Part shown: positions 1 through 64,000 of the stretch, piece by piece
Layout of the letters: every line of letters starts with the position of its first letter
Numbering within the stretch: position 1 is the first letter of the stretch
Origin: Candidatus Poribacteria bacterium
GTDB taxonomy: Bacteria > Poribacteria > WGA-4E > WGA-3G
NCBI GenBank assembly: GCA_965214095.1
Contig: OZ243938.1
Span: 3,552,001 to 3,616,000, forward strand
DNA length: 64,000 nucleotides
Reading direction: 5' to 3'
Translations under genes and position numbers: made by a program
The notes under the pieces: generated by a model
Told to the model about the DNA's origin: nothing
Seen by the model: only the letters and a program-made list of their open reading frames with translations
Databases searched by the model: none

Positions 1-2
1 AT

Positions 3-269
3 GCTGGAATTGCTGTGTATGACCACATCGTAAATCCGCGCTATCCAACATACTGGCATGTGCGCAACTACGGATTGATGGGAAGTAACATCTTTGGCAG
101 CGGCACTTTTGAGCGTGACAAGTCTAAAGATGGTTCTTATATCCTCAAAGAGGGTGAAGAGATGCACTTCCGTTTCCGTGTACTCGTTCATGCAGGCGAT
201 GCTACTGAAGGGAAGGTCGCACAGAAGTACCACGATTTCATCAACCCACCTACTGTTGAGATTTCCTAA
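3..269 (+). CDS. C-terminal part of a DUF6807 ('PmoA-family') protein; 5' end lies outside the window
   Basis: Frame is open from the window edge: GIAVYDH..NPRYPTYWHVRNYGLMGSNIFG...FRFRVLVH, typical of DUF6807 C-termini. Confidence 0.65.
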   Translation, partial: AGIAVYDHIVNPRYPTYWHVRNYGLMGSNIFGSGTFERDKSKDGSYILKEGEEMHFRFRVLVHAGDATEGKVAQKYHDFINPPTVEIS

Positions 270-304
270 TACTGTAGTGAAACATTGATAGTTAAAGATA
301 CATT

Positions 305-327
305 GTAGGCGCGCTTTGTAAGCGCGT
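305..327 (+). repeat. Single GTAG-type REP-like hairpin
   Basis: GTAG followed by GCGCGCTT-TGT-AAGCGCGT palindrome in an intergenic gap. Confidence 0.5.
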
Positions 328-371
328 TATATCGTATTATAAAATTAAAGGACTTATAAGGAGACTGATAT

Positions 372-1442
372 ATGCCTATACCAACTATTCATGTGGGCTG
401 CACGCATTTCGCACACGGACGGCTGCAAGCACAAGTCAATTCACACGGGTTTGAACCTGTAGCATGCGTAGACATCAATCTGGAAGCTGCAAAGAACGGT
501 GTTGAATCAATAAACGGCGCGCCAGAAGGTTTATCTGACCGTATCTACACAACAATCACCGAAGCAAAAGAGAAACATGCGGAAGCTCAGGCGTGTCTTA
601 TCTATGCTTCAACAACTGTGCATGAAAAATTAATCGTTGAAAGTCTGAATCTTGGTATGCATACGCTTTGTGTGAAGCCGATTGCTACTACACAAGCAGA
701 ATTCCACAACATCATCAAAGCACATAAGGCTAACCCTGGCACGATTTTAGTTCAGGGACAAAACAAGCGATGGAATCCTGCTGCCGCAAAAATGCGGGAA
801 TGGCTCCGTGAAGATGGAGGAATCGGTGAAATGCTTGGCGGAGAATGCCGATTCTGGATACGTCAGAATCTCTTTACTGGCCCCGATTCTCGCCAACCTG
901 ATGCTTACGTTGACGGACTATATTTCCATGCAGGCTGCAGCCACCAAATTGACCAACTCGTTGGGGCAAAAGGACTTCCGAAGTATGTTACTGCACAAGT
1001 TCATAATCGTCGTGACCCCGCATTAGGACAGATAGATGCATGGGGAACTGCAGGTGGAAATGCTTTGATGGAATATGACAACGGGGCACCCGTCACGTAT
1101 GCTGGCACACGTGCAGGACACATGGGAGCTTACGGATGGAGCGGCTGTTGGACATTCCACGGTGAAGAAGGTGACCTCCGTCGCGATGGTGGACACCTAC
1201 AACTATTCCGAACAGGTCAAGAGGTCGAAAACCTTACGCTTCAAGACCTACATGGTGGTTTAATTGAAGACGACAGACTCCAATTCGATGCCTTCGCTGA
1301 CGCCATCACAACAGGCAAAGACCGTGACTGGATACAAGATAGCACACTCGGCACATGGATATTGATGGAAGCCTGCAATGAATCTTCGCGAACACACGAA
1401 CGTGTTGATGTTGAGGCATTTGCAGCGAAAATGCTTGCTTAA
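372..1442 (+). CDS. Gfo/Idh/MocA family oxidoreductase
   Basis: N-terminal Rossmann-like region, H.LCVKP (EKP-like) motif, H..D catalytic segment; GGAG RBS. Confidence 0.8.
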   Translation: MPIPTIHVGCTHFAHGRLQAQVNSHGFEPVACVDINLEAAKNGVESINGAPEGLSDRIYTTITEAKEKHAEAQACLIYASTTVHEKLIVESLNLGMHTLCVKPIATTQAEFHNIIKAHKANPGTILVQGQNKRWNPAAAKMREWLREDGGIGEMLGGECRFWIRQNLFTGPDSRQPDAYVDGLYFHAGCSHQIDQLVGAKGLPKYVTAQVHNRRDPALGQIDAWGTAGGNALMEYDNGAPVTYAGTRAGHMGAYGWSGCWTFHGEEGDLRRDGGHLQLFRTGQEVENLTLQDLHGGLIEDDRLQFDAFADAITTGKDRDWIQDSTLGTWILMEACNESSRTHERVDVEAFAAKMLA

Positions 1443-1456
1443 CATAGGGGTATCAA

Positions 1457-3085
1457 ATGCAATCACCGCACGGCTCGGCCTTTCGTCCATCTATTATGGG
1501 CAGCAACGGCATGGTTACATCTGGACACGTGCTTGCTTCACAAGCAGGCATACAAACAATGATGGCAGGTGGCAACGCTGTTGACGCTGCTATCGCAACT
1601 GCGGCTGCCCTCGGTGTCGTAGAACCTGCGGGTTCTGGTATCGGTGGAGATGGATTTATACTCATCTATTGGGCAGAAACAGGACAGGTCGCAGCGGTAA
1701 ATGGCACAGGACCGGCACCGAATGCTGCTACTCGCGAGGCTTATCTCAAAAACGGTGGTATTCCGATGAAAGGCATGCGAAGTGTATCAGTCCCTGGACT
1801 TCTTGACGCTTGGCTGCTTGCACATGAACGATACGGCACGCTCAAGTTAGACGATGTATTTACCCCAGCAATCTCTCTCTGTGAAGAAGGTTTTCCCGTT
1901 AGTCAGAGACTCGCAGGAGGATTAAGAGGCGAAAACCCTCGCTTCGCAGCTGAACCAGACAGTCGCGCCATTTTCACAAACGATGGCGAACCGATCCCAA
2001 CTGGTGAAATTCTTGCAAATGCCAATCTCGGTACAACGTTCCGAAAAATAGCCAAAGATGGCAGAGATACATTCTACAAAGGTGAAATTGCCAAAACCAT
2101 CGCTGAATTCAGTGATGCTTATGACGGACTATTAACAGCGGAAGACCTTGCAGACTATCAGGCACACTGGGATGATCCGATACACGTCAACTATCGCGGG
2201 TACGAAGTTTATGAAATGCCTCCTAACTCCAGTGGACATATCTTGCTACAAGAATTGAATGTAGTTGAGTTGTTTGATTTACAAGCATTAGGATGTAACA
2301 CAGCAGAAAGTGTGCATCTAATGGTTGAAGCAAAAAAACTCGCCTTCGCTGACAGAGAGAAATACATGGCAGACCCAAATTGGGTGGATGTTCCCATTGA
2401 TGGATTACTTTCTAAATCATACGCCGCTGAACAAGCGAATCGGATTGATCTGGAAAAAGCTGCCATTGATGTTCCCGCAGGTGGACTAGAAGCACACGAA
2501 GATACTACATGTTTCTGCACTGCCGACCGTGCAGGAAATCTCGTTTGTGTGTTGCAGAGTATCCAATCAGGATTCGGTTCCGGTTTGGTAGCAGGGGACA
2601 CTGGCATTCTACTAAACAACCGAATGACCTATTGGCATCTGGAGGAAGACCATCCAAACTGCTTAATGCCGGGAAAACGGGTCCGTCACACAATGAATCC
2701 AGTCATCGTAACAAAAGATGGCAAACCCGTATTAGCATGTGGAACACCGGGTGCAGATACACAAGTCCAAACAAATCTACAGTTGGTCACGCATGCACTT
2801 GACTTTGGCATGAGACCACAGGAAGCAGTCTCTGCACCGCGTTGGCGTAGCCTTCAGAATCCGATGGAGTCAACGATTCCACATACTTGTTCTAATCATC
2901 TACAATTGGAAACACGATTTTCATCAGATACTCAAGATGGTTTGGCTGACAGAGGACATGAACTCCAACTCGTCGGGGATTGGGGTGGTCCTGGCAGCGC
3001 TCAGATGATACAGGTTCATCCTGAATCGGGGGCACTCATTGGCGGATCCGATCCAAGAACGGACGGATATGCAGTAACCTATTAG
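1457..3085 (+). CDS. ggt: Gamma-glutamyltransferase family Ntn hydrolase, no signal peptide
   Basis: GGNAVDAAIA, GIGGDGF, HEDTT (Thr nucleophile), GILLNNRM, GTPG, SDPR motifs. Confidence 0.9.
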   Translation: MQSPHGSAFRPSIMGSNGMVTSGHVLASQAGIQTMMAGGNAVDAAIATAAALGVVEPAGSGIGGDGFILIYWAETGQVAAVNGTGPAPNAATREAYLKNGGIPMKGMRSVSVPGLLDAWLLAHERYGTLKLDDVFTPAISLCEEGFPVSQRLAGGLRGENPRFAAEPDSRAIFTNDGEPIPTGEILANANLGTTFRKIAKDGRDTFYKGEIAKTIAEFSDAYDGLLTAEDLADYQAHWDDPIHVNYRGYEVYEMPPNSSGHILLQELNVVELFDLQALGCNTAESVHLMVEAKKLAFADREKYMADPNWVDVPIDGLLSKSYAAEQANRIDLEKAAIDVPAGGLEAHEDTTCFCTADRAGNLVCVLQSIQSGFGSGLVAGDTGILLNNRMTYWHLEEDHPNCLMPGKRVRHTMNPVIVTKDGKPVLACGTPGADTQVQTNLQLVTHALDFGMRPQEAVSAPRWRSLQNPMESTIPHTCSNHLQLETRFSSDTQDGLADRGHELQLVGDWGGPGSAQMIQVHPESGALIGGSDPRTDGYAVTY

Positions 3086-3094
3086 ATAGCACTG

Positions 3095-3225
3095 TAGTGT
3101 TTTGTCTACACTAATCTTGTAGGTCGGGTAGAGACACGAAACCCGACATGCAGCCATTTATCATCAATAAAGTCGGGTTTCGTGCCTCTACCCGACGGAC
3201 AATGTCCGAATGGACAATCCAGTAG
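3095..3225. repeat. Short shell element containing an inverted GTAG-REP doublet
   Basis: GTAGGTCGGGT-AGAGACACGAA-ACCCGAC ... GTCGGGTTTCGTGCCTCTACCCGAC; flanks match the 46-bp element at 43627-43672. Confidence 0.8.
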
Positions 3226-3250
3226 TCATAGACTGTAAACGGAGATATAG

Positions 3251-4309
3251 ATGAAAATATTAGTAACAGGTGGAACAGGACGTATCGGATCAAATCTAAC
3301 CAAGAAACTGTTAGAAAAGGGACACGAAATCCGTTGTTTTACCTATCCCGGTGATGTCAATCGTGTGGATAGATGGAAAGGTAATGACAAGGTAGAAACA
3401 TTCCTCGGTGATCTGCGAGAATATGAAGATGTCAAAAAAGCAGTTGAAGGTGTTGACGTTATCTATCATATCGCTGCTGCTTTTGGCGGTCCATTTAATA
3501 ACCGTGAGTATCTTGCTATCAATGGGATGGGAACACTCAATATTTTAGAATGTGTCCGTGAATTCAATAAAGACATACACCGTTTCGTATACGCAAGTAC
3601 AGAGGCTATTTATTGGCAATTAACCGAAAAGGGTAGACTATTCAACGAACTCATCACAGAGGATATGGTTGCCAAATATCACCACATGCCTTACTTTCTT
3701 ACGAAATGGATCGGCGAAGAACTCTGCATGACATATCATCACCAATATAATGTGCCATCCACAGTTTTTCGATTTGCCACTGTGGTAGAACCGAGTGAAT
3801 TCCTCAATGATGATGGACTACCCAAATTATTCGTCTTTAGCACCATCTATAACCGATATAAAAACTATAAAGGTGATGATCCTGCAGAATTAGAAACTGC
3901 AGAAGCAGTTATGAAAGCGTGGAACGGTGAAGAAAAGTTCATACTCAAACGTAACCCAGATGGTAGAGCTTACAAAGAACATTTCACCGACATCCGAGAC
4001 ATTGTTCAGGGATTAGTTTTAGGTATTGAAAAAGATTCATCTGTCGGTCAAGAATTCACACTCGGTGGGAACGGGGTTTTCAATTTTGAGGAGGTCATCC
4101 CCTATCTGTGTGAACGTTATAAAATGGATTATGCAGATATTAAACTTACGAACCCCAACTATTTTGAGTTTGACCTAACTAAAATCAAAACATTATTAGA
4201 CTTTGAACCGCAGCACGACATTGCCAGTATTCTTGATGCAGCCGAAGCGATGAAACGCGGAGAAGATGTCGGCATCATTCCAACGGGGGTTCGATGGGGT
4301 AAAGGTTGA
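3251..4309 (+). CDS. NAD-dependent epimerase/dehydratase (extended SDR)
   Basis: ILVTGGTGRIG, HIAA, ST and YxxxK (YFLTK) motifs. Confidence 0.88.
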   Translation: MKILVTGGTGRIGSNLTKKLLEKGHEIRCFTYPGDVNRVDRWKGNDKVETFLGDLREYEDVKKAVEGVDVIYHIAAAFGGPFNNREYLAINGMGTLNILECVREFNKDIHRFVYASTEAIYWQLTEKGRLFNELITEDMVAKYHHMPYFLTKWIGEELCMTYHHQYNVPSTVFRFATVVEPSEFLNDDGLPKLFVFSTIYNRYKNYKGDDPAELETAEAVMKAWNGEEKFILKRNPDGRAYKEHFTDIRDIVQGLVLGIEKDSSVGQEFTLGGNGVFNFEEVIPYLCERYKMDYADIKLTNPNYFEFDLTKIKTLLDFEPQHDIASILDAAEAMKRGEDVGIIPTGVRWGKG

Positions 4310-4398
4310 TTTTCCTTGAAATCTGTGGAGAGATAGGTTAAACTTAATATCGGAGAACACAATTAGACCTTAAGCACCCCAAATTGAGGAGATTCGCG

Positions 4399-6063
4399 AT
4401 GAAAAAGACATATTGGACGAAAAACCGAAATTGGATTATCCTATTTGCATTTGCGTTTTTAGCAGCGGGTTGTGCAACTGTGACGACAGTCACAACGAAC
4501 AATAGACACGTCCATTCAAGCACAATACACTTAGATAGACACATCGATTCTGTCCTGAACAGGGAAGGAATTAAGCCGTCAAAACAGACATCGGATTCGG
4601 AATTCCTTCGACGTATCTATTTAGATATGACAGGAACAATTCCCACCCCCGAAGAAGTCTTAGATTTTATCAATGACGGTTCACAATACAAACGTTCAGA
4701 GAAAATAGATGAACTTATTGAAAACAAAGAGTCTGTTGAGTATTGGACAAATATATGGGTCAACTGGCTCATCGGTAGGCGTGACGATGCGGATGACAGA
4801 CGTATCGGTTTAACCGCATGGGTGCGTGAAGCACTTGATACCAACATGCCTTATGATCAATTTGTTAGTGAACTCGTCGCTGCAGATGGTGAGTTAAAGG
4901 ATAACGCAGCAGGAAACTATGTCCTCCGTTATGAAAGATCCCCTGTCTTTTTAACTTCACACACCTCCCGATTATTTCTCGGACTTCCCATGCAGTGTGC
5001 AGAATGCCATGATCATAAAACCGAAACGTGGCTGCAAAAAGATTTCTATGGTGTCGCCGCATTTTTCACCGGTATCCAGAGTGAAGAAAAAGGTATGATA
5101 AAAGGCAAAGATATGATCGGTAATGAGAAAGAGATGGAAAATTATCTCATTACAAATAGCGCAAAACAAGACCGCGCAATGTACGTTGAAAGTATGAAGG
5201 AATCGGTTACACCGCGTTTCCTTGATGGAACAGATTATACAGGTGAACTCACCAAGAAACGTCAAGCACTCGCTGAATGGATGACCACAAGAGAGAACCC
5301 TTTCTTTAGCAAAGCGATTGTGAACCGAATCTGGAAACACTTTATGGGACGTGGATTTGTTGAACCGGTTGATGGATTCGGAGCCGAGAATAGACCTACC
5401 AACCCTGCACTCTTGGCTTGGTTCGCTGAAGATTTTGTCATTCACGGATATGACTTACAGCACCTGATGCGGACAATCCTCAATTCAAATGCGTATCAGA
5501 GAACTTCAGAGACAAATGAGAGCAACAAGGATGATGACATCTATTACTCACACGTATATATGAAACCTTTGAGTGCAGAACAATTCTTCTATTCTATGCT
5601 GCAAGCTACTGCCTTTGAAAGATTGCAGAAGTTGAAAATGGATAGTATGGACAAGAGTGGGGGTGAAGAAAGAGAAAAAATGATCCGGGAACTTGAGTCT
5701 AAGAAACGCGAACATCTCAAAAAATTCCTCTTCCTACTTGACAACGGTGAGATGGAAGAAATTGAAGCATTCAGCGGAACCGTCCCACAGGCACTTATGA
5801 TGATTAATGGAAACATGGTAAATGATAGTGCGGATCACAACAAACATGGAACTTTCGTTAACTATGTCCTTGATCATTGGCATGATACCAGTGAACGTGT
5901 AGAATATATGTATCTCACAGTACTTTCACGCAAACCGACTATAAAAGAAAAGACCTTTTTCCAACGATATATAGATCGTAGCAATTACACCCAAAAGTCT
6001 TTAGCTTATGAAGATCTATATTGGGTTTTACTGAATTCAGCAGAATTTTCGCTGAACCATTAG
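4399..6063 (+). CDS. DUF1549/DUF1553 (PSCyt2/PSD1) lipoprotein with one CxxCH
   Basis: LAAGC lipobox, EFLRRIYLD, MPYDQFV, CAECHDH, NPFFSKAIVNRIW, VPQALMMING, LLNSAEFSLNH; GAGGAG RBS before ATG 4399. Confidence 0.88.
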   Translation: MKKTYWTKNRNWIILFAFAFLAAGCATVTTVTTNNRHVHSSTIHLDRHIDSVLNREGIKPSKQTSDSEFLRRIYLDMTGTIPTPEEVLDFINDGSQYKRSEKIDELIENKESVEYWTNIWVNWLIGRRDDADDRRIGLTAWVREALDTNMPYDQFVSELVAADGELKDNAAGNYVLRYERSPVFLTSHTSRLFLGLPMQCAECHDHKTETWLQKDFYGVAAFFTGIQSEEKGMIKGKDMIGNEKEMENYLITNSAKQDRAMYVESMKESVTPRFLDGTDYTGELTKKRQALAEWMTTRENPFFSKAIVNRIWKHFMGRGFVEPVDGFGAENRPTNPALLAWFAEDFVIHGYDLQHLMRTILNSNAYQRTSETNESNKDDDIYYSHVYMKPLSAEQFFYSMLQATAFERLQKLKMDSMDKSGGEEREKMIRELESKKREHLKKFLFLLDNGEMEEIEAFSGTVPQALMMINGNMVNDSADHNKHGTFVNYVLDHWHDTSERVEYMYLTVLSRKPTIKEKTFFQRYIDRSNYTQKSLAYEDLYWVLLNSAEFSLNH

Positions 6064-6121
6064 AATAGAAACGGCGATTTGTCAGTCAATGAATCGCCTT
6101 AACAAAAAGGAGTGCCATCAC

Positions 6122-6841
6122 ATGAAAAAACTTGGTATATTTATCCTCTTGTGTATTCTCACCTTTGGTATCGTAACGGTTGGGATTGCACAAATCCTAT
6201 TTGAGGATAACTTTGACAAAGCAAACGAATCAGAGAAAAAATGGGTTTCCTTATGGGGAGACTGGGAATTCAAAGATAAAGAATATCATCAGAATTCCGG
6301 CGATTCCAACTGCATGAGTGTTATTGCTGATGACTATTGGGATGAGGAATGGAATGAATACACCTACGAAGTGCGTGGTAATAAGACCGGCGGTGCTGAA
6401 GGATTCCTCATTATGTTCCGTTGCCAAGGCACAATGGAACCTCGAGGACATGCACTTAGAGAACATCCCCCTCGCATGCAAGGTCAGGACCGTTTAGAAT
6501 ATTGGTGGAATCTCGGGGGATGGGGTAACACCACTTCAAAAGTAGAGTCGTGGGGTGGTGTAGCAAGTCCAAACTCTAACGATACTATTACTACAGGAGA
6601 CTGGTATGACATCAAAATTGTTAATACACCTACAGGTTATACGCTCTATCTTAACGATGAAAAGGTAGGCGATACAATTAACGATGCCACCAGAGATGGT
6701 GTTGGACGAGTCGGTGTCGCTACATGGGCAACTATGGCAATATATGAAGATGTACTCGTCTACGGTCCTGGCGGTCCACTACCGGTTGATCCAAAAGGCA
6801 AAGTCGCAACGGCTTGGGGTTTTCTTAAAGCTGGAAGATAG
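6122..6841 (+). CDS. Secreted concanavalin-like (DUF1080-type) protein with C-terminal VDPKGK..AWG.LK motif
   Basis: Signal peptide, FEDNF start, Trp-rich beta sandwich, tail PVDPKGKVATAWGFLK; AAGGAG RBS. Confidence 0.65.
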   Translation: MKKLGIFILLCILTFGIVTVGIAQILFEDNFDKANESEKKWVSLWGDWEFKDKEYHQNSGDSNCMSVIADDYWDEEWNEYTYEVRGNKTGGAEGFLIMFRCQGTMEPRGHALREHPPRMQGQDRLEYWWNLGGWGNTTSKVESWGGVASPNSNDTITTGDWYDIKIVNTPTGYTLYLNDEKVGDTINDATRDGVGRVGVATWATMAIYEDVLVYGPGGPLPVDPKGKVATAWGFLKAGR

Positions 6842-6932
6842 AATTAGTCTTTGCGGAAAATTCAATATTACTTAATTAAATAAGAATACCTTTTGGGTAC
6901 TTTGCAAACGCTACTGCAAGGTAAAAAAATGT

Positions 6933-6975
6933 AAGAGAGGTAGAACCATTACAAGTGGTCCTATCTCTCTTTTTT
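6933..6975 (+). terminator. Rho-independent terminator between convergent genes
   Basis: AAGAGAGGTAG...CTATCTCTCTT stem followed by a T-tract. Confidence 0.7.
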
Positions 6976-6992
6976 CAATTTCATTTCTTTTC

Positions 6993-8036
6993 TTACCGAT
7001 CCTCAGAATGCTCATGTGGATGCGGATGTTCTGGTGCTTCAGGCACCGGACGTTGAGACAACCACCATGCAAACACCACTACCAAACATGCAAACACTAT
7101 CGCACAGATTGACATCGGCATACCCACGGTCTTCTCTTCTTCCGTAAGACTCTCCGCTTGTGCACGAATCTTGAATAGCGCGATAACACCACACACAACA
7201 ACCACCACAGCCATCACAAGATTTGCTTGCCACGGCACACTGAAAAGCACTGTGATAAGCGAAATCACAGCAACAGTCATACTCAATAGAGCAAACGAGT
7301 TGTAAGGGGTCGTATCAATTTCATCTGTTTCAGCGACATCGGTATACTGACGCGGTAGCACTGGAACAGGCGCACCATCCTGATAGGTCATCTCAATCAG
7401 TTTGATGAATTCCGCTAACAGTTTTTCCTCTTGAATCCATTCATATAACTTTGGATATTCATGCCGCATCAGTATGACAAATTCTTGACGTTGCGCGCTG
7501 TAATCTGTAAACTCATCCCAATCCTTTTCGTCAACGGTAATATATGGTTCCGTACCGACACGGAGTTCATACCCCTTTCCAGCAACATAAACGACACTAC
7601 CGATATCCTCGCGTTGTGCCATGAGTATCTCACCAGATTCCATCATCAGTTGTTGATTATCCTCCATAGTAGCTGCCATGTCGCGTTGTTTGAGTGCTTC
7701 TGCTTTCTCTTCAGATTGCGATGACAACTCGCTATCTGTAATTGCCACATCAATACGACTCATCAATTCAAGTGCAGTAACCTCATGTTCTGGGTCAACA
7801 AACAGCGCGGTTTTCCGTTCTGCTTTTACTGGTATCGGACGGCAGCGAATTTGTTGCGCGCCTAAAGTCGCTTGAATTAACTTGATTTCCCAATCATCAC
7901 TTGTGCGGTAAATCTCAACCCAGTTGGCAGTATCACCTACCTGCTCACCCATGAACTCAGAAACCTGATTCAATCTACCTTCACTAACTTGTGCATCCTG
8001 CATCGGATTAGGCAGTTTCCCTCTTTCTCCATCCAT
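6993..8036 (-). CDS. Hypothetical membrane protein: DUF2007-like N-terminal domain and three C-terminal TM helices
   Basis: WVEIYRT...EIKLIQATL...LFVDPE pattern; hydrophobic C-terminal helices; His-rich tail. Confidence 0.55.
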   Translation of the reverse strand: MDGERGKLPNPMQDAQVSEGRLNQVSEFMGEQVGDTANWVEIYRTSDDWEIKLIQATLGAQQIRCRPIPVKAERKTALFVDPEHEVTALELMSRIDVAITDSELSSQSEEKAEALKQRDMAATMEDNQQLMMESGEILMAQREDIGSVVYVAGKGYELRVGTEPYITVDEKDWDEFTDYSAQRQEFVILMRHEYPKLYEWIQEEKLLAEFIKLIEMTYQDGAPVPVLPRQYTDVAETDEIDTTPYNSFALLSMTVAVISLITVLFSVPWQANLVMAVVVVVCGVIALFKIRAQAESLTEEEKTVGMPMSICAIVFACLVVVFAWWLSQRPVPEAPEHPHPHEHSEDR

Positions 8037-8059
8037 CAGACATCAACCCCACAGTACCG

Positions 8060-8084
8060 GTAAGTGCGGTTTCCTAACCACACT
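8060..8084 (+). repeat. Degenerate single REP of the GGTT-TCCT-AACC family
   Basis: GTAAGTGCGGTTTCCTAACCACACT. Confidence 0.65.
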
Positions 8085-8105
8085 GGACATCATTTCGTTG
8101 AGCTT

Positions 8106-9320
8106 TCAACTCTCTGCCAATAACTCATCATAGACCGCTTCTGTCAAAGCACTGTTTTTCTCACTGCTAAATAACTGTTCAGCGCGTTGCCGTGCCGCTA
8201 TTCCCATCGCAGCTAACTGTTCCGAATCATTTGCGAGTTTGGCAATTGCAGATGCAATCGCTTCAGCGTTTTCAGGTGGCACTAATACACCTGTTTCAGG
8301 TGTAACCAACTCCTTACTTCCACCCAGCGGCGTTGCAATCACCGGCTTGCCAACGGCCATCGCTTCAATAATAGTCCGCGGACATGCCTCAGGTATAATA
8401 GAAGGCACTAACACAATATCAAGCAGGGACGTTACAATCCGAGTGTCAGATAGAAAACCAGTGAAGATAACTGAATCGGCAACGTCTAAATCCACAACCT
8501 CTTGTTCCAGCGATGCCATATAATCCTGGTCTTTCTGAAAATAAGGTCCACCTACAATCAGCAGTTTGATGTTATCCGAGTTGGGTTCTGTTCTTTTCAA
8601 CTCAGCCATTGCTCTCACCAGAAAATGGATCCCCTTTTCCGGTGTTATCCGAGTCACTACGCCAACGAATAACGGATGCGTTGATTCCGTGTTGTTCTGT
8701 GTGTCATCACTATTTTCCGATAGGAGTTCTGTCCGTAGTGATTCCACTTCTGCTTGTGATGCTTGAAATGCTTCCAAATCCACTCCATTATAGATTAGAG
8801 TCTGCTTTTCCGCGGGGGCAAAATTCCAACGTGTCGCTTCCGAAACCAATATCACACGATTCAGCAGTTTCTCACAGATCTTGTCCAATATACCGTAGGA
8901 TGTAGCATAACGTTTGTGCATGAGAATAGGAATGCGGTGCCACTTCGCAACAATACCACCGAGTAGTGCTACAGACAGCGAATTGGCGTGGATAAGTGAA
9001 ATTGAATTTTGTTTTACTGCTTGATGAATTTGTCCGATAACTCGAAGTTGACGAAAGTCATTCAGCAGGTCATGAAACGTAAATCGCTTCACCTTATCTA
9101 TTTTGTTATGTGCTTCGGGGAGAGAAAGTGGTATAACTTGTGTGTCTGTCTTAGCCACTTCATCTGCAAACGGACTGTTGCCAAGACAACCTACGAACGG
9201 TGAGAAACGTTGTTTGTTCAACAACTTCAGCAGGAGTAGCAGACTCCGTTGCCCGCCACCAATACCTGAACCGCTATCAAGATAGAGAATGTTGTATTTT
9301 GATGGATCGGATGTTTTCAT
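8106..9320 (-). CDS. Glycosyltransferase family 4 (GT-B)
   Basis: GGGQRS, IYNGVD, RITPEKG, EACPRTIIEAMAVGKPVIAT motifs. Confidence 0.9.
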   Translation of the reverse strand: MKTSDPSKYNILYLDSGSGIGGGQRSLLLLLKLLNKQRFSPFVGCLGNSPFADEVAKTDTQVIPLSLPEAHNKIDKVKRFTFHDLLNDFRQLRVIGQIHQAVKQNSISLIHANSLSVALLGGIVAKWHRIPILMHKRYATSYGILDKICEKLLNRVILVSEATRWNFAPAEKQTLIYNGVDLEAFQASQAEVESLRTELLSENSDDTQNNTESTHPLFVGVVTRITPEKGIHFLVRAMAELKRTEPNSDNIKLLIVGGPYFQKDQDYMASLEQEVVDLDVADSVIFTGFLSDTRIVTSLLDIVLVPSIIPEACPRTIIEAMAVGKPVIATPLGGSKELVTPETGVLVPPENAEAIASAIAKLANDSEQLAAMGIAARQRAEQLFSSEKNSALTEAVYDELLAES

Positions 9321-9708
9321 CTTCCCACGCAATGTGAATTCTTATACAGGTGTCGGGTAATCCTTCTGCCATTCGTTCTGCCCACTCAATAATGCAGATA
9401 CCATCACTATTCATATATTCACCTAAGCCAAGTTCAGCAATCTCAGCAAAGGTTTCCAGACGATACAGATCAATATGATAGATAGGAATCTTCCCATCGT
9501 ATTCATTGATGAGAATGTAGGATGGACTACTGACCACCTCATTTGATGCGATGCCGACACCCCGTGCAATACCTTGTGTCAAGCACGTCTTCCCTGTTCC
9601 AAGATCACCAATCAGTGCGACAACGTCACCCGCTTTTAACCTTCTACCAAGTTCCTCACCCAGAGTTTGTGTTTCCTCTGGACTCTCAGTTCTAACTGTC
9701 TTTTCCAT
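9277..9708 (-). CDS. tsaE: tRNA threonylcarbamoyladenosine biosynthesis ATPase TsaE
   Basis: GDLGTGKT, VSSPSY, HIDLYRL, IIEWAE; TAATG overlap with the upstream gene. Confidence 0.95.
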   Translation of the reverse strand: MEKTVRTESPEETQTLGEELGRRLKAGDVVALIGDLGTGKTCLTQGIARGVGIASNEVVSSPSYILINEYDGKIPIYHIDLYRLETFAEIAELGLGEYMNSDGICIIEWAERMAEGLPDTCIRIHIAWEDENIRSIKIQHSLS

Positions 9709-11237
9709 TACGTCCCTGCTGCACATCGCAAGATATCCTCTTGCGTCAAATTATCGTTTGCAAATTCACCGGTAATTCTGCCTTCATGCAATACCAAAAC
9801 TCGATCACTCATCCCTAAAATCTCTGGCAGTTCCGATGATACTAACACGATAGCGACACCATCGTCCGCAAGTTGTGCTGTCAACGCATGAATCTCTGCT
9901 TTCGCTCCAACATCAATCCCCCGTGTCGGTTCGTCAAGAAACAGCACTTTCGGACGAGTCATCAACCATTTGCCTAAAACAACCTTCTGTTGATTTCCGC
10001 CGCTCAACTGACGAACAGGAACATCTAATGATGCTGTCTTTATGCGGAGCGTGTCAACAGATTCACTACTCTTTTGATACTCCATCTTACGATTGATAAC
10101 TCCCAATGCAGTGAGTTCTTTCGATTCTCCGATACTTGCGAGTGTCATGTTACGGACTATATCGTTGTCCAAAATCAATCCATACTGTTTCCGATCTTCA
10201 CTGACCAACGCCATTCCGTTTCGTATAGCATCCTTCGGTGAACGGAACTGAACAGGAATACTATCTCTATAGACCTTACCACGCCACTTTCCTGAATACG
10301 CCCCAAAAATAGTGTTTATTAACTCTGTCCTACCTGCTCCCATCAGTCCTGCGATACCGAGTATCTCACCACGCCGCACCTCAAAGCTGATGTTTTCAAG
10401 GTGTAGTGGTTCAGTTGGATATGTGCATAAATTCTCAACCTGTAACGCTACATCATTCCCATTTGTTGATGATGTGATATGTTCACGATTTGGATAAAGT
10501 GCCGTCAATTCCCTTCCGACCATCTGTGAAATCAACAAGTCTTCCGTACATTCCCCAATTGATTGCGTTGCAACTGTCTTACCATCGCGAAGCACAGTCA
10601 CTCTATCTGAAATCCGAAATATTTCCTTAAGTTTGTGGGTAATGTAGATACATGCAACGTCTTCATCTCGTAGTTGTGTTAGAATTTGGTGGAGGATGTC
10701 CACTTCACTTTCGGTCAACGCTGCTGTAGGTTCATCAAGCACGAGCATCCGCGCATCTCGTGACAATGCCTTCGCTATCTCAACCAGCTGCTGCTGCCCT
10801 ATTCCTAGTTTATAGACCTGTCCGTGTAGCGGAATGTCCAACCCAAACTGTGCCAACAACCTACCCGCATCATTATATAGTCGTTCCTTGTCAATTATAC
10901 CAAAACGTTGAGGTTCCTGACCCAGATAGATGTTCTCAGCGACCGTCATCTCAGGAATCAGTGCTAATTCCTGATGAATTACAGCAATACCTGCACTTTC
11001 CGCATCGCGCACATGACGGAATTGTTGTTCAGAACCATTGATAAGGAGTTGTCCATCGTAAGTGCTGTACGGATGCACTGCACCGAGAATCTTGATCAGA
11101 GTTGATTTACCAGCACCATTTTCGCCACAGAGCGCGTGAATCTCCGCAGAATGCACCTCAAAATTCACGTCATCTAACGCACGCACACCCGGGAAATCCT
11201 TTGTAATCCCCTGCATCCTGAGAAGTGTCACTGCCAT
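9708..11237 (-). CDS. Sugar ABC transporter ATP-binding protein (XylG/RbsA-like, two NBDs)
   Basis: GENGAGKST, LDEPT, LSGGNQQK, DEPTRGIDVGAK. Confidence 0.92.
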   Translation of the reverse strand: MAVTLLRMQGITKDFPGVRALDDVNFEVHSAEIHALCGENGAGKSTLIKILGAVHPYSTYDGQLLINGSEQQFRHVRDAESAGIAVIHQELALIPEMTVAENIYLGQEPQRFGIIDKERLYNDAGRLLAQFGLDIPLHGQVYKLGIGQQQLVEIAKALSRDARMLVLDEPTAALTESEVDILHQILTQLRDEDVACIYITHKLKEIFRISDRVTVLRDGKTVATQSIGECTEDLLISQMVGRELTALYPNREHITSSTNGNDVALQVENLCTYPTEPLHLENISFEVRRGEILGIAGLMGAGRTELINTIFGAYSGKWRGKVYRDSIPVQFRSPKDAIRNGMALVSEDRKQYGLILDNDIVRNMTLASIGESKELTALGVINRKMEYQKSSESVDTLRIKTASLDVPVRQLSGGNQQKVVLGKWLMTRPKVLFLDEPTRGIDVGAKAEIHALTAQLADDGVAIVLVSSELPEILGMSDRVLVLHEGRITGEFANDNLTQEDILRCAAGT

Positions 11238-11353
11238 AATATTGAAACTCCAACGTTGAGATTCAAGTTATTATAGCAGGATAAAGTGGTGGTTTCAAGT
11301 TTTTTGTCATTTGAAAAAACGCTATGAATATGTATATCTCAATTAGTATAACA

Positions 11354-14300
11354 CTACACCTGCTCAACACTCAACATAGCAGGTTCACCATTCAGTTTCT
11401 GCTCAAGACTAAACGCACCTCCACTCGGTGATTCAACAACTTCAGTCGTTAAAGTCTCACTCAGAATATACTCTCGATGCACTTCAAACGCTTCCGATAC
11501 AAGCTCGGATGATGTCCCCACGCAGAGCCTAATCCGATCAGACACATTAAAATCCGCATCCTTCCGCATATTCTGGATTTTATTGACAAGTTCGCGCGCC
11601 ATCCCTTCGAGCACCAATTCATGCGTTAGTTCTGTTGACAATGCAACAAATTTCCTTGCATCCACTTCTACAAAGAAACCCTCTCTATTCTGTGTCTGCA
11701 CATCAATCTCAGATTGCTCAACCGTATAGGTCTCACCGGACGTTTCTATCTCTAAACTCCCATTCGCTTCCAATTCTGCTTTCAACTGCATTGCATCGGC
11801 AGCAGCGAGTGCTTTTGCGATTGCCTGCACACCTTTGCCATACTTCGGTCCCAATACCTTGAAGTTCGGTTTGAGCGTAACCTGTGCAAACGTGTCCAAT
11901 TCTTCAGTGAAAACTATTCCCTTAACATTCAACTCATCATGAACAAAAGATGATAGTCGATTGATTGTCTCTTTTTCTGAGTCAGATAATCCACCGAGTG
12001 TGATGTCAGCAAGCGGTTGGCGCGTCTTAATGCCGGAACGATTCCGTGCAGCATGTCCCATGCTGATAACATCGCGTGTGAAAGTCATATCGGTTTCTAA
12101 TGTTGTATCTATTAACGCGTCATCTGCAGTTGGGAATTCTGCCAGGTGAACGCTTAGCGGTGCATCGTCGTCCAATGAAACGACCAAGTTACGATAGAGT
12201 TCATCTGCCAAAAATGGAATAAAGGGTGCAGCAAGTTTGGCAACGGTAACAAGTACTTCATACAATGTCGCGTAGGCTGCCTGCTTGTCCTGTCCTGCCT
12301 CTGCACCCCAAAAGCGATCACGGGAACGCCGAACATACCAGTTGCTAAGATCCTCTACAAAAGCTTCAATAGCACGCGGGGCATTCGTCAAGTGATAGTT
12401 TTCCATGTCATCGCGCACCTTATTTATCAAGGTATGCAATCTGGACAAAATCCACCTGTCTATCGTCGCACGTTCAGAAATTGGTGGTGCATCTTCCAGT
12501 ACATCAACCTGTTCTAAATTGGCATACATCACAAAGAAACTATAGACATTTTGTAACGTTCCCATGAACTTTTTCAACGCTTCATCAATACCTTCCAGTT
12601 GGAAAGTCCGTTGTGCCCATGGCGGTGATCCTGTGAACATATACCAACGCATTGCATCAGCACCCTGATTATCCAAAATTGTCCACGGGTCCACGGTGTT
12701 TCCTCGACTCTTACTCATCTTCTGTCCATCCGAAGCGAGAATTAACTCCAGACAGAGGCAGTTTTTATATGCCGGTTTGTCATAAAGGAGAGTACCAGTT
12801 GCCAAAAGACTGTAGAACCATCCACGAGTCTGGTCAATCGCTTCCGAAATAAAATCTGCGGGATACGCCCGTTCAAACAACTCCTTGTTTTCAAAAGGAT
12901 AGTGCCATTGTGCAGTGTGTGCACACCCTGAGTCGAACCAACAATCAATCACATCTTGAATGCGATGCATTGTGCCACTACATTTATCACAATTAAGCAC
13001 AACATCGTCAACATAAGGACGGTGGAGTTCAATATCATCTGGTACATCACGACCAAGTTCCTTCAGTTCCGCGATACTTCCGATACAGTGTTGATGTCCA
13101 CATGCATCACATATCCAAACAGGCAGCGGTGTCCCCCAATATCGTTCTCGACTCAACCCCCAATCAATGTTGTTTTCCAACCAATTACCAAATCGTCCAT
13201 CCTTGATATGTTCCGGATACCAGTTGATCTCCTGATTGTGCTGTTGCATTTGGTCTCGGATGGCTGTCGTGCGGATAAACCACGATTCGCGCGCATAATA
13301 CAGCAACGGATTATCGCATCTCCAACAGAACGGATATTGGTGCGTGTACTCAGTTTCCTTGAATAACAATCCGCGGTCATCCAAGTTCTCTATAATCATC
13401 GGATCGGCATCTTTAACATATTCACCAGACCACACATCCTGAACCTCTGGTACAAACTTACCATCCGAACCTACCAACTGCACGAGCGGTAGGTTGTGTT
13501 TTTGTCCAATATCGTAGTCATCCTGTCCGAAGGCGGGAGCAATATGGACTAATCCACTACCCTCTGTGGTAGTTACGAAGTCGCCACTAACGATGTAATG
13601 CGATCTTTCAGTATGCTGTCCACTGTCAAAAAGTGGTTCGTAATCCCAGTTAAGTAAGTCCCTGCCTTTATAGTTTTCAACAATCTGCGGAAGATCATCA
13701 CCGAACAAACTTTCCAAACATTCCTTCGCAAGAATTAGAGTTTTGCCATTATCTTCAACAGCGACATAATCGTAATCTTCACCCACAGCAACTGCAACGT
13801 TAGAAGGCAACGTCCACGGTGTCGTTGTCCACACAAGCAGATAGGTATTTTCTCTATTTTTCAGTGGAAATCGTACAAAGATAGATGGGTCTGCAACCTC
13901 TTGGTAACCGAGTGCAACTTCATGGCTTGCCAACGTTGTGCCACACCGATAGCAATACGGCTGCACCTTATGTCCTTGATACAACAACTTCTTATCCCAC
14001 GCTTGCCGCAACACCCACCACACGCTCTCAATATAATCATTTGACAACGTGATATATGCCTCATCTAAGTTCACCCAAAATCCGATACGTTCCGTCATCT
14101 CACGCCAATCTTGCTCATATTGAAAGACATTTTCCTTGCACTTCTCAATAAAATTTTGAACGCCGTAAGCCTCCAGTTCCGCTTTATTTGTGATGTTGAG
14201 TTGCTTTTCAACCTGATATTCAACGGGAAGTCCGTGCGTGTCCCATCCTGCTTTTCTGTGGACATAGTGACCAGTCATCGTCTTGTATCGACAAACAGCA

Positions 14301-14497
14301 TCCTTCATGATGCGTGCAAGGACGTGATGCACACCTGGTGGTGCATTTGCAAATGGCGGTCCTTCAAGGAAAACAAACGGTGGCGCGTCTTTGTACATCT
14401 CCATGCTCTTCTCAAAAATGTCATTTTCACGCCAGAACGCAAGCGTCTGTTTCTCCTTTTCTGCAAAGGTAAATTGTGGTGATACCTCTTCAAACAT
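11354..14497 (-). CDS. ileS: Isoleucyl-tRNA synthetase, type 2 (IleRS2) with GVHH in place of HIGH
   Basis: GPPFAN..GVHH, GWDTHGLP, WTTTPWTL, DQTRGWF, KMSKS; long IleRS2-type C-terminus. Confidence 0.97.
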   Translation of the reverse strand: MFEEVSPQFTFAEKEKQTLAFWRENDIFEKSMEMYKDAPPFVFLEGPPFANAPPGVHHVLARIMKDAVCRYKTMTGHYVHRKAGWDTHGLPVEYQVEKQLNITNKAELEAYGVQNFIEKCKENVFQYEQDWREMTERIGFWVNLDEAYITLSNDYIESVWWVLRQAWDKKLLYQGHKVQPYCYRCGTTLASHEVALGYQEVADPSIFVRFPLKNRENTYLLVWTTTPWTLPSNVAVAVGEDYDYVAVEDNGKTLILAKECLESLFGDDLPQIVENYKGRDLLNWDYEPLFDSGQHTERSHYIVSGDFVTTTEGSGLVHIAPAFGQDDYDIGQKHNLPLVQLVGSDGKFVPEVQDVWSGEYVKDADPMIIENLDDRGLLFKETEYTHQYPFCWRCDNPLLYYARESWFIRTTAIRDQMQQHNQEINWYPEHIKDGRFGNWLENNIDWGLSRERYWGTPLPVWICDACGHQHCIGSIAELKELGRDVPDDIELHRPYVDDVVLNCDKCSGTMHRIQDVIDCWFDSGCAHTAQWHYPFENKELFERAYPADFISEAIDQTRGWFYSLLATGTLLYDKPAYKNCLCLELILASDGQKMSKSRGNTVDPWTILDNQGADAMRWYMFTGSPPWAQRTFQLEGIDEALKKFMGTLQNVYSFFVMYANLEQVDVLEDAPPISERATIDRWILSRLHTLINKVRDDMENYHLTNAPRAIEAFVEDLSNWYVRRSRDRFWGAEAGQDKQAAYATLYEVLVTVAKLAAPFIPFLADELYRNLVVSLDDDAPLSVHLAEFPTADDALIDTTLETDMTFTRDVISMGHAARNRSGIKTRQPLADITLGGLSDSEKETINRLSSFVHDELNVKGIVFTEELDTFAQVTLKPNFKVLGPKYGKGVQAIAKALAAADAMQLKAELEANGSLEIETSGETYTVEQSEIDVQTQNREGFFVEVDARKFVALSTELTHELVLEGMARELVNKIQNMRKDADFNVSDRIRLCVGTSSELVSEAFEVHREYILSETLTTEVVESPSGGAFSLEQKLNGEPAMLSVEQV

Positions 14498-14523
14498 ACG
14501 AAATTCCTCTCACGATTTTAGTT

Positions 14524-14659
14524 TAAGTAAAAACCATAATTATTTACACACTACGGTAGGTTCGGTTACCTAACCGGACCGGTGTTTGTTCAGTCTCATA
14601 TATGCGATTAGGAAACTGCATCTACCGGGAGTGTGCACGTATTATTACATTTCACTATA
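14524..14659 (-). mobile_element. MITE-like TATAGT-ended element carrying a REP doublet (copy 1)
   Basis: Near-identical reverse complement of 22224-22361 and 56411-56547. Confidence 0.85.
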
Positions 14660-14752
14660 ATGTGTGTATTCAATATGAAGGTCAAGAATAATTTCGGTAT
14701 TGACATAGTATTTCTTTTACCGATAGCTGAAAACTGAAAACTGAAGGCTATT

Positions 14753-14800
14753 AAAATACAAAACGCCCCACCGAAATCCGTTGTTTCAGTGATGGACGTT
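14753..14800 (-). terminator. Attenuator terminator of the ileS leader
   Basis: Minus strand AACGUCCAUCACUGAAA-loop-UUUCGGUGGGGCGUU followed by UUGUAUUUU. Confidence 0.75.
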
Positions 14801-14827
14801 CAAATAATACTTCTTATCTGCTTGTAA

Positions 14828-14941
14828 TTAACCCATCACAGCACGACGAATAGCACTAATAATTCGTATTACGTGAAGGGAGTCATGATGTCGGGCAGTG
14901 TCACACTGCAATGTTCGTGTGTTCAGTGGTTGGTAAAACAT
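14828..14941 (-). CDS. Putative ileS leader peptide (37 aa) with an Ile cluster
   Basis: Hand translation MFYQPLNTRTLQCDTARHHDSLHVIRIISAIRRAVMG*; four Ile codons near the end; lies between promoter and terminator. Confidence 0.72.
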   Translation of the reverse strand: MFYQPLNTRTLQCDTARHHDSLHVIRIISAIRRAVMG

Positions 14942-14990
14942 CAGATAATCTCGTTTGATAACTTGGTTTTGATTGTGTCTATGTGCTTAT

Positions 14991-15020
14991 ATAATACTAC
15001 ATGCCATAAGATAATGTCAA
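14991..15020 (-). promoter_or_regulatory. Sigma70-type promoter for the ileS leader
   Basis: TTGACA-18 nt-TATTAT on the minus strand. Confidence 0.65.
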
Positions 15021-15085
15021 ATATTTTTAGTATAAATCCTGACAAATTTGGTGTATAATAGTTGTAGTTTAAAAGGATCATCGCT

Positions 15086-16567
15086 ATGCAACAAAATAAA
15101 GACATCGCTTTACGACAGATCGGTGAAAATGCCCTAAAGAATTCAGTTGTCCGATTGAATGTGGAAAGTGAAATCCCACTTCTTTCATTACGACCTCAAT
15201 ATTTGTTATCTAAAACTATTTCAGCGAGCGGAAGTGGATTTTTTATAGATAAGAACGTGATTGTAACGAACTGCCATGTCATTTTAGGGGCTACATCCGT
15301 GTCGGGCTATCTCTCAAAGATGGAAAATACATTCCAAGTTGAAAGTGTTAAGGCTTATGACGTTGAGAATGATTTAATTGTACTCAAAGTGACAAATGTC
15401 GGAACACCGCTCAAACTTGGTGATAGTAACATGATCGTAAACAAGGAATCTGTTTGTGCAACAAGTTACGCTAAAGGTGTTCCTAATATTGCTCAGGGTA
15501 CCATTGATGGAATTGACAGAAGTGATAATCGGATTCGAATGAAAATCGGGACTACCGGCGGCAGCAGTGGATGTCCAATTATGAACAGAATAGGTGAGGT
15601 AATTGGGATTGATTCGTTTGGAAACGACAAATATTCTTACGCTATTCCTTCAAATACTTTACAATCGCTAATCGAAAAAACTGGAATAGAAATCTCTATC
15701 ACAGAGTGGCACAAACTTCCACTCATACGCGCCTTAACTGCTTCTGAGATAGGTGATGATATGCTGGAAGACGACGAATATAAAGAAGCAATTGCATATT
15801 TTGATACTGCAATTGAACTCAAACCTGATATTGCTGAAGCATATAAAGGTCGGGCATGCGCAAGATTGGGACTTAGTAACTTTGGCAGGGCAATTGAAGA
15901 TTATCTCATCTACCGTAAACTCAACCCCAAGTCAATCCGTAGGACTGGTTTTTGGTCATATTTTTCTTGGAAGTGGATAGGTATTTGGATTGTTGTTGGA
16001 CATCTCTTCATTAAGATATTACGAGCACTGTTTAGTGATAGTAGATGGTACAGATTGCGAGGGATATGGAAATCTGTTTTTGGGAAATCCGAAGCGAAAG
16101 ATGGAAATCATCAGAAAGCAAAATTACTATTGCAGGAATCAATTAGTGACTTTACAGAGGCAATATCTCTAAATTCGGATGAGGCGCAAATATATAATAG
16201 CCGAGGGTGGGCAAAGTATTTACTTGGACAAGTTGAAAATAAAAAAGATAATGTTGAAGAAGCAAAAAGGCTTTTTCATGAAGCAATATCGGATAGTGAT
16301 AATGCTCTGCAGTTAGGCTTGAAGAATCCAAAATATCGGTCTGCATACTATCATACACGGGCTGTTGCAAAGGCGGAGTTAGGTGAACATAACGATGCCA
16401 TCAAAGACTTAGATATATCCATTAAGCTAAATTCCGAGAACGCCCGTTACTTTTTTGATCGTGGACTTTCAAAAGCATTACTTGAACAGCACAAGGACGC
16501 AGAAATAGATTTTACGAAAGCAAGACAATTGCAGCCGGATATTGAGAAAAAGTATAAAGACGAATAA
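15086..16567 (+). CDS. Trypsin-like serine protease + TPR repeat protein (paralogue 1)
   Basis: GSGFFI, TNCHV, DL, GGSSGCP triad motifs; C-terminal TPRs. Confidence 0.85.
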   Translation: MQQNKDIALRQIGENALKNSVVRLNVESEIPLLSLRPQYLLSKTISASGSGFFIDKNVIVTNCHVILGATSVSGYLSKMENTFQVESVKAYDVENDLIVLKVTNVGTPLKLGDSNMIVNKESVCATSYAKGVPNIAQGTIDGIDRSDNRIRMKIGTTGGSSGCPIMNRIGEVIGIDSFGNDKYSYAIPSNTLQSLIEKTGIEISITEWHKLPLIRALTASEIGDDMLEDDEYKEAIAYFDTAIELKPDIAEAYKGRACARLGLSNFGRAIEDYLIYRKLNPKSIRRTGFWSYFSWKWIGIWIVVGHLFIKILRALFSDSRWYRLRGIWKSVFGKSEAKDGNHQKAKLLLQESISDFTEAISLNSDEAQIYNSRGWAKYLLGQVENKKDNVEEAKRLFHEAISDSDNALQLGLKNPKYRSAYYHTRAVAKAELGEHNDAIKDLDISIKLNSENARYFFDRGLSKALLEQHKDAEIDFTKARQLQPDIEKKYKDE

Positions 16568-16590
16568 ATTCTAAAGTGAGAAAAATACCT

Positions 16591-18279
16591 ATGAAACATC
16601 AAAAAGAAATTCTATCCCAGCAAAACGTTGAAGATATCGTAGGTACAGTTGTCGATTTAAAATTCAAGCATAAAGGTAATAATCAAACTGCTAGAGGCAG
16701 TGGATTTTTCATTGATCCTGACAAAATTGTTACCAATATTCATGTTATCTCTGATGGTGCAATTGACAGTGTGAAATGTCAAAAAACAGGAACAACATAC
16801 ACCGTTGAAGGTATCACCGGCTTTGACGATAGAAACGACCTTGTTGTCCTTAAGATCACTGAAACAGCAACTCCATTTCCACTTGGTGACAGTCGTAAAG
16901 TTCGCAAAGGTCACACAGTCTCACTCGTAAATTATCGGGAGGAAGATGCAAATCAAGTAGATGGCACTGTGAATATCATCCGAAATAGTGGCAAACATCA
17001 CCGAATAGAATTCAATATCCCGACTAAAAGAGGATATAGTGGAAGTCCTGTAGTGAATGCTAAAGGAGAGGTCGTATCCGTTCTCTATGCTGCAGAAGAA
17101 CAATCTAATGAAGAAACACTTACTAATTACAGAGCTATTTCCTCAAATCTTCTCATTCCTCTGTTGGAAAATGCTATTGAAGTGGAGCCGCTTGATGTCT
17201 GGCAAAAGCGGGATCGGATACGCGCCTATGAAGTATCATATCAGGGACAACTCAGCCATCAGCACAAGGATATTAAAGAAGCAATTGGATATTATGATGA
17301 CGCTATTAAACGCAATCCTGAATTGGCAGACACCTACCATAGAAGAGCAGTTGCGATGAAGGGTTTAGCAAGATCCGATGAAATGGTCAGTGATAGCCTC
17401 ATAGCAATGAGACTTAATAGAGAGCAATTTAATATTTCACGTATTGGTGTATTCTTTTCATGGAAGTGGTATGTTAGCAAACTTGCTTTCAGAAATCTTT
17501 TCTTCAGGTATGGAAAGAAATTATTAGGTGAAGATGGTTGGGCAGAAATACAAGTTAAAGGAATATTCCATAGTGCCAATATTTGGATTTCAAAGGGATA
17601 TACATCTAATGCTTTGCAATTATACCAATTTACTGTTGCTGATTTTACAGAGGTCCTCAATCATAAATCAAGTAAATCAAAACAGGAACTTTTGAATTCT
17701 GTTCGCAGATTATATCAAAAGGGAATGAACAATCTGACTGAAATCATTAACAGAAATCCAGATAACGCAGAATCCTATTGTTACAGGGGAATAGCAGGAA
17801 ATATCTTCGGTGAATTAGAAGATCAGCAACGAAGTCCAGATGCAGCACAAAGACTATATCACGGAGCAATACATGATTTTACGCAAGCAATCAGTTTAAA
17901 ATTGCAAGGGTTGCGCGTGCATAATCTCCGTGGACAGACAAAGCATCTATTAGCAAAACTTGAAACGAAACAAGACAAGACCGAAACTGCACAGATACTA
18001 TATCAAGAGATAATTTCCGATAGTGATAACGCACTCGGATTAGATGAGAAATGTGTTCCTTGTCGGTTGGCTATCCATTTCACACGCGGTAACGCAGAAG
18101 CTGCCCTTGAAAACTATGACGCAGCTATTGAAGATTACAACAATGCTTTAGAACTGAACCCGAAATATGTCCAAGCATACATCAATCGCGGTAAAGCAAA
18201 ACAAGCACTCGGACAGCACGAAGCGGCAGAAGCAGATTTTGCGAAAGCAAAGGATTTAGACCCGGATATTGTAGAATAA
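16591..18279 (+). CDS. Trypsin-like serine protease + TPR repeat protein (paralogue 2)
   Basis: GSGFFI, TNIHV, DL, GYSGSP; TPRs (AYINRGKAK). Confidence 0.85.
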   Translation: MKHQKEILSQQNVEDIVGTVVDLKFKHKGNNQTARGSGFFIDPDKIVTNIHVISDGAIDSVKCQKTGTTYTVEGITGFDDRNDLVVLKITETATPFPLGDSRKVRKGHTVSLVNYREEDANQVDGTVNIIRNSGKHHRIEFNIPTKRGYSGSPVVNAKGEVVSVLYAAEEQSNEETLTNYRAISSNLLIPLLENAIEVEPLDVWQKRDRIRAYEVSYQGQLSHQHKDIKEAIGYYDDAIKRNPELADTYHRRAVAMKGLARSDEMVSDSLIAMRLNREQFNISRIGVFFSWKWYVSKLAFRNLFFRYGKKLLGEDGWAEIQVKGIFHSANIWISKGYTSNALQLYQFTVADFTEVLNHKSSKSKQELLNSVRRLYQKGMNNLTEIINRNPDNAESYCYRGIAGNIFGELEDQQRSPDAAQRLYHGAIHDFTQAISLKLQGLRVHNLRGQTKHLLAKLETKQDKTETAQILYQEIISDSDNALGLDEKCVPCRLAIHFTRGNAEAALENYDAAIEDYNNALELNPKYVQAYINRGKAKQALGQHEAAEADFAKAKDLDPDIVE

Positions 18280-18379
18280 AGTGAATTATCAATATAAGTT
18301 GACACTATCGTGCCACGGTAGGCGAGGTTTCCTAACCTCGCCGATGCAGAGTGTTCAAGTAATTTCGCAATCTACTATA
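18277..18379 (+). mobile_element. MITE-like shell with a single REP (variant family)
   Basis: TAAAGTGAATTATC...GACACT / GTAGGCGAGGTTTCCTAACCTCGCC / AGTGTTCAAGTAATTTCGCAATCTACTATA; similar to 55698-55847. Confidence 0.75.
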
Positions 18380-18413
18380 ATATAGTTGGTCAGAAGACTA
18401 AAGGAATACCTTA

Positions 18414-19952
18414 ATGGCACAAGATAAAGACAATACACCATCGCAAATTGATGAAATTAACAGAAACGCTTTAGTCTATATTGAAGCAATTCCCAATACT
18501 ATATTGCTACTCCCTTGGCATATAAAGAAGTTTTTTACGAGAAGCAAAAGTGTTACAAACAAAAGCATGCATAATGTCATTTCGCGCATGCATAAGGATG
18601 CGGACGAAGATGCACAGAAATTTGGTGTCGCAGGGACAGGTTTCTTTGTTGCTCCAGACTTGTTGGTGACTAATATTCATGTTATTGCAAATGCCAAAAC
18701 GATTGCCGCAAAGCATCTGACATTAAAAAAAACACCGGTATACCATCCAGACTTTAAGGATATCCCTTATGCATACAAAATGGAATTCAGCAAGGAACCC
18801 GTCTTATATTCTATCAATGGTGTTGCTGCGTTTGATGCACAGAATGACTTGGTTGTGCTAAAAGTTAATGAGAAATGTGCTACCCACCTCCCTCTTAGCA
18901 GTAGTGAAAATGTCAATGAAGGAGACAATGCGTTTACTCTTTCTTATGCAAATGCTGAGTACAAATGCCTCAATGGCACTATATCTGGTAGAAACAAAAG
19001 GAAATGGTTTGATATTATTACGGATTATACGCCAGGAGATAGTGGAAGTCCCGTGCTAAACACTGATGCTGAAGTCATCGGCATAGCATGTTTGATATCC
19101 CGGTCACAGCATGAGAATGGCCTTAATCCTCTTATGTTGGGCAGTGCTATTCCATCTAATAATCTTGAAAATCTCCTTGAAGAAATGGGAAATGTAGAGT
19201 CGTTATCCACTTGGCAAAAACGTCCAACTATCCGCGCGTATGCTTTATTAACTCAAGCTCAGAGGAAGCTGGCACAAGGCAAATACAGATCTGCAATTGC
19301 TAAATACAACCGATTACTTAAACTCAACCCACATATTATTGTCGCTTACAGCAACCGAGGTGTTGCAAAATCCGCTCTTGGCAACTACATCAAAGCAATT
19401 GAAGATTATGATGATGTTATTCAACGTTATCCTGATTATTCGGCTGCATACTACAATCGTGCTCGAGCAAAATTTCTTCTGGGTGAGAAATCTGCTAAGC
19501 AAGGAAAACTTGTCGAAGCACGACAATACTATCATAATGCGATTGATGACTACTCAGAAGTAATTAAACAAAATCAAATACGCAGTGGAGCTTACAATAA
19601 TCGTGGATGGACGTCGTATCTTCTTGGACAAGTTGAAACAAAAGATGGAAAACAGACAGAAGCGCAAAGGTTATATCAAGAAGCAATATCCGATGCTGAT
19701 GAGGCGTTAAGGTTACAACCTGAGGGAGACTTATATCGTTCATCCTTCTATCACACCCGCGGTGCTGCAAAAGCTGCCCTCGGCAATCACAACGAAGCGA
19801 TTGAAGACTTTGGTGAATCCATTAGCTTAAATCCCGACAAAGCATTGTTATATTATGATAGAGGACTATCAAGACAAACTATCGGAAAGACCCAAGAAGC
19901 AGATGCCGACTTTACTAAAGCAAAACAATTAGACCCAAAGGTTGACAAATGA
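18414..19952 (+). CDS. Trypsin-like serine protease + TPR repeat protein (paralogue 3)
   Basis: GTGFFV, TNIHV, DL, GDSGSP; TPRs (AYSNRG, AYNNRG). Confidence 0.87.
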   Translation: MAQDKDNTPSQIDEINRNALVYIEAIPNTILLLPWHIKKFFTRSKSVTNKSMHNVISRMHKDADEDAQKFGVAGTGFFVAPDLLVTNIHVIANAKTIAAKHLTLKKTPVYHPDFKDIPYAYKMEFSKEPVLYSINGVAAFDAQNDLVVLKVNEKCATHLPLSSSENVNEGDNAFTLSYANAEYKCLNGTISGRNKRKWFDIITDYTPGDSGSPVLNTDAEVIGIACLISRSQHENGLNPLMLGSAIPSNNLENLLEEMGNVESLSTWQKRPTIRAYALLTQAQRKLAQGKYRSAIAKYNRLLKLNPHIIVAYSNRGVAKSALGNYIKAIEDYDDVIQRYPDYSAAYYNRARAKFLLGEKSAKQGKLVEARQYYHNAIDDYSEVIKQNQIRSGAYNNRGWTSYLLGQVETKDGKQTEAQRLYQEAISDADEALRLQPEGDLYRSSFYHTRGAAKAALGNHNEAIEDFGESISLNPDKALLYYDRGLSRQTIGKTQEADADFTKAKQLDPKVDK

Positions 19953-19968
19953 AGCAATTTAGTTAGTT

Positions 19969-22212
19969 TCAGAATCGTTTCGCCAATTCCACACCCCAAT
20001 AGCGCGGTTCATTCACATAACCCGTTAGATTATTAAAGTCAATACCACCAGTTAGGGAAGTATCGTTGAGGATGTTTCGTCCTATAAGTGCAAATTCTGT
20101 CTCAAAATTCGGTATCTTACAGGCAAGACGAATCCCGCCTTCCAAGAGCCAGTCATCGCTGAATTCTACAGAGTCGTAGAGAAAGAAATGGACACGGCTA
20201 CGATATGCCCAATCCGTAGATGCGACGAAACGGACACCAGAAGGTAGATCAATAACATAACGTAAGTCTATGTCAGCAATCCAAGCAGGGGCTTGCGGCA
20301 AACTGTTACCATCAATATAATATGTGCCTACAACAGGAGCGGGGGTATCCAACACTGTGCATGGTGCACCGCAACCATATACTACCAAATTTGGATCGTC
20401 AATCCGTGTGTAGTTGTAACTGAGTCCCGCTGATACCTCCAACGTTTTGATAGGTGCAAATATCAGTTCTGCCTCAACACCACGACCAATTGTGCTCTCA
20501 GCATTTACTAAACGATTGAAATTCGTCTCTCCACCCACAGCAGTCAGCTGCTGATCCTGCAACAAGTAGTTGAACGCGGCAATATTAAGATGCAATCGTT
20601 GATCTACCAATCGCATCTTCGTGCCGACTTCAAAGGAAAGAATGGTCTCTGTGTCTGCTACCGTGACTTCATTACCAAACAATAAGCGTCCCTGAATACT
20701 GGGTGCACGGAATCCTCGCGCACCACGCCAATATGTTTGCACACTTGGTGACACCTGATAGCGTAGACTAACATCACCACTCCAGACAGTGTCTTGCGGA
20801 TTTCTGTGGATAGGACCGATCGGTTTTGCACCTCTTTCTGCTTCTACTGCTGGTACTTCCTCTCGCCATGCTGTATAATCTTTGGCATCATCAGACAAAC
20901 GCACACCGAGACCTAATTCCAGATCGTTGATTATTTCCAATGTGGTGGATGCATAAGCTGCCAATGCTGTAGCGGTCTGCTCTTGACGCACATATCCATC
21001 TTGAGTTCCACCAGCCAAAGTATTGTAGTTGAAATCCTCCATTTCTACATACTCATTAAAATAATACAAACCAAACTGATAGGAGAGACGACTATTCCCC
21101 GCAGTCATCAAACGAACTTCTTGGCTGAACTGATTCAGCAAAGGGATGCCAGCCGCTGTTTCGGAAGGAAAAGGAATCACGCCAGGACCACTTGTTGGTA
21201 GGAATGCAGCACCGTAGCCGCCATCAATATCTCCATGCGAAAAGGTGGTGAGTCGTTCCAAACCTGTCAGCGAAACTAATTTGTGGTTTCCAATATCATA
21301 ACTAACCTGAAAGGCTAATCCACCTGAGAATAGTTCTTGCTCATTTTCACCATCTTGTGCAACGCTATTGCGGGTGAAATCTGAAACCAAGTCACCTTTC
21401 TCATGTGCAATTATATTCGCACGAAATAGCCGGGAAGTGCTATCAAGATAGCGTGCTTGAAGCTTTAACCACGTTTCTAACTTCGGTATTGGTGTCCACA
21501 ATAACTGCAGACGGGCAGCAAAGTCAAAATGTCCACCTAAAGCATTATCATCACCCGTATGTATATTGTCTATCCAATCGTCACGCCATAGACCTAGTAT
21601 TGAAAGTCTTGTTGAAAGCACAGATGGAATAATCGGTTTGGAAATCGCCCCTTCAACATTCATGGTTCTGAACCTACCAACACTCAACTGCCTATAGTGC
21701 TCTCGTGTATCGGAAGGTCGAACGGATTCAAATTTCACTGCACCAGCAGGTGTGTTGCGACCGAACAGTGTGCCTTGTGGTCCTCGCAACACTTCGATTC
21801 GTTCCAAATCAAAGGCGGGATATCCTTTCAACATTGCATTTTCAAGCACGACACCATCGTATAGAACAGAAACCGGTTGAGATGCGTTGAGGTCAAAGTC
21901 TGTATTGCCAAGTCCGCGAATATAAAAGCGAGGGAACACCCGTCCAAAAGATGATTCCATCTGTAGACTCGGGGTGCGATTTGACAGAAACCGTAAATCC
22001 ATTCCTGATGACCTTAATATCTGCGATTTGCCACCGCGTATTGTCGAAACGGAGAGTGGCACTTCAAAAGACAACTGTTCACGTTTACGTGCAGTAACCA
22101 CCACTTCTTCTAATGTGTGTACCGCTTCGGTATCCTCATCTGCAATGGATGGAATAGTTGTTGATATTAAAACCACAGAAATCAATACAAATATCTTCTT
22201 ACAAATGTCCAT
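19969..22212 (-). CDS. TonB-dependent outer-membrane receptor
   Basis: Signal peptide, LEEVVVTARKRE, ERIEVLRGPQGTLFGRN, terminal Phe. Confidence 0.93.
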   Translation of the reverse strand: MDICKKIFVLISVVLISTTIPSIADEDTEAVHTLEEVVVTARKREQLSFEVPLSVSTIRGGKSQILRSSGMDLRFLSNRTPSLQMESSFGRVFPRFYIRGLGNTDFDLNASQPVSVLYDGVVLENAMLKGYPAFDLERIEVLRGPQGTLFGRNTPAGAVKFESVRPSDTREHYRQLSVGRFRTMNVEGAISKPIIPSVLSTRLSILGLWRDDWIDNIHTGDDNALGGHFDFAARLQLLWTPIPKLETWLKLQARYLDSTSRLFRANIIAHEKGDLVSDFTRNSVAQDGENEQELFSGGLAFQVSYDIGNHKLVSLTGLERLTTFSHGDIDGGYGAAFLPTSGPGVIPFPSETAAGIPLLNQFSQEVRLMTAGNSRLSYQFGLYYFNEYVEMEDFNYNTLAGGTQDGYVRQEQTATALAAYASTTLEIINDLELGLGVRLSDDAKDYTAWREEVPAVEAERGAKPIGPIHRNPQDTVWSGDVSLRYQVSPSVQTYWRGARGFRAPSIQGRLLFGNEVTVADTETILSFEVGTKMRLVDQRLHLNIAAFNYLLQDQQLTAVGGETNFNRLVNAESTIGRGVEAELIFAPIKTLEVSAGLSYNYTRIDDPNLVVYGCGAPCTVLDTPAPVVGTYYIDGNSLPQAPAWIADIDLRYVIDLPSGVRFVASTDWAYRSRVHFFLYDSVEFSDDWLLEGGIRLACKIPNFETEFALIGRNILNDTSLTGGIDFNNLTGYVNEPRYWGVELAKRF

Positions 22213-22223
22213 ATTCTCCCCTT

Positions 22224-22361
22224 TATAGTGAAATGTAAAAACACGTGCACACTCCGCAGTAGATGCGGTTTCCTAACCGCATCTATGAGACTGAACAAAC
22301 ACCGGTTCGGTTAGGAAACCGAACCTACCGTCGTGTGTAAATAATTATGGTTTTTACTATA
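22224..22361 (+). mobile_element. MITE-like TATAGT-ended element carrying a REP doublet (copy 2)
   Basis: TATAGTGAAATGTAAAAACACGTGCACACT...GTAGATGCGGTTTCCTAACCGCATC...GGTTCGGTTAGGAAACCGAACCTAC...TTTTTACTATA. Confidence 0.87.
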
Positions 22362-22411
22362 AAATAATATGAAGTTTGGTGCTATTAGTGGTATGTTCTT
22401 ATGTTGATATA

Positions 22412-23245
22412 TCAAATTTTCTGATTGTTTGTGTTATCCATCTGTGCGCGCAACCGTTCTAATTCTGCTTCTAATTCACCTACCTTTGCCTCTGCTTCTT
22501 GGCGATGATGTTGCTCTTCTTCTCGCAGGAGTTGCTCTTGTTCACGCAGATTTTTCTCATGCTCCAGTTGATGTTTGATTTCCATAGATGTATCAATAGG
22601 TGTGCCATCAGGTAAATACGGACGTAAGAGTCTCACATGCGTTGTCTGATCGTCTTTCCATCGCAACCATAGATTCAACGCTTCACTAAACAAGCCTCCT
22701 TCTGCATCAGGTTCAATCTCAATGATTTCTCCTGAAGTACTCCGTTGCCACCCGTGAAACTCCGCAGGTTTCTTCATCTCAGGCTGATGGATAAAGTATT
22801 CTTGTACGCCTATATCCTTGAGATACAACTCCACTTTTTTTGTGCGATCCTGATGTGCTGTTGCGTCAGAGAGGAATTCAATAACTGCGACAGGCACTGC
22901 CCCCTCTTTCCAAGTATAGAAACTACGTCTCAACGGATATTTTTCAACACCAAAGACGATGTAGATATCAGGGGCAACACATTTTGAAATGTTCCCTTCT
23001 TCATAATAGACAAAACTGTCAACACCGATGTGTATGAGATCGTTGATTGCGAAATATCGCTTGAGTTGGTCAGATATAGTAGTGATCTGTTCAGCGTGAA
23101 AATCGGTCTCAGCCATAGGTTCGTTGTCCTCACAAGGATACCCTTCAATGTATATTGTCGGTTTCCCATTTGCTTTTGGAAATACAGGTATATATTTTCT
23201 TTGTTTTATTTCAAAGTCGTTTAAGGTATTCATGGGATTCTCCAT
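22412..23245 (-). CDS. Uma2 (DUF820) family PD-(D/E)xK endonuclease-like protein with coiled-coil tail
   Basis: EPMAET..H, APDIYIV, VIEFLS, D..KK.ELY...GVQEYF; E/Q/R-rich tail. Confidence 0.88.
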   Translation of the reverse strand: MENPMNTLNDFEIKQRKYIPVFPKANGKPTIYIEGYPCEDNEPMAETDFHAEQITTISDQLKRYFAINDLIHIGVDSFVYYEEGNISKCVAPDIYIVFGVEKYPLRRSFYTWKEGAVPVAVIEFLSDATAHQDRTKKVELYLKDIGVQEYFIHQPEMKKPAEFHGWQRSTSGEIIEIEPDAEGGLFSEALNLWLRWKDDQTTHVRLLRPYLPDGTPIDTSMEIKHQLEHEKNLREQEQLLREEEQHHRQEAEAKVGELEAELERLRAQMDNTNNQKI

Positions 23246-23468
23246 AAATGTTAGTTTGCAGTTCAATTGTTGAAACTATTTTTTAAAAGCTTCTTATTTT
23301 TACTTATGCCGCTTGTATAGTGTGTCTTAAGTATATCACAGATTTAAGGGATAATCAAAGGTTATGGTCACCATTGTCTTTGACTCTAATAACACATTAA
23401 TCTTGTAAATAAATGTAATGCTTGTTATGATTAAATACTCTGACAAAAGGATAAACAGGAGGCAACTT

Positions 23469-24332
23469 GTGTTGCATATTATATTCACAAATAGAACCAA
23501 CAGGTATGCCATAATATCGCTTTATTACATCGTATTGATCTTGATGTTTTTTTGTGTGATGACATTGGATGTTTCAGCTGTGCCGTTACAACCGGATGCA
23601 TATTGGAATTTTGACGATGGCACCGCAAGGGATAGTTCAAATAGAAGGCTGCATGGCAGACTTATTGGAAAACCAACCTCAGTTGAAGGTGTTTCCGGTA
23701 AGGCACTGAAGTTTGTTGGCGGACAGGGTATCAAGATTCCAGATTCACGTGGGATCAATACGAGAGGTCCATTTCCCAACCGCACTGTCGGTGCACTCTT
23801 TTACTGCAATAATGCCAGCCAAGCACAGAAACAAGTGATTTTTGAAGCAGGTGGAATTACAAAAGGATTAGCCATTTATGTCTATAAGAGTAGGATCTAT
23901 GTAGGTGCATGGAATGTGCCAGTTCTCAACTGGAATGGCGCGTATCTTTTTACTGGGATTAAGTCAAAAAGATGGTATTACGTCGCGTTAGTTATTCGCA
24001 ACGGCACGAATAAAGTAGAATCAAACAAGTTTGAGATGTGGTTGGATGGAGAACTTATCGGTAAGGCGAAAGGGGCATATCTCCAAGCACATGGACAAGA
24101 TATAGGTATCGCACACGTCAGCCAGCATACAAGATACCACGATGGTAGCGGTAGAGGTAGGGATGTTGACTGGTTTGAAGGTCTGATTGACGAAGTTGTT
24201 ATCTACAATAGGGCTTTGAACATAGCAAATCTAACGAGACTGATGGATCCACTTAATGTTGAACCTAAAGGTAAATTCACGACTACTTGGGCAAATCTCA
24301 AAGACTCTATATTGACAAATACTTCTCGTTAA
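23469..24332 (+). CDS. Secreted LamG-like jellyroll protein with VEPKGK..TWA.LK tail
   Basis: AYWNFDDG..A.DSS, G.SGKALKF, WYYVALV, FEGLIDEVVIYNRAL; AGGAGG before GTG 23469. Confidence 0.82.
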   Translation: MLHIIFTNRTNRYAIISLYYIVLILMFFCVMTLDVSAVPLQPDAYWNFDDGTARDSSNRRLHGRLIGKPTSVEGVSGKALKFVGGQGIKIPDSRGINTRGPFPNRTVGALFYCNNASQAQKQVIFEAGGITKGLAIYVYKSRIYVGAWNVPVLNWNGAYLFTGIKSKRWYYVALVIRNGTNKVESNKFEMWLDGELIGKAKGAYLQAHGQDIGIAHVSQHTRYHDGSGRGRDVDWFEGLIDEVVIYNRALNIANLTRLMDPLNVEPKGKFTTTWANLKDSILTNTSR

Positions 24333-24366
24333 CAAATAACAGTTGCTAGCCAACATCGGGACTAAA

Positions 24367-26268
24367 ATGGCACATGCAAAAGATATCAAGAAAGGGAAAA
24401 CTACAGAGAACATTGGAATACTTGAATCCGACCACATCAATCGTAGAAAGTTTATCAAAGAACTTGGTATAGCGGGTGCAGGTGCATTGTCCCTTTTGCG
24501 TTCAAATGCAGTTGCACAGAACGTCCCAGTTGAAAATAAGAACAAACCTAATATTCTACTGATTATGACCGACCAACAACGTTGGGATGCGATGAGTTGC
24601 AGTGGCAACTGGGTCCGAACACCAAACATGGATAGAATTGCCAGTGAAGGTGTTCAATTTACGAACTGTGTCACCAATTCACCTGTCTGCATAGCGGCGC
24701 GAGTTAGTTTAGCAACGGGTTTATATCCACACAACACTGGAATTTGGAAGAATGAGACTTACCTGATGCCTCCAGATACGCCAACATGGATGCAGGCAGT
24801 GCGCGATGCTGGTTATCGGACAAGTGTTTTCGGGAAAACACACCTGCATCCGCATTCTAACGGTTCTGATTTACGCAAACGTGAGTATTTGTTACACGCT
24901 TATGGCTTAGACGATGTGGACGAAATTCCGGGTCCACGAGCGAGTCGCCGTGTCCTATCACACATGACTGCATTATGGCAACAGAAAGGGTTATGGGCAG
25001 CATATAGAGCAGATGTTGAGGAACGTCTGAATAATAAACCTTACGTTGTCCGTCCCACAATACTTGGGTTGGAAAATGACGCGGATGTTTATGTTGGACA
25101 GCAAGCCAAGAAATATCTTACAAACTATAACCGTGTCGAACCGTGGTTCTGTTGGGTCAGTTTCGGTGGACCACATGAACCTTGGGATGCCCCAGAACCT
25201 TATGCAAGTATGTATGACCCCAGAAGTATGCCGAACCCCGTGCCTCGTCCTCCTGCTGCCGGAAATCGACCGCGAGGAGACTTAGACACGCGTATGAACA
25301 CAAATAGGTTTAACCCTAAATTTGTGGAAGGAGAAGTCGGTAAATTACGGGCGGACTATGCTGGAAACGTTACCATGATTGATGACCAGATAGGTGAAAT
25401 ACTTGAGACGATTCAGGCACGCAGTGAACTTGATAATACTGTCATTGTCCTTTGCTCAGATCACGGAGAGATGAACGGTGATTATGGTATGATATATAAG
25501 AAGAATTTCCTCAATGGATCAGTGCGAATTCCGTTCCTTGTACGTACCCCTGAGACATTAAACAACGGCAACTTCAACCGTATATCTGATAGTCCAGTAG
25601 AATGGATTGATATTGGTCCAACTCTTGTTGAACTGGCTGGTGGTACAATGACACATCACCAATTTGGTAAATCGTTGTGTCCTGTATTAGATGGCAGCGA
25701 AGAAAATCATCGGGAATTTGCAATTTCTCAATTCGCCAGTGAAACAATGCTCCTAAATCGAGAGTGGAAAATAGCCTTAAATACACGTAATGAACCTTAT
25801 CTCTTCTTTGATGTTCATAACGATCCCACGGAAACAAACAATCTCGCGGCTGTACCGAAAATGAAGGCGTTGGAAACAGAATTACGTTCACAGATCTTAG
25901 AACACCGTTCTCATACACAGACACCGATGGACGTTGAACCTAAAGGTAAAGAATTAGTTTCACTTGGACAGATAAAGCGTAATGAACTGCTTCAGAACTT
26001 TCCCAACCCTTTCAATCCAGAGACATGGATTCCATTTCGACTTGTAGATGATGCTGATGTTACGCTTCGTATTTACTCCTTAACTGGAAAGTTGGTTAAG
26101 TCCATATTTATGGGAAAAATAGCTGCAGGAGATTACACATCGCAATCAGAAGCAGTGCACTGGGATGGAAGCAATGAAAATGGTGAACCTGTTAGTAGTG
26201 GTGTCTATTTCTACACTATTACTGCTGGAGAGTTCTCTGCTACGCGCAAAATGCTAATCCGCAAATAA
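24367..26268 (+). CDS. Tat-exported sulfatase with C-terminal FlgD/T9SS-CTD-like domain
   Basis: NRRKFIK Tat motif, KPNILLIMTDQQR, CIAARVSLATG (CxAxR), GKTH, SDHGE; LLQNFPNPFNPETWIP...SGVYFY..ATRKMLI tail. Confidence 0.9.
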   Translation: MAHAKDIKKGKTTENIGILESDHINRRKFIKELGIAGAGALSLLRSNAVAQNVPVENKNKPNILLIMTDQQRWDAMSCSGNWVRTPNMDRIASEGVQFTNCVTNSPVCIAARVSLATGLYPHNTGIWKNETYLMPPDTPTWMQAVRDAGYRTSVFGKTHLHPHSNGSDLRKREYLLHAYGLDDVDEIPGPRASRRVLSHMTALWQQKGLWAAYRADVEERLNNKPYVVRPTILGLENDADVYVGQQAKKYLTNYNRVEPWFCWVSFGGPHEPWDAPEPYASMYDPRSMPNPVPRPPAAGNRPRGDLDTRMNTNRFNPKFVEGEVGKLRADYAGNVTMIDDQIGEILETIQARSELDNTVIVLCSDHGEMNGDYGMIYKKNFLNGSVRIPFLVRTPETLNNGNFNRISDSPVEWIDIGPTLVELAGGTMTHHQFGKSLCPVLDGSEENHREFAISQFASETMLLNREWKIALNTRNEPYLFFDVHNDPTETNNLAAVPKMKALETELRSQILEHRSHTQTPMDVEPKGKELVSLGQIKRNELLQNFPNPFNPETWIPFRLVDDADVTLRIYSLTGKLVKSIFMGKIAAGDYTSQSEAVHWDGSNENGEPVSSGVYFYTITAGEFSATRKMLIRK

Positions 26269-26335
26269 CCCGATGCCTTTCATAGTGACCTCTATAGATA
26301 TTTGCAGCTACATACCTACTAGACAGTCCAGCACG

Positions 26336-27250
26336 TTATTCTTCAAGCATCAATTTGAAGGCATCAAGGTTTTGGACTTGTGGCGCAGCGAAAAGCAACT
26401 GTTCAAGTCGTTCTAAATCAGTAATCTGATGTAATTTCGGTATTAGGTCATTGACTTCCTCAACAGTAAATCTGTTATTTAGGAATTTCAAGATGTTTTT
26501 AATGGTAGATTCTCTTGCGCCTTGTTCAAGACCTTGTTCAAGACCTTGTTCTCTGCCGAGAGCGATGAATTCATCGCGTAGGAGTTGATAGTATTTTGAT
26601 TCTTGCATACGTTCCTCCCGTATCATTCGTTTGAAAAGTAATGGATCATAGATAATACCGCCGAACAACGATAGCGCACAAAACAGGTCTCCTTGTGTCT
26701 GTTCATCAAAGGATGTGGCAGCAACTGCATTGATACACTCTCGCACCCACTGCTCAATTGAGATTCCTGCAGGACGTTTCATCAGCGGTGCAAAGGGTAG
26801 CAACCCTGGTGCTTGCATCTCCAATATCGCTTGTCCATCAATGTCAATCAGTCGTATTACCTTATATCGTAAAGTATATTCATATCCGTGTGAACTATAG
26901 TGATAAAAACCCGTGTCATTTCTCCCCGCATTCGGATGGAAATAGATGACATTGGAATAAACAGGTATCTGATGTTCTTTGATAAGGTATCCGTGATATG
27001 CGGCGTTTCGTGCCCACATTGGTTAATATGTACTATCGCGAAGCTGTAATTCAATGTGTAAAATCGCTTCGCTTTCGTTGATACGAATCCGTTTAGTGCT
27101 ATCTGTTAGTTGTTCTACAACAAGCTGCTGTTCCGTGTCAATGTTTTCTATTACTTCAATGTCATCATTTGTGCCGATTACAAACCGTGAGATGTCGGTG
27201 GCAAAATCTGTTAATATTGATTTTGCCATGTTGTCGTAGTCTTTTGCCAT
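26336..27250 (-). pseudogene. Rpn family (recombination-promoting nuclease/YhgA-like) gene interrupted by one in-frame TAA at 27025-27023
   Basis: ORFs 27023-27250 and 26336-27019 are in the same frame, separated by TAA CCA; LHIELQ, LLPFAPL, MQES..YQ and GLEQG repeats. Confidence 0.8.
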
Positions 27251-27325
27251 ATTAGGAATTATATATTATTGGTCTGGTTAATGTCAAGGTTAAAGCAGGT
27301 TGATTGGAGACTCCTATTTCAGACA

Positions 27326-27360
27326 ACAAAAAGTGCGCGGGTTTTACGTCTCCGCGCAGG
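27326..27360 (-). terminator. Rho-independent terminator after the YWTD gene
   Basis: Minus strand UGCGCGGAG...CCCGCGCA followed by CUUUUU. Confidence 0.6.
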
Positions 27361-27433
27361 ACGGTTAGGAGTTTATGAACACGGATATTTATAGAACGCC
27401 TCCGTTGGGGCAAGGTTATATGTGCTAATCACA

Positions 27434-28444
27434 TTAATTGACAGGACCAATATCCAGAGCGACAGATGTCGGAACTGCTAATCCAGTATGAATTTCTTCA
27501 ATTTCTGAACCATCAAAATTAGCACGTCGAATGATCCCATCACCATGATCCAACCAATCACCAGTATCTGCCCAATAAATCTTATCTGCACTAAAATCAA
27601 AAACAATATCATGTACTCCTGAGGATCCAGGAATTAAATCTTCAACGTTTGTGCCATCAAGATTTGCACGTTGTATATTATCTACCGGCGGCCAATTCGT
27701 CCAATACATCTTGCCTCCGTCAATATCCAAAGTAATCGTTTGCGGGATATATAACCCGCGGACGAGTACTTCAACGTTTGAACCATCAAGGTTAGCACGC
27801 TGTATTGTATCAGTTAGTTCCTCGGCACCGGGGGAGATTTCTTCCCACTCTGTCCAGTATATTTTACCGTTTACCAAATCGAGGGCTATGCCATCAGGTG
27901 TAAACGATCTTGTAATAACATCTTCAACAACGGACCCGTCCAAATTAGCTCGTTGAATTTTACTACCACTTGTCCAATAAACCATATCAGCTTGCAAGTC
28001 TAAGGCAAGTTCTTGACCGGTCGTTCCTGGAACAATAACTTCAACGTTGGTACCGTCCAAGTTTGCACGCTTCAAGCCCTGATTGGTCAAACTGATCCAA
28101 TAGATTTTACCGCCTTCAATATCTAATGCTATACCCCATGGTTTGACTCCTGTAATCAGGGTTTCAACGTTTGAGCCATCAGGGTTAGACCGCTGGATAG
28201 TTTGCGTACCAAAATCACTCCAGTAGAGTTTCTTAAGCTCTAGCATCTCTGGCATTTCCTCAGGCGGAGGTTCAGGCATTTCAGGTTCTGTATCAGGATC
28301 CTTCATATCTGCTATCATTCCAGGTTCTGTAACCATTTCTTCAGGGGGATCTGTATGAATAATGTCCTGTGCATACTCACAAGCAATAATGGTAAATGCT
28401 ATACCAATTAATGCAACAAATAATATCCATTGATATTTTCTCAT
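27434..28444 (-). CDS. Lipoprotein with LDL-receptor class B (YWTD) beta-propeller repeats
   Basis: IIACE lipobox, Pro/Glu linker, repeated (K)IYW(T/S)...IQRANLDGSNVE units. Confidence 0.88.
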   Translation of the reverse strand: MRKYQWILFVALIGIAFTIIACEYAQDIIHTDPPEEMVTEPGMIADMKDPDTEPEMPEPPPEEMPEMLELKKLYWSDFGTQTIQRSNPDGSNVETLITGVKPWGIALDIEGGKIYWISLTNQGLKRANLDGTNVEVIVPGTTGQELALDLQADMVYWTSGSKIQRANLDGSVVEDVITRSFTPDGIALDLVNGKIYWTEWEEISPGAEELTDTIQRANLDGSNVEVLVRGLYIPQTITLDIDGGKMYWTNWPPVDNIQRANLDGTNVEDLIPGSSGVHDIVFDFSADKIYWADTGDWLDHGDGIIRRANFDGSEIEEIHTGLAVPTSVALDIGPVN

Positions 28445-28959
28445 CGTAACATACTCCTTCAATAAGTAGAAAAATTGGAGCAGGATACATTATGTATCCT
28501 GCTCAATGTATTAGTAGGTTGTGTAGTGAACATAAAAAATCGCAGGACTATTTTGGAATAAAATAATCATCACTGTGATTTTGTCATTTTGAATATATCT
28601 CAGATAACTGTGTTGTATCATATCAATTGCATTATAGTTCAGGGATAATGAGTTATCAAATACAAAAATATGATAACACAAAACCATATTCAGATATTGT
28701 AGAAATTATAGTAATAATTTCTGTTGTAACACTACGTGTGACATAATACATTAAAAATAACTAACATGTCAACTAAAAAATATGGTTTTTTGGTAATCTT
28801 ATCTGAAATTACCGTATTCGTTTATTTTGTAATGATTAAATCTGAAAATTTGCTCTTTCCATTATTTTTCTGAAGCAACTTTTGCACTGCTATTACTGTT
28901 ATTGGCAGGTTTCCAACCCCGATTTGAGAGAAATGCACCTTGAATTCATGGTTGTAAAC

Positions 28960-29040
28960 CCTGATGCTGCCCCATGTGGTTGCGAGTTTCGATTTTAGGT
29001 CTACGTCGGTTGTACCAGCCTCACCGAAGTACTCAATTTC
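28960..29040 (-). pseudogene. Orphan 3' gene remnant encoding the sorting-like tail motif
   Basis: Minus frame reads EIEYFGEAGTTDVDLKSKLATTWGSIR; no start codon before the upstream stop at 29061-29059. Confidence 0.6.
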
Positions 29041-29049
29041 ACATTTTAC

Positions 29050-29077
29050 TTGACTTTTTTACAGAATTGGCTATAAT
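29050..29077 (+). promoter_or_regulatory. Sigma70-type promoter of the AKR operon
   Basis: TTGACT-16 nt-TATAAT. Confidence 0.6.
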
Positions 29078-29114
29078 GCTGATAAAAAGGAGTGCTTGGA
29101 AACGGAAGTGAATT

Positions 29115-29879
29115 ATGGAAAACATTAAACTGGCATCTGGACATGAAATACCGATCTTAGGTTTAGGCACATGGCAACTCAAAGGTACCCAATGTGAACG
29201 GATCATTAAAGTTGCTATTGAGTTGGGATATACCCATATCGACACGGCATGGATGTACAAAAACCAAACGCAGATTGGGAACGCCTTGCGTGATATAAAT
29301 GCTGAAAGGGAAGATCTATTTATTACTTCCAAAATTTGGCATACACATCTGAAGCATGATGAAGTGTTGAGTCAATTTGATGTGTGTATAAACGATTTGC
29401 AGATGGACTACGTGGATCTTCTGTTAATCCACTGGCCAAGTGACACCGTGCCATTTGAGGAAACCTTTGCTGCTTTCAAGGAAATATATGATGCGGGTAA
29501 GGTGAGAAGTATCGGTATCAGCAATTTCAGTATTGAACAAGTAAATAAAGCGTGTGATGTATCTGAACTCCCGATATGTACGAATCAGGTGGAATACCAT
29601 GTGCGTAATAACAAAGAAGAATTGCGTGCACATTGTGAAACACTGAATATTCCTATGACCGCGCACAGACCACTTGCTGTAGGTAATTTGGCGGAAGATT
29701 CAGAACTAACTGAAATCGGTAAAAGACACGGAAAGACTGCAGCACAGGTGGCATTAAGATGGCTTGTTCAAAAAGGTATTATTACAATTCCAAAATCCGG
29801 ATCCGAACCACATCTGCGTGAAAATTTAGCCATCTTTGATTGGCAGTTAACTGATGAAGAGATGCAATTATTTGAGTAG
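29115..29879 (+). CDS. Aldo/keto reductase
   Basis: GLGTW, IDTA..Y, ITSK, DLLLIHWP, IGISNF, IPKS. Confidence 0.93.
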   Translation: MENIKLASGHEIPILGLGTWQLKGTQCERIIKVAIELGYTHIDTAWMYKNQTQIGNALRDINAEREDLFITSKIWHTHLKHDEVLSQFDVCINDLQMDYVDLLLIHWPSDTVPFEETFAAFKEIYDAGKVRSIGISNFSIEQVNKACDVSELPICTNQVEYHVRNNKEELRAHCETLNIPMTAHRPLAVGNLAEDSELTEIGKRHGKTAAQVALRWLVQKGIITIPKSGSEPHLRENLAIFDWQLTDEEMQLFE

Positions 29880-29907
29880 TCTTTGAGAAAGGAATCGACA
29901 CAAAAGC

Positions 29908-31191
29908 ATGAAATTCGGGTTATTTTATGAACACCAAATCCCACGTCCATGGCACGATGGAGCAGAACATAAACTTTTTCAAGATGCGTTAGAACAGGTA
30001 GAATTAGCCGACAAACTTGGATTTGACTATATTTGGGAGGTAGAACATCATTTTCTTGAAGAATATTCACATTCTTCAGCACCAGAGGTATTTCTCGCTG
30101 CGTGTAGCCAACGCACCAAACAGATACGACTTGGACACGGTATTGTCTTGATGCCGCCTGCGTATAACCATCCTGCGCGCGTCGCTGAACGGATTTCAAC
30201 GTTAGACTTGGTATCAAATGGACGCGTGGAGTGGGGAACAGGCGAATCCGCATCACACATGGAACTCGGTGGATTCAGAGTTGACCCGAAGTACAAACGA
30301 GAAATGTGGGAAGAATGTACTCGTGAAACAGCGAAAATGATGACACAATCCCCTTATGCCGGATATGATGGTAAATACTTCTCAATGCCAGTTCGCAATG
30401 TCGTTCCAAAGCCGCTACAAACACCTCATCCACCGCCTTGGGTTGCCTGTTCCAGTCGGGATAGTCTCCGTTTTGCTGCAAAATATGGGTTAGGCGCGCT
30501 GACCTTTGCATTCGTTGATGCAAATGAAGCACAATTCTGGGTTGAGGAGTACTACGAAATCTTTGAAAAGGAATGCACGCCACTAACGCAAAGAGCAAAT
30601 CCGAATATTGCGATGGTATCCGGTTTTTCCTGTCACGAAAACGAGGAGACTGCACTTGCACGCGGTTTGGATGGATTGCGATTCTTCCGATTTGCGCTTG
30701 CACACTACTATTACAACGGTTCACAAATACCGGGTGAAACAGATATCTGGCGTAAATTCAAGCAATCACAACAGGATTCTGCTGAAGCACGTGCAGGAAT
30801 CGGCACACCTGACCAAGTCCGTGAACATTTAGAAATCATGGAGGACGCAGGTGTTGATCAGGTCGTCTTTATTCAGCAGGCAGGCATGAACGAACACGAA
30901 GATATATGCGAATCCTTACAACTCTTTGCTGACAAGGTGTTGCCTGACTTCAAGGAACGTGATGCCGAACATACAGAAGAGAAAAATGAAAGACTCGCTG
31001 ACGCAATTACGGCAGCAGAAACGCGAAAACCAGAATTATCTGCTCTTAATCAGATACCGATAGTGGATTCCTATCCTGTTCTAAAAAAGAAACTTGAGGA
31101 AAAAGCAGCGGAAGTAGGCGATCCTGAGATGAGTGATGATGGCAAAAAGTTCCTACTTTCAATAGAAGGTGGTCCTCGGAAAGAGGAGTGA
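29908..31191 (+). CDS. LLM-class flavin-dependent oxidoreductase (luciferase-like)
   Basis: MKFGLF, VEHHF, HPARVAERISTLDLVSNGRVEWG, PKPLQTPHPP. Confidence 0.9.
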   Translation: MKFGLFYEHQIPRPWHDGAEHKLFQDALEQVELADKLGFDYIWEVEHHFLEEYSHSSAPEVFLAACSQRTKQIRLGHGIVLMPPAYNHPARVAERISTLDLVSNGRVEWGTGESASHMELGGFRVDPKYKREMWEECTRETAKMMTQSPYAGYDGKYFSMPVRNVVPKPLQTPHPPPWVACSSRDSLRFAAKYGLGALTFAFVDANEAQFWVEEYYEIFEKECTPLTQRANPNIAMVSGFSCHENEETALARGLDGLRFFRFALAHYYYNGSQIPGETDIWRKFKQSQQDSAEARAGIGTPDQVREHLEIMEDAGVDQVVFIQQAGMNEHEDICESLQLFADKVLPDFKERDAEHTEEKNERLADAITAAETRKPELSALNQIPIVDSYPVLKKKLEEKAAEVGDPEMSDDGKKFLLSIEGGPRKEE

Positions 31192-31204
31192 TGGACAGAA
31201 TATC

Positions 31205-32641
31205 ATGAAAAATGTCTTGGTGATTGACGATGATGAGAAAATCTGTTGGGCGTTTCAGCAGTTCCTTGACGGTGAGGGATACAATCCCAGCATAGCGAAC
31301 AACGCTGAGGAAGGACTGCAACGGATTGATGCTGACAAACCGGATGTCGTTTTGTTGGATGTCAATCTTCCCGGCATGAGCGGTTTAGAGGCGTTGTCAG
31401 AAATTAAAATACACCATCCATCAGTGATTGTCGTCATCATCACTGCTTATGATGATGTTGAAACGACAATTGAGGCGATGCGGCTACACGCTTTCGATTT
31501 TGTGCCAAAACCGATTGACTTAGAAGTCGTCAAGAGCGTTCTTGAACGTGCTTTCCGAACACAGTCTGTCCGTAGCACTTTACCGATTGATACAGAATCT
31601 GATTCTCTAACTGAACAGCAGGGACATCGACTCGTTGGAAAAAGCGATCAGATGCGCGAGATATACAAACTCATCGGTGTGTTGGCGAGTAATACTACCA
31701 CAGTTCTCATTGAAGGCGAAACAGGAACAGGAAAAGACCTCGTCGCACGTGCAATTCACGCAGGTAGTGAACGCAAAGATATGCCGTTCATCCCTGTTGA
31801 TTGTGGTGCACTTCCAGATGAGTTACTTGAAAGTGAATTGTTCGGTTACGAAGCAGGCGCATTCACGGGTGCAAAAGCTGAAGGGAAACCCGGACGTTTT
31901 GAATTAGCGAATGGTGGTACACTATTCATTGATGAAGTCGCAAATATGAGTCCTGCCTTACAAGTGAAGTTACTTCGCACATTGCAGACACATGAGTTTG
32001 AAAGGTTGGGTGGTACGCAAACTCTAAATGTTAATGTGCGTGTCATTGCTGCTACCAATCAAGAACTCAGTCAAATGGTCAAACTTGGTGATTTCCGAAC
32101 TGACCTTTACTATCGGTTCAAACGAATCGCGCTTCATTTACCACCATTGAGGGAACGGAAAGAAGATATACCTTTGCTGATTAACCATTTCTTGCAGCTT
32201 GTTCAGGAAGAACTCGGTAAACAGATACGTGGTATTTCCGAAGAAGGTATGACATTACTACAAAATTACATGTGGCCCGGCAATGTTCGTGAGTTAGAGA
32301 ACTGCATCCGAAGTGCTGCTGCGTTATCACGTTCAGATGTAATCCTACCGGACGATCTGCCGTCCGAAATTCATTCTGGTCAAGATGAAGTCTCTCCTGA
32401 GGCATCATACATGGAAACATCGCTAAAACCTGTCTTACAACATATTGCGAAAGCTGGGATTGCGGAAGGCAGCACGCAGCTTTACGATGAAGTGCTGTCT
32501 ATGTTAGATCAGACTCTCATTGAGCTTGCACTCACTGAGTGTTCACACAATCAAAGCAAGACAGCAGAATTATTGGGTATCAGTAGAACCACGCTGATAA
32601 AGAAGATGAAACAGCATAAAATTGGAGAAAACGGAGAATAA
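31205..32641 (+). CDS. Sigma54-dependent response regulator (NtrC family)
   Basis: REC domain (DDD, LLD, KP), GETGTGK, ESELFG, GAFTGA, WPGNVREL, Fis-type HTH. Confidence 0.93.
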   Translation: MKNVLVIDDDEKICWAFQQFLDGEGYNPSIANNAEEGLQRIDADKPDVVLLDVNLPGMSGLEALSEIKIHHPSVIVVIITAYDDVETTIEAMRLHAFDFVPKPIDLEVVKSVLERAFRTQSVRSTLPIDTESDSLTEQQGHRLVGKSDQMREIYKLIGVLASNTTTVLIEGETGTGKDLVARAIHAGSERKDMPFIPVDCGALPDELLESELFGYEAGAFTGAKAEGKPGRFELANGGTLFIDEVANMSPALQVKLLRTLQTHEFERLGGTQTLNVNVRVIAATNQELSQMVKLGDFRTDLYYRFKRIALHLPPLRERKEDIPLLINHFLQLVQEELGKQIRGISEEGMTLLQNYMWPGNVRELENCIRSAAALSRSDVILPDDLPSEIHSGQDEVSPEASYMETSLKPVLQHIAKAGIAEGSTQLYDEVLSMLDQTLIELALTECSHNQSKTAELLGISRTTLIKKMKQHKIGENGE

Positions 32642-32647
32642 GTAAAT

Positions 32648-33364
32648 ATGGGTTCGTGGATTGGGATTGCACACCGCGGTGCTTCGGGAATTGCACCGGA
32701 AAACACACTTACTGCTTTCAACAAAGCGATTGAAATCGGTGTGGATGCTGTTGAACTTGACCTGCACGGCACTGTGGACGGTGAAGTCGTTGTTATACAC
32801 GATTCCTCCTTAGATAGAACAACGAACATGTGTGGTGCTATAAACCAAACAACTTTAGCGAATATCAAGCAAGCGGACGCGGGTTCATGGTTTCATCCAC
32901 AGTTCAAAGGTGAAACAATTCCAACGCTTGAAGAGGCATTAGCATGTATCGCTGGCAAATCAATTGCAGTACTGGAAATCAAGGACCCGTCCATCACTGA
33001 GTCAGTTGTCCAAACGATTGTTGAGATGAGTCTGCTTGACAGAGTTGTAATCATCTCATTCAATATATCCGACCTGAACACCGTTCGTGCCATAGAACCG
33101 AGAATCCCTACGGGGTGGCTTATCGGTGGTAACAATAGAAAAACTGATCCAATCCAATTGTGTCATAAGTTTTGCTCTATCGGATGTAACTTATTAAATG
33201 TCAATCACCAACTGATTACCGATGAATTCGCTTACGAAGTCAGACGACGTGGTATCTCTCTGTGGACTTGGACAGTGGATGATATTGATCGGATGCGAGA
33301 GTTGCGAGATGTCGGTGTGCAAGGGATTACATCTAACCATCCTGAGCATTTTCAGAGAGTTTAG
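32648..33364 (+). CDS. Glycerophosphodiester phosphodiesterase
   Basis: AHRGAS..APENT, ELD, HD..LDRTT, IPTLEE, WTVD. Confidence 0.92.
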   Translation: MGSWIGIAHRGASGIAPENTLTAFNKAIEIGVDAVELDLHGTVDGEVVVIHDSSLDRTTNMCGAINQTTLANIKQADAGSWFHPQFKGETIPTLEEALACIAGKSIAVLEIKDPSITESVVQTIVEMSLLDRVVIISFNISDLNTVRAIEPRIPTGWLIGGNNRKTDPIQLCHKFCSIGCNLLNVNHQLITDEFAYEVRRRGISLWTWTVDDIDRMRELRDVGVQGITSNHPEHFQRV

Positions 33365-34694
33365 TCTTTCTCCAGAATTCTATCGCTATGAATGCACAGA
33401 TGGGATAAGAGAGCAACGTAGTTGACCATGCTATTCCTTCTAATCCCCAATACAACATAAATATCCAATTCAATACCGGATTCAGAATAAGTCTAATTAG
33501 CGTTGCAGCCAGAACTGTCAAGTGGTGTTGACATGCAAGATGTGCGCGGATTAACAACCTGCTAATCAATCTCGGCAGCATCCCAATGAGGTAAATACCC
33601 AGCAGTGAAGCAATATGTTGTTGTCCCTCCAAAGACAATTCTCCTTGGCCAAACAATATTGTCACGATAGTTGAACGAAATAGATAAAAACAGAGAAGAA
33701 ACGGCACCATCAAAACGATTACAACGGCAACGCCTCTCCATACGCTCTGCTGTAACTGTTTCGTATTCTTTGATGAAGATATCTTTGCCCAATGTGATAA
33801 CAAGACAGGCATTGTAACACCTGTCAATCCTTCAGGAATTGCACACAATCGGAGAGAATAATCCAGTTTTGAGACGGAACTCGGACCGAGTGAACTTGCC
33901 ATACCTCTGTCAACAACAGGGTTCATTCCATCTGAGACTGCTGCCCACATCATCAAAATACATTGTTTGAGAAATTGTTTTGGATATGAAATTCCTTCTG
34001 TATCTAAACGGATTTGCTTTATACTAAATAGTTCTGTCAAAGGCAATTTAAGAACAACACAGCATCTTTGAACTAAAATGATCGCTTGAAAAAATTCACC
34101 AATGATGAGTGCTAACGGAATGCTTAACCAACTGATATAAGGTTTGCCAAAATAGATGACAGCAATGACCAAAACTGCACGGATTCCTTGTAAAATGACG
34201 GGAATGTGAAATACTTGATAGGTGTCTAATATGGCTTTGAGCAACCAACGCACAGATGAAATCATCGTTAGCAACAGAAATCCACATAAGATACCAACTG
34301 CGATAGTGGTAGGGAGTCCAACGTTTGGAAAAAAGAGCTGCGAAATACCCCAGGCAATTCCACCCAACACACTGCCTACGATAGGCATAGTTAGAATGTA
34401 CCAAGTTAAGATGGATCGCACACAACGTTGTGCTTCGGTATCACCTATTGCTCTCGCATCTGCTAACAACGGCACAAGCACAGAGTAGGCAGAAGCAGCA
34501 CTTAGCAACTCAATCAGAAATGCTGCGATGCCCCAGTAATAGTAGATGAAATCCATCTCTGCAGTGTCACCAAACCACTTGGCAAGTACAATATAGATTA
34601 GGAATGTGCCAACGCGTGCTATAAGACTTAGTGGAGTGATTAGCAGTAGATTTTTGAGTAAGGAAGTTTGGGATTGGGTATCACTGTTTGACAT
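33333..34694 (-). CDS. MurJ/MviN-like (MOP superfamily) flippase
   Basis: Many TM helices; VDR.MASSLG.SSVSKLDYS.RL..IP motif. Confidence 0.75.
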   Translation of the reverse strand: MSNSDTQSQTSLLKNLLLITPLSLIARVGTFLIYIVLAKWFGDTAEMDFIYYYWGIAAFLIELLSAASAYSVLVPLLADARAIGDTEAQRCVRSILTWYILTMPIVGSVLGGIAWGISQLFFPNVGLPTTIAVGILCGFLLLTMISSVRWLLKAILDTYQVFHIPVILQGIRAVLVIAVIYFGKPYISWLSIPLALIIGEFFQAIILVQRCCVVLKLPLTELFSIKQIRLDTEGISYPKQFLKQCILMMWAAVSDGMNPVVDRGMASSLGPSSVSKLDYSLRLCAIPEGLTGVTMPVLLSHWAKISSSKNTKQLQQSVWRGVAVVIVLMVPFLLCFYLFRSTIVTILFGQGELSLEGQQHIASLLGIYLIGMLPRLISRLLIRAHLACQHHLTVLAATLIRLILNPVLNWIFMLYWGLEGIAWSTTLLSYPICAFIAIEFWRKTKLSENAQDG

Positions 34695-34874
34695 GCAATT
34701 GTTTGAGAGGTGATTGTTCTAATGTATAGACGCATTATACATACACTTCAGGATGATGTCAAGGTTATGAGGTTAAACTTGACAAAATAGAAGATTCTTA
34801 ATAATATACTTTACATCAGGCATATAGGAAATCAACCTTTATTATTACAATCATTAAAACGAGAGGAACTGATT

Positions 34875-36221
34875 ATGATCCAAACTGCTTACAAGGAAAC
34901 ATATCGTCCACAATTTCACTTCACACCAAAAACGAACTGGACTAACGATCCCAACGGATTGATCTATTACAAAGGTGAGTATCACCTTTTCTTTCAACAC
35001 AATCCAACTGGTATCAATTGGGGTAACATGACATGGGGACATGCCGTTAGTCCCGACCTTGTTCACTGGAAGCAGCTACCACATGCTATCCATCCTGATG
35101 AACTTGGTACGATTTTCTCTGGTTCTGGAGTTGTAGATTATAACAATACCGCAGGCTTCCAGACAGGCGACGAGGCAGTCCTCGTGGCATTTTATACTTC
35201 AGCTGGCAGCCACGCACCTGAAAAAGTACCGTTCACACAGAGCATCGCTTATAGTAATGACCGTGGACGGAGTTGGACGAAATATGAAGGTAACCCCGTC
35301 ATTGAGCATATTGTTGGGAGCAACCGTGACCCGAAGGTAATTTGGCACGAACCCACACAGAAATGGGTGATGACACTTTTCCTTGATGGAAATGACTTTA
35401 CCTTTTTCGGTTCTACCAATCTAACGGAATGGGAACGTCTCTCTGACATCAAGATACCAGATGGTGAATGTCCAGATCTCTTTGAACTTTCTGTGGATGG
35501 TGATCCTGACAATACCAAATGGGTGTTTTGGGGTGCTGGTGGCAAATACTATGTTGGTGATTTTGATGGAACTAACTTCATCCAAGATGGTGAATCGCAA
35601 CGCGCAGACTACGGAGCAAACTTCTATGCCGCGCAGACATGGAGCGACATTCCTGACTCAGACGGTCGCCGTATACAAATTGCATGGATGAATGGTAGCA
35701 ATCCACCAGATATGCCTTTCAATCAACAGATGAGTTTCCCATGTGTGCTAACACTGCGGACTACGGCAGATGGTATTCGTCTCTATCGTGAACCGGTCGC
35801 AGAAATAGACAATATCCATGACTATTCCCACGCATGGAGCAATGTAACGATTAATCCTGATGAGAACTTACTTGACGGTTTAACAGGTGAGCTCTTTGAC
35901 ATCCGAGCAGAGATTGAACTGAATGATGCGACAGCAGTCGGTTTCAACATTCGTGGTCAAGATGTCCGATACGATGTCGCTGAAAAGCAGTTGACGTTCC
36001 TTGAAAGGAGCGGACCACTTGCCCCACAAGATGGTAAAATCCAACTGCAGATTTTAGTTGATCGCATATCTATTGAAGCATTCGGTAATGCGGGGGCACT
36101 CTCAATGACATCCTATTTCGTGCCAGATTTGGAAAACGCTGATATCGGGATTTACGCTGAGGGTGGTGCTGCTACACTTGCATCATTGAAGGTGCATGAA
36201 CTGAAATCGTCGTGGGTATAA
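34875..36221 (+). CDS. Glycoside hydrolase family 32 (levanase/beta-fructosidase)
   Basis: WTNDPNG, WGHAVS, FSGS, RDP, ECP motifs. Confidence 0.93.
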   Translation: MIQTAYKETYRPQFHFTPKTNWTNDPNGLIYYKGEYHLFFQHNPTGINWGNMTWGHAVSPDLVHWKQLPHAIHPDELGTIFSGSGVVDYNNTAGFQTGDEAVLVAFYTSAGSHAPEKVPFTQSIAYSNDRGRSWTKYEGNPVIEHIVGSNRDPKVIWHEPTQKWVMTLFLDGNDFTFFGSTNLTEWERLSDIKIPDGECPDLFELSVDGDPDNTKWVFWGAGGKYYVGDFDGTNFIQDGESQRADYGANFYAAQTWSDIPDSDGRRIQIAWMNGSNPPDMPFNQQMSFPCVLTLRTTADGIRLYREPVAEIDNIHDYSHAWSNVTINPDENLLDGLTGELFDIRAEIELNDATAVGFNIRGQDVRYDVAEKQLTFLERSGPLAPQDGKIQLQILVDRISIEAFGNAGALSMTSYFVPDLENADIGIYAEGGAATLASLKVHELKSSWV

Positions 36222-36250
36222 CAACAATTAAATCAACAAATCATCATACG

Positions 36251-36274
36251 GTAGGTGCGGTTTCCTAACCGCAC
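36251..36274 (+). repeat. Single GTAG REP (GGTT-TCCT-AACC family)
   Basis: GTAGGTGCGGTTTCCTAACCGCAC. Confidence 0.75.
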
Positions 36275-36299
36275 TACGCATTTTAAGTTTGCAAATCTC

Positions 36300-36710
36300 C
36301 TAAGAATATAGCGTCGCTGTTAGGTTTCGTTTGCCACCCTGATTGCGAAATTCGCACAGATAGATTCCTTGCCATATACCTAAATTTAGGTTGTGGTTCG
36401 TAATCGGGATGGACACGGCAAAACCGACAAGCGACGCTTTGATATGTGCTGGCATATCGTCATCCCCTTCTATCGTGTGCTTATAAAAAGGTTCACGTTC
36501 CTTTACGAGACGGTCAAAACTATTTGCAAAGTCTTCTCGCACCGTCGGATCATCATTTTCATTAATGGTTATACCTGCTGAGGTGTGCTTGATAAAGAGA
36601 TGCAGAATACCTGTTTCTGGGAGATCGCCAAGCGAATTTGCGATCTCATCTGTGATGAGATGGAAACCGCGCGGGTATGTTGGTAAAGTTATTTCAAATT
36701 GTTGTATCAT
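36300..36710 (-). CDS. YjbQ/UPF0047 family protein
   Basis: HTSAGITINENDDP, EGDDDMPAHIKASL, LGIWQGIYLCEFR. Confidence 0.92.
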   Translation of the reverse strand: MIQQFEITLPTYPRGFHLITDEIANSLGDLPETGILHLFIKHTSAGITINENDDPTVREDFANSFDRLVKEREPFYKHTIEGDDDMPAHIKASLVGFAVSIPITNHNLNLGIWQGIYLCEFRNQGGKRNLTATLYS

Positions 36711-36909
36711 ATCGTTCCTGTTCTTTGTTGGTTTCTTGTTATGATAACATATTTCAGTGAGAATGCAAGGGAAATTGGTAGAGATGAAACAAGCATCTCT
36801 TTGTTTTTACACTTCGTATGTGGTAAACTAAAGAATATCTTAACCTTCAGAAATCCTTTCTGAAAAATACATATTTTGAGGAAATTGAGAAAAATTCAAT
36901 AATGATTCA

Positions 36910-37764
36910 ATGGAGAAATTACATAATCCAAATACACATCCATCTATCCCACACTATTATGTAGACGAAGGAGGAGACAGTACACTATTTTCTAGGACAG
37001 GCAAGGTAATAGTTGGTACAGAAGGGTGTTCTCGTTTCTTCATACTTGGTCTATTAGATGTGCCAGAACCTGATGCATTAAAGGTTCGTTTTGATCAACT
37101 GCGAACTCAACTGATGAGTGATTCCTATTTCAAGGGAGTGCCTTCAATGCAGCCAAAGACTCGAAAAACCGCGCTTGCATTCCATGCTAAAGATGATCTA
37201 CCTGAAGTCCGAAGAGAGGTCTTTCAAAGTTTGCGTGACACTAAGGGATTACGGTTTTATGCTGTCGTTGCGGATAAATTGAGCGTTCTTGAATACGTAC
37301 GCCAACGTAACAAACGGGAACTAGATTATCGGTATCATCCTAACGAACTCTACGACTATTTGACAGGACTTTTATTCAAAGAAAGATTACGTCAGCAGAA
37401 AGTGTATAATATTATTTTTTCAAAACGCGGTAAATCTGGACGCACTGATGCTTTGCGTCAAGCAATTGAATTTACCCCTGAACTGCTACAATATCAGAGT
37501 AATTTGCAAAGAAATGTATTGACTGATGTTACTTTGGATGTTTCAGCAGCAACACCGAAAGAACATGCAGGTCTACAAGCTGTAGACTATTTTATTTGGG
37601 CATTACAGAGACTCTATGAACGAGGTGAAGAGCGATATTTGACATATCTGTGGGATGTATTCTGTCTTGTCCATGATATAGACGACAAACGCGAAACAGA
37701 TTACGGCGTTTTTTATACGCAAAACATGCCTCTCACAGTAGATACTTTGAAGGGAAGAAAATAA
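36910..37764 (+). CDS. DUF3800 family protein (RNase H-like fold)
   Basis: N-terminal YVDEGG, FHAKDD and C-terminal GLQAVDYF (QxxD) motifs. Confidence 0.82.
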   Translation: MEKLHNPNTHPSIPHYYVDEGGDSTLFSRTGKVIVGTEGCSRFFILGLLDVPEPDALKVRFDQLRTQLMSDSYFKGVPSMQPKTRKTALAFHAKDDLPEVRREVFQSLRDTKGLRFYAVVADKLSVLEYVRQRNKRELDYRYHPNELYDYLTGLLFKERLRQQKVYNIIFSKRGKSGRTDALRQAIEFTPELLQYQSNLQRNVLTDVTLDVSAATPKEHAGLQAVDYFIWALQRLYERGEERYLTYLWDVFCLVHDIDDKRETDYGVFYTQNMPLTVDTLKGRK

Positions 37765-37840
37765 AAAAGCCAGGGATATAGGATTGTTCTGGGCCGTAGC
37801 CTTCCAATCACACGGATGAACCCGAATTTTGTCCACTGGC
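37763..37840 (-). ncRNA. Putative DUF3800-associated structured small RNA, convergent with the gene
   Basis: Closing stem GCCAG-U-GGA/UCC-CUGGC, two internal hairpins, U-tract, dedicated promoter immediately upstream. Confidence 0.72.
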
Positions 37841-37846
37841 AATTAT

Positions 37847-37875
37847 ATTGTACTACATACCCTTCATTGTGTCAA
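37847..37875 (-). promoter_or_regulatory. Sigma70-type promoter driving the small RNA
   Basis: TTGACA-17 nt-TACAAT; predicted start site at about 37840, the first base of the closing stem. Confidence 0.72.
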
Positions 37876-38039
37876 GTAATTTTCACACCCTCCCAAAATT
37901 TCATTTGCAGAAAATACGCATTTATAGTATCATATAAACATGCACATTTTATATATTATGAGGTACTGCTTACACCATTAAGGTAAATCATCAACAGTAT
38001 CTTGTATTCTACTTTTGAGACAGATAAGGAGCAAAAAAT

Positions 38040-38333
38040 ATGAGCAATGAAGCATTAGGAATGGTTGAAACACGTGGGTTAATCGGTGCAGTTGAAGCTG
38101 CCGACACGATGGTCAAAGCCGCTAACGTCAAATTGATTGGGAAAGAACAGGTAGGTGGTGGTTTTGTAACCGTCATGGTGCGTGGCGATGTGGGTGCAGT
38201 GCAAGCTGCGACAGATGCTGGTGCAGAAGCTGCAAAAGCAGTCGGTGAACTCGTATCCGTACACGTCATTCCTCGTCCACATTCAGATGTTGAAACTATT
38301 CTCGCTAGTAAAGCTGCCGATTCGGATGCGTAA
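38040..38333 (+). CDS. Bacterial microcompartment hexamer shell protein (EutM/PduA-like)
   Basis: [26 protein letters not shown]...GDVGAVQAA...HVIPRPH. Confidence 0.95.
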
Positions 38334-38580
38334 ATCCATTGTTTGTATTGGACATGACGCGATATTAGACATCGCGTCCGTTGGGAATGTGATATTAATC
38401 TAATTGAAGGTAAACAGACACGTCTGATTCTTCTGTTATTACATCAACTTATCCCCACCAATACATAGAAATCGTCACATCAATATAGAAACCTTAGCGA
38501 TGCTTGGATTTCTAAACACGCAACCGTGTTATCTTTGATTTACATCGGTTATGTCCATACTTGAGATATTGGAGGTATGA

Positions 38581-40005
38581 ATGGCACAAATTGATGAGAA
38601 ACAGATTGAACAGATTGTTTCACAAGTCCTAACGACACTACAGCAAGATGGAAAGGTTACTGCACCTCCCGTAACGTCTGGGACAAGTTCTTCTCGGTCA
38701 GGTGTTTTCGCATCTGTGGAGGAGGCAATCAGCGCAGCCAAAACAGCACAAGAAGCACTCATCAAACTTGGGTTTGCCAAAAGACGGGAGATTATAGAAG
38801 CAATCAAACAAGTCTCTCTTGAAAATGCAAAACGACTCGCAGAACTGGCAGTTCAAGAGACAAAAATGGGTAACCCAGAACATAAAATAATGAAAAATGA
38901 AGGTGCTGTCAACCTGTCACCCGGCATGGAAGACCTAATATCGGAGTCTATGTCCGGAGATGATGGCACGTTATTAATTGAATATGTCCCGTTCGGTGTT
39001 ATCAATTCGATTACTCCCACCACAAATCCCACATCCACAGTAATCAACCATGCAATTATCATGATTTCTGCGGGGAACGCAGTCGTATTTAGTCCGCATC
39101 CCAACGCGAGTGAATGCACTGAAGAGACGATGCATGTCATCAACGATGCGATAGTGAAGGCAGGTGGTCCTGCAAATCTACTGGCATCCGTTGCGAATGC
39201 TACACTACGGACAGCAAAACAAATTATGGATCATCCTGATATAGCGATGGTTGCTGCAACGGGTGGGGCAAGTGTTGTCAAAGCTGCGTTGACAAGTGGT
39301 AAGAAAGCAATCGCAGCGGGACCTGGTAATCCACCCGCAATTATTGACGAAACCGCTGATATTCCAAATGCTGCCAGACACGTAATCGCAGGGACAAGTT
39401 TTGACAATAACCTACTCTGTATCGGAGAAAAAGCACTCTTTGTCGTTGAATCTGTCGCAAATGATGCGATACAACAACTAACACAGAACGGTGGACACCT
39501 GCTTAATGCAAGTCAACGCGAAGCACTTGAAGCAGTTGTCACAGAGAATGGAGAATCCAATAAAGAATATATCGGTAAAGATGCGAAAACTATCCTTGAA
39601 GCGGCAGGGATCACAGCACCAGCACAAACGGTCGCTATCGTAGTGGAAGTTCCAGCAGACCACAATTTTGTAATCAACGAATATCTTATGCCTATATTGC
39701 CTGTGGTTCGAGTGCGTGATTTTGACGAGGCACTGAAAGGTGCACTTGCAGCAGATGGTGGCAGAGGACACACCGCCATGCTCCACACGAACAACACAAA
39801 ACGTATTACGCAATATCACAAGGCAATGAATTGTAGTGTTGTTGTTGTTAATGCCCCCTCTTATGCGTGTTGTGGTTTGGAAGGTGAAGGCTTTTTAGCA
39901 ATGACAATCGCCGGACCAACGGGTGAAGGATATACCCGTCCCCGAACGTTTACTCGACAAAGACGCTTAACCATCGCTAACGACCTATCTACTCACACCT
40001 TGTGA
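38581..40005 (+). CDS. BMC-associated acylating aldehyde dehydrogenase (EutE/PduP-like)
   Basis: N-terminal encapsulation peptide, PTTNPT, ATGG, AGPGNPP, SFDNNLLCIGEK, TGEG. Confidence 0.92.
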   Translation: MAQIDEKQIEQIVSQVLTTLQQDGKVTAPPVTSGTSSSRSGVFASVEEAISAAKTAQEALIKLGFAKRREIIEAIKQVSLENAKRLAELAVQETKMGNPEHKIMKNEGAVNLSPGMEDLISESMSGDDGTLLIEYVPFGVINSITPTTNPTSTVINHAIIMISAGNAVVFSPHPNASECTEETMHVINDAIVKAGGPANLLASVANATLRTAKQIMDHPDIAMVAATGGASVVKAALTSGKKAIAAGPGNPPAIIDETADIPNAARHVIAGTSFDNNLLCIGEKALFVVESVANDAIQQLTQNGGHLLNASQREALEAVVTENGESNKEYIGKDAKTILEAAGITAPAQTVAIVVEVPADHNFVINEYLMPILPVVRVRDFDEALKGALAADGGRGHTAMLHTNNTKRITQYHKAMNCSVVVVNAPSYACCGLEGEGFLAMTIAGPTGEGYTRPRTFTRQRRLTIANDLSTHTL

Positions 40006-40065
40006 CGGAAATAACTTCATAGCGATCGGTTCGTATCGTACCAATCATTTTTGTGAAATATCTGT

Positions 40066-40089
40066 GGCGGAGTTTACTCCGCCTTTTTT
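40066..40089 (+). terminator. Rho-independent terminator
   Basis: GGCGGAGT-TT-ACTCCGCC followed by TTTTTT. Confidence 0.8.
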
Positions 40090-40143
40090 ATGTAATCTTA
40101 TATAAAATGGAACGTTTAATTAGACATAAATATTTGAAAATAA

Positions 40144-42171
<2,028 letters not shown>

Positions 42172-42247
42172 TGGAATTGGTAGGAGAAAAATCAAAGATA
42201 TATTGTTAAAAAGAATCTATTCTATGCAATGAGATAGATTTTGGTAA

Positions 42248-43120
42248 TCAACAGGGTAGATGGAGGAAGGTTATCACCTGATTTGTGCGCGGAATTCGAC
42301 GAGAGTGTTCAATAACCCTATTGTCTATCACTTCACTTAATCGGTGATTTTTCGGTTGACACCAGTAATTTAATGGAACATCATCCATTATTTCGTTAAT
42401 ACCTGATGCCTTAGTAAATTGAGATGCTAACGCATCTGGATGGAGCCGTTGTCCGCTAACGAGGTAACAATCCTCGTTTTCACGAAACCCATCTGAATAC
42501 GCGAAGTAACGAATAACCCCCGCCTCAGAAAACACAATTGCACAAATAAGATCCGATAATCTTGTATAATGAATTGCAGTGCTTGTCAAAGACGTGCCGT
42601 ACTGAGAAGCGAGTTTTGCAATCGCTGGCAACCCGACTTGTTGAAGCGATGATAGATCTGCCAAAAAGATGGGACTCGGCATCAACAATTCAGCAGCGAA
42701 TCGGTTTGCGCGTTGCTCACTCAGGAGATAAGTTTGTTTTTGTAACCGACCTTTTTCTGTATCACATTCTTGTGCAGCAATCATAGCGTTTAACCGTTCA
42801 TCTAATGAACAAGAACGAACGGTATCAGGTTCTAACAGATAATGTCCGATTTCATGTGCAATCGTAAAATTCTGTCGCGCTTCGGATCGGATACGCGCAT
42901 TGACGAGAATACCACATGCATTTCCAATCCGCATCAACCATCCATCACAGGTCTCCGGAAGTTCGCGTTCCCAGACCACAATTCCAAGTCCTGATGCAAT
43001 TTGTCTCGGATTTATAGGAAAATCTTGTATACTAAGGTCGCGAAGACAGCCCCACGCCTTTGATGCAGGGCTGCCCTTTGCATGTCGTAAACGACTACGC
43101 AGCATCCGCGCACTCTTCAT
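42248..43120 (-). CDS. ImmA/IrrE family Zn metallopeptidase
   Basis: NFTIAHEIGH, E.RANRFAAELLMP, TSLTS; start uncertain (43120 or 43105). Confidence 0.85.
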   Translation of the reverse strand: MKSARMLRSRLRHAKGSPASKAWGCLRDLSIQDFPINPRQIASGLGIVVWERELPETCDGWLMRIGNACGILVNARIRSEARQNFTIAHEIGHYLLEPDTVRSCSLDERLNAMIAAQECDTEKGRLQKQTYLLSEQRANRFAAELLMPSPIFLADLSSLQQVGLPAIAKLASQYGTSLTSTAIHYTRLSDLICAIVFSEAGVIRYFAYSDGFRENEDCYLVSGQRLHPDALASQFTKASGINEIMDDVPLNYWCQPKNHRLSEVIDNRVIEHSRRIPRTNQVITFLHLPC

Positions 43121-43457
43121 CTGTGTTGTCCGCTTGATGTTTGAGGAATTTATAATGTTCATAGAGTGTTTCTTTATCTTTTTCTGTGAAATCCATCATC
43201 CCTCTAAACATTACATTGAGCCTCGGATCAGCCATTAAATCTTCATAACCGCGCTCTTTTTTACCAAGCAGGAAGTCTGTTGTTACCTTCAAGGCATCAG
43301 ATAGACTGGAGAGTGTATTAAAAGAGGGTTTTCGAGTTCCGGACTCAAATTGAGAGATAGCAGCAGGCGTTAAATTCGCTGCTTTTGCCAATTCCGTTTG
43401 TGTCATTTTTAGTTCACGTCGACGTTCTTTTATTCGTGAAATTACTTCATCGCTCAT
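43095..43457 (-). CDS. XRE family HTH transcriptional regulator
   Basis: RIKERRRELKMTQTELA..ANLTPAAISQFESG.RKPS...DFLLG. Confidence 0.92.
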   Translation of the reverse strand: MSDEVISRIKERRRELKMTQTELAKAANLTPAAISQFESGTRKPSFNTLSSLSDALKVTTDFLLGKKERGYEDLMADPRLNVMFRGMMDFTEKDKETLYEHYKFLKHQADNTDEECADAA

Positions 43458-43626
43458 TGTTTTACTCCTTCTCTTTATAGAAATTAAAATAGCATTTTTT
43501 TAACTTGAAACAAAAATCAATTAACATTTGAACAAAGTTTCTTATGCATTAAAAGCGTGAAATATAGTTTAACACAAAATGTCATTGAATGCAACCCTTT
43601 TATCACATTTTTCTGAAAAAAATAGT

Positions 43627-43672
43627 TAGTGTTCTGTCTACACTAATCTTGTCCGAATGGACACTCCACTAG
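43627..43672. repeat. 'Empty' 46-bp shell element matching the flanks of 3095-3225
   Basis: TAGTGTTCTGTCTACACTAATCTTGTCCGAATGGACACTCCACTAG. Confidence 0.75.
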
Positions 43673-43735
43673 GATATTAGCAAAACTGATTTTATCTGCC
43701 AGTATTACGGAATAGATCAAATATTTGTATGGTAT

Positions 43736-44908
43736 TTATCGTCCATATTGCTTCATTACCTTTTTCAACGGCTCTAGTGGTATAGCATGCATTGTCCGAC
43801 CATTCCGTCCAGTCATTGTCGTTGCCATTGTCATTGAATTTATAACCGCCTCCTCAGTTGCCTCAATAGCAGCCTCAAAAAGAGAACTCAAACGACTGTT
43901 GACAACCATGTTGATCTTGAATGTACCGCTTTCTGTATAACGTGGAAAAACATTTGCAGTTGAAAACGCTATGACGAACTCTCCACTGCTATCAGTGCTT
44001 GGTGTACCAGTCCGTGCAAGACCGTGTGTCGCACGGATTGCCAACTGTTTCAACTGACGGTGTGACAATGGTGCATCCGTGGCAATAACAATAATAAACG
44101 AACCATCCCTACCAGGTTTAGGTTGATCCGCTTCCAATGCCTTACCAACAGGGACACCATCAATCCGTAACTGATGTCGTCGTCCACCATTAGCGTTTAC
44201 CAAAACGCCGACTTTCCAACCGCCACTGTTTTGCGGTAACACTCGCGAGGCAGTGCCGATTCCAGCTTTGAACCCATAGGTACGCATCCCTGTTCCACCA
44301 CCGACACATCCTTCCGCTACAGGACCAGATGTCGATTTCTCAATTGCTTCAATGGCGTGTTCTGGTTTTACGTGTAATCCACTGATGTCATTCAGACCAC
44401 CATCATAGCATTCTGCGACTATAGGAAGCACGATGTTATCGTCAGGATAGTGTTTGATGATGTATCGGACAACTCCGTCGTGGACTGCACCCACACTGAG
44501 CGTATTTGTTAGCAAAATTGGTGACTCAATCCATCCAGCTTGGTTAATTCGGGCAATACCAGTAGATTCACCATTGCCGTGGATTGTATGCGCTGCACCA
44601 AACAAACGGGATTTCCAAATATCATCGTGTGGGAGAATAGCTGTAACACCTGTGCGTATGGAATCCCCTTTGTTTAAGGTAATATGTCCTACCTTGACAC
44701 CAGCGACATCAGTAATGGCATTATGTTCGCCAGTTGGATATATACCGATTTGGATGCCAAGTTCTCTTGCCCTTACGCGCTGTGTCTCTGTCTCTTGGGC
44801 ACTTATTGAGTATGTCAATAGTATCAATAATCCAAAAAGATACAAATGGACGAGTATTTTAAAGCAGACAGTGACTTTTGACTGTTTGAGAATAATAGGT
44901 GTGGTCAT
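43736..44908 (-). CDS. DmpA/P1 family aminopeptidase (peptidase S58), probably exported
   Basis: RARELG, NAITDVAGVKVGH, RTGVTAI, EGCVGGGTGM, G|S autocleavage DGSFIIVIATDAP. Confidence 0.9.
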   Translation of the reverse strand: MTTPIILKQSKVTVCFKILVHLYLFGLLILLTYSISAQETETQRVRARELGIQIGIYPTGEHNAITDVAGVKVGHITLNKGDSIRTGVTAILPHDDIWKSRLFGAAHTIHGNGESTGIARINQAGWIESPILLTNTLSVGAVHDGVVRYIIKHYPDDNIVLPIVAECYDGGLNDISGLHVKPEHAIEAIEKSTSGPVAEGCVGGGTGMRTYGFKAGIGTASRVLPQNSGGWKVGVLVNANGGRRHQLRIDGVPVGKALEADQPKPGRDGSFIIVIATDAPLSHRQLKQLAIRATHGLARTGTPSTDSSGEFVIAFSTANVFPRYTESGTFKINMVVNSRLSSLFEAAIEATEEAVINSMTMATTMTGRNGRTMHAIPLEPLKKVMKQYGR

Positions 44909-45435
44909 ATATTAAGTTGCTCCCGATAGATAGTACGAATATGATTGAATATATTGATGTATGTAGGCAAACGATAGTCCGGATAGGTCCATTCCCACGG
45001 TTGGAACGTTTTTTGATAATAACGAAGTGTAATTTCCGCATAGATTCCATCGCTGAGATAGATACGGTGTGCATGGTCTTTTGTTGAGGCAAGGACTAAC
45101 TTCGCTAAACAGATGTATCCGACATCTAAGTTGACACGCCGCTGTGTTGTGCCTTCTGTTAAGTATGTTTGTTCTACCTGATTGGTATATAGTTTTTGGA
45201 GTGCAAGTGTGCCAGGATCGATCAGGTTTTCAAAACTGATAAATTGTCTATGAATATCTTTTCCCATTTCGTCTTCATAGTAATTTGTACTTGTGAAGGG
45301 GAATAGTTCGCTTGTATAGTCAATGTTCCCAAAGTGATCTGTAAGTTGATGATAGACAGCTGGCAAGATTGATGGTGCCGCTGTTAGAACACCGATGATT
45401 GCTTTCACTGGAAATTGTTCAATAATCGTTCCCAT
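44905..45435 (-). CDS. DUF4416 family protein
   Basis: TNYYEDEMG, RRVNLDVGY, VLASTKD.AHRIYLSDGIYAE, WTYPDY. Confidence 0.85.
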   Translation of the reverse strand: MGTIIEQFPVKAIIGVLTAAPSILPAVYHQLTDHFGNIDYTSELFPFTSTNYYEDEMGKDIHRQFISFENLIDPGTLALQKLYTNQVEQTYLTEGTTQRRVNLDVGYICLAKLVLASTKDHAHRIYLSDGIYAEITLRYYQKTFQPWEWTYPDYRLPTYINIFNHIRTIYREQLNI

Positions 45436-45539
45436 AAATATATTCTTAGTAGGCAATCTGTAAAGCAGATAGATATTCTACATAATTAAAGCAAATTGTA
45501 CGCCAATATGTAAAAAATCCACAATTTTCGCATTTTTTC

Positions 45540-45568
45540 TTGACAATTTATCATCTGAAAGGTATAAT
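45540..45568 (+). promoter_or_regulatory. Consensus sigma70 promoter of rpoBC
   Basis: TTGACA-17 nt-TATAAT, about 350 nt upstream of the rpoB ATG. Confidence 0.8.
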
Positions 45569-45923
45569 ATTACGTTACGCCTTAAAGAAGTTTCTAAAGT
45601 AAACGCAATAACATGCTTCTTTGTAGTGAAGTATATAACTTCTTCAAAAAATAGGCAACTATTTTATAGTTAAATGGAAAATTGTCATAATTATTTGGTA
45701 TTTACCGTAGGTCGTCAGGTACTTCATCCGCATTTTCTGTCAGGTATGTGAAGTCAAGTGATGTTTCGCGCCTACTATTATTTAATCTCCTAATTAGGTA
45801 AGTCGTTTTCACATACTACTCCATTTCTACAAATTATAATAGAATTTTCTGTCAACTCGTTTGAAACTGAAGTCCAGTCGTTAAAACCTTCAATCCATCC
45901 GCTACCTTGCAAGGTGAATATAT

Positions 45924-48900
45924 ATGCCCAACAAAACTAAATCTAATGGAAGTTCTGCTTCATTACGACAGCGCGTTTCCTTTGCCAAAACCCCCACGGT
46001 CCTTGAACTGCCTGACTTAATTGAGACCCAAAAACGTTCTTATGCATCATTTATGCAGCGTGATGTACCAGAAGATGAACGCGAAACAAAAGGTCTACAG
46101 GCATTGTTCAAAGAAGTTTTTCCGATTTATGACTTTAAAGAAACTACAAGTCTCGAATTTGTTAGTTACACACTCAGTTCACCGACACATGATCTTACGG
46201 ACTGCCAAGCGCGCGGTCTAAACTATCAGGTGCGATTACAAGCACGACTGATGTGTGTTGAACGTGAAAAAGATGAAGACACAGGACAGACTCGGGTGTT
46301 GGACATTACCGAATCGGATGTCTATCTTGGCGATATCCCGCTAATGACTGAAAATGGAACATTTATTGTCAATGGTTCTGAACGTGTGATTGTTAATCAA
46401 TTACAACGTTCCCCCGGTGTGATTTTTCTTGATAAATCGCATGCATCAAGCGTGCAGAAACTCCCCACAGGTCAGATTATTCCATACCGCGGTGCATGGA
46501 TAGAGTTTGAATTCGATTCAAAGGATTGCATTCATGTCCGTCTTGACCGAAAGAAAAAAATATTGGTTACTGTGCTATTACGTGCACTCGGTTGGCAAAC
46601 AGATGCAGAAATCCTAAAACTTTTCGGTAGCACAGAAATTGTTCCGTTGACACAGGACATTATCGGAAGAGTCATTGCTGAAGATGTTGTTGATTCCAAA
46701 ACAGGTGAAAGACTGTTTGAAGCTAACACAAAATTATCTGAAATAGAATTTGATAGATTAGTGGAAGCTAAAATATCAGAAGTTGAAGTACTAGTGGAAA
46801 CGGATGAACAGGAGTTACGGTTCTTAAGAAATACCCTATCACGCGACACGGTAAAGACAAGTGCTGGTGACTCGTTGCAAGAAAAAGCACTCATTGAGAT
46901 TTTTCGTACATTGAGACCAGGTGATTCACCAACCCGTGACGCAGCATCTACATGTCTGGAACGCCTATTTTTTGATGGTGCCCGTTACGATTTAGGTACT
47001 GTCGGCAGATACAAGATTAACACGAAACTCGGGGACCTACCAGTTTATCAGGATGAATCCGGTGAAATGCCATCTGAGGAGATGCGGGTACTACGTCCAA
47101 CTGATATTGCTGCTACACTACAATATTTGATGGAAATACGTAACGGTCACCGACGTGTAGATGACTTAGACCATCTTGGAAACAGACGAGTACGTGTCAT
47201 AGGTGAACTACTTGAAAATCAGTTTCGTATTGCGTTGTTGCAGATGCGTCGTGCAGCACGTGAGAAGCTTAGTACAACGACAGATGCGCAGCTAAAGAAC
47301 CCCAAAAATTTAGTGAACCCCAAACCACTTATAATGTCGCTTCGAGAGTTTTTCGGTTCTAACCAACTTTCACAATTCATGCAACAGATCAATCCGTTGG
47401 ATGAACTCACGCATAAACGTCGTATTTCTGCGATCGGACCTGGCGGACTGCACCGGGACCGAGCAACAGCAGCAGTGCGAGATGTCCATCGTACTCACTA
47501 TGGACGTGTCTGTCCGTTAGAAACACCCGAAGGTCCTTCAATTGGTCTCATCGTGTCGTTAGCAACGTTTGCACGGGTCAATCCGTATGGATTTTTGGAA
47601 ACACCATATCGTGCTATACGTAACGGGAAAGTTACGAAAGATGTAGAATACTTAACGGCTGATGCAGAGGACAAGTATAATATTGCCCCAGCAGACGCAC
47701 TTAAAAAAGGCAGAAGAGCGAAAATCCTACGAAGCCGTAAAGGCGAAGAAGTGATTGAACGCGAAATTTCAGACATTGACTATATCGGGATTGCTCCACA
47801 ACAGATTGTCGGTGTTTCTGCCGCACTCGTTCCCTTCTTGGAACACGAAGATGCTAACCGCGCACTTATGGGGGCAAATCACCAACGTCAAGCCGTACCA
47901 TTAATCTCACCAGAGGCTCCGTGGGTCGGCACCGGCATGGAACATCGGGCAGCACGGGATGCGAATGCAATGGTAGTCGCACACCGTGGTGGTGTTGTCA
48001 CAAGTGTTGACGCTGAAGAGATCTTGATCCGCACAGGGCAAGCACTTCATCTTGAAGAAGGTGAGCACACATTCAGTGAAATGGGGTACGATGTTTATAA
48101 ACTGAAAAACTTTAAACGCAGTAATAGCGGTACATGCATACACCAACGTCCACGCATAGAAATCGGTGATGTTATAGAAAAAGGTGATGTTATTGCCGAT
48201 GGCACTTCTACAGAGAGTGGTGAACTTGCACTCGGAAGAAATATCCTCTGTGCTTATATGCCGTGGGGCGGCCATAACTTTGAAGACTCTATTCTTATCA
48301 GTGAGTCGCTTATTAAGAACGACACTTTTACCTCTATCCATATTGAAGAATTTGAAGTTGCTGCCAGACAAACGAAAATGGGGGACGAGGAGATTACACG
48401 CGATATTCCAAACATGTCCGCTCGCAGTCTCGCACAACTTGATGAAGAAGGTGTCATTCGTATAGGCAGTGTCGTCGGAACAGGTAGTATTCTTGTCGGC
48501 AAAATCTCCCCGAAAGGTGAAGCAGAATACGGTCCTGAAGAGAAACTCCTACGCGCAATCTTCGGTGAAAAAGTTAAAGAGGTCAAAGATGCATCCGCAT
48601 ACACCCGGCCTGGTGTTGAAGGTGTTGTCATAGATGTAAAGGTGTTTTCTCGTCAAGCCACCGCTAACAGTGAGCGAACTGCTTTGCATCAAGATAATCT
48701 TAGGAAACAAATTCAGCAGACATGGCATGAACAGTGTCAACAGATCGCTGAACGTCTAACAGAAGAGATGCGAGAGACTTTAGTCAACAAAGAGCTCGCT
48801 TATCCGACAACAATTGGGATTAATAATAATAACATTGAAGATACAGAAAACGCAGTAACGCCAGACCAGTTGGAAGCGGGTGATGTGTTAACTCGTGAGT

Positions 48901-49949
48901 ATCTCGCCGGACTATCACAAAGTGAACTTGAAGGACTTCAGGTTACTGACGCGGATGCTACTACATATATCCAAAGCCTGCAAGAACTCGCTAAAGGGAG
49001 AATTGTCGTATATACACAGGAAAAAGATGCCGCATTAGAAAAACTTGAAGCAGGTGAAGAATTAAAACCTGGTGTCCTGAAACTTGTAAAAGTTTATGTC
49101 GCAAGCCGTCGTTCCATTTCTATCGGAGATAAGATGGCTGGACGTTATGGCAATAAGGGTGTTGTTGCACAGATTTTACCTGAAGAAGATATGCCTTACC
49201 TACCGGATGGAACGCCTGTTGATATAGTCTTAAATCCGCTCGGTGTGCCTTCTCGGATGAATGTTGGGCAAATCCTTGAGATTCATTTAGGTTTAGCCTG
49301 TAAGGAACTCGGTTTGCATATTTCATCCCCTGTGTTTGATGGTGCTACAGAGGTTGAGGTATTTGAGATGTTAGAGAAAACAGAATTGCCTGAAAATGTC
49401 AAAAAAACTGGGAAAAGTGTCTTATACGATGGACGAACTGGCGATGCGTTTGGGCAGGAAGTCACAGTCGGTTATGTCTATTTCCTTAAGTTAAACCACC
49501 TTGTAGCGGATAAGATGCATGCACGGTCAACCGGTCCTTATTCACTTGTAACACAGCAACCTCTTGGTGGAAAAGCACAGCATGGCGGTCAACGTCTCGG
49601 TGAAATGGAAGTATGGGCATTGGAAGCTTACGGTGCCGCACATACATTACAAGAGATGTTAACTATCAAGTCCGATGACGTTAAAGGTAGAACGAAAATC
49701 TATGAATCTATTGTAAAAGGACAGAGTCCAATGAAACCCGGCACTCCTGAATCATTTAATGTGTTGGTCCGCGAACTGCAAAGTCTCGGTTTAAATGTTG
49801 AACTGACTGAAGGTGATCCTGATGTAGACGCTGAACAGAGCGGACTCGGTGATACAGACTTCCCACTCCTACATACATTGGATACAATGGAACCCATAGA
49901 GGATGAACCACCACTAAAACTCACCTGGGATATTGACGATTCCGAATAG
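45924..49949 (+). CDS. rpoB: RNA polymerase beta subunit
   Basis: GTFIVNGSERV, LGNRRVR, ETPEG, GDKMAGRYGNKG, GGQRLGEME. Confidence 0.98.
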   Translation: MPNKTKSNGSSASLRQRVSFAKTPTVLELPDLIETQKRSYASFMQRDVPEDERETKGLQALFKEVFPIYDFKETTSLEFVSYTLSSPTHDLTDCQARGLNYQVRLQARLMCVEREKDEDTGQTRVLDITESDVYLGDIPLMTENGTFIVNGSERVIVNQLQRSPGVIFLDKSHASSVQKLPTGQIIPYRGAWIEFEFDSKDCIHVRLDRKKKILVTVLLRALGWQTDAEILKLFGSTEIVPLTQDIIGRVIAEDVVDSKTGERLFEANTKLSEIEFDRLVEAKISEVEVLVETDEQELRFLRNTLSRDTVKTSAGDSLQEKALIEIFRTLRPGDSPTRDAASTCLERLFFDGARYDLGTVGRYKINTKLGDLPVYQDESGEMPSEEMRVLRPTDIAATLQYLMEIRNGHRRVDDLDHLGNRRVRVIGELLENQFRIALLQMRRAAREKLSTTTDAQLKNPKNLVNPKPLIMSLREFFGSNQLSQFMQQINPLDELTHKRRISAIGPGGLHRDRATAAVRDVHRTHYGRVCPLETPEGPSIGLIVSLATFARVNPYGFLETPYRAIRNGKVTKDVEYLTADAEDKYNIAPADALKKGRRAKILRSRKGEEVIEREISDIDYIGIAPQQIVGVSAALVPFLEHEDANRALMGANHQRQAVPLISPEAPWVGTGMEHRAARDANAMVVAHRGGVVTSVDAEEILIRTGQALHLEEGEHTFSEMGYDVYKLKNFKRSNSGTCIHQRPRIEIGDVIEKGDVIADGTSTESGELALGRNILCAYMPWGGHNFEDSILISESLIKNDTFTSIHIEEFEVAARQTKMGDEEITRDIPNMSARSLAQLDEEGVIRIGSVVGTGSILVGKISPKGEAEYGPEEKLLRAIFGEKVKEVKDASAYTRPGVEGVVIDVKVFSRQATANSERTALHQDNLRKQIQQTWHEQCQQIAERLTEEMRETLVNKELAYPTTIGINNNNIEDTENAVTPDQLEAGDVLTREYLAGLSQSELEGLQVTDADATTYIQSLQELAKGRIVVYTQEKDAALEKLEAGEELKPGVLKLVKVYVASRRSISIGDKMAGRYGNKGVVAQILPEEDMPYLPDGTPVDIVLNPLGVPSRMNVGQILEIHLGLACKELGLHISSPVFDGATEVEVFEMLEKTELPENVKKTGKSVLYDGRTGDAFGQEVTVGYVYFLKLNHLVADKMHARSTGPYSLVTQQPLGGKAQHGGQRLGEMEVWALEAYGAAHTLQEMLTIKSDDVKGRTKIYESIVKGQSPMKPGTPESFNVLVRELQSLGLNVELTEGDPDVDAEQSGLGDTDFPLLHTLDTMEPIEDEPPLKLTWDIDDSE

Positions 49950-50075
49950 TTTAAGACTGAAGTGACTATCGGTTTTCGTAAAGAGAATTGCTGAAAATCA
50001 CACATCTCTTTAAAGAAAACTGATAGTTTACTGCCGAGAACCATTCCCACACTCATTATTAAGGAGAAGAAAGAA

Positions 50076-53000
50076 ATGGCAGACAAAGAAAATCGATTTA
50101 ATCGTATATCTATTAGTATCGCCTCCCCTGAACAGATAAAGGATTGGGCAAAACGCACGTCCTGTAAGCGACGGAATCCGGCAAATGATGTATGGACATG
50201 TGCTGAAAAAGGCACTTGTGATTGCGGTGAAATCAAAAAAGCCGAAACTATTAATTATCGCAGTTTTCGCCCGGAGCAACAAGGTCTATTCTGTGAAGCT
50301 ACATTTGGTCCACAGAAAGATTTTGAGTGCAGTTGTGGAAAGTACAAACGTATTAAGCACAAAGGACTAATCTGTGACCAGTGTGGGGTTGAAGTTACAA
50401 AGTCTCAGGTTAGAAGAGAACGGCTCGGTTACATAAAACTTGCAACACCAGTATCTCATATATGGTTTTTCAAAGGGATACCATCCAGACTCGGCACATT
50501 CTTGGAACTTGCATCGCGCCAAGTCGAGAGAGTTCTCTACTTTGAAGCTTTTATTGTCACAGAGGTAACTGATGACAACTGCGGTTTAGCTGAAAAAGAT
50601 ATTCTTACTGAACCAGAAGTTATTGCAAAGCAACGCGAATTCCCCGATGCCTTTAAAGCTGGAACTGGAGCTGAGGCGATACAGGAACTGCTAAGTAAAA
50701 TTGACCTACCAGAAGATGTTAAAAAGTTTAAAGGAGAACTTGAGGAGACTTCAAGCCATCAGAAAAAAGTTAAACTCTCAAAACAATTGAAGATGGTCGC
50801 AGGTTTCGAAAAAGCAAGCATGCAACCCGATTGGATGATCCTTGAAGTGCTTCCAGTGATTAGTCCTGACCTACGTCCATTAGTATCTTTAGAAGGTGGT
50901 AGATTTGCTACAAGTGACCTGAACGATTTATACCGTCGCGTTATTAATAGGAACAACCGCCTACAGAAACTAATTGATCTACGTTCACCAGAAGTTATCC
51001 TCCGTAACGAAAAACGGATGCTTCAGGAATCTGTTGACGCGTTTTTGGATAACGGAAGACATGGACGCAAAGTCACAGGTCCGGGTAAACGCGCCCTAAA
51101 ATCTTTGTCTGATATTCTTAAAGGTAAAGTCGGACGGTTCCGTCAAAATTTGCTTGGGAAACGTGTGGACTATTCTGGCAGAAGTGTGATTGTCGTCGGT
51201 CCTGAATTAGAACTGCATCAGTGTGGCATACCGAAGTTAATGGCTGTGGAACTTTTCAAACCTTTCATTATTGAGAAACTGATGACATCGGGAGAAGCGC
51301 AGACTATAAAACGGGGCAAGCACTTGACCGATCACGTCACACCTGACTCGCCTGTCTGGGAGGCATTGGAGGAAGTCATCGCTGACCACCCTGTCCTCTT
51401 AAATCGTCCACCGACACTTCATCGTCTCGGAATTCAGGCGTTTATGCCTGTGCTGGTTGAAGGAAAATCCATACGAATTCCGCCACTTGTTTGTAAGGCA
51501 TTCAATGCTGATTTTGATGGAGACCAGATGGCTGTTCATGTGCCGCTCTCTATTGAGGCTCGTACGGAAGCAAAGATGTTACTGCTCAGTAGTGGGAACA
51601 TTCTAAAACCTTCCCACGGAGAACCCATTGCAGTTCCCGAACTTGACATGATTTTAGGGGCAAGTTTTCTTACCAAAGAACTTCCCGATCACAGAGAACA
51701 AGCAGAAAAACTACACGCTGCTTATGCTGATAGCTCCGATAAAAATAAGGTGTTCGCAACATTAGAAAGCGAGACTTGGGCAAAAAGACGGTTTACAACA
51801 CTTGATGAGGTTACACACGCACACGGTTGCGGCACGATCAAACTCCATGATTCTGTGGTTCTCTTTTTCAAAGAACATCGTGAACCTATCCTCACTACTG
51901 TCGGACGCGTTATTTTCAATGAAGTACTGCCTCATACAAACGGTACAGTTTCACTCTCATGGCCAGATGAAATATCAGGTCTTGAATTACCATTCTTCAA
52001 TGAGGAAGCACGAGGAAGACGGCTGTCAGAACTTGTCAAACAGTGTTTCAATGAGCTTGGGACTGCTGAAACTGTTTCTCTATTAGATCGATTACAGAAG
52101 CTTAGTTTTGAATATGCAACGCGGAGTGGCATTTCTCCGGGTATTAAGGACTATTTGATACCTGAAGAGAAGAAAAAAATCCTCAGGGATGCTCAGAAAC
52201 AGATTGATCTTCTCAGACAGCAAGAGGACCTTGAGGCGGAAGAATTTGAAAACGAAAAAATTCGGATATGGTCTGTCGCAGTGAATGAAGTTGGTGAGAC
52301 GTTGTTTACGGAACTCCCAGAAACGAAAGCATATCTGGTTGAACAAGGGAAAGAGGTAGAAGGATTTAGTCCCGTTCATCTGATGGCAGATAGCGGTGCA
52401 CGCGCACGGAAAAATCCATTCTCACAAATCAGTGCAATCGTCGGATTGAAGTCAAGACAAGATGGTGAAATCCTATCCACACCGATACAATCCTCATATC
52501 GCGAAGGTCTAGATGTACTTGATTACTTCACATCTACTTACGGGTCACGAAAAGGATTGGTGGATACGGCTATGAAAACTGCCGCATCCGGATACCTTAC
52601 ACGGAAACTTGTTGATGTCGCACAAGATGTTATGATTACCGAAGATGACTGCGGTACTATGAACGGTATCCTCAAGTTTACCACAGACGCTGGGTCCATC
52701 AGCTTTAAAATTAGTGGACGCATTACAGTTGAACCTGTGGTACATCCGTCAACAAAGGAAATATTGGTAGAAAGTGATACTTTCATTAGTCCACAGTTAG
52801 CACAGAGGATTGAAGCCGCTGAAGTGCCAAGTGTGCGTGTCCGGTCAATATTGACATGTGAGACGGAAAAAGGCGTTTGTGCAAGATGCTACGGTGCTGA
52901 TTTAACTTCGGGGCAACTTGCCAACGTAGGAGAAGCAATTGGTATCATCGCTGCACAATCTATTGGTGAACCCGGCACACAGTTGACAATGCGTACGTTC

Positions 53001-55685
53001 CATACAGGTGGCGTGGTTGAAGATGTCAGTGAAGGTCTGGCACGTAAGATTCTTGCGAAAACTTCAGGAACAGTGCGGTTTAGAGATTTCATTCCTGGAC
53101 GTACTGTAAATGAAATAGACGGGCTCTGGGTTGTAGACAAGGTGGCAGAACACCTTGACCAAGCTAAATATAAGGTCAAGAATGTACAACATCCTGAATG
53201 TCCGCTGCAACCTGATGAACTCCTTACTGAAAGACAATATCAAGAAAACATTGAACGGTATCCTGGGTTTGAAGGAGAACCTATCGTCTTTGAGGTAATC
53301 AAAGTAAACAAACCTGAGATTGTTGAGGAAAATTCAAATAATGAATTTTCATTACAAGAGGGACAGTACCTCACTGAACAGGAATACAGCATGTGTCTTC
53401 ATCGGTATTCATTGTTCCGAGTTTCTGAACCGCTGTACCGTGTTCAAAGTGTGAAACATCCTGAAATTTCATTGGAAACAGGTGTATTGTTGACAGAAAC
53501 AGATATGGAAGCATGGAAAGTTAAAATCCGACCTTTCACGGGTGAATGGGTTTATCAAACTGACAAAGGGGACCTCCTTACCGAAAGTGAATATCTGCAA
53601 CAACAGAAAGATGTTACAGCAGTCATGAAGTACCAAATTGAGTCTATTAAGGATGAGAGTTGTACGTATAAGGAAGGGGATTTACTTGAAGTTGAACAAG
53701 AAAGTCAACATCATATTGATTTTGATGATCCCGTCTATACCGTGAAAGATGTCAGTCCAGGTATAGATCTGTCTGAAGGTCAAGAGTATAGTGTCACTGA
53801 CTTACAGAGGGTACAGGAAGAAAATAAAACTTTTGAAGTCCAACGTCCTACTGCAAAATTGATGCGGGTAACACAAGTAAACCATCCTGAATGTCCGCTG
53901 AAACTTGGTGAAATGATTGATGACGACAGCTTAGAGACACTTCAGGATAAGTTCAGTGGATTTACTGCGGAACGACTCAGATATAGGATTACAGCTGTTC
54001 ATCATCCGGATTGTCCGTTAGACACAGAAGAGCTGCTTACTGAAAATGAGAAAAAGGCTGTGTTGAAAGCGTATCCAGGTTTTGAAGTAGATGTGGAAAA
54101 AAATGAAGGCGCATTTGAAGTTGAAAGACTCTATCGCGTCGTTGCATCACATCACCCAGACTTTCCAGTGTCTGAAGGTGAGATCATCACACAATCTGAG
54201 TCCAATCGGTACCGGCGCATCTTCAAAGGCTTTGACAATGAGAAACTACATATACGTGTCCAGGATGGCGAAGAGACTGAAGAGGTATTAACAGATACCG
54301 AATACAAAGCACTCGTCAAACAGCATAGAGAAACGGATACACCACCACCTGAATTTAAACTGGTATATCATATTCTTGCTGTTCACCATGAGGAATGTCC
54401 ATTTACCGCTGGACTACAGATTGATGAAACTGAATACAAACGGGGTCAACGTTTATATAAGGGATTTGATACGGAACGGGTATTTAAGGTTATCAAAATC
54501 AATGAACCAGATGCCGATGTGAAAGTTGATCAAACCCTTAGTGAGGCTGACTACAAGGAAGCATTATCAACTACTTCACGGAATACTTCTCGAGTTACCA
54601 AAGTTTTACATCCTAACTGTACGCTTGATATTGGTCAAGAGTTGAAAGATTGGGAATATAACACTGCCCTTGAACAATATCCAGGTGTTGTTGTTGATGG
54701 TTTGATCGAAACATTTCGGATAGAAATTATTATGGAAGATGGTGGACATAAATCTCACCTTATTCCAACAGGCTACTCCGTTTCTGTGAAAGATGGCGAT
54801 AGAGTTAACCTACAAAGTCCATTGGCAGAAAGACACGAAAAAAGCACTAACCTTGATATCGTCGTTGGTATTCCGAGGGTGACTGAACTCTTTGAAGCAC
54901 GTCGTCCGAAACGTGAAGACGCTGCCGAAATCGCTGAGATTGATGGACAACTACAACTTTCTGGGCAGAAAGCAGGCGTGCCTCAATACCGAATTGTAGA
55001 TGGTGCAACAAAAAGTCGTCTATATTCTATACCTGACGAGAAAAGACGAGTTGATGATGGGGACGATGTTGAAGCGGGACAACCACTAACTGATGGGTAT
55101 CTCAATCCACACGATATACTTACTATCGGTCGAACTACCCTCAATGGACATTCACTTGAAGGTGAAGAAGCACTTTGGACTTATCTTGTTGATGAAGTGC
55201 AGGCTGTCTATGGCGCAAACACTATTAACGACAAACACGTTGAAGTGATTGTACGTCAAATGCTCCAGAAGATACGGATCCTCACTGTGGGCGATACAAC
55301 GTTCTATGCAAACGACGAGGTTACCAGACACAAGTTCCACGCAGAAAACAGACGCGTTGAAGAAGAAGGTGGCACTCCCGCCACAGGTGAACCTGTCCTG
55401 CAGAGTATCAGTAAAGCATCGCTTAGCACTGAAAGTTTTATCTCCGCAGCGAGTTTCCAACAGACACCGAAAGTCCTAACCGATGCCGCTGTTGAAGGGC
55501 AAACCGACATGCTCACAGGTCTGAAGGAAAACGTAATCCTTGGTAGGCTTATCCCCGCTGGAACAGGTTTTTCTGAATGGCAGGAACTTAATGTGTCTTA
55601 TGATGCAATTGAAGACGAAGTTGAACCAGAAGTATTACCAGAAGAGCTGCCTGAACTGGAAGCCGAAGTCGTTGAAGAAAGGTAG
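50076..55685 (+). CDS. rpoC: RNA polymerase beta' subunit with very large repeat-containing trigger-loop insertion
   Basis: [37 protein letters not shown]; 1869 aa. Confidence 0.98.
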
Positions 55686-55697
55686 ACAGACCACTAT

Positions 55698-55847
55698 TAT
55701 AGTGAATTATAAAATTAAGTGAACTTTTGCTTAAGAACTACGGTGTTCGTATTCGTGCAATTCATTGTGCCTCGGACATTCACAGGTAGGCGAGGTTTCC
55801 TAACCTCGTCTATGCAGAGTGTGCAAGTAATTTCAAAATCTACTATA
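55698..55847 (+). mobile_element. MITE-like shell with a single REP (variant family)
   Basis: TATAGTGAATTATAAAATT...GTAGGCGAGGTTTCCTAACCTCG...AGTGTGCAAGTAATTTCAAAATCTACTATA; similar to 18277-18379. Confidence 0.75.
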
Positions 55848-55869
55848 ATCTGGTAATCAATCAAAAAGT

Positions 55870-55898
55870 TTGACTTTTTCGTGTGTTAGTAGTATTAT
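55870..55898 (+). promoter_or_regulatory. Sigma70-type promoter of a non-coding unit
   Basis: TTGACT-17 nt-TATTAT. Confidence 0.7.
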
Positions 55899-56000
55899 AT
55901 ATTTAGCATCTTTGGATAGAGTTCTCACCTCAGGGTTTTCGCGTCCTGAGTCCTATCCGCACCCGTGAGAAAGTGTGTGGTGCTTGTGAGAAATCACTCG

Positions 56001-56182
56001 CGGCAGGCATACCGAGAGTTTAAACGCTTGTGGAGTCCAAATAAGACCTTCATATTTCCAATCGGGAAGGAGGCACGAGAGACGGAAGCAGGAAGAGTCA
56101 TTTAGGTTTCTACCTAATATAAGAACTAAGAACCCCAACGGTTTAGTGTGGGGTACATGTCAGTGGAGAATAAATGCCAAGG
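56001..56182 (+). ncRNA. TnpB omegaRNA/reRNA-like scaffold (IS200/IS605 right end) plus putative guide, with no tnpB ORF
   Basis: Blocks CGGCAGGCATACCG, ACGCTTGTGGAG, TAAGACC, GGCAC..GAAGCAGGAA and right-end hairpin AAGAACCCCAACGGTTTAGTGTGGGGTACATGTCA, recognised from memory of IS605-family tnpB 3' ends. Confidence 0.68.
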
Positions 56183-56353
56183 GAGAGGACAGGGTATACA
56201 CAAATAATCTATCTGTGTATACAGGAAAATAGAATTTCGTCTTAACTGGTATCGGTTGATACCAAAGAGAAATTAACGCTTTCTTCCCATGGTTGGTGGG
56301 TTGACAAACCCGGTTTCTGCAGAATCTGAAATTTATTCATAATTAATATAGAT

Positions 56354-56387
56354 AACGCGCAAGATGAGAATCCTGCGCGTTTTTTTT
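56354..56387 (+). terminator. Rho-independent terminator closing the non-coding unit
   Basis: AACGCGCAAGAT-GAGA-ATCCTGCGCGTT followed by a T-tract. Confidence 0.8.
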
Positions 56388-56410
56388 GTACTTGGCAAAT
56401 CTGTGACTCT

Positions 56411-56547
56411 TATAGTGAAATGTAAAAACACGTGCACACTCCCTGGTAGATGCGGTTTCCTAACCGCATCTATGAGACAGAACAAACACCGGTTCGGTTA
56501 GGAAACCGAACCTACCGTAGTGTGTAAATAATTATGGTTTTACTATA
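56411..56547 (+). mobile_element. MITE-like TATAGT-ended element carrying a REP doublet (copy 3)
   Basis: Near-identical to 22224-22361. Confidence 0.87.
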
Positions 56548-56717
56548 AATGCGAATTTTTAGTTGCGGGGTTTGCAGTTACACTGTTTCTTGTTTGTCTA
56601 TCTTTATACCTTTTGTGTGTTACTACGCTATAAAAGACATAAGGATGGAATAAATTAAATTTAACATATCCAGTATTTTAGAAAATTAGAAAAAATAAAT
56701 AAACAGAATCACAAATA

Positions 56718-59700
56718 GTGATTAAAGGAGAACAAAAATTGTTCCTGAAAACAAAATTGACACTTTCTTTAATATTTAATGTTTTACTTGTTTCCGTGTT
56801 TATGTTAGTTGCAACGCCGAGTTTTGCAACTGTTACCGTAACTGCACAGGTTACTGAGGTAGTAGATTCTTCTACTGGACCACCTATAGTCCAAGGTAAG
56901 AAGGTAGTTACGATAAAATATAGTGAGAATGCTGACCCCGAACCAACATTGAATGATTTTACAACAGATGGTTCTGAAAAACTCATTGATGCTGTGGCAG
57001 CCGATTCAGCTACACTCTCAGTTGAAATTGGTGGGAGTGGTGATACCTATACACTAACGTTTTTGGGTCCTGTTGATGGGTCCGGAGCCCCGATAATTCC
57101 AAACTTGAAATTATCTGGATATGAGATTGAAAACACTTTAGAAGATGATTCTGCTGATATAGCGATTGCTCCTGTCAGGGAATTTCTGCTTGAATTGAAT
57201 ACCATTGGAGGTAAAGGTTATGCCATTATCGCGAATTATACCAATGAGGATAATACGCTAAATAATCTAAGTGATCTTGCAAATGATCCTGCTGAGTACC
57301 CTCGACTTCCAGTTCTTGATGATCCAGATATGATTGTCAGATCTACTTGGTCAAATCATTCTGATGAACTGATGCCGAATCTTAGGAATCTCTTTACAAG
57401 GACTCCGGGTGGTACAATTAACTTGAGGGTTCAAGATAGTACAGGTGCAAAAGTCGGTGACATTCGCGATGTAATGATTAACGAGATAATGTGGGCAATT
57501 GACGAATCATTATTAGGTACTGGAAATGAGAGACGTGAACAGTGGATTGAAATCTGGAACACCAGAACCACACCAATTGCGCTTGGTAATATTCGCCTGT
57601 CAACTTCAAAACAGTATCCAGCACCTGATGAAGAGACCGATAGAGTGAGTAACATACCTGATTTTATAACTTCTTGGGAAGTTTTAGGTCAAGATGGTAA
57701 CTCCAATCCGAATGACCTGAAAGAATTTGTCTCCATGTATCGGACAAAAAAGGCAGATGGTTCAGCTCCTGAAAACTGGAATATATCTATGGAACTGTAT
57801 TATGCGAACTATAGAGGAACACCTGGTCAGGAAAACGCTCTTACAGGCATTCGGGCTGCACGTACTGTTCCAGTCACAGATACACCGGAAAAAACTACTT
57901 TTGTTATCAATGAAATCGGTAATATATCGGATGACACACTTGACTGGATTGAGATTAAGAACATCCATGCAGATGCACAATCATTAAAGAATTGGGCACT
58001 CTCCAAAATTACTGCATTCAATAATGAAATAGAGATCTATCGTTTTCCTGATAAGTCAATTCCCTCAGGTGGAATAGTGTTGTTAGTGAATAGACATCCT
58101 ATTGACACGCCGCTCGCGTCCGGGTTTGATTTGTCTGTGGATAATAGGTACGATCAAGACTTTGGAGCAGATAGCAATGTTTCTTATCTAATTGTTCCAG
58201 AGAATAAGATTGCAATTCCAAATAATAATGATTGGTTCCTTATTCTTCGGGACGGTAGTCCTTGGAATATAAAAGATGGCCGGAGTGTCTATAACTCAGG
58301 TTATCAACTACAGGATGTTGCCGGTCCGGTGCAAATTGAGTTGAAAGATATCAACGTTGAAGTGCCTCGTAAAGAGAAGAAAATAGATGGTACTGGTGGC
58401 GGTGATATTTGGGAAACAACACTATTCCCGATGAATGGTCGTGGTGAAAGTGGTGACAAAATCCTCAGACATGATCGTGACCTGAGTGCAAATGTCTGGG
58501 AACGTGACACTGAAAAACATGGTTGGGAAATACATGCTTTCAACCAAGCTGATTTCTCTGGTGTCGGTTATGACCGTAATGTTAGACCTGAAGCAAGATA
58601 CGGTGGAACACCCGGTTATGAAAACGATGTTAATAAAGGTAAAGCATCCGAATTTACTGATGGAACACTTATCATTAGTGAATTGATGCTCGCAGCCGAT
58701 GGTGGACGTTACCCACAGTGGATTGAACTTCATAACACTTCCAGGACCAATGGTATAGACCTTAGTGCTGACGGAAGTGATATAGATGGTAGCAATAAAG
58801 ATGATGGATGGCGGATGATTATTGAAAACCATAACTCAGGTTCATGGCGAGAATATAACCGCGATTTACTTATTACCATTAATTTGAAGGACTTCGGCGG
58901 TATAAAATATATACCACCGAATCAGACGATTCTTATCACATCCAGAAGAGCAACTAAGGTTTCAGATCGTGATCATTTTCCTGATCATCGGGTTAGTAGT
59001 GTTTGGGAAACAGAGACTGTTCGAAATGCCTTTGATATGATAAATAGAAAATCTTTGATACTGAATGCAGAAAACGGTTTCTATATTAAGATCGTTGATG
59101 GGGCAGGAAATGTTACCGATGAAGTTGGTAATCTTGATGGTCAAGATGCTGATTTTCGTAGAGGCATTGGTTTTGACGATGCTTATAGCTGGCACTGGCC
59201 GACTGAGATGACCGAAGATCGTAAGCGTACCTCATTGATTCGACTTATGGATGACACGTGGGGTGATGGTTCTGTACGAGGCGTATCAGGTGTAAGGTCT
59301 GGAACAGCCGGCACACCACGCAAAGGGGTACCAGATCGGTCTGTTGATGGTGATATAACAGGTGCTGTTGTGCCAATGGGTGTGAACACCCGTCATAGAG
59401 AGTATGCTTGGGTTCATGCTGTTGATACAGACTTTGAAAGCGTACAAGATACATACTATGGTGAAATAAGCGACATTAGTACGCCATTACATACAGCCGG
59501 TACACCATTGCCAGTATCCTTGTCCTTTTTCCGTCCATCACTGGAAGATGGTAAAGTCGTCATCCGTTGGACAACAGAATCTGAACTTGATAACGCAGGA
59601 TTTAATATCCTCCGTAGTCATAGCCGAAATGGTGAATTCGAACAGGTGAATGACAAACTGATCCAAGGTAAAGGTACAACAGCGGAACGTAGTATCTACA

Positions 59701-59867
59701 AATGGGTGGATGTTTCAGCGAAACCAGGTGTTGTCTATTATTACCAAATTGAAGATGTATCCTTCGCAGGTGAACGTTCAACGTTTACAACTACAAAGTT
59801 GAAAGGTTTGATCTCAGCTAAAAACAAACTCCCAATACTGTGGAGTGAATTGAAATCACAGAATTAA
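56718..59867 (+). CDS. Large secreted lamin-tail-domain protein with C-terminal LPVSL..WTTESE.DNAGF domain
   Basis: Signal peptide; three (V/I)I(N/S)E(I/L)...WIE(I/L).N units; tail ISAKNKLPILWSELK; start uncertain. Confidence 0.78.
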   Translation: MIKGEQKLFLKTKLTLSLIFNVLLVSVFMLVATPSFATVTVTAQVTEVVDSSTGPPIVQGKKVVTIKYSENADPEPTLNDFTTDGSEKLIDAVAADSATLSVEIGGSGDTYTLTFLGPVDGSGAPIIPNLKLSGYEIENTLEDDSADIAIAPVREFLLELNTIGGKGYAIIANYTNEDNTLNNLSDLANDPAEYPRLPVLDDPDMIVRSTWSNHSDELMPNLRNLFTRTPGGTINLRVQDSTGAKVGDIRDVMINEIMWAIDESLLGTGNERREQWIEIWNTRTTPIALGNIRLSTSKQYPAPDEETDRVSNIPDFITSWEVLGQDGNSNPNDLKEFVSMYRTKKADGSAPENWNISMELYYANYRGTPGQENALTGIRAARTVPVTDTPEKTTFVINEIGNISDDTLDWIEIKNIHADAQSLKNWALSKITAFNNEIEIYRFPDKSIPSGGIVLLVNRHPIDTPLASGFDLSVDNRYDQDFGADSNVSYLIVPENKIAIPNNNDWFLILRDGSPWNIKDGRSVYNSGYQLQDVAGPVQIELKDINVEVPRKEKKIDGTGGGDIWETTLFPMNGRGESGDKILRHDRDLSANVWERDTEKHGWEIHAFNQADFSGVGYDRNVRPEARYGGTPGYENDVNKGKASEFTDGTLIISELMLAADGGRYPQWIELHNTSRTNGIDLSADGSDIDGSNKDDGWRMIIENHNSGSWREYNRDLLITINLKDFGGIKYIPPNQTILITSRRATKVSDRDHFPDHRVSSVWETETVRNAFDMINRKSLILNAENGFYIKIVDGAGNVTDEVGNLDGQDADFRRGIGFDDAYSWHWPTEMTEDRKRTSLIRLMDDTWGDGSVRGVSGVRSGTAGTPRKGVPDRSVDGDITGAVVPMGVNTRHREYAWVHAVDTDFESVQDTYYGEISDISTPLHTAGTPLPVSLSFFRPSLEDGKVVIRWTTESELDNAGFNILRSHSRNGEFEQVNDKLIQGKGTTAERSIYKWVDVSAKPGVVYYYQIEDVSFAGERSTFTTTKLKGLISAKNKLPILWSELKSQN

Positions 59868-59896
59868 CTCAAGGTTATTCTAACTAACCTATTCCC

Positions 59897-59934
59897 AGGC
59901 GGATGACGGACTTCGGTTCGTTGTCCGCTTTTTT
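59897..59934 (+). terminator. Rho-independent terminator
   Basis: GCGGATGACGGAC-TTCG-GTTCGTTGTCCGC followed by a T-tract. Confidence 0.8.
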
Positions 59935-59961
59935 ACTTTCTGAATAATCTATTATGAACGA

Positions 59962-61737
59962 TTAAGACTCGTCAGGGTACATTCCTTCAATAACATTCCC
60001 ATACTTTTCTTTGATAACGTTTCGTTTCAATTTTAGTGTCGGTGTCATTTCATCTTCTTCCTGAGAGAACTCCTTTTCAAGCAGTGCGAACCGTCTAACT
60101 TGCTCAAAGTCAGCAAAGTCTGTCAAACGGTCACGGATTTCTTTTTGAATAAGTTGTTGTACGTCTCGTGTTTTCAATAGTTCAGGCATATCAGAGTTAT
60201 CAACACTGTTTTCCGATGCCCAAGATTTGAGTGCATCAAAATTCGGTACTATCAGCGCGGCAATATTTTTGCGTTCATTTCCAATCAACATAATCTGATC
60301 AATATATGGACTTTGGACCAATTGGCTTTCAATCGGTTGTGGTGCTACATTTTTTCCGTTTGATAGCACGATGATGTTCTTTTTGCGATCTGTGATTTTG
60401 ATGAACCCGTCTTCATCAATGATGCCGATGTCTCCTGTGTGAAACCATCCATCCGCATCGATGACTTCTGCTGTAGCGGTTTCGTTGTTGAAATACCCTT
60501 TCATGACGTGCGATCCACGGGTTAATATTTCTCCATCTTCTGCGATTTGAACTTCTATACCTGGGACGGGTACACCGACAGTCCCAAATTTCCATTTTTC
60601 CGGATAGTTCAAGCTGATAACAGGTGAGGTCTCTGTGAGACCATAGCCTTCTAAAATTAGTATGCCTGCTGCATGGAAAAACTCAGCAATTGACTGTGGT
60701 AACGCTGCACCACCAGAAATGAAAAATCGGAGTTGTCCACCCGTTGCTGTCTTTAATTTTGCGAATACAAGTTTATCTGCAATGCTCTGCTTCAAATTTA
60801 ATATCGCTGAAGGTTTTTTGCCTTGTTGAATTTTAGAACTTACCTTTGAACCGACTGAAACACCCCAGTGGAATATCTTTTGTTTCAGTGATGATCCTGC
60901 CTCAACTGCCCGTAAAACCCTGTCGTGCATGGTTTCGTAGAGACGTGGTACGCTAAGCATTACTGTTGGTGAGACTTCCTGCATATTCTGTGCGACGGTG
61001 AATGTGCTTTCAGCATACGCTATCTTCGCACCAGAAAAAATCGGAACATAGTGTCCACCAAGCCGTTCAAAGACGTGGGATAACGGAAGGAAAGACAACA
61101 AAACATCTGTGTTGCCAACATCTACCAGAGATTTCGCTGCAGTATAGTTCGAAAGGAAATTGGCGTGTGTGAGCATTACACCTTTTGGATTTCCAGTTGT
61201 ACCAGATGTATAGATTATCGTTGCGATTTCATCTTCATCAGTTACATCATCCAATGTCACATCTGTCTCCATTCCTTGACCACACACGTCCGCAAATTCG
61301 TAGACACCCTCTGGTGCGTCATCTTCAAGTTGATCATAAATGATTATCTGTTCCAGTGAAGGCACATCTTCATGGATAGTGATGACTTTCTCCAACTGCT
61401 TCTCTGTAGAGACACAGATAATTTTAGATCCTGAATCGTTGAGAATATAACCTACCTGTGCTGCTGTTAACGTTGAAAACATTGGCACATTTATTGCCCC
61501 AGCTTTCAGAATACCGAAGTCTGAGATTGCCCATTCTGGTCGGTTTTCTGATAAGATGGCAACTCTATCTCCTTTTTGCACTCCTAATATAGATAATCCT
61601 TTACTGAATATGTCAACCGATTCCCCGAATTGAGTGTAGGATATATCTTGATAGGTTCCACCTTTCGGTTTGTGTGCTAATGCGGGTTTGTTACCGTGTT
61701 GTTCAACTGATTGTTCAAACATAGATATCAGCGTCAT
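59962..61737 (-). CDS. Long-chain fatty acid--CoA ligase
   Basis: IYTSGTTGNPKG, EGYGLTE, WFHTGDIG, DRKK, TPTLKLKR. Confidence 0.93.
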   Translation of the reverse strand: MTLISMFEQSVEQHGNKPALAHKPKGGTYQDISYTQFGESVDIFSKGLSILGVQKGDRVAILSENRPEWAISDFGILKAGAINVPMFSTLTAAQVGYILNDSGSKIICVSTEKQLEKVITIHEDVPSLEQIIIYDQLEDDAPEGVYEFADVCGQGMETDVTLDDVTDEDEIATIIYTSGTTGNPKGVMLTHANFLSNYTAAKSLVDVGNTDVLLSFLPLSHVFERLGGHYVPIFSGAKIAYAESTFTVAQNMQEVSPTVMLSVPRLYETMHDRVLRAVEAGSSLKQKIFHWGVSVGSKVSSKIQQGKKPSAILNLKQSIADKLVFAKLKTATGGQLRFFISGGAALPQSIAEFFHAAGILILEGYGLTETSPVISLNYPEKWKFGTVGVPVPGIEVQIAEDGEILTRGSHVMKGYFNNETATAEVIDADGWFHTGDIGIIDEDGFIKITDRKKNIIVLSNGKNVAPQPIESQLVQSPYIDQIMLIGNERKNIAALIVPNFDALKSWASENSVDNSDMPELLKTRDVQQLIQKEIRDRLTDFADFEQVRRFALLEKEFSQEEDEMTPTLKLKRNVIKEKYGNVIEGMYPDES

Positions 61738-61794
61738 ATTTTGTCCCCCTTCTGTTTTTAAAAAGTTTTTCATACCATACTAATAGTTTATATC

Positions 61795-61869
61795 GTAGGT
61801 CGGGTAGAGCGTTAGCGAAACCCGACATGTTCAATGCTTGTCGGGTTTCGCAAGCTCTACCCGACCTAC
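61795..61869. repeat. Inverted GTAG-REP doublet (GTCGGGT family)
   Basis: GTAGGTCGGGTAGAGC...AAACCCGAC ... GTCGGGTTTCG..GCTCTACCCGACCTAC; same family as 3119-3200. Confidence 0.85.
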
Positions 61870-61943
61870 AGGTGTTATATTGAAATGTGAAAAATATAGC
61901 AGAAAAACCGAAAACTAAATACCCCTACTGGTAGATGTTCCTA

Positions 61944-62753
61944 TTATGCTTGGCGAAAACCTGATTCTGTGCGATACCAATTCTGTCCTTCGTTAGGATG
62001 CCGAAACGGTATGTTTCTTCCTAATAGTTGTTTTAATGTATCACTTTCGTTTGCTAAGACATCATCATGTATTTGACGTGGCATATCCTCTTGCGGATAG
62101 ATGACAGATCGGTTATACATACCGAGCAATCCGACACGCGGTGCGTCTGTAGTATTTGGCAGGCATTGGTGCCAAATTGCACCGTTTGTGAATAGGATTG
62201 AACCTTTCGGTGCGATTGCAACACTCATCTCTTGTCCTTCTGCTTCTCCTAATTCTGGTCGGCGGAGTGTTTTGTGTGACTCCGCGATACAGGCAGTTGC
62301 ACCGTTGTCTGCAGTGAATTCGTCTAACATCCATACCGTTTGTCCAGTAAGTGAACCTGAAGGGAACGGTGGTTGCATTGCCCAATATGGGTAATCTATA
62401 TGCCATCCACCAGCAGGCGCGTCCGGTCCAACAATGTTTGCCGTGAACGTGGATGCAATCATATCCTCACCGAGCATACGTTTCCACACTGCTACGACTG
62501 TTGGATGTTGGATGAGTCTTCTGAAGATAGGTGATTTTCCCACAATTGCCCAGACGCGACGTATCTTTCCGTTACCATAACTGTGGTCATAACCGTTAGC
62601 TATATCCTCATCAACCATTTTCCAGATGGCTTCACGTGCTTCATCTGCTTCTTCTGGTGAAATCACATTTTCAATGATATGGAACCCTGTCTCGCGTAGA
62701 TCATGTTCTGCAAGGTCAAGTTTTTCTGAGTTTAATGCTGATTTGATTTGCAT
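61944..62753 (-). CDS. Phytanoyl-CoA dioxygenase (PhyH) family Fe/2OG oxygenase
   Basis: WHIDYP (HxD), FTADNGAT...SH, WH, R motifs. Confidence 0.88.
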   Translation of the reverse strand: MQIKSALNSEKLDLAEHDLRETGFHIIENVISPEEADEAREAIWKMVDEDIANGYDHSYGNGKIRRVWAIVGKSPIFRRLIQHPTVVAVWKRMLGEDMIASTFTANIVGPDAPAGGWHIDYPYWAMQPPFPSGSLTGQTVWMLDEFTADNGATACIAESHKTLRRPELGEAEGQEMSVAIAPKGSILFTNGAIWHQCLPNTTDAPRVGLLGMYNRSVIYPQEDMPRQIHDDVLANESDTLKQLLGRNIPFRHPNEGQNWYRTESGFRQA

Positions 62754-62771
62754 TATTTTCTGTCCTCCGTA

Positions 62772-63764
62772 TTAACTGATACGTGGTAGGTTTCGGATTG
62801 TCTCAATAATGCGGTCTTCTAAGTCATTCGCATCACTATCTGGTATTCGATTGTGTTTATCCATCCAAGCGATATTTTCTGCGACACTTTCTGTTACCGG
62901 TATTTGTGGACTGAAGTTGGGTAATGCTTGTGCAAGTTTTTGGTGGCTAAAGATCTGTGTATGTCCAAAGTTACCTCGTAATCCACTGAATCTCTCTGGT
63001 GCCATTGCGATTAATGTTTCCTGAGATACATGCACGATTTCAATGTCAACACCGAGTGCAGCGGCTGCAGCACGATGCCACTCATCCCATGTGCGTGCTT
63101 GTGGATGAACAAGATTGTATATCTCTCCAAAACAATCAAGTTTGCCAAGTATTTCAGCGAATCCATCCCCTGCGTCCCGTGAGGCAAGGAATTGGAAATA
63201 GTTCAATCCATCCCCCGCAGAGAGAATAGGTTTTCCCTTTCGCAACCGATCAATCCAACTCCCATCTCCTCCGACTTGACGATGTAGATTCATACCCGGT
63301 CCGTGTGTATAAGATGGTTTGAATACTGTTACAGGAAATCCATCGTTGGCATGTGCTTCAAGCAATAGGTTATCTGCGGCGACTTTATTAAGTCCATATC
63401 CTGATGTGCCTTGTAGTGGTGCTGTTTCAGGTAGATTTATCCCACTGAATGGAGGTCCATAAGTCATTACGGTGGAGCATTGAACAAAGTGTCCGACGCG
63501 TCCTTGACATGCGCGGATGGCAGAAGCTGCGTCTTCTGCGTTGAAACTGATCATGTCAATGACAGCATCCCAGTTTTCCGCACTGACTTTTGCTTCAAAA
63601 TCGTCGCGATGTTGCCGGTCTCCCTTTATCACGCGGACATCAGATGGCGGTGGGTCGGCATGTTGTCCACGGTTGAATAGGACGACTTCGTGGTTGCGGT
63701 GAAGTAGTGCAGCGACGATTCCACGACTGATGTTTCCTGTTCCTCCGATAACTAAGACTTTCAT
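62772..63764 (-). CDS. NAD-dependent epimerase/dehydratase family protein
   Basis: LVIGGTGNIS, FNRG, CST, YGLNK. Confidence 0.85.
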   Translation of the reverse strand: MKVLVIGGTGNISRGIVAALLHRNHEVVLFNRGQHADPPPSDVRVIKGDRQHRDDFEAKVSAENWDAVIDMISFNAEDAASAIRACQGRVGHFVQCSTVMTYGPPFSGINLPETAPLQGTSGYGLNKVAADNLLLEAHANDGFPVTVFKPSYTHGPGMNLHRQVGGDGSWIDRLRKGKPILSAGDGLNYFQFLASRDAGDGFAEILGKLDCFGEIYNLVHPQARTWDEWHRAAAAALGVDIEIVHVSQETLIAMAPERFSGLRGNFGHTQIFSHQKLAQALPNFSPQIPVTESVAENIAWMDKHNRIPDSDANDLEDRIIETIRNLPRIS

Positions 63765-64000
63765 TTGTTGGTTTCCTTTTGTATCAATTTGATTTCTGCG
63801 GGTGTTAATTCGTATAGCTTGTATACCAACTGGTTTATTTCTTGTTCAATGGAAGGGACATCAGCACTATCAGGTTTGCTGAGTATCCGATGAACTAAAA
63901 GAGATAATCCTGTCTTTTGATCTATATTCATTTTGGCTATTGGGACTGTTGACATCTTTCCCTTGCGCAACTTGAGACTTAATTTATTTTCAGCCTGATT
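63761..64000 (-). CDS. C-terminal fragment of a probable type IIG / TaqI-like methyltransferase-endonuclease; 5' end lies outside the window
   Basis: Frame open to the window edge; IEQEINQLVYKLYELTPAEIKLI tail typical of these enzymes. Confidence 0.6.
   Translation of the reverse strand, partial: NQAENKLSLKLRKGKMSTVPIAKMNIDQKTGLSLLVHRILSKPDSADVPSIEQEINQLVYKLYELTPAEIKLIQKETNK

What the first reader, a model, noticed from the sequence alone, without database searches (positions are those of the whole stretch)
55870..56387. Stand-alone, promoter-driven TnpB omegaRNA-like RNA with no tnpB gene
Seen: a TTGACT-17-TATTAT promoter, then about 480 nt with no sizeable ORF, then a strong terminator. 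Positions 56001-56162 carry blocks I recognise from IS200/IS605 tnpB 3' ends, in the expected order: CGG..GGCATACCG, ACGCTTGTGGAG, TAAGACC, GAAGCAGGAA, then a CCCCA..TGGGG hairpin ending in GTCA. Where tnpB coding sequence would be, there is a hairpin-rich leader (GGATAG/CTATCC, CTCAGG/CCTGAG). Established: TnpB uses this right-end RNA as its scaffold and the following ~16-20 nt as guide. Inference: this is a domesticated, trans-acting guide RNA for a TnpB or dead-TnpB (TldR-like) protein encoded elsewhere. The putative guide is GUGGAGAAUAAAUGCCAAGG (56163-56182). I found no target for it in this window.
Basis: partly seen in the sequence, partly recalled or inferred. Interest (0 to 1): 0.85.

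Follow-up and report, generated by a model that had tools for sequence, protein, structure and literature searches.

The report
Guide-RNA-only mini transposon relic
This stretch is a stranded, gene-less copy of a small IS200/IS605-type transposon that carries only a promoter, a folded leader and a TnpB guide-RNA scaffold, a kind of element already described elsewhere, here in a sponge-symbiont lineage and with a previously uncatalogued leader fold.

Summary
Window 55870-56163 has a sigma-70-type promoter, a structured leader and a TnpB omegaRNA scaffold, with no tnpB gene. The scaffold is homologous to the right ends of tnpB insertion sequences in the same genome and in relatives.

It is not a one-off domesticated RNA. 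It is one copy of a family of tnpB-less mini IS200/IS605 elements (PATE-like, "standalone omegaRNA") found in 24 of 40 genomes of the genus, at 1-53 copies each. Named relatives are Candidatus Poribacteria.

Intact members have a left-end hairpin, promoter, about 95-nt pseudoknotted leader, long hairpin, scaffold and right-end hairpin, then unrelated flanks. The window copy has lost the left-end hairpin and the long hairpin, so it is probably immobile. It keeps the promoter, leader fold, scaffold and right end, which ends at 56163.

The "guide" (56164 onward) is simply the insertion flank. I found no target for it. The terminator at 56354-56387 belongs to the host rpoC 3' region.

Two intact, nuclease-type TnpB genes 74% identical to the cognate protein lie elsewhere in the genome, so use in trans is possible but untested.

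Such elements are already in print. The leader fold, with strong covariation and no Rfam match, is the new part.

The parts
55785..55849 (.). High-copy interspersed repeat that abuts the truncated left end. It is context, not part of the element.
   Evidence: There are about 165-228 blastn hits genome-wide over 55780-55850, and many copies are 95% identical over 55785-55849.
55850..55869 (+). Remnant of the left-end spacer (CTGGTAATCAATCAAAAAG). The left-end hairpin that should lie upstream is missing.
   Evidence: This stretch aligns with the spacer between the LE hairpin and the promoter of a full-length relative (L034). No CCCC..GGGG / CTTTAG hairpin occurs between the rpoC stop at 55685 and 55870.
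55870..55898 (+). Sigma-70-type promoter TTGACT-17-TATTAT. The inferred transcription start is about 55905.
   Evidence: The promoter scores 10 of 12 consensus positions. The same position is conserved in mini-elements and in full-length IS left ends. It is 80% identical over 54 nt to the left ends of another tnpB IS family in the same genome. The start site is an inference.
55903..55998 (+). Leader domain with five helices:
- P0: 55905-55910 / 55979-55984
- P1: 55914-55919 / 55953-55958
- P2 hairpin: 55929-55936 / 55943-55950
- Pseudoknot: 55922-55928 / 55965-55971
- P3: 55960-55963 / 55972-55975
   Evidence: Covariance model R1 matches here at 97.4 bits. Covariation is strong: 32 pairs, 98.5% paired, 20 pairs with changes on both sides, and 0 of 500 shuffles reach the observed values. 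The minimum-free-energy fold of the window sequence alone recovers P0, P1, P2 and P3.
55999..56163 (+). TnpB omegaRNA scaffold, comprising:
- stem 1 at 56001-56014
- core GTGGAG..AAGAC at 56030-56047
- hairpin 56102-56117
- right-end hairpin 56132-56154
- end motif ATGTCAG at 56157-56163
   Evidence: The scaffold is homologous to tnpB right ends in the own genome and in relatives. Three helices covary. The right-end boundary is set by flank divergence among copies.
56164..56183 (+). Guide position (TGGAGAATAAATGCCAAGGG), that is, the flanking host DNA directly after the right end.
   Evidence: The position follows from the right-end boundary. No other place in the genome matches with 2 or fewer mismatches. 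The single 3-mismatch match lacks the candidate TAM.
56270..56337 (+). Host intergenic segment 'X'. It is conserved with the closest relative, where it lies upstream of that genome's element copy.
   Evidence: X is 74% identical to L018rc 1244-1311.
56354..56387 (+). Intrinsic terminator of the host rpoC 3' region. It would also end transcripts that start in the element.
   Evidence: The fold is -17 kcal/mol, z = -4.97, followed by U8. It is conserved at 76% in the closest relative, where it follows directly after that genome's element copy.

Best explanation
Window 55850-56163 is an immobilised, internally deleted copy of a non-autonomous IS200/IS605-family mini-element. This is the PATE-like, 'standalone omegaRNA' kind of element.

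**Intact family members, in order:**
- a TTATC-type (or TGAAG-type) motif at the left boundary
- a left-end hairpin
- the sigma-70 promoter that in full-length relatives drives tnpB
- a ~95-nt pseudoknotted leader
- a ~75-nt hairpin
- the ~165-nt omegaRNA scaffold, ending in the right-end hairpin and ATGTCAG

**Inferred mechanism for intact copies, following the published IS200/IS605 model.** A Y1 TnpA supplied in trans moves the element as single-stranded DNA. Transcription from the internal promoter runs through the scaffold into the flank, which becomes the guide. A TnpB made by a full-length relative binds this RNA and cuts the emptied donor site, so that recombination restores the element.

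**The window copy.**
- The left-end hairpin is replaced by an unrelated high-copy repeat, and the internal hairpin is deleted. It can presumably no longer be excised, and its guide has no target in the genome.
- It may still be transcribed, from its own promoter and by read-through from rpoC.
- It may still bind the resident TnpB, which is 74% identical to the cognate protein.
- It most likely has no consequence for the cell.

**Shown versus inferred.** Homology, anatomy, family membership, RNA covariation, absence of the left end and absence of a target are shown. Transcription, TnpB binding, immobility and neutrality are inferred.
For: **Homology to tnpB right ends.**
- Window 55997-56094 matches 7 other own-genome places. 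Four of them lie 32 nt after TnpB Zn-ribbon matches.
- All family-A right ends stop at GTGAGTATCAC and then diverge.

**Family membership.**
- 18 of 24 same-genus genomes match by blastn, against 0 of 16 from other genera.
- Mini-elements with leader plus scaffold and no tnpB have sharp ends and unrelated flanks.
- Leader model R1 hits 24 of 40 genus genomes at 1-53 copies, and exactly 1 place in the own genome.

**Full-length relatives.**
- Elements with the same left end, promoter and right end carry a ~396-aa TnpB.
- That TnpB is 74.7% and 73.7% identical to two own-genome genes. These match solved TnpB at E = 3.8e-47 and keep the D/E/D motifs.

**Losses in the window copy.**
- The left-end hairpin is absent and replaced by a repeat.
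- The internal hairpin is absent.

**Host context.**
- In the orthologous locus of the closest relative (rpoC 89% identical), a different copy sits between segment X and the terminator.
- The terminator is therefore host sequence, and the flank or guide is not conserved.

**Co-occurrence in 40 genus genomes.**
- Leader and A/W-clade TnpB together: 22
- Leader only: 2
- TnpB only: 7
- Neither: 9
- Related genomes are not independent samples.

**Literature.**
- Standalone omegaRNAs are 'evidently mobilized' and 'function in trans' (PMC10691335, passages).
Against: - This genome has only one copy with the leader, so mobility of this copy cannot be shown.
- Its left boundary and TAM are gone, so insertion by TnpA is inferred from relatives only.
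- An immobile copy that keeps promoter, leader pairing and scaffold could reflect selection rather than youth. It deviates at only 3 of 62 conserved leader columns and 2 of 58 conserved scaffold columns.
- Two related species each carry a copy in the same rpoC 3' intergenic region, in the same orientation but at different sites. Random insertion does not readily explain this.
- The last ~60 nt of the window scaffold differ in sequence from the right end of the resident TnpB's own element, so compatibility in trans is uncertain.
- No Rfam omegaRNA-type model matches. None matches intact relatives either.
- There is no expression evidence.
Confidence: 0.8

Rival explanations
1. Domesticated trans-acting guide RNA. 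On this view the immobilised omegaRNA is kept by the host and is expressed from its own promoter or the rpoC 3' UTR. It would direct a TnpB or a dead TnpB to a host or foreign target for regulation or defence.
For: - The copy is immobile yet retains promoter, leader fold, scaffold and right-end hairpin.
- A second species has a copy in the same rpoC 3' intergenic region, in the same orientation.
- Intact TnpB genes are present.
Against: - No target was found. With 2 or fewer mismatches the 20-mer matches only itself. The single 3-mismatch place lacks the candidate TAM and lies inside what looks like coding sequence.
- Exact matches in metagenome and viral contigs lie in unrelated DNA.
- The relative's copy has a different flank, so no guide is conserved.
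- None of the other 26 genus loci examined has an element downstream of rpoC within the 1.5 kb fetched.
- The TnpBs checked keep nuclease motifs: 14 of 22 frames clearly, and the 527-aa clade on realignment.
- Among 19 leader sequences, the window copy has the most deviations at conserved columns.
Confidence: 0.08
2. The functional unit is the leader domain, not the omegaRNA. On this view the pseudoknotted leader is a cis-acting or trans-acting RNA in its own right, for example a ligand-binding or protein-binding element or a 5' stabiliser. It would ride on several mobile elements, and the scaffold here would be a passenger.
For: - The leader is more conserved than the element ends and covaries strongly.
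- It occurs in front of scaffolds of TnpB lineages that share only about 27-32% protein identity.
- It also occurs in front of a 43-aa ORF (10 equal-scoring copies in G046) and in front of an HNH-motif ORF followed by a recombinase-like ORF.
- It starts at the inferred transcription start, with the 5' end paired in helix P0.
Against: - In 18 of 27 leader matches examined, an omegaRNA core motif follows within about 30-170 nt.
- The own genome has a single copy, and no housekeeping gene was seen behind a leader.
- The copy in the closest relative at the rpoC locus has lost half of the leader but kept the scaffold.
- No known riboswitch or ribozyme model matches.
Confidence: 0.08
3. An ordinary host small RNA or rpoC 3'-UTR element whose likeness to tnpB right ends is coincidental.
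For: - The locus lies between rpoC and its terminator.
- The whole 488-nt stretch folds better than shuffles (z = -2.84).
Against: - Homology to tnpB right ends extends over about 165 nt and ends exactly at the family's transposon boundary.
- The same module is multicopy, with unrelated flanks, in relatives.
- Only 1 of 27 orthologous rpoC loci has anything similar.
Confidence: 0.02

Closest known systems
PATE-like non-autonomous IS200/IS605 elements and 'standalone omegaRNAs' (Meers et al. 2023 preprint PMC10055086; Altae-Tran et al. 2023 PMC10691335, which cites Altae-Tran et al. 2021)
   Same: - It has no protein-coding gene.
- It has left and right ends like those of tnpB-bearing IS elements in the same genomes.
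- It keeps the right-end omegaRNA scaffold.
- It must rely on TnpA and TnpB supplied in trans.
- It is multicopy, with unrelated flanks.
   Different: - The poribacterial family carries, in place of tnpB, a conserved ~95-nt pseudoknotted leader plus a long hairpin behind the element's own promoter. I saw no mention of such a module in the passages I read. Figures and supplements were not available to me.
- The window copy itself lacks the left end and the internal hairpin.
Full-length IS200/IS605-family tnpB elements (IS1341-like, tnpB only) of the same genome and genus
   Same: - Relatives L023, L025 and L034 share the left-end hairpin, promoter position, scaffold and right-end hairpin.
- The own-genome family A shares the 5' two-thirds of the scaffold at about 80-85% identity.
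   Different: - There is no tnpB ORF.
- The last ~60 nt of the scaffold differ in sequence from own-genome family A, although the layout is the same: hairpin, A-rich linker, right-end hairpin, 8-nt tail.
TldR-associated guide RNAs (TnpB-like nuclease-dead repressors; definition taken from the abstract listing of 10.64898/2026.09.22.753285; other details recalled)
   Same: A TnpB-type scaffold that is no longer part of a mobile element could in principle guide a protein to a fixed target.
   Different: - No nuclease-dead TnpB was found.
- No promoter-proximal target was found.
- No guide is conserved across species.
- The RNA is not adjacent to a TnpB-like gene.
IStron-derived PATE (Zedaveinyte et al. 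preprint 10.1101/2023.11.20.567912)
   Same: A gene-less derivative that keeps structured RNA between IS605-type ends.
   Different: The cargo here is about 170 nt with no group I intron match in Rfam. No splicing function is suggested.

Membership tests
TnpB omegaRNA (right-end RNA of IS200/IS605-family elements) | Sequence or structure homology to the segment that overlaps the 3' end of tnpB and runs to the right end | tested here: met
   Searches show the homology. Three helices covary.
TnpB omegaRNA (right-end RNA of IS200/IS605-family elements) | The scaffold ends exactly at the transposon right boundary and is followed by a variable flank that serves as the guide | tested here: met
   Copies share ...ATGTCAG and diverge immediately after it. 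In the window the boundary is at 56163/56164.
TnpB omegaRNA (right-end RNA of IS200/IS605-family elements) | Match to a curated covariance model | tested here: inconclusive
   There is no Rfam match for the window. There is also none for five intact relatives, so Rfam 15 does not cover this lineage.
TnpB omegaRNA (right-end RNA of IS200/IS605-family elements) | Transcribed and bound or used by a TnpB protein | not testable with these tools
   The RNA libraries found gave no usable cover of the locus. No protein-RNA tool was available.
PATE-like non-autonomous IS200/IS605 element | Left and right ends with subterminal hairpins like those of autonomous or tnpB-bearing relatives | tested here: not met
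   The family meets this feature. The window copy has the right-end hairpin (56132-56154) but no left-end hairpin. It is therefore filed as a truncated derivative, not an intact member.
PATE-like non-autonomous IS200/IS605 element | No protein-coding gene between the ends | tested here: met
   The longest frames are 46 aa and 61 aa. Indels among copies are not multiples of three, and changes are compensatory for RNA pairing.
PATE-like non-autonomous IS200/IS605 element | Multiple copies with unrelated flanks, as evidence of mobility | tested here: met
   This is met for the family: 1-53 leader matches per genome in 24 of 40 genus genomes, with flanks differing. In the own genome there is one leader-bearing copy only, plus two leaderless or truncated relatives.
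PATE-like non-autonomous IS200/IS605 element | Conserved target or TAM motif abutting the left end | tested here: inconclusive
   TTATC occurs in 9 of 10 W-type copies, with CTATC in the tenth. It lies 3-6 nt before the conserved left-end sequence. Its exact relation to the cleavage site is unresolved, and it is lost in the window copy.
TldR-type domesticated guide RNA system | Partner is a nuclease-dead TnpB homologue | tested here: not met
   The closest partner keeps D (GIDVG), E (IGIETL) and D (DRDINAA) aligned to solved TnpB. In total 14 of 22 TnpB frames clearly keep all three motifs, the 527-aa clade does on realignment, one frame is unclear and two are fragments. That these are the catalytic residues is recalled, not tested.
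TldR-type domesticated guide RNA system | Guide complementary to a host target; locus and guide conserved across species | tested here: not met
   One search found no target. Searches show a different flank in the one relative with a copy and no element in 26 other orthologous loci.

The most novel reading that the evidence does not exclude
The ~95-nt leader is a previously undescribed structured-RNA class. It has a three-way junction (P0/P1/P3), a nested hairpin (P2), and a pseudoknot between the P1 bulge and the P3 loop.

On this reading it works as a portable 5' module that makes guide-only (tnpB-less) transposons self-sufficient for expressing, stabilising or maturing their omegaRNA. It has been exchanged between elements that depend on TnpB lineages only ~30% identical to each other. 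The window copy, although stranded, would then still produce a TnpB-loadable RNA.
Probability: 0.3. Interest if true: 0.65.

Novelty: new member of a known kind. Interest (0 to 1): 0.4.

Why it matters
Gene-less IS200/IS605 derivatives that keep only the guide-RNA scaffold show that the guide, the nuclease and the transposase of these transposons can be supplied separately. This idea is already in print.

This case adds three things:
- an uncultivated sponge-symbiont lineage in which such elements have expanded, with up to 53 leader matches in one genome;
- a clean example of an immobilised copy whose anatomy can be read base by base;
- a strongly covarying leader fold, absent from Rfam, that travels with omegaRNA scaffolds of different TnpB lineages.

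If the leader proves to control omegaRNA production or stability, it could be useful for expressing compact TnpB guides. It would also explain how guide-only parasites of TnpB persist. For the window itself, the practical consequence is annotation: this is a mobile-element remnant in the rpoC 3' region, not a host regulatory RNA.

Tried and rejected
**Rfam.** Nothing reached gathering score on the whole window. At E <= 10 on 55600-56750 there were 11 weak hits, none TnpB-related. The best was L20_leader at 23.2 bits against a 58.7-bit cut-off, and it rests on the terminator. Five intact relatives gave 2 chance-level hits.

**Expression.**
- The look-up of sequencing runs listed one metatranscriptome with a 0.04 share of words (X1), four runs of unknown kind holding 0.92-0.94 (X2-X5), and one guessed RNA run with 0.00 (X6).
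- I laid X1, X6, X2 and X3, that is 4 of the 6 listed.
- X1 covered only the flanking high-copy repeats and 56012-56062, the latter on a contig that continues into a tnpB-like 3' coding end of another organism's element.
- X6 laid nothing. X2 and X3 look like DNA of the source or a near relative.
- This gives no evidence for or against transcription of the locus.

**Guide target.**
- In the own genome the guide matches only itself at 2 or fewer mismatches.
- One 3-mismatch place, C1:5194036 on the - strand, lacks TTATC. It is also the only 16-mer match with 1 mismatch. By my own arithmetic about 0.1 such matches are expected by chance.
- The exact 20-mer in metagenome contigs gave 1 hit in a 28% GC contig. 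The exact 18-mer in viral contigs gave 1 hit. Neither has a TAM or any likeness to this genome. I rejected both as chance.

**Empty site.** Apart from G021, the regions downstream of rpoC in the other 26 genus loci could not be aligned. No pre-insertion site could therefore be reconstructed for the window copy.

**Small-protein reading.** Rejected, because the frames are 61 aa or shorter and substitutions are compensatory for RNA pairing.

**HDV-like, hammerhead and other ribozyme readings of the leader.** I considered these from topology alone. No Rfam support exists, and the P2 loop is not conserved.

**Literature.**
- 'Poribacteria' with 'TnpB' returned 0 papers.
- 'Poribacteria-1', a motif name I recalled, returned 0 papers.
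- The 'orphan / stand-alone / non-autonomous' search returned nothing relevant.
- PMC8730458 had no passage on trans-acting omegaRNAs.
- Figures, extended data and supplements of the cited papers were not available. They may show PATE anatomy that bears on how new the leader is.

Full report
**What is at the coordinates.**
- The region lies between a 1869-aa rpoC-like ORF (50076-55685, +) and a 1049-aa ORF (56718-59867, +).
- A TTGACT-17-TATTAT promoter-like site sits at 55870-55898.
- No frame longer than 61 aa lies inside 55870-56387.
- A hairpin at 56354-56381 followed by T8 folds at -17 kcal/mol with z = -4.97.
- The whole 488-nt stretch folds better than all 100 shuffles (z = -2.84).
- Rfam gives nothing at gathering score and nothing TnpB-related at E <= 10.

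**The resemblance to tnpB right ends is real homology.**
- Window 55997-56094 matches seven other places in the same genome at 79-91% identity. Four of them begin 32 nt after a TnpB Zn-ribbon (PF07282) match.
- The genome has 27 PF07282 matches at E <= 1, of which 22 are over the curated cut-off.
- One tnpB family ('A') forms a 1380-bp element present twice at 95% identity.
- All its right ends, solo copies included, stop at GTGAGTATCAC and then diverge.
- The window shares the 5' two-thirds of this scaffold. It has a different sequence, in the same layout, over the last ~60 nt.

**Relatives show what the locus is.**
- In 18 of 24 other genomes of the genus, and 0 of 16 from other genera of the order, blastn finds pieces matching either the leader (55887-55999) or the whole scaffold up to 56163.
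- Several places have both pieces about 80-100 nt apart with no ORF between them.
- Alignment of 26 such copies gives the intact element:
  - a boundary motif, TTATC or TGAAG according to subfamily
  - a left-end hairpin
  - a TTGACA-17-TATxAT promoter
  - a ~95-nt leader
  - a ~75-nt hairpin
  - a ~165-nt scaffold with a right-end hairpin
  - the terminal motif ATGTCAG, GATGTCAA or GTGAGTATCAC, after which the flanks are unrelated
- Full-length elements in three relatives (L023, L025, L034) have the same left-end hairpin, the same promoter position and the same right end, but carry a tnpB of ~396 aa.
- The mini-elements are therefore tnpB-less derivatives that keep the tnpB promoter and the omegaRNA.
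- Records that hold the exact leader motif in the named genome collection are titled Candidatus Poribacteria in 69 of 70 stretches. The remaining one is titled 'uncultured bacterium'.

**State of the window copy.**
- Homology to the family begins at about 55850, in the spacer before the promoter.
- Upstream of that point lies a ~65-nt repeat present in well over a hundred copies.
- No left-end hairpin exists between the rpoC stop and the promoter.
- The internal long hairpin is missing: the leader runs straight into stem 1 of the scaffold.
- Promoter, leader, scaffold and right-end hairpin are present.
- At columns conserved in all but at most two sequences, the window deviates at 3 of 62 leader columns. 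A fourth deviation is an artefact of where I cut the sequence. This is the most among 19 rows, the others showing 0-3. It deviates at 2 of 58 scaffold columns, where others show 0-7.
- Stem 1 has one C.A mismatch.
- The right end is at 56163, so the guide position starts at 56164.

**Host context.**
- The closest relative, G021 (rpoC 3' end 89% identical), has the same flanking genes. It also has a mini-element in the same intergenic region and the same orientation, but at another site.
- There the order is rpoC, ~330 nt, segment X, element (with left-end hairpin and a differently truncated leader), terminator.
- In the window the order is rpoC, repeats, element, 106 nt, X (56270-56337), terminator.
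- Hence the terminator and X are host sequence, the flank or guide differs between the two species, and the two copies are most simply separate insertions or a local move.
- The rpoC 3' end was found in 27 of the 30 other genus genomes searched. Only G021 has an element within 1.5 kb downstream.
- One relative, G005, has a terminator and a convergent gene directly after rpoC.
- Why two species carry copies in this one intergenic region is unexplained.

**Possible partners.**
- The cognate TnpB of relatives is 74.7% and 73.7% identical to the two family-A genes of this genome, and 25-32% identical to its other full-length TnpBs; two degenerate family-A remnants match more closely.
- The family-A protein (358 aa) has the three TnpB Pfam domains.
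- It matches solved TnpB chains at E = 3.8e-47 over residues 8-354.
- It keeps D/E/D in the RuvC-type motifs. That these residues are the catalytic ones is recalled, not tested.
- Of 22 TnpB frames, 14 clearly keep all three motifs. The 527-aa clade does so on realignment to chain 9b0l_P. One frame is unclear and two are fragments.
- Y1 transposase genes are present: 4 full matches and 1 partial.
- Across the 40 genus genomes, leader and A/W-clade TnpB co-occur in 22. The leader alone is found in 2, both carrying only divergent leader variants. TnpB alone is found in 7, and neither in 9. Related genomes are not independent, so I give no test statistic.

**The guide.**
- The 20-mer after the right end matches only itself at 2 or fewer mismatches.
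- The single 3-mismatch place lacks the candidate TAM.
- Exact matches in metagenome and viral collections are in unrelated DNA.
- This is what the published IS200/IS605 model predicts. The guide matches the element's own flank, and the target exists only after excision joins the TAM to that flank (PMC10055086, passages). Without a left end, that joint cannot form here.

**The leader.**
- On 19 sequences, 27 pairs are 98.5% paired, against 33-52% when partners are slid. Nine pairs change on both sides, and 0 of 500 shuffles reach the observed values.
- A covariance model built without the pseudoknot finds one copy in the own genome.
- It finds 24 of 40 genus genomes and 56 of 151 genomes of the class. 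Those lie in 4 of 24 genera, almost all in two genera of one family.
- On 27 matches that include divergent ones, a five-helix fold is 98.5% paired, with 20 of 32 pairs changing on both sides.
- This includes 5 of 7 pairs of the pseudoknot and 4 of 4 pairs of P3. Those helices, like P0, were not in the model that made the alignment.
- The fold starts at the inferred transcription start, with the 5' end paired.
- The leader also precedes scaffolds that match the right ends of this genome's 382-, 341- and 378-aa TnpB families.
- In two cases it precedes ORFs instead of an omegaRNA.
- An omegaRNA core motif follows the leader in 18 of 27 matches. Two of the other nine had 170 nt or less of sequence available, and three show variant cores.
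- Its function is unknown. A 5' stabilising or processing module is my best guess, and that is an inference.

**Comparison with what is known.**
- Gene-less PATE-like IS200/IS605 elements that 'often encode omegaRNAs' needing TnpB in trans are described (PMC10055086, passages).
- 'Standalone omegaRNAs', mobilised and shown to work in trans, are also described (PMC10691335, passages).
- A PATE with IStron ends is mentioned in 10.1101/2023.11.20.567912 (passages).
- I therefore file the locus as a truncated member of a known kind.
- I found nothing in print on TnpB in Poribacteria.
- In the passages read, I found nothing on a conserved leader module in such elements. Figures and supplements were not available to me.

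**Verdict.**
- The 'domesticated guide RNA' interpretation is only partly supported.
- The best explanation is a stranded guide-only mini-transposon (confidence 0.8).
- Interest is moderate. It rests mainly on the uncatalogued leader fold and on the expansion of guide-only elements in this lineage.

Noticed in passing
window 55700-55850 and 56400-56550: Short interspersed repeats flank the locus, each with hairpins built on GGTTTCCTAACC / GGTTAGGAAACC. They give about 30-230 blastn hits on the left side and 160-555 on the right side in this 5.2-Mb genome. Their nature was not examined; they could be REP-like or MITE-like.
   Followed up: partly
L018 (G021), reverse strand about 1340-1643: The closest relative has its own mini-element copy in the same rpoC 3' intergenic region and the same orientation. 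It sits between segment X and the terminator, about 175 nt from the window's site. It has an intact left-end hairpin and a leader truncated after P1. No explanation was found for two insertions, or a local move, in one ~1-kb region.
   Followed up: partly
L002 about 1232-1649 (own genome, outside the window): This is a second tnpB-less element in the same genome. It has a TGAAG-type left-end hairpin and a family-A right end, but a different, leaderless interior.
   Followed up: partly
L005 (own genome C1 about 868400-868600, - strand): This is a 5'-truncated mini-element: the tail of the leader, the long hairpin, and a family-A scaffold and right end. It directly follows WD40-repeat-like coding sequence, which appears to read into it.
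   Followed up: no
L172, L173 (G046) and L177 (G120): Divergent leader copies stand behind sigma-70-type promoters but are not followed by an omegaRNA core. In G046, 10 equal-scoring copies precede a 43-aa basic ORF. In G120, which belongs to another family of the order, one copy precedes an HNH-motif ORF and a tyrosine-recombinase-like ORF.
   Followed up: partly
L183:384-1967 and three to four similar frames in the own genome: These are TnpB-like proteins with open frames of 482-568 aa (ORF 527 aa in L183). Their best solved relative is 'TnpB-like protein L79' (chain 9b0l_P, E = 5.6e-26). They are four to five copies of a lineage distinct from the ~360-420-aa TnpBs.
   Followed up: partly
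window 50076-55685: The rpoC-like ORF is 1869 aa, and the preceding rpoB-like ORF is 1341 aa. From recall, this is much longer than typical bacterial RpoC. The extra length was not examined.
   Followed up: no
own genome contig C2: This 32-kb contig has 64% GC, against 41% for the main contig. It may be foreign or mis-binned DNA in the assembly.
   Followed up: no
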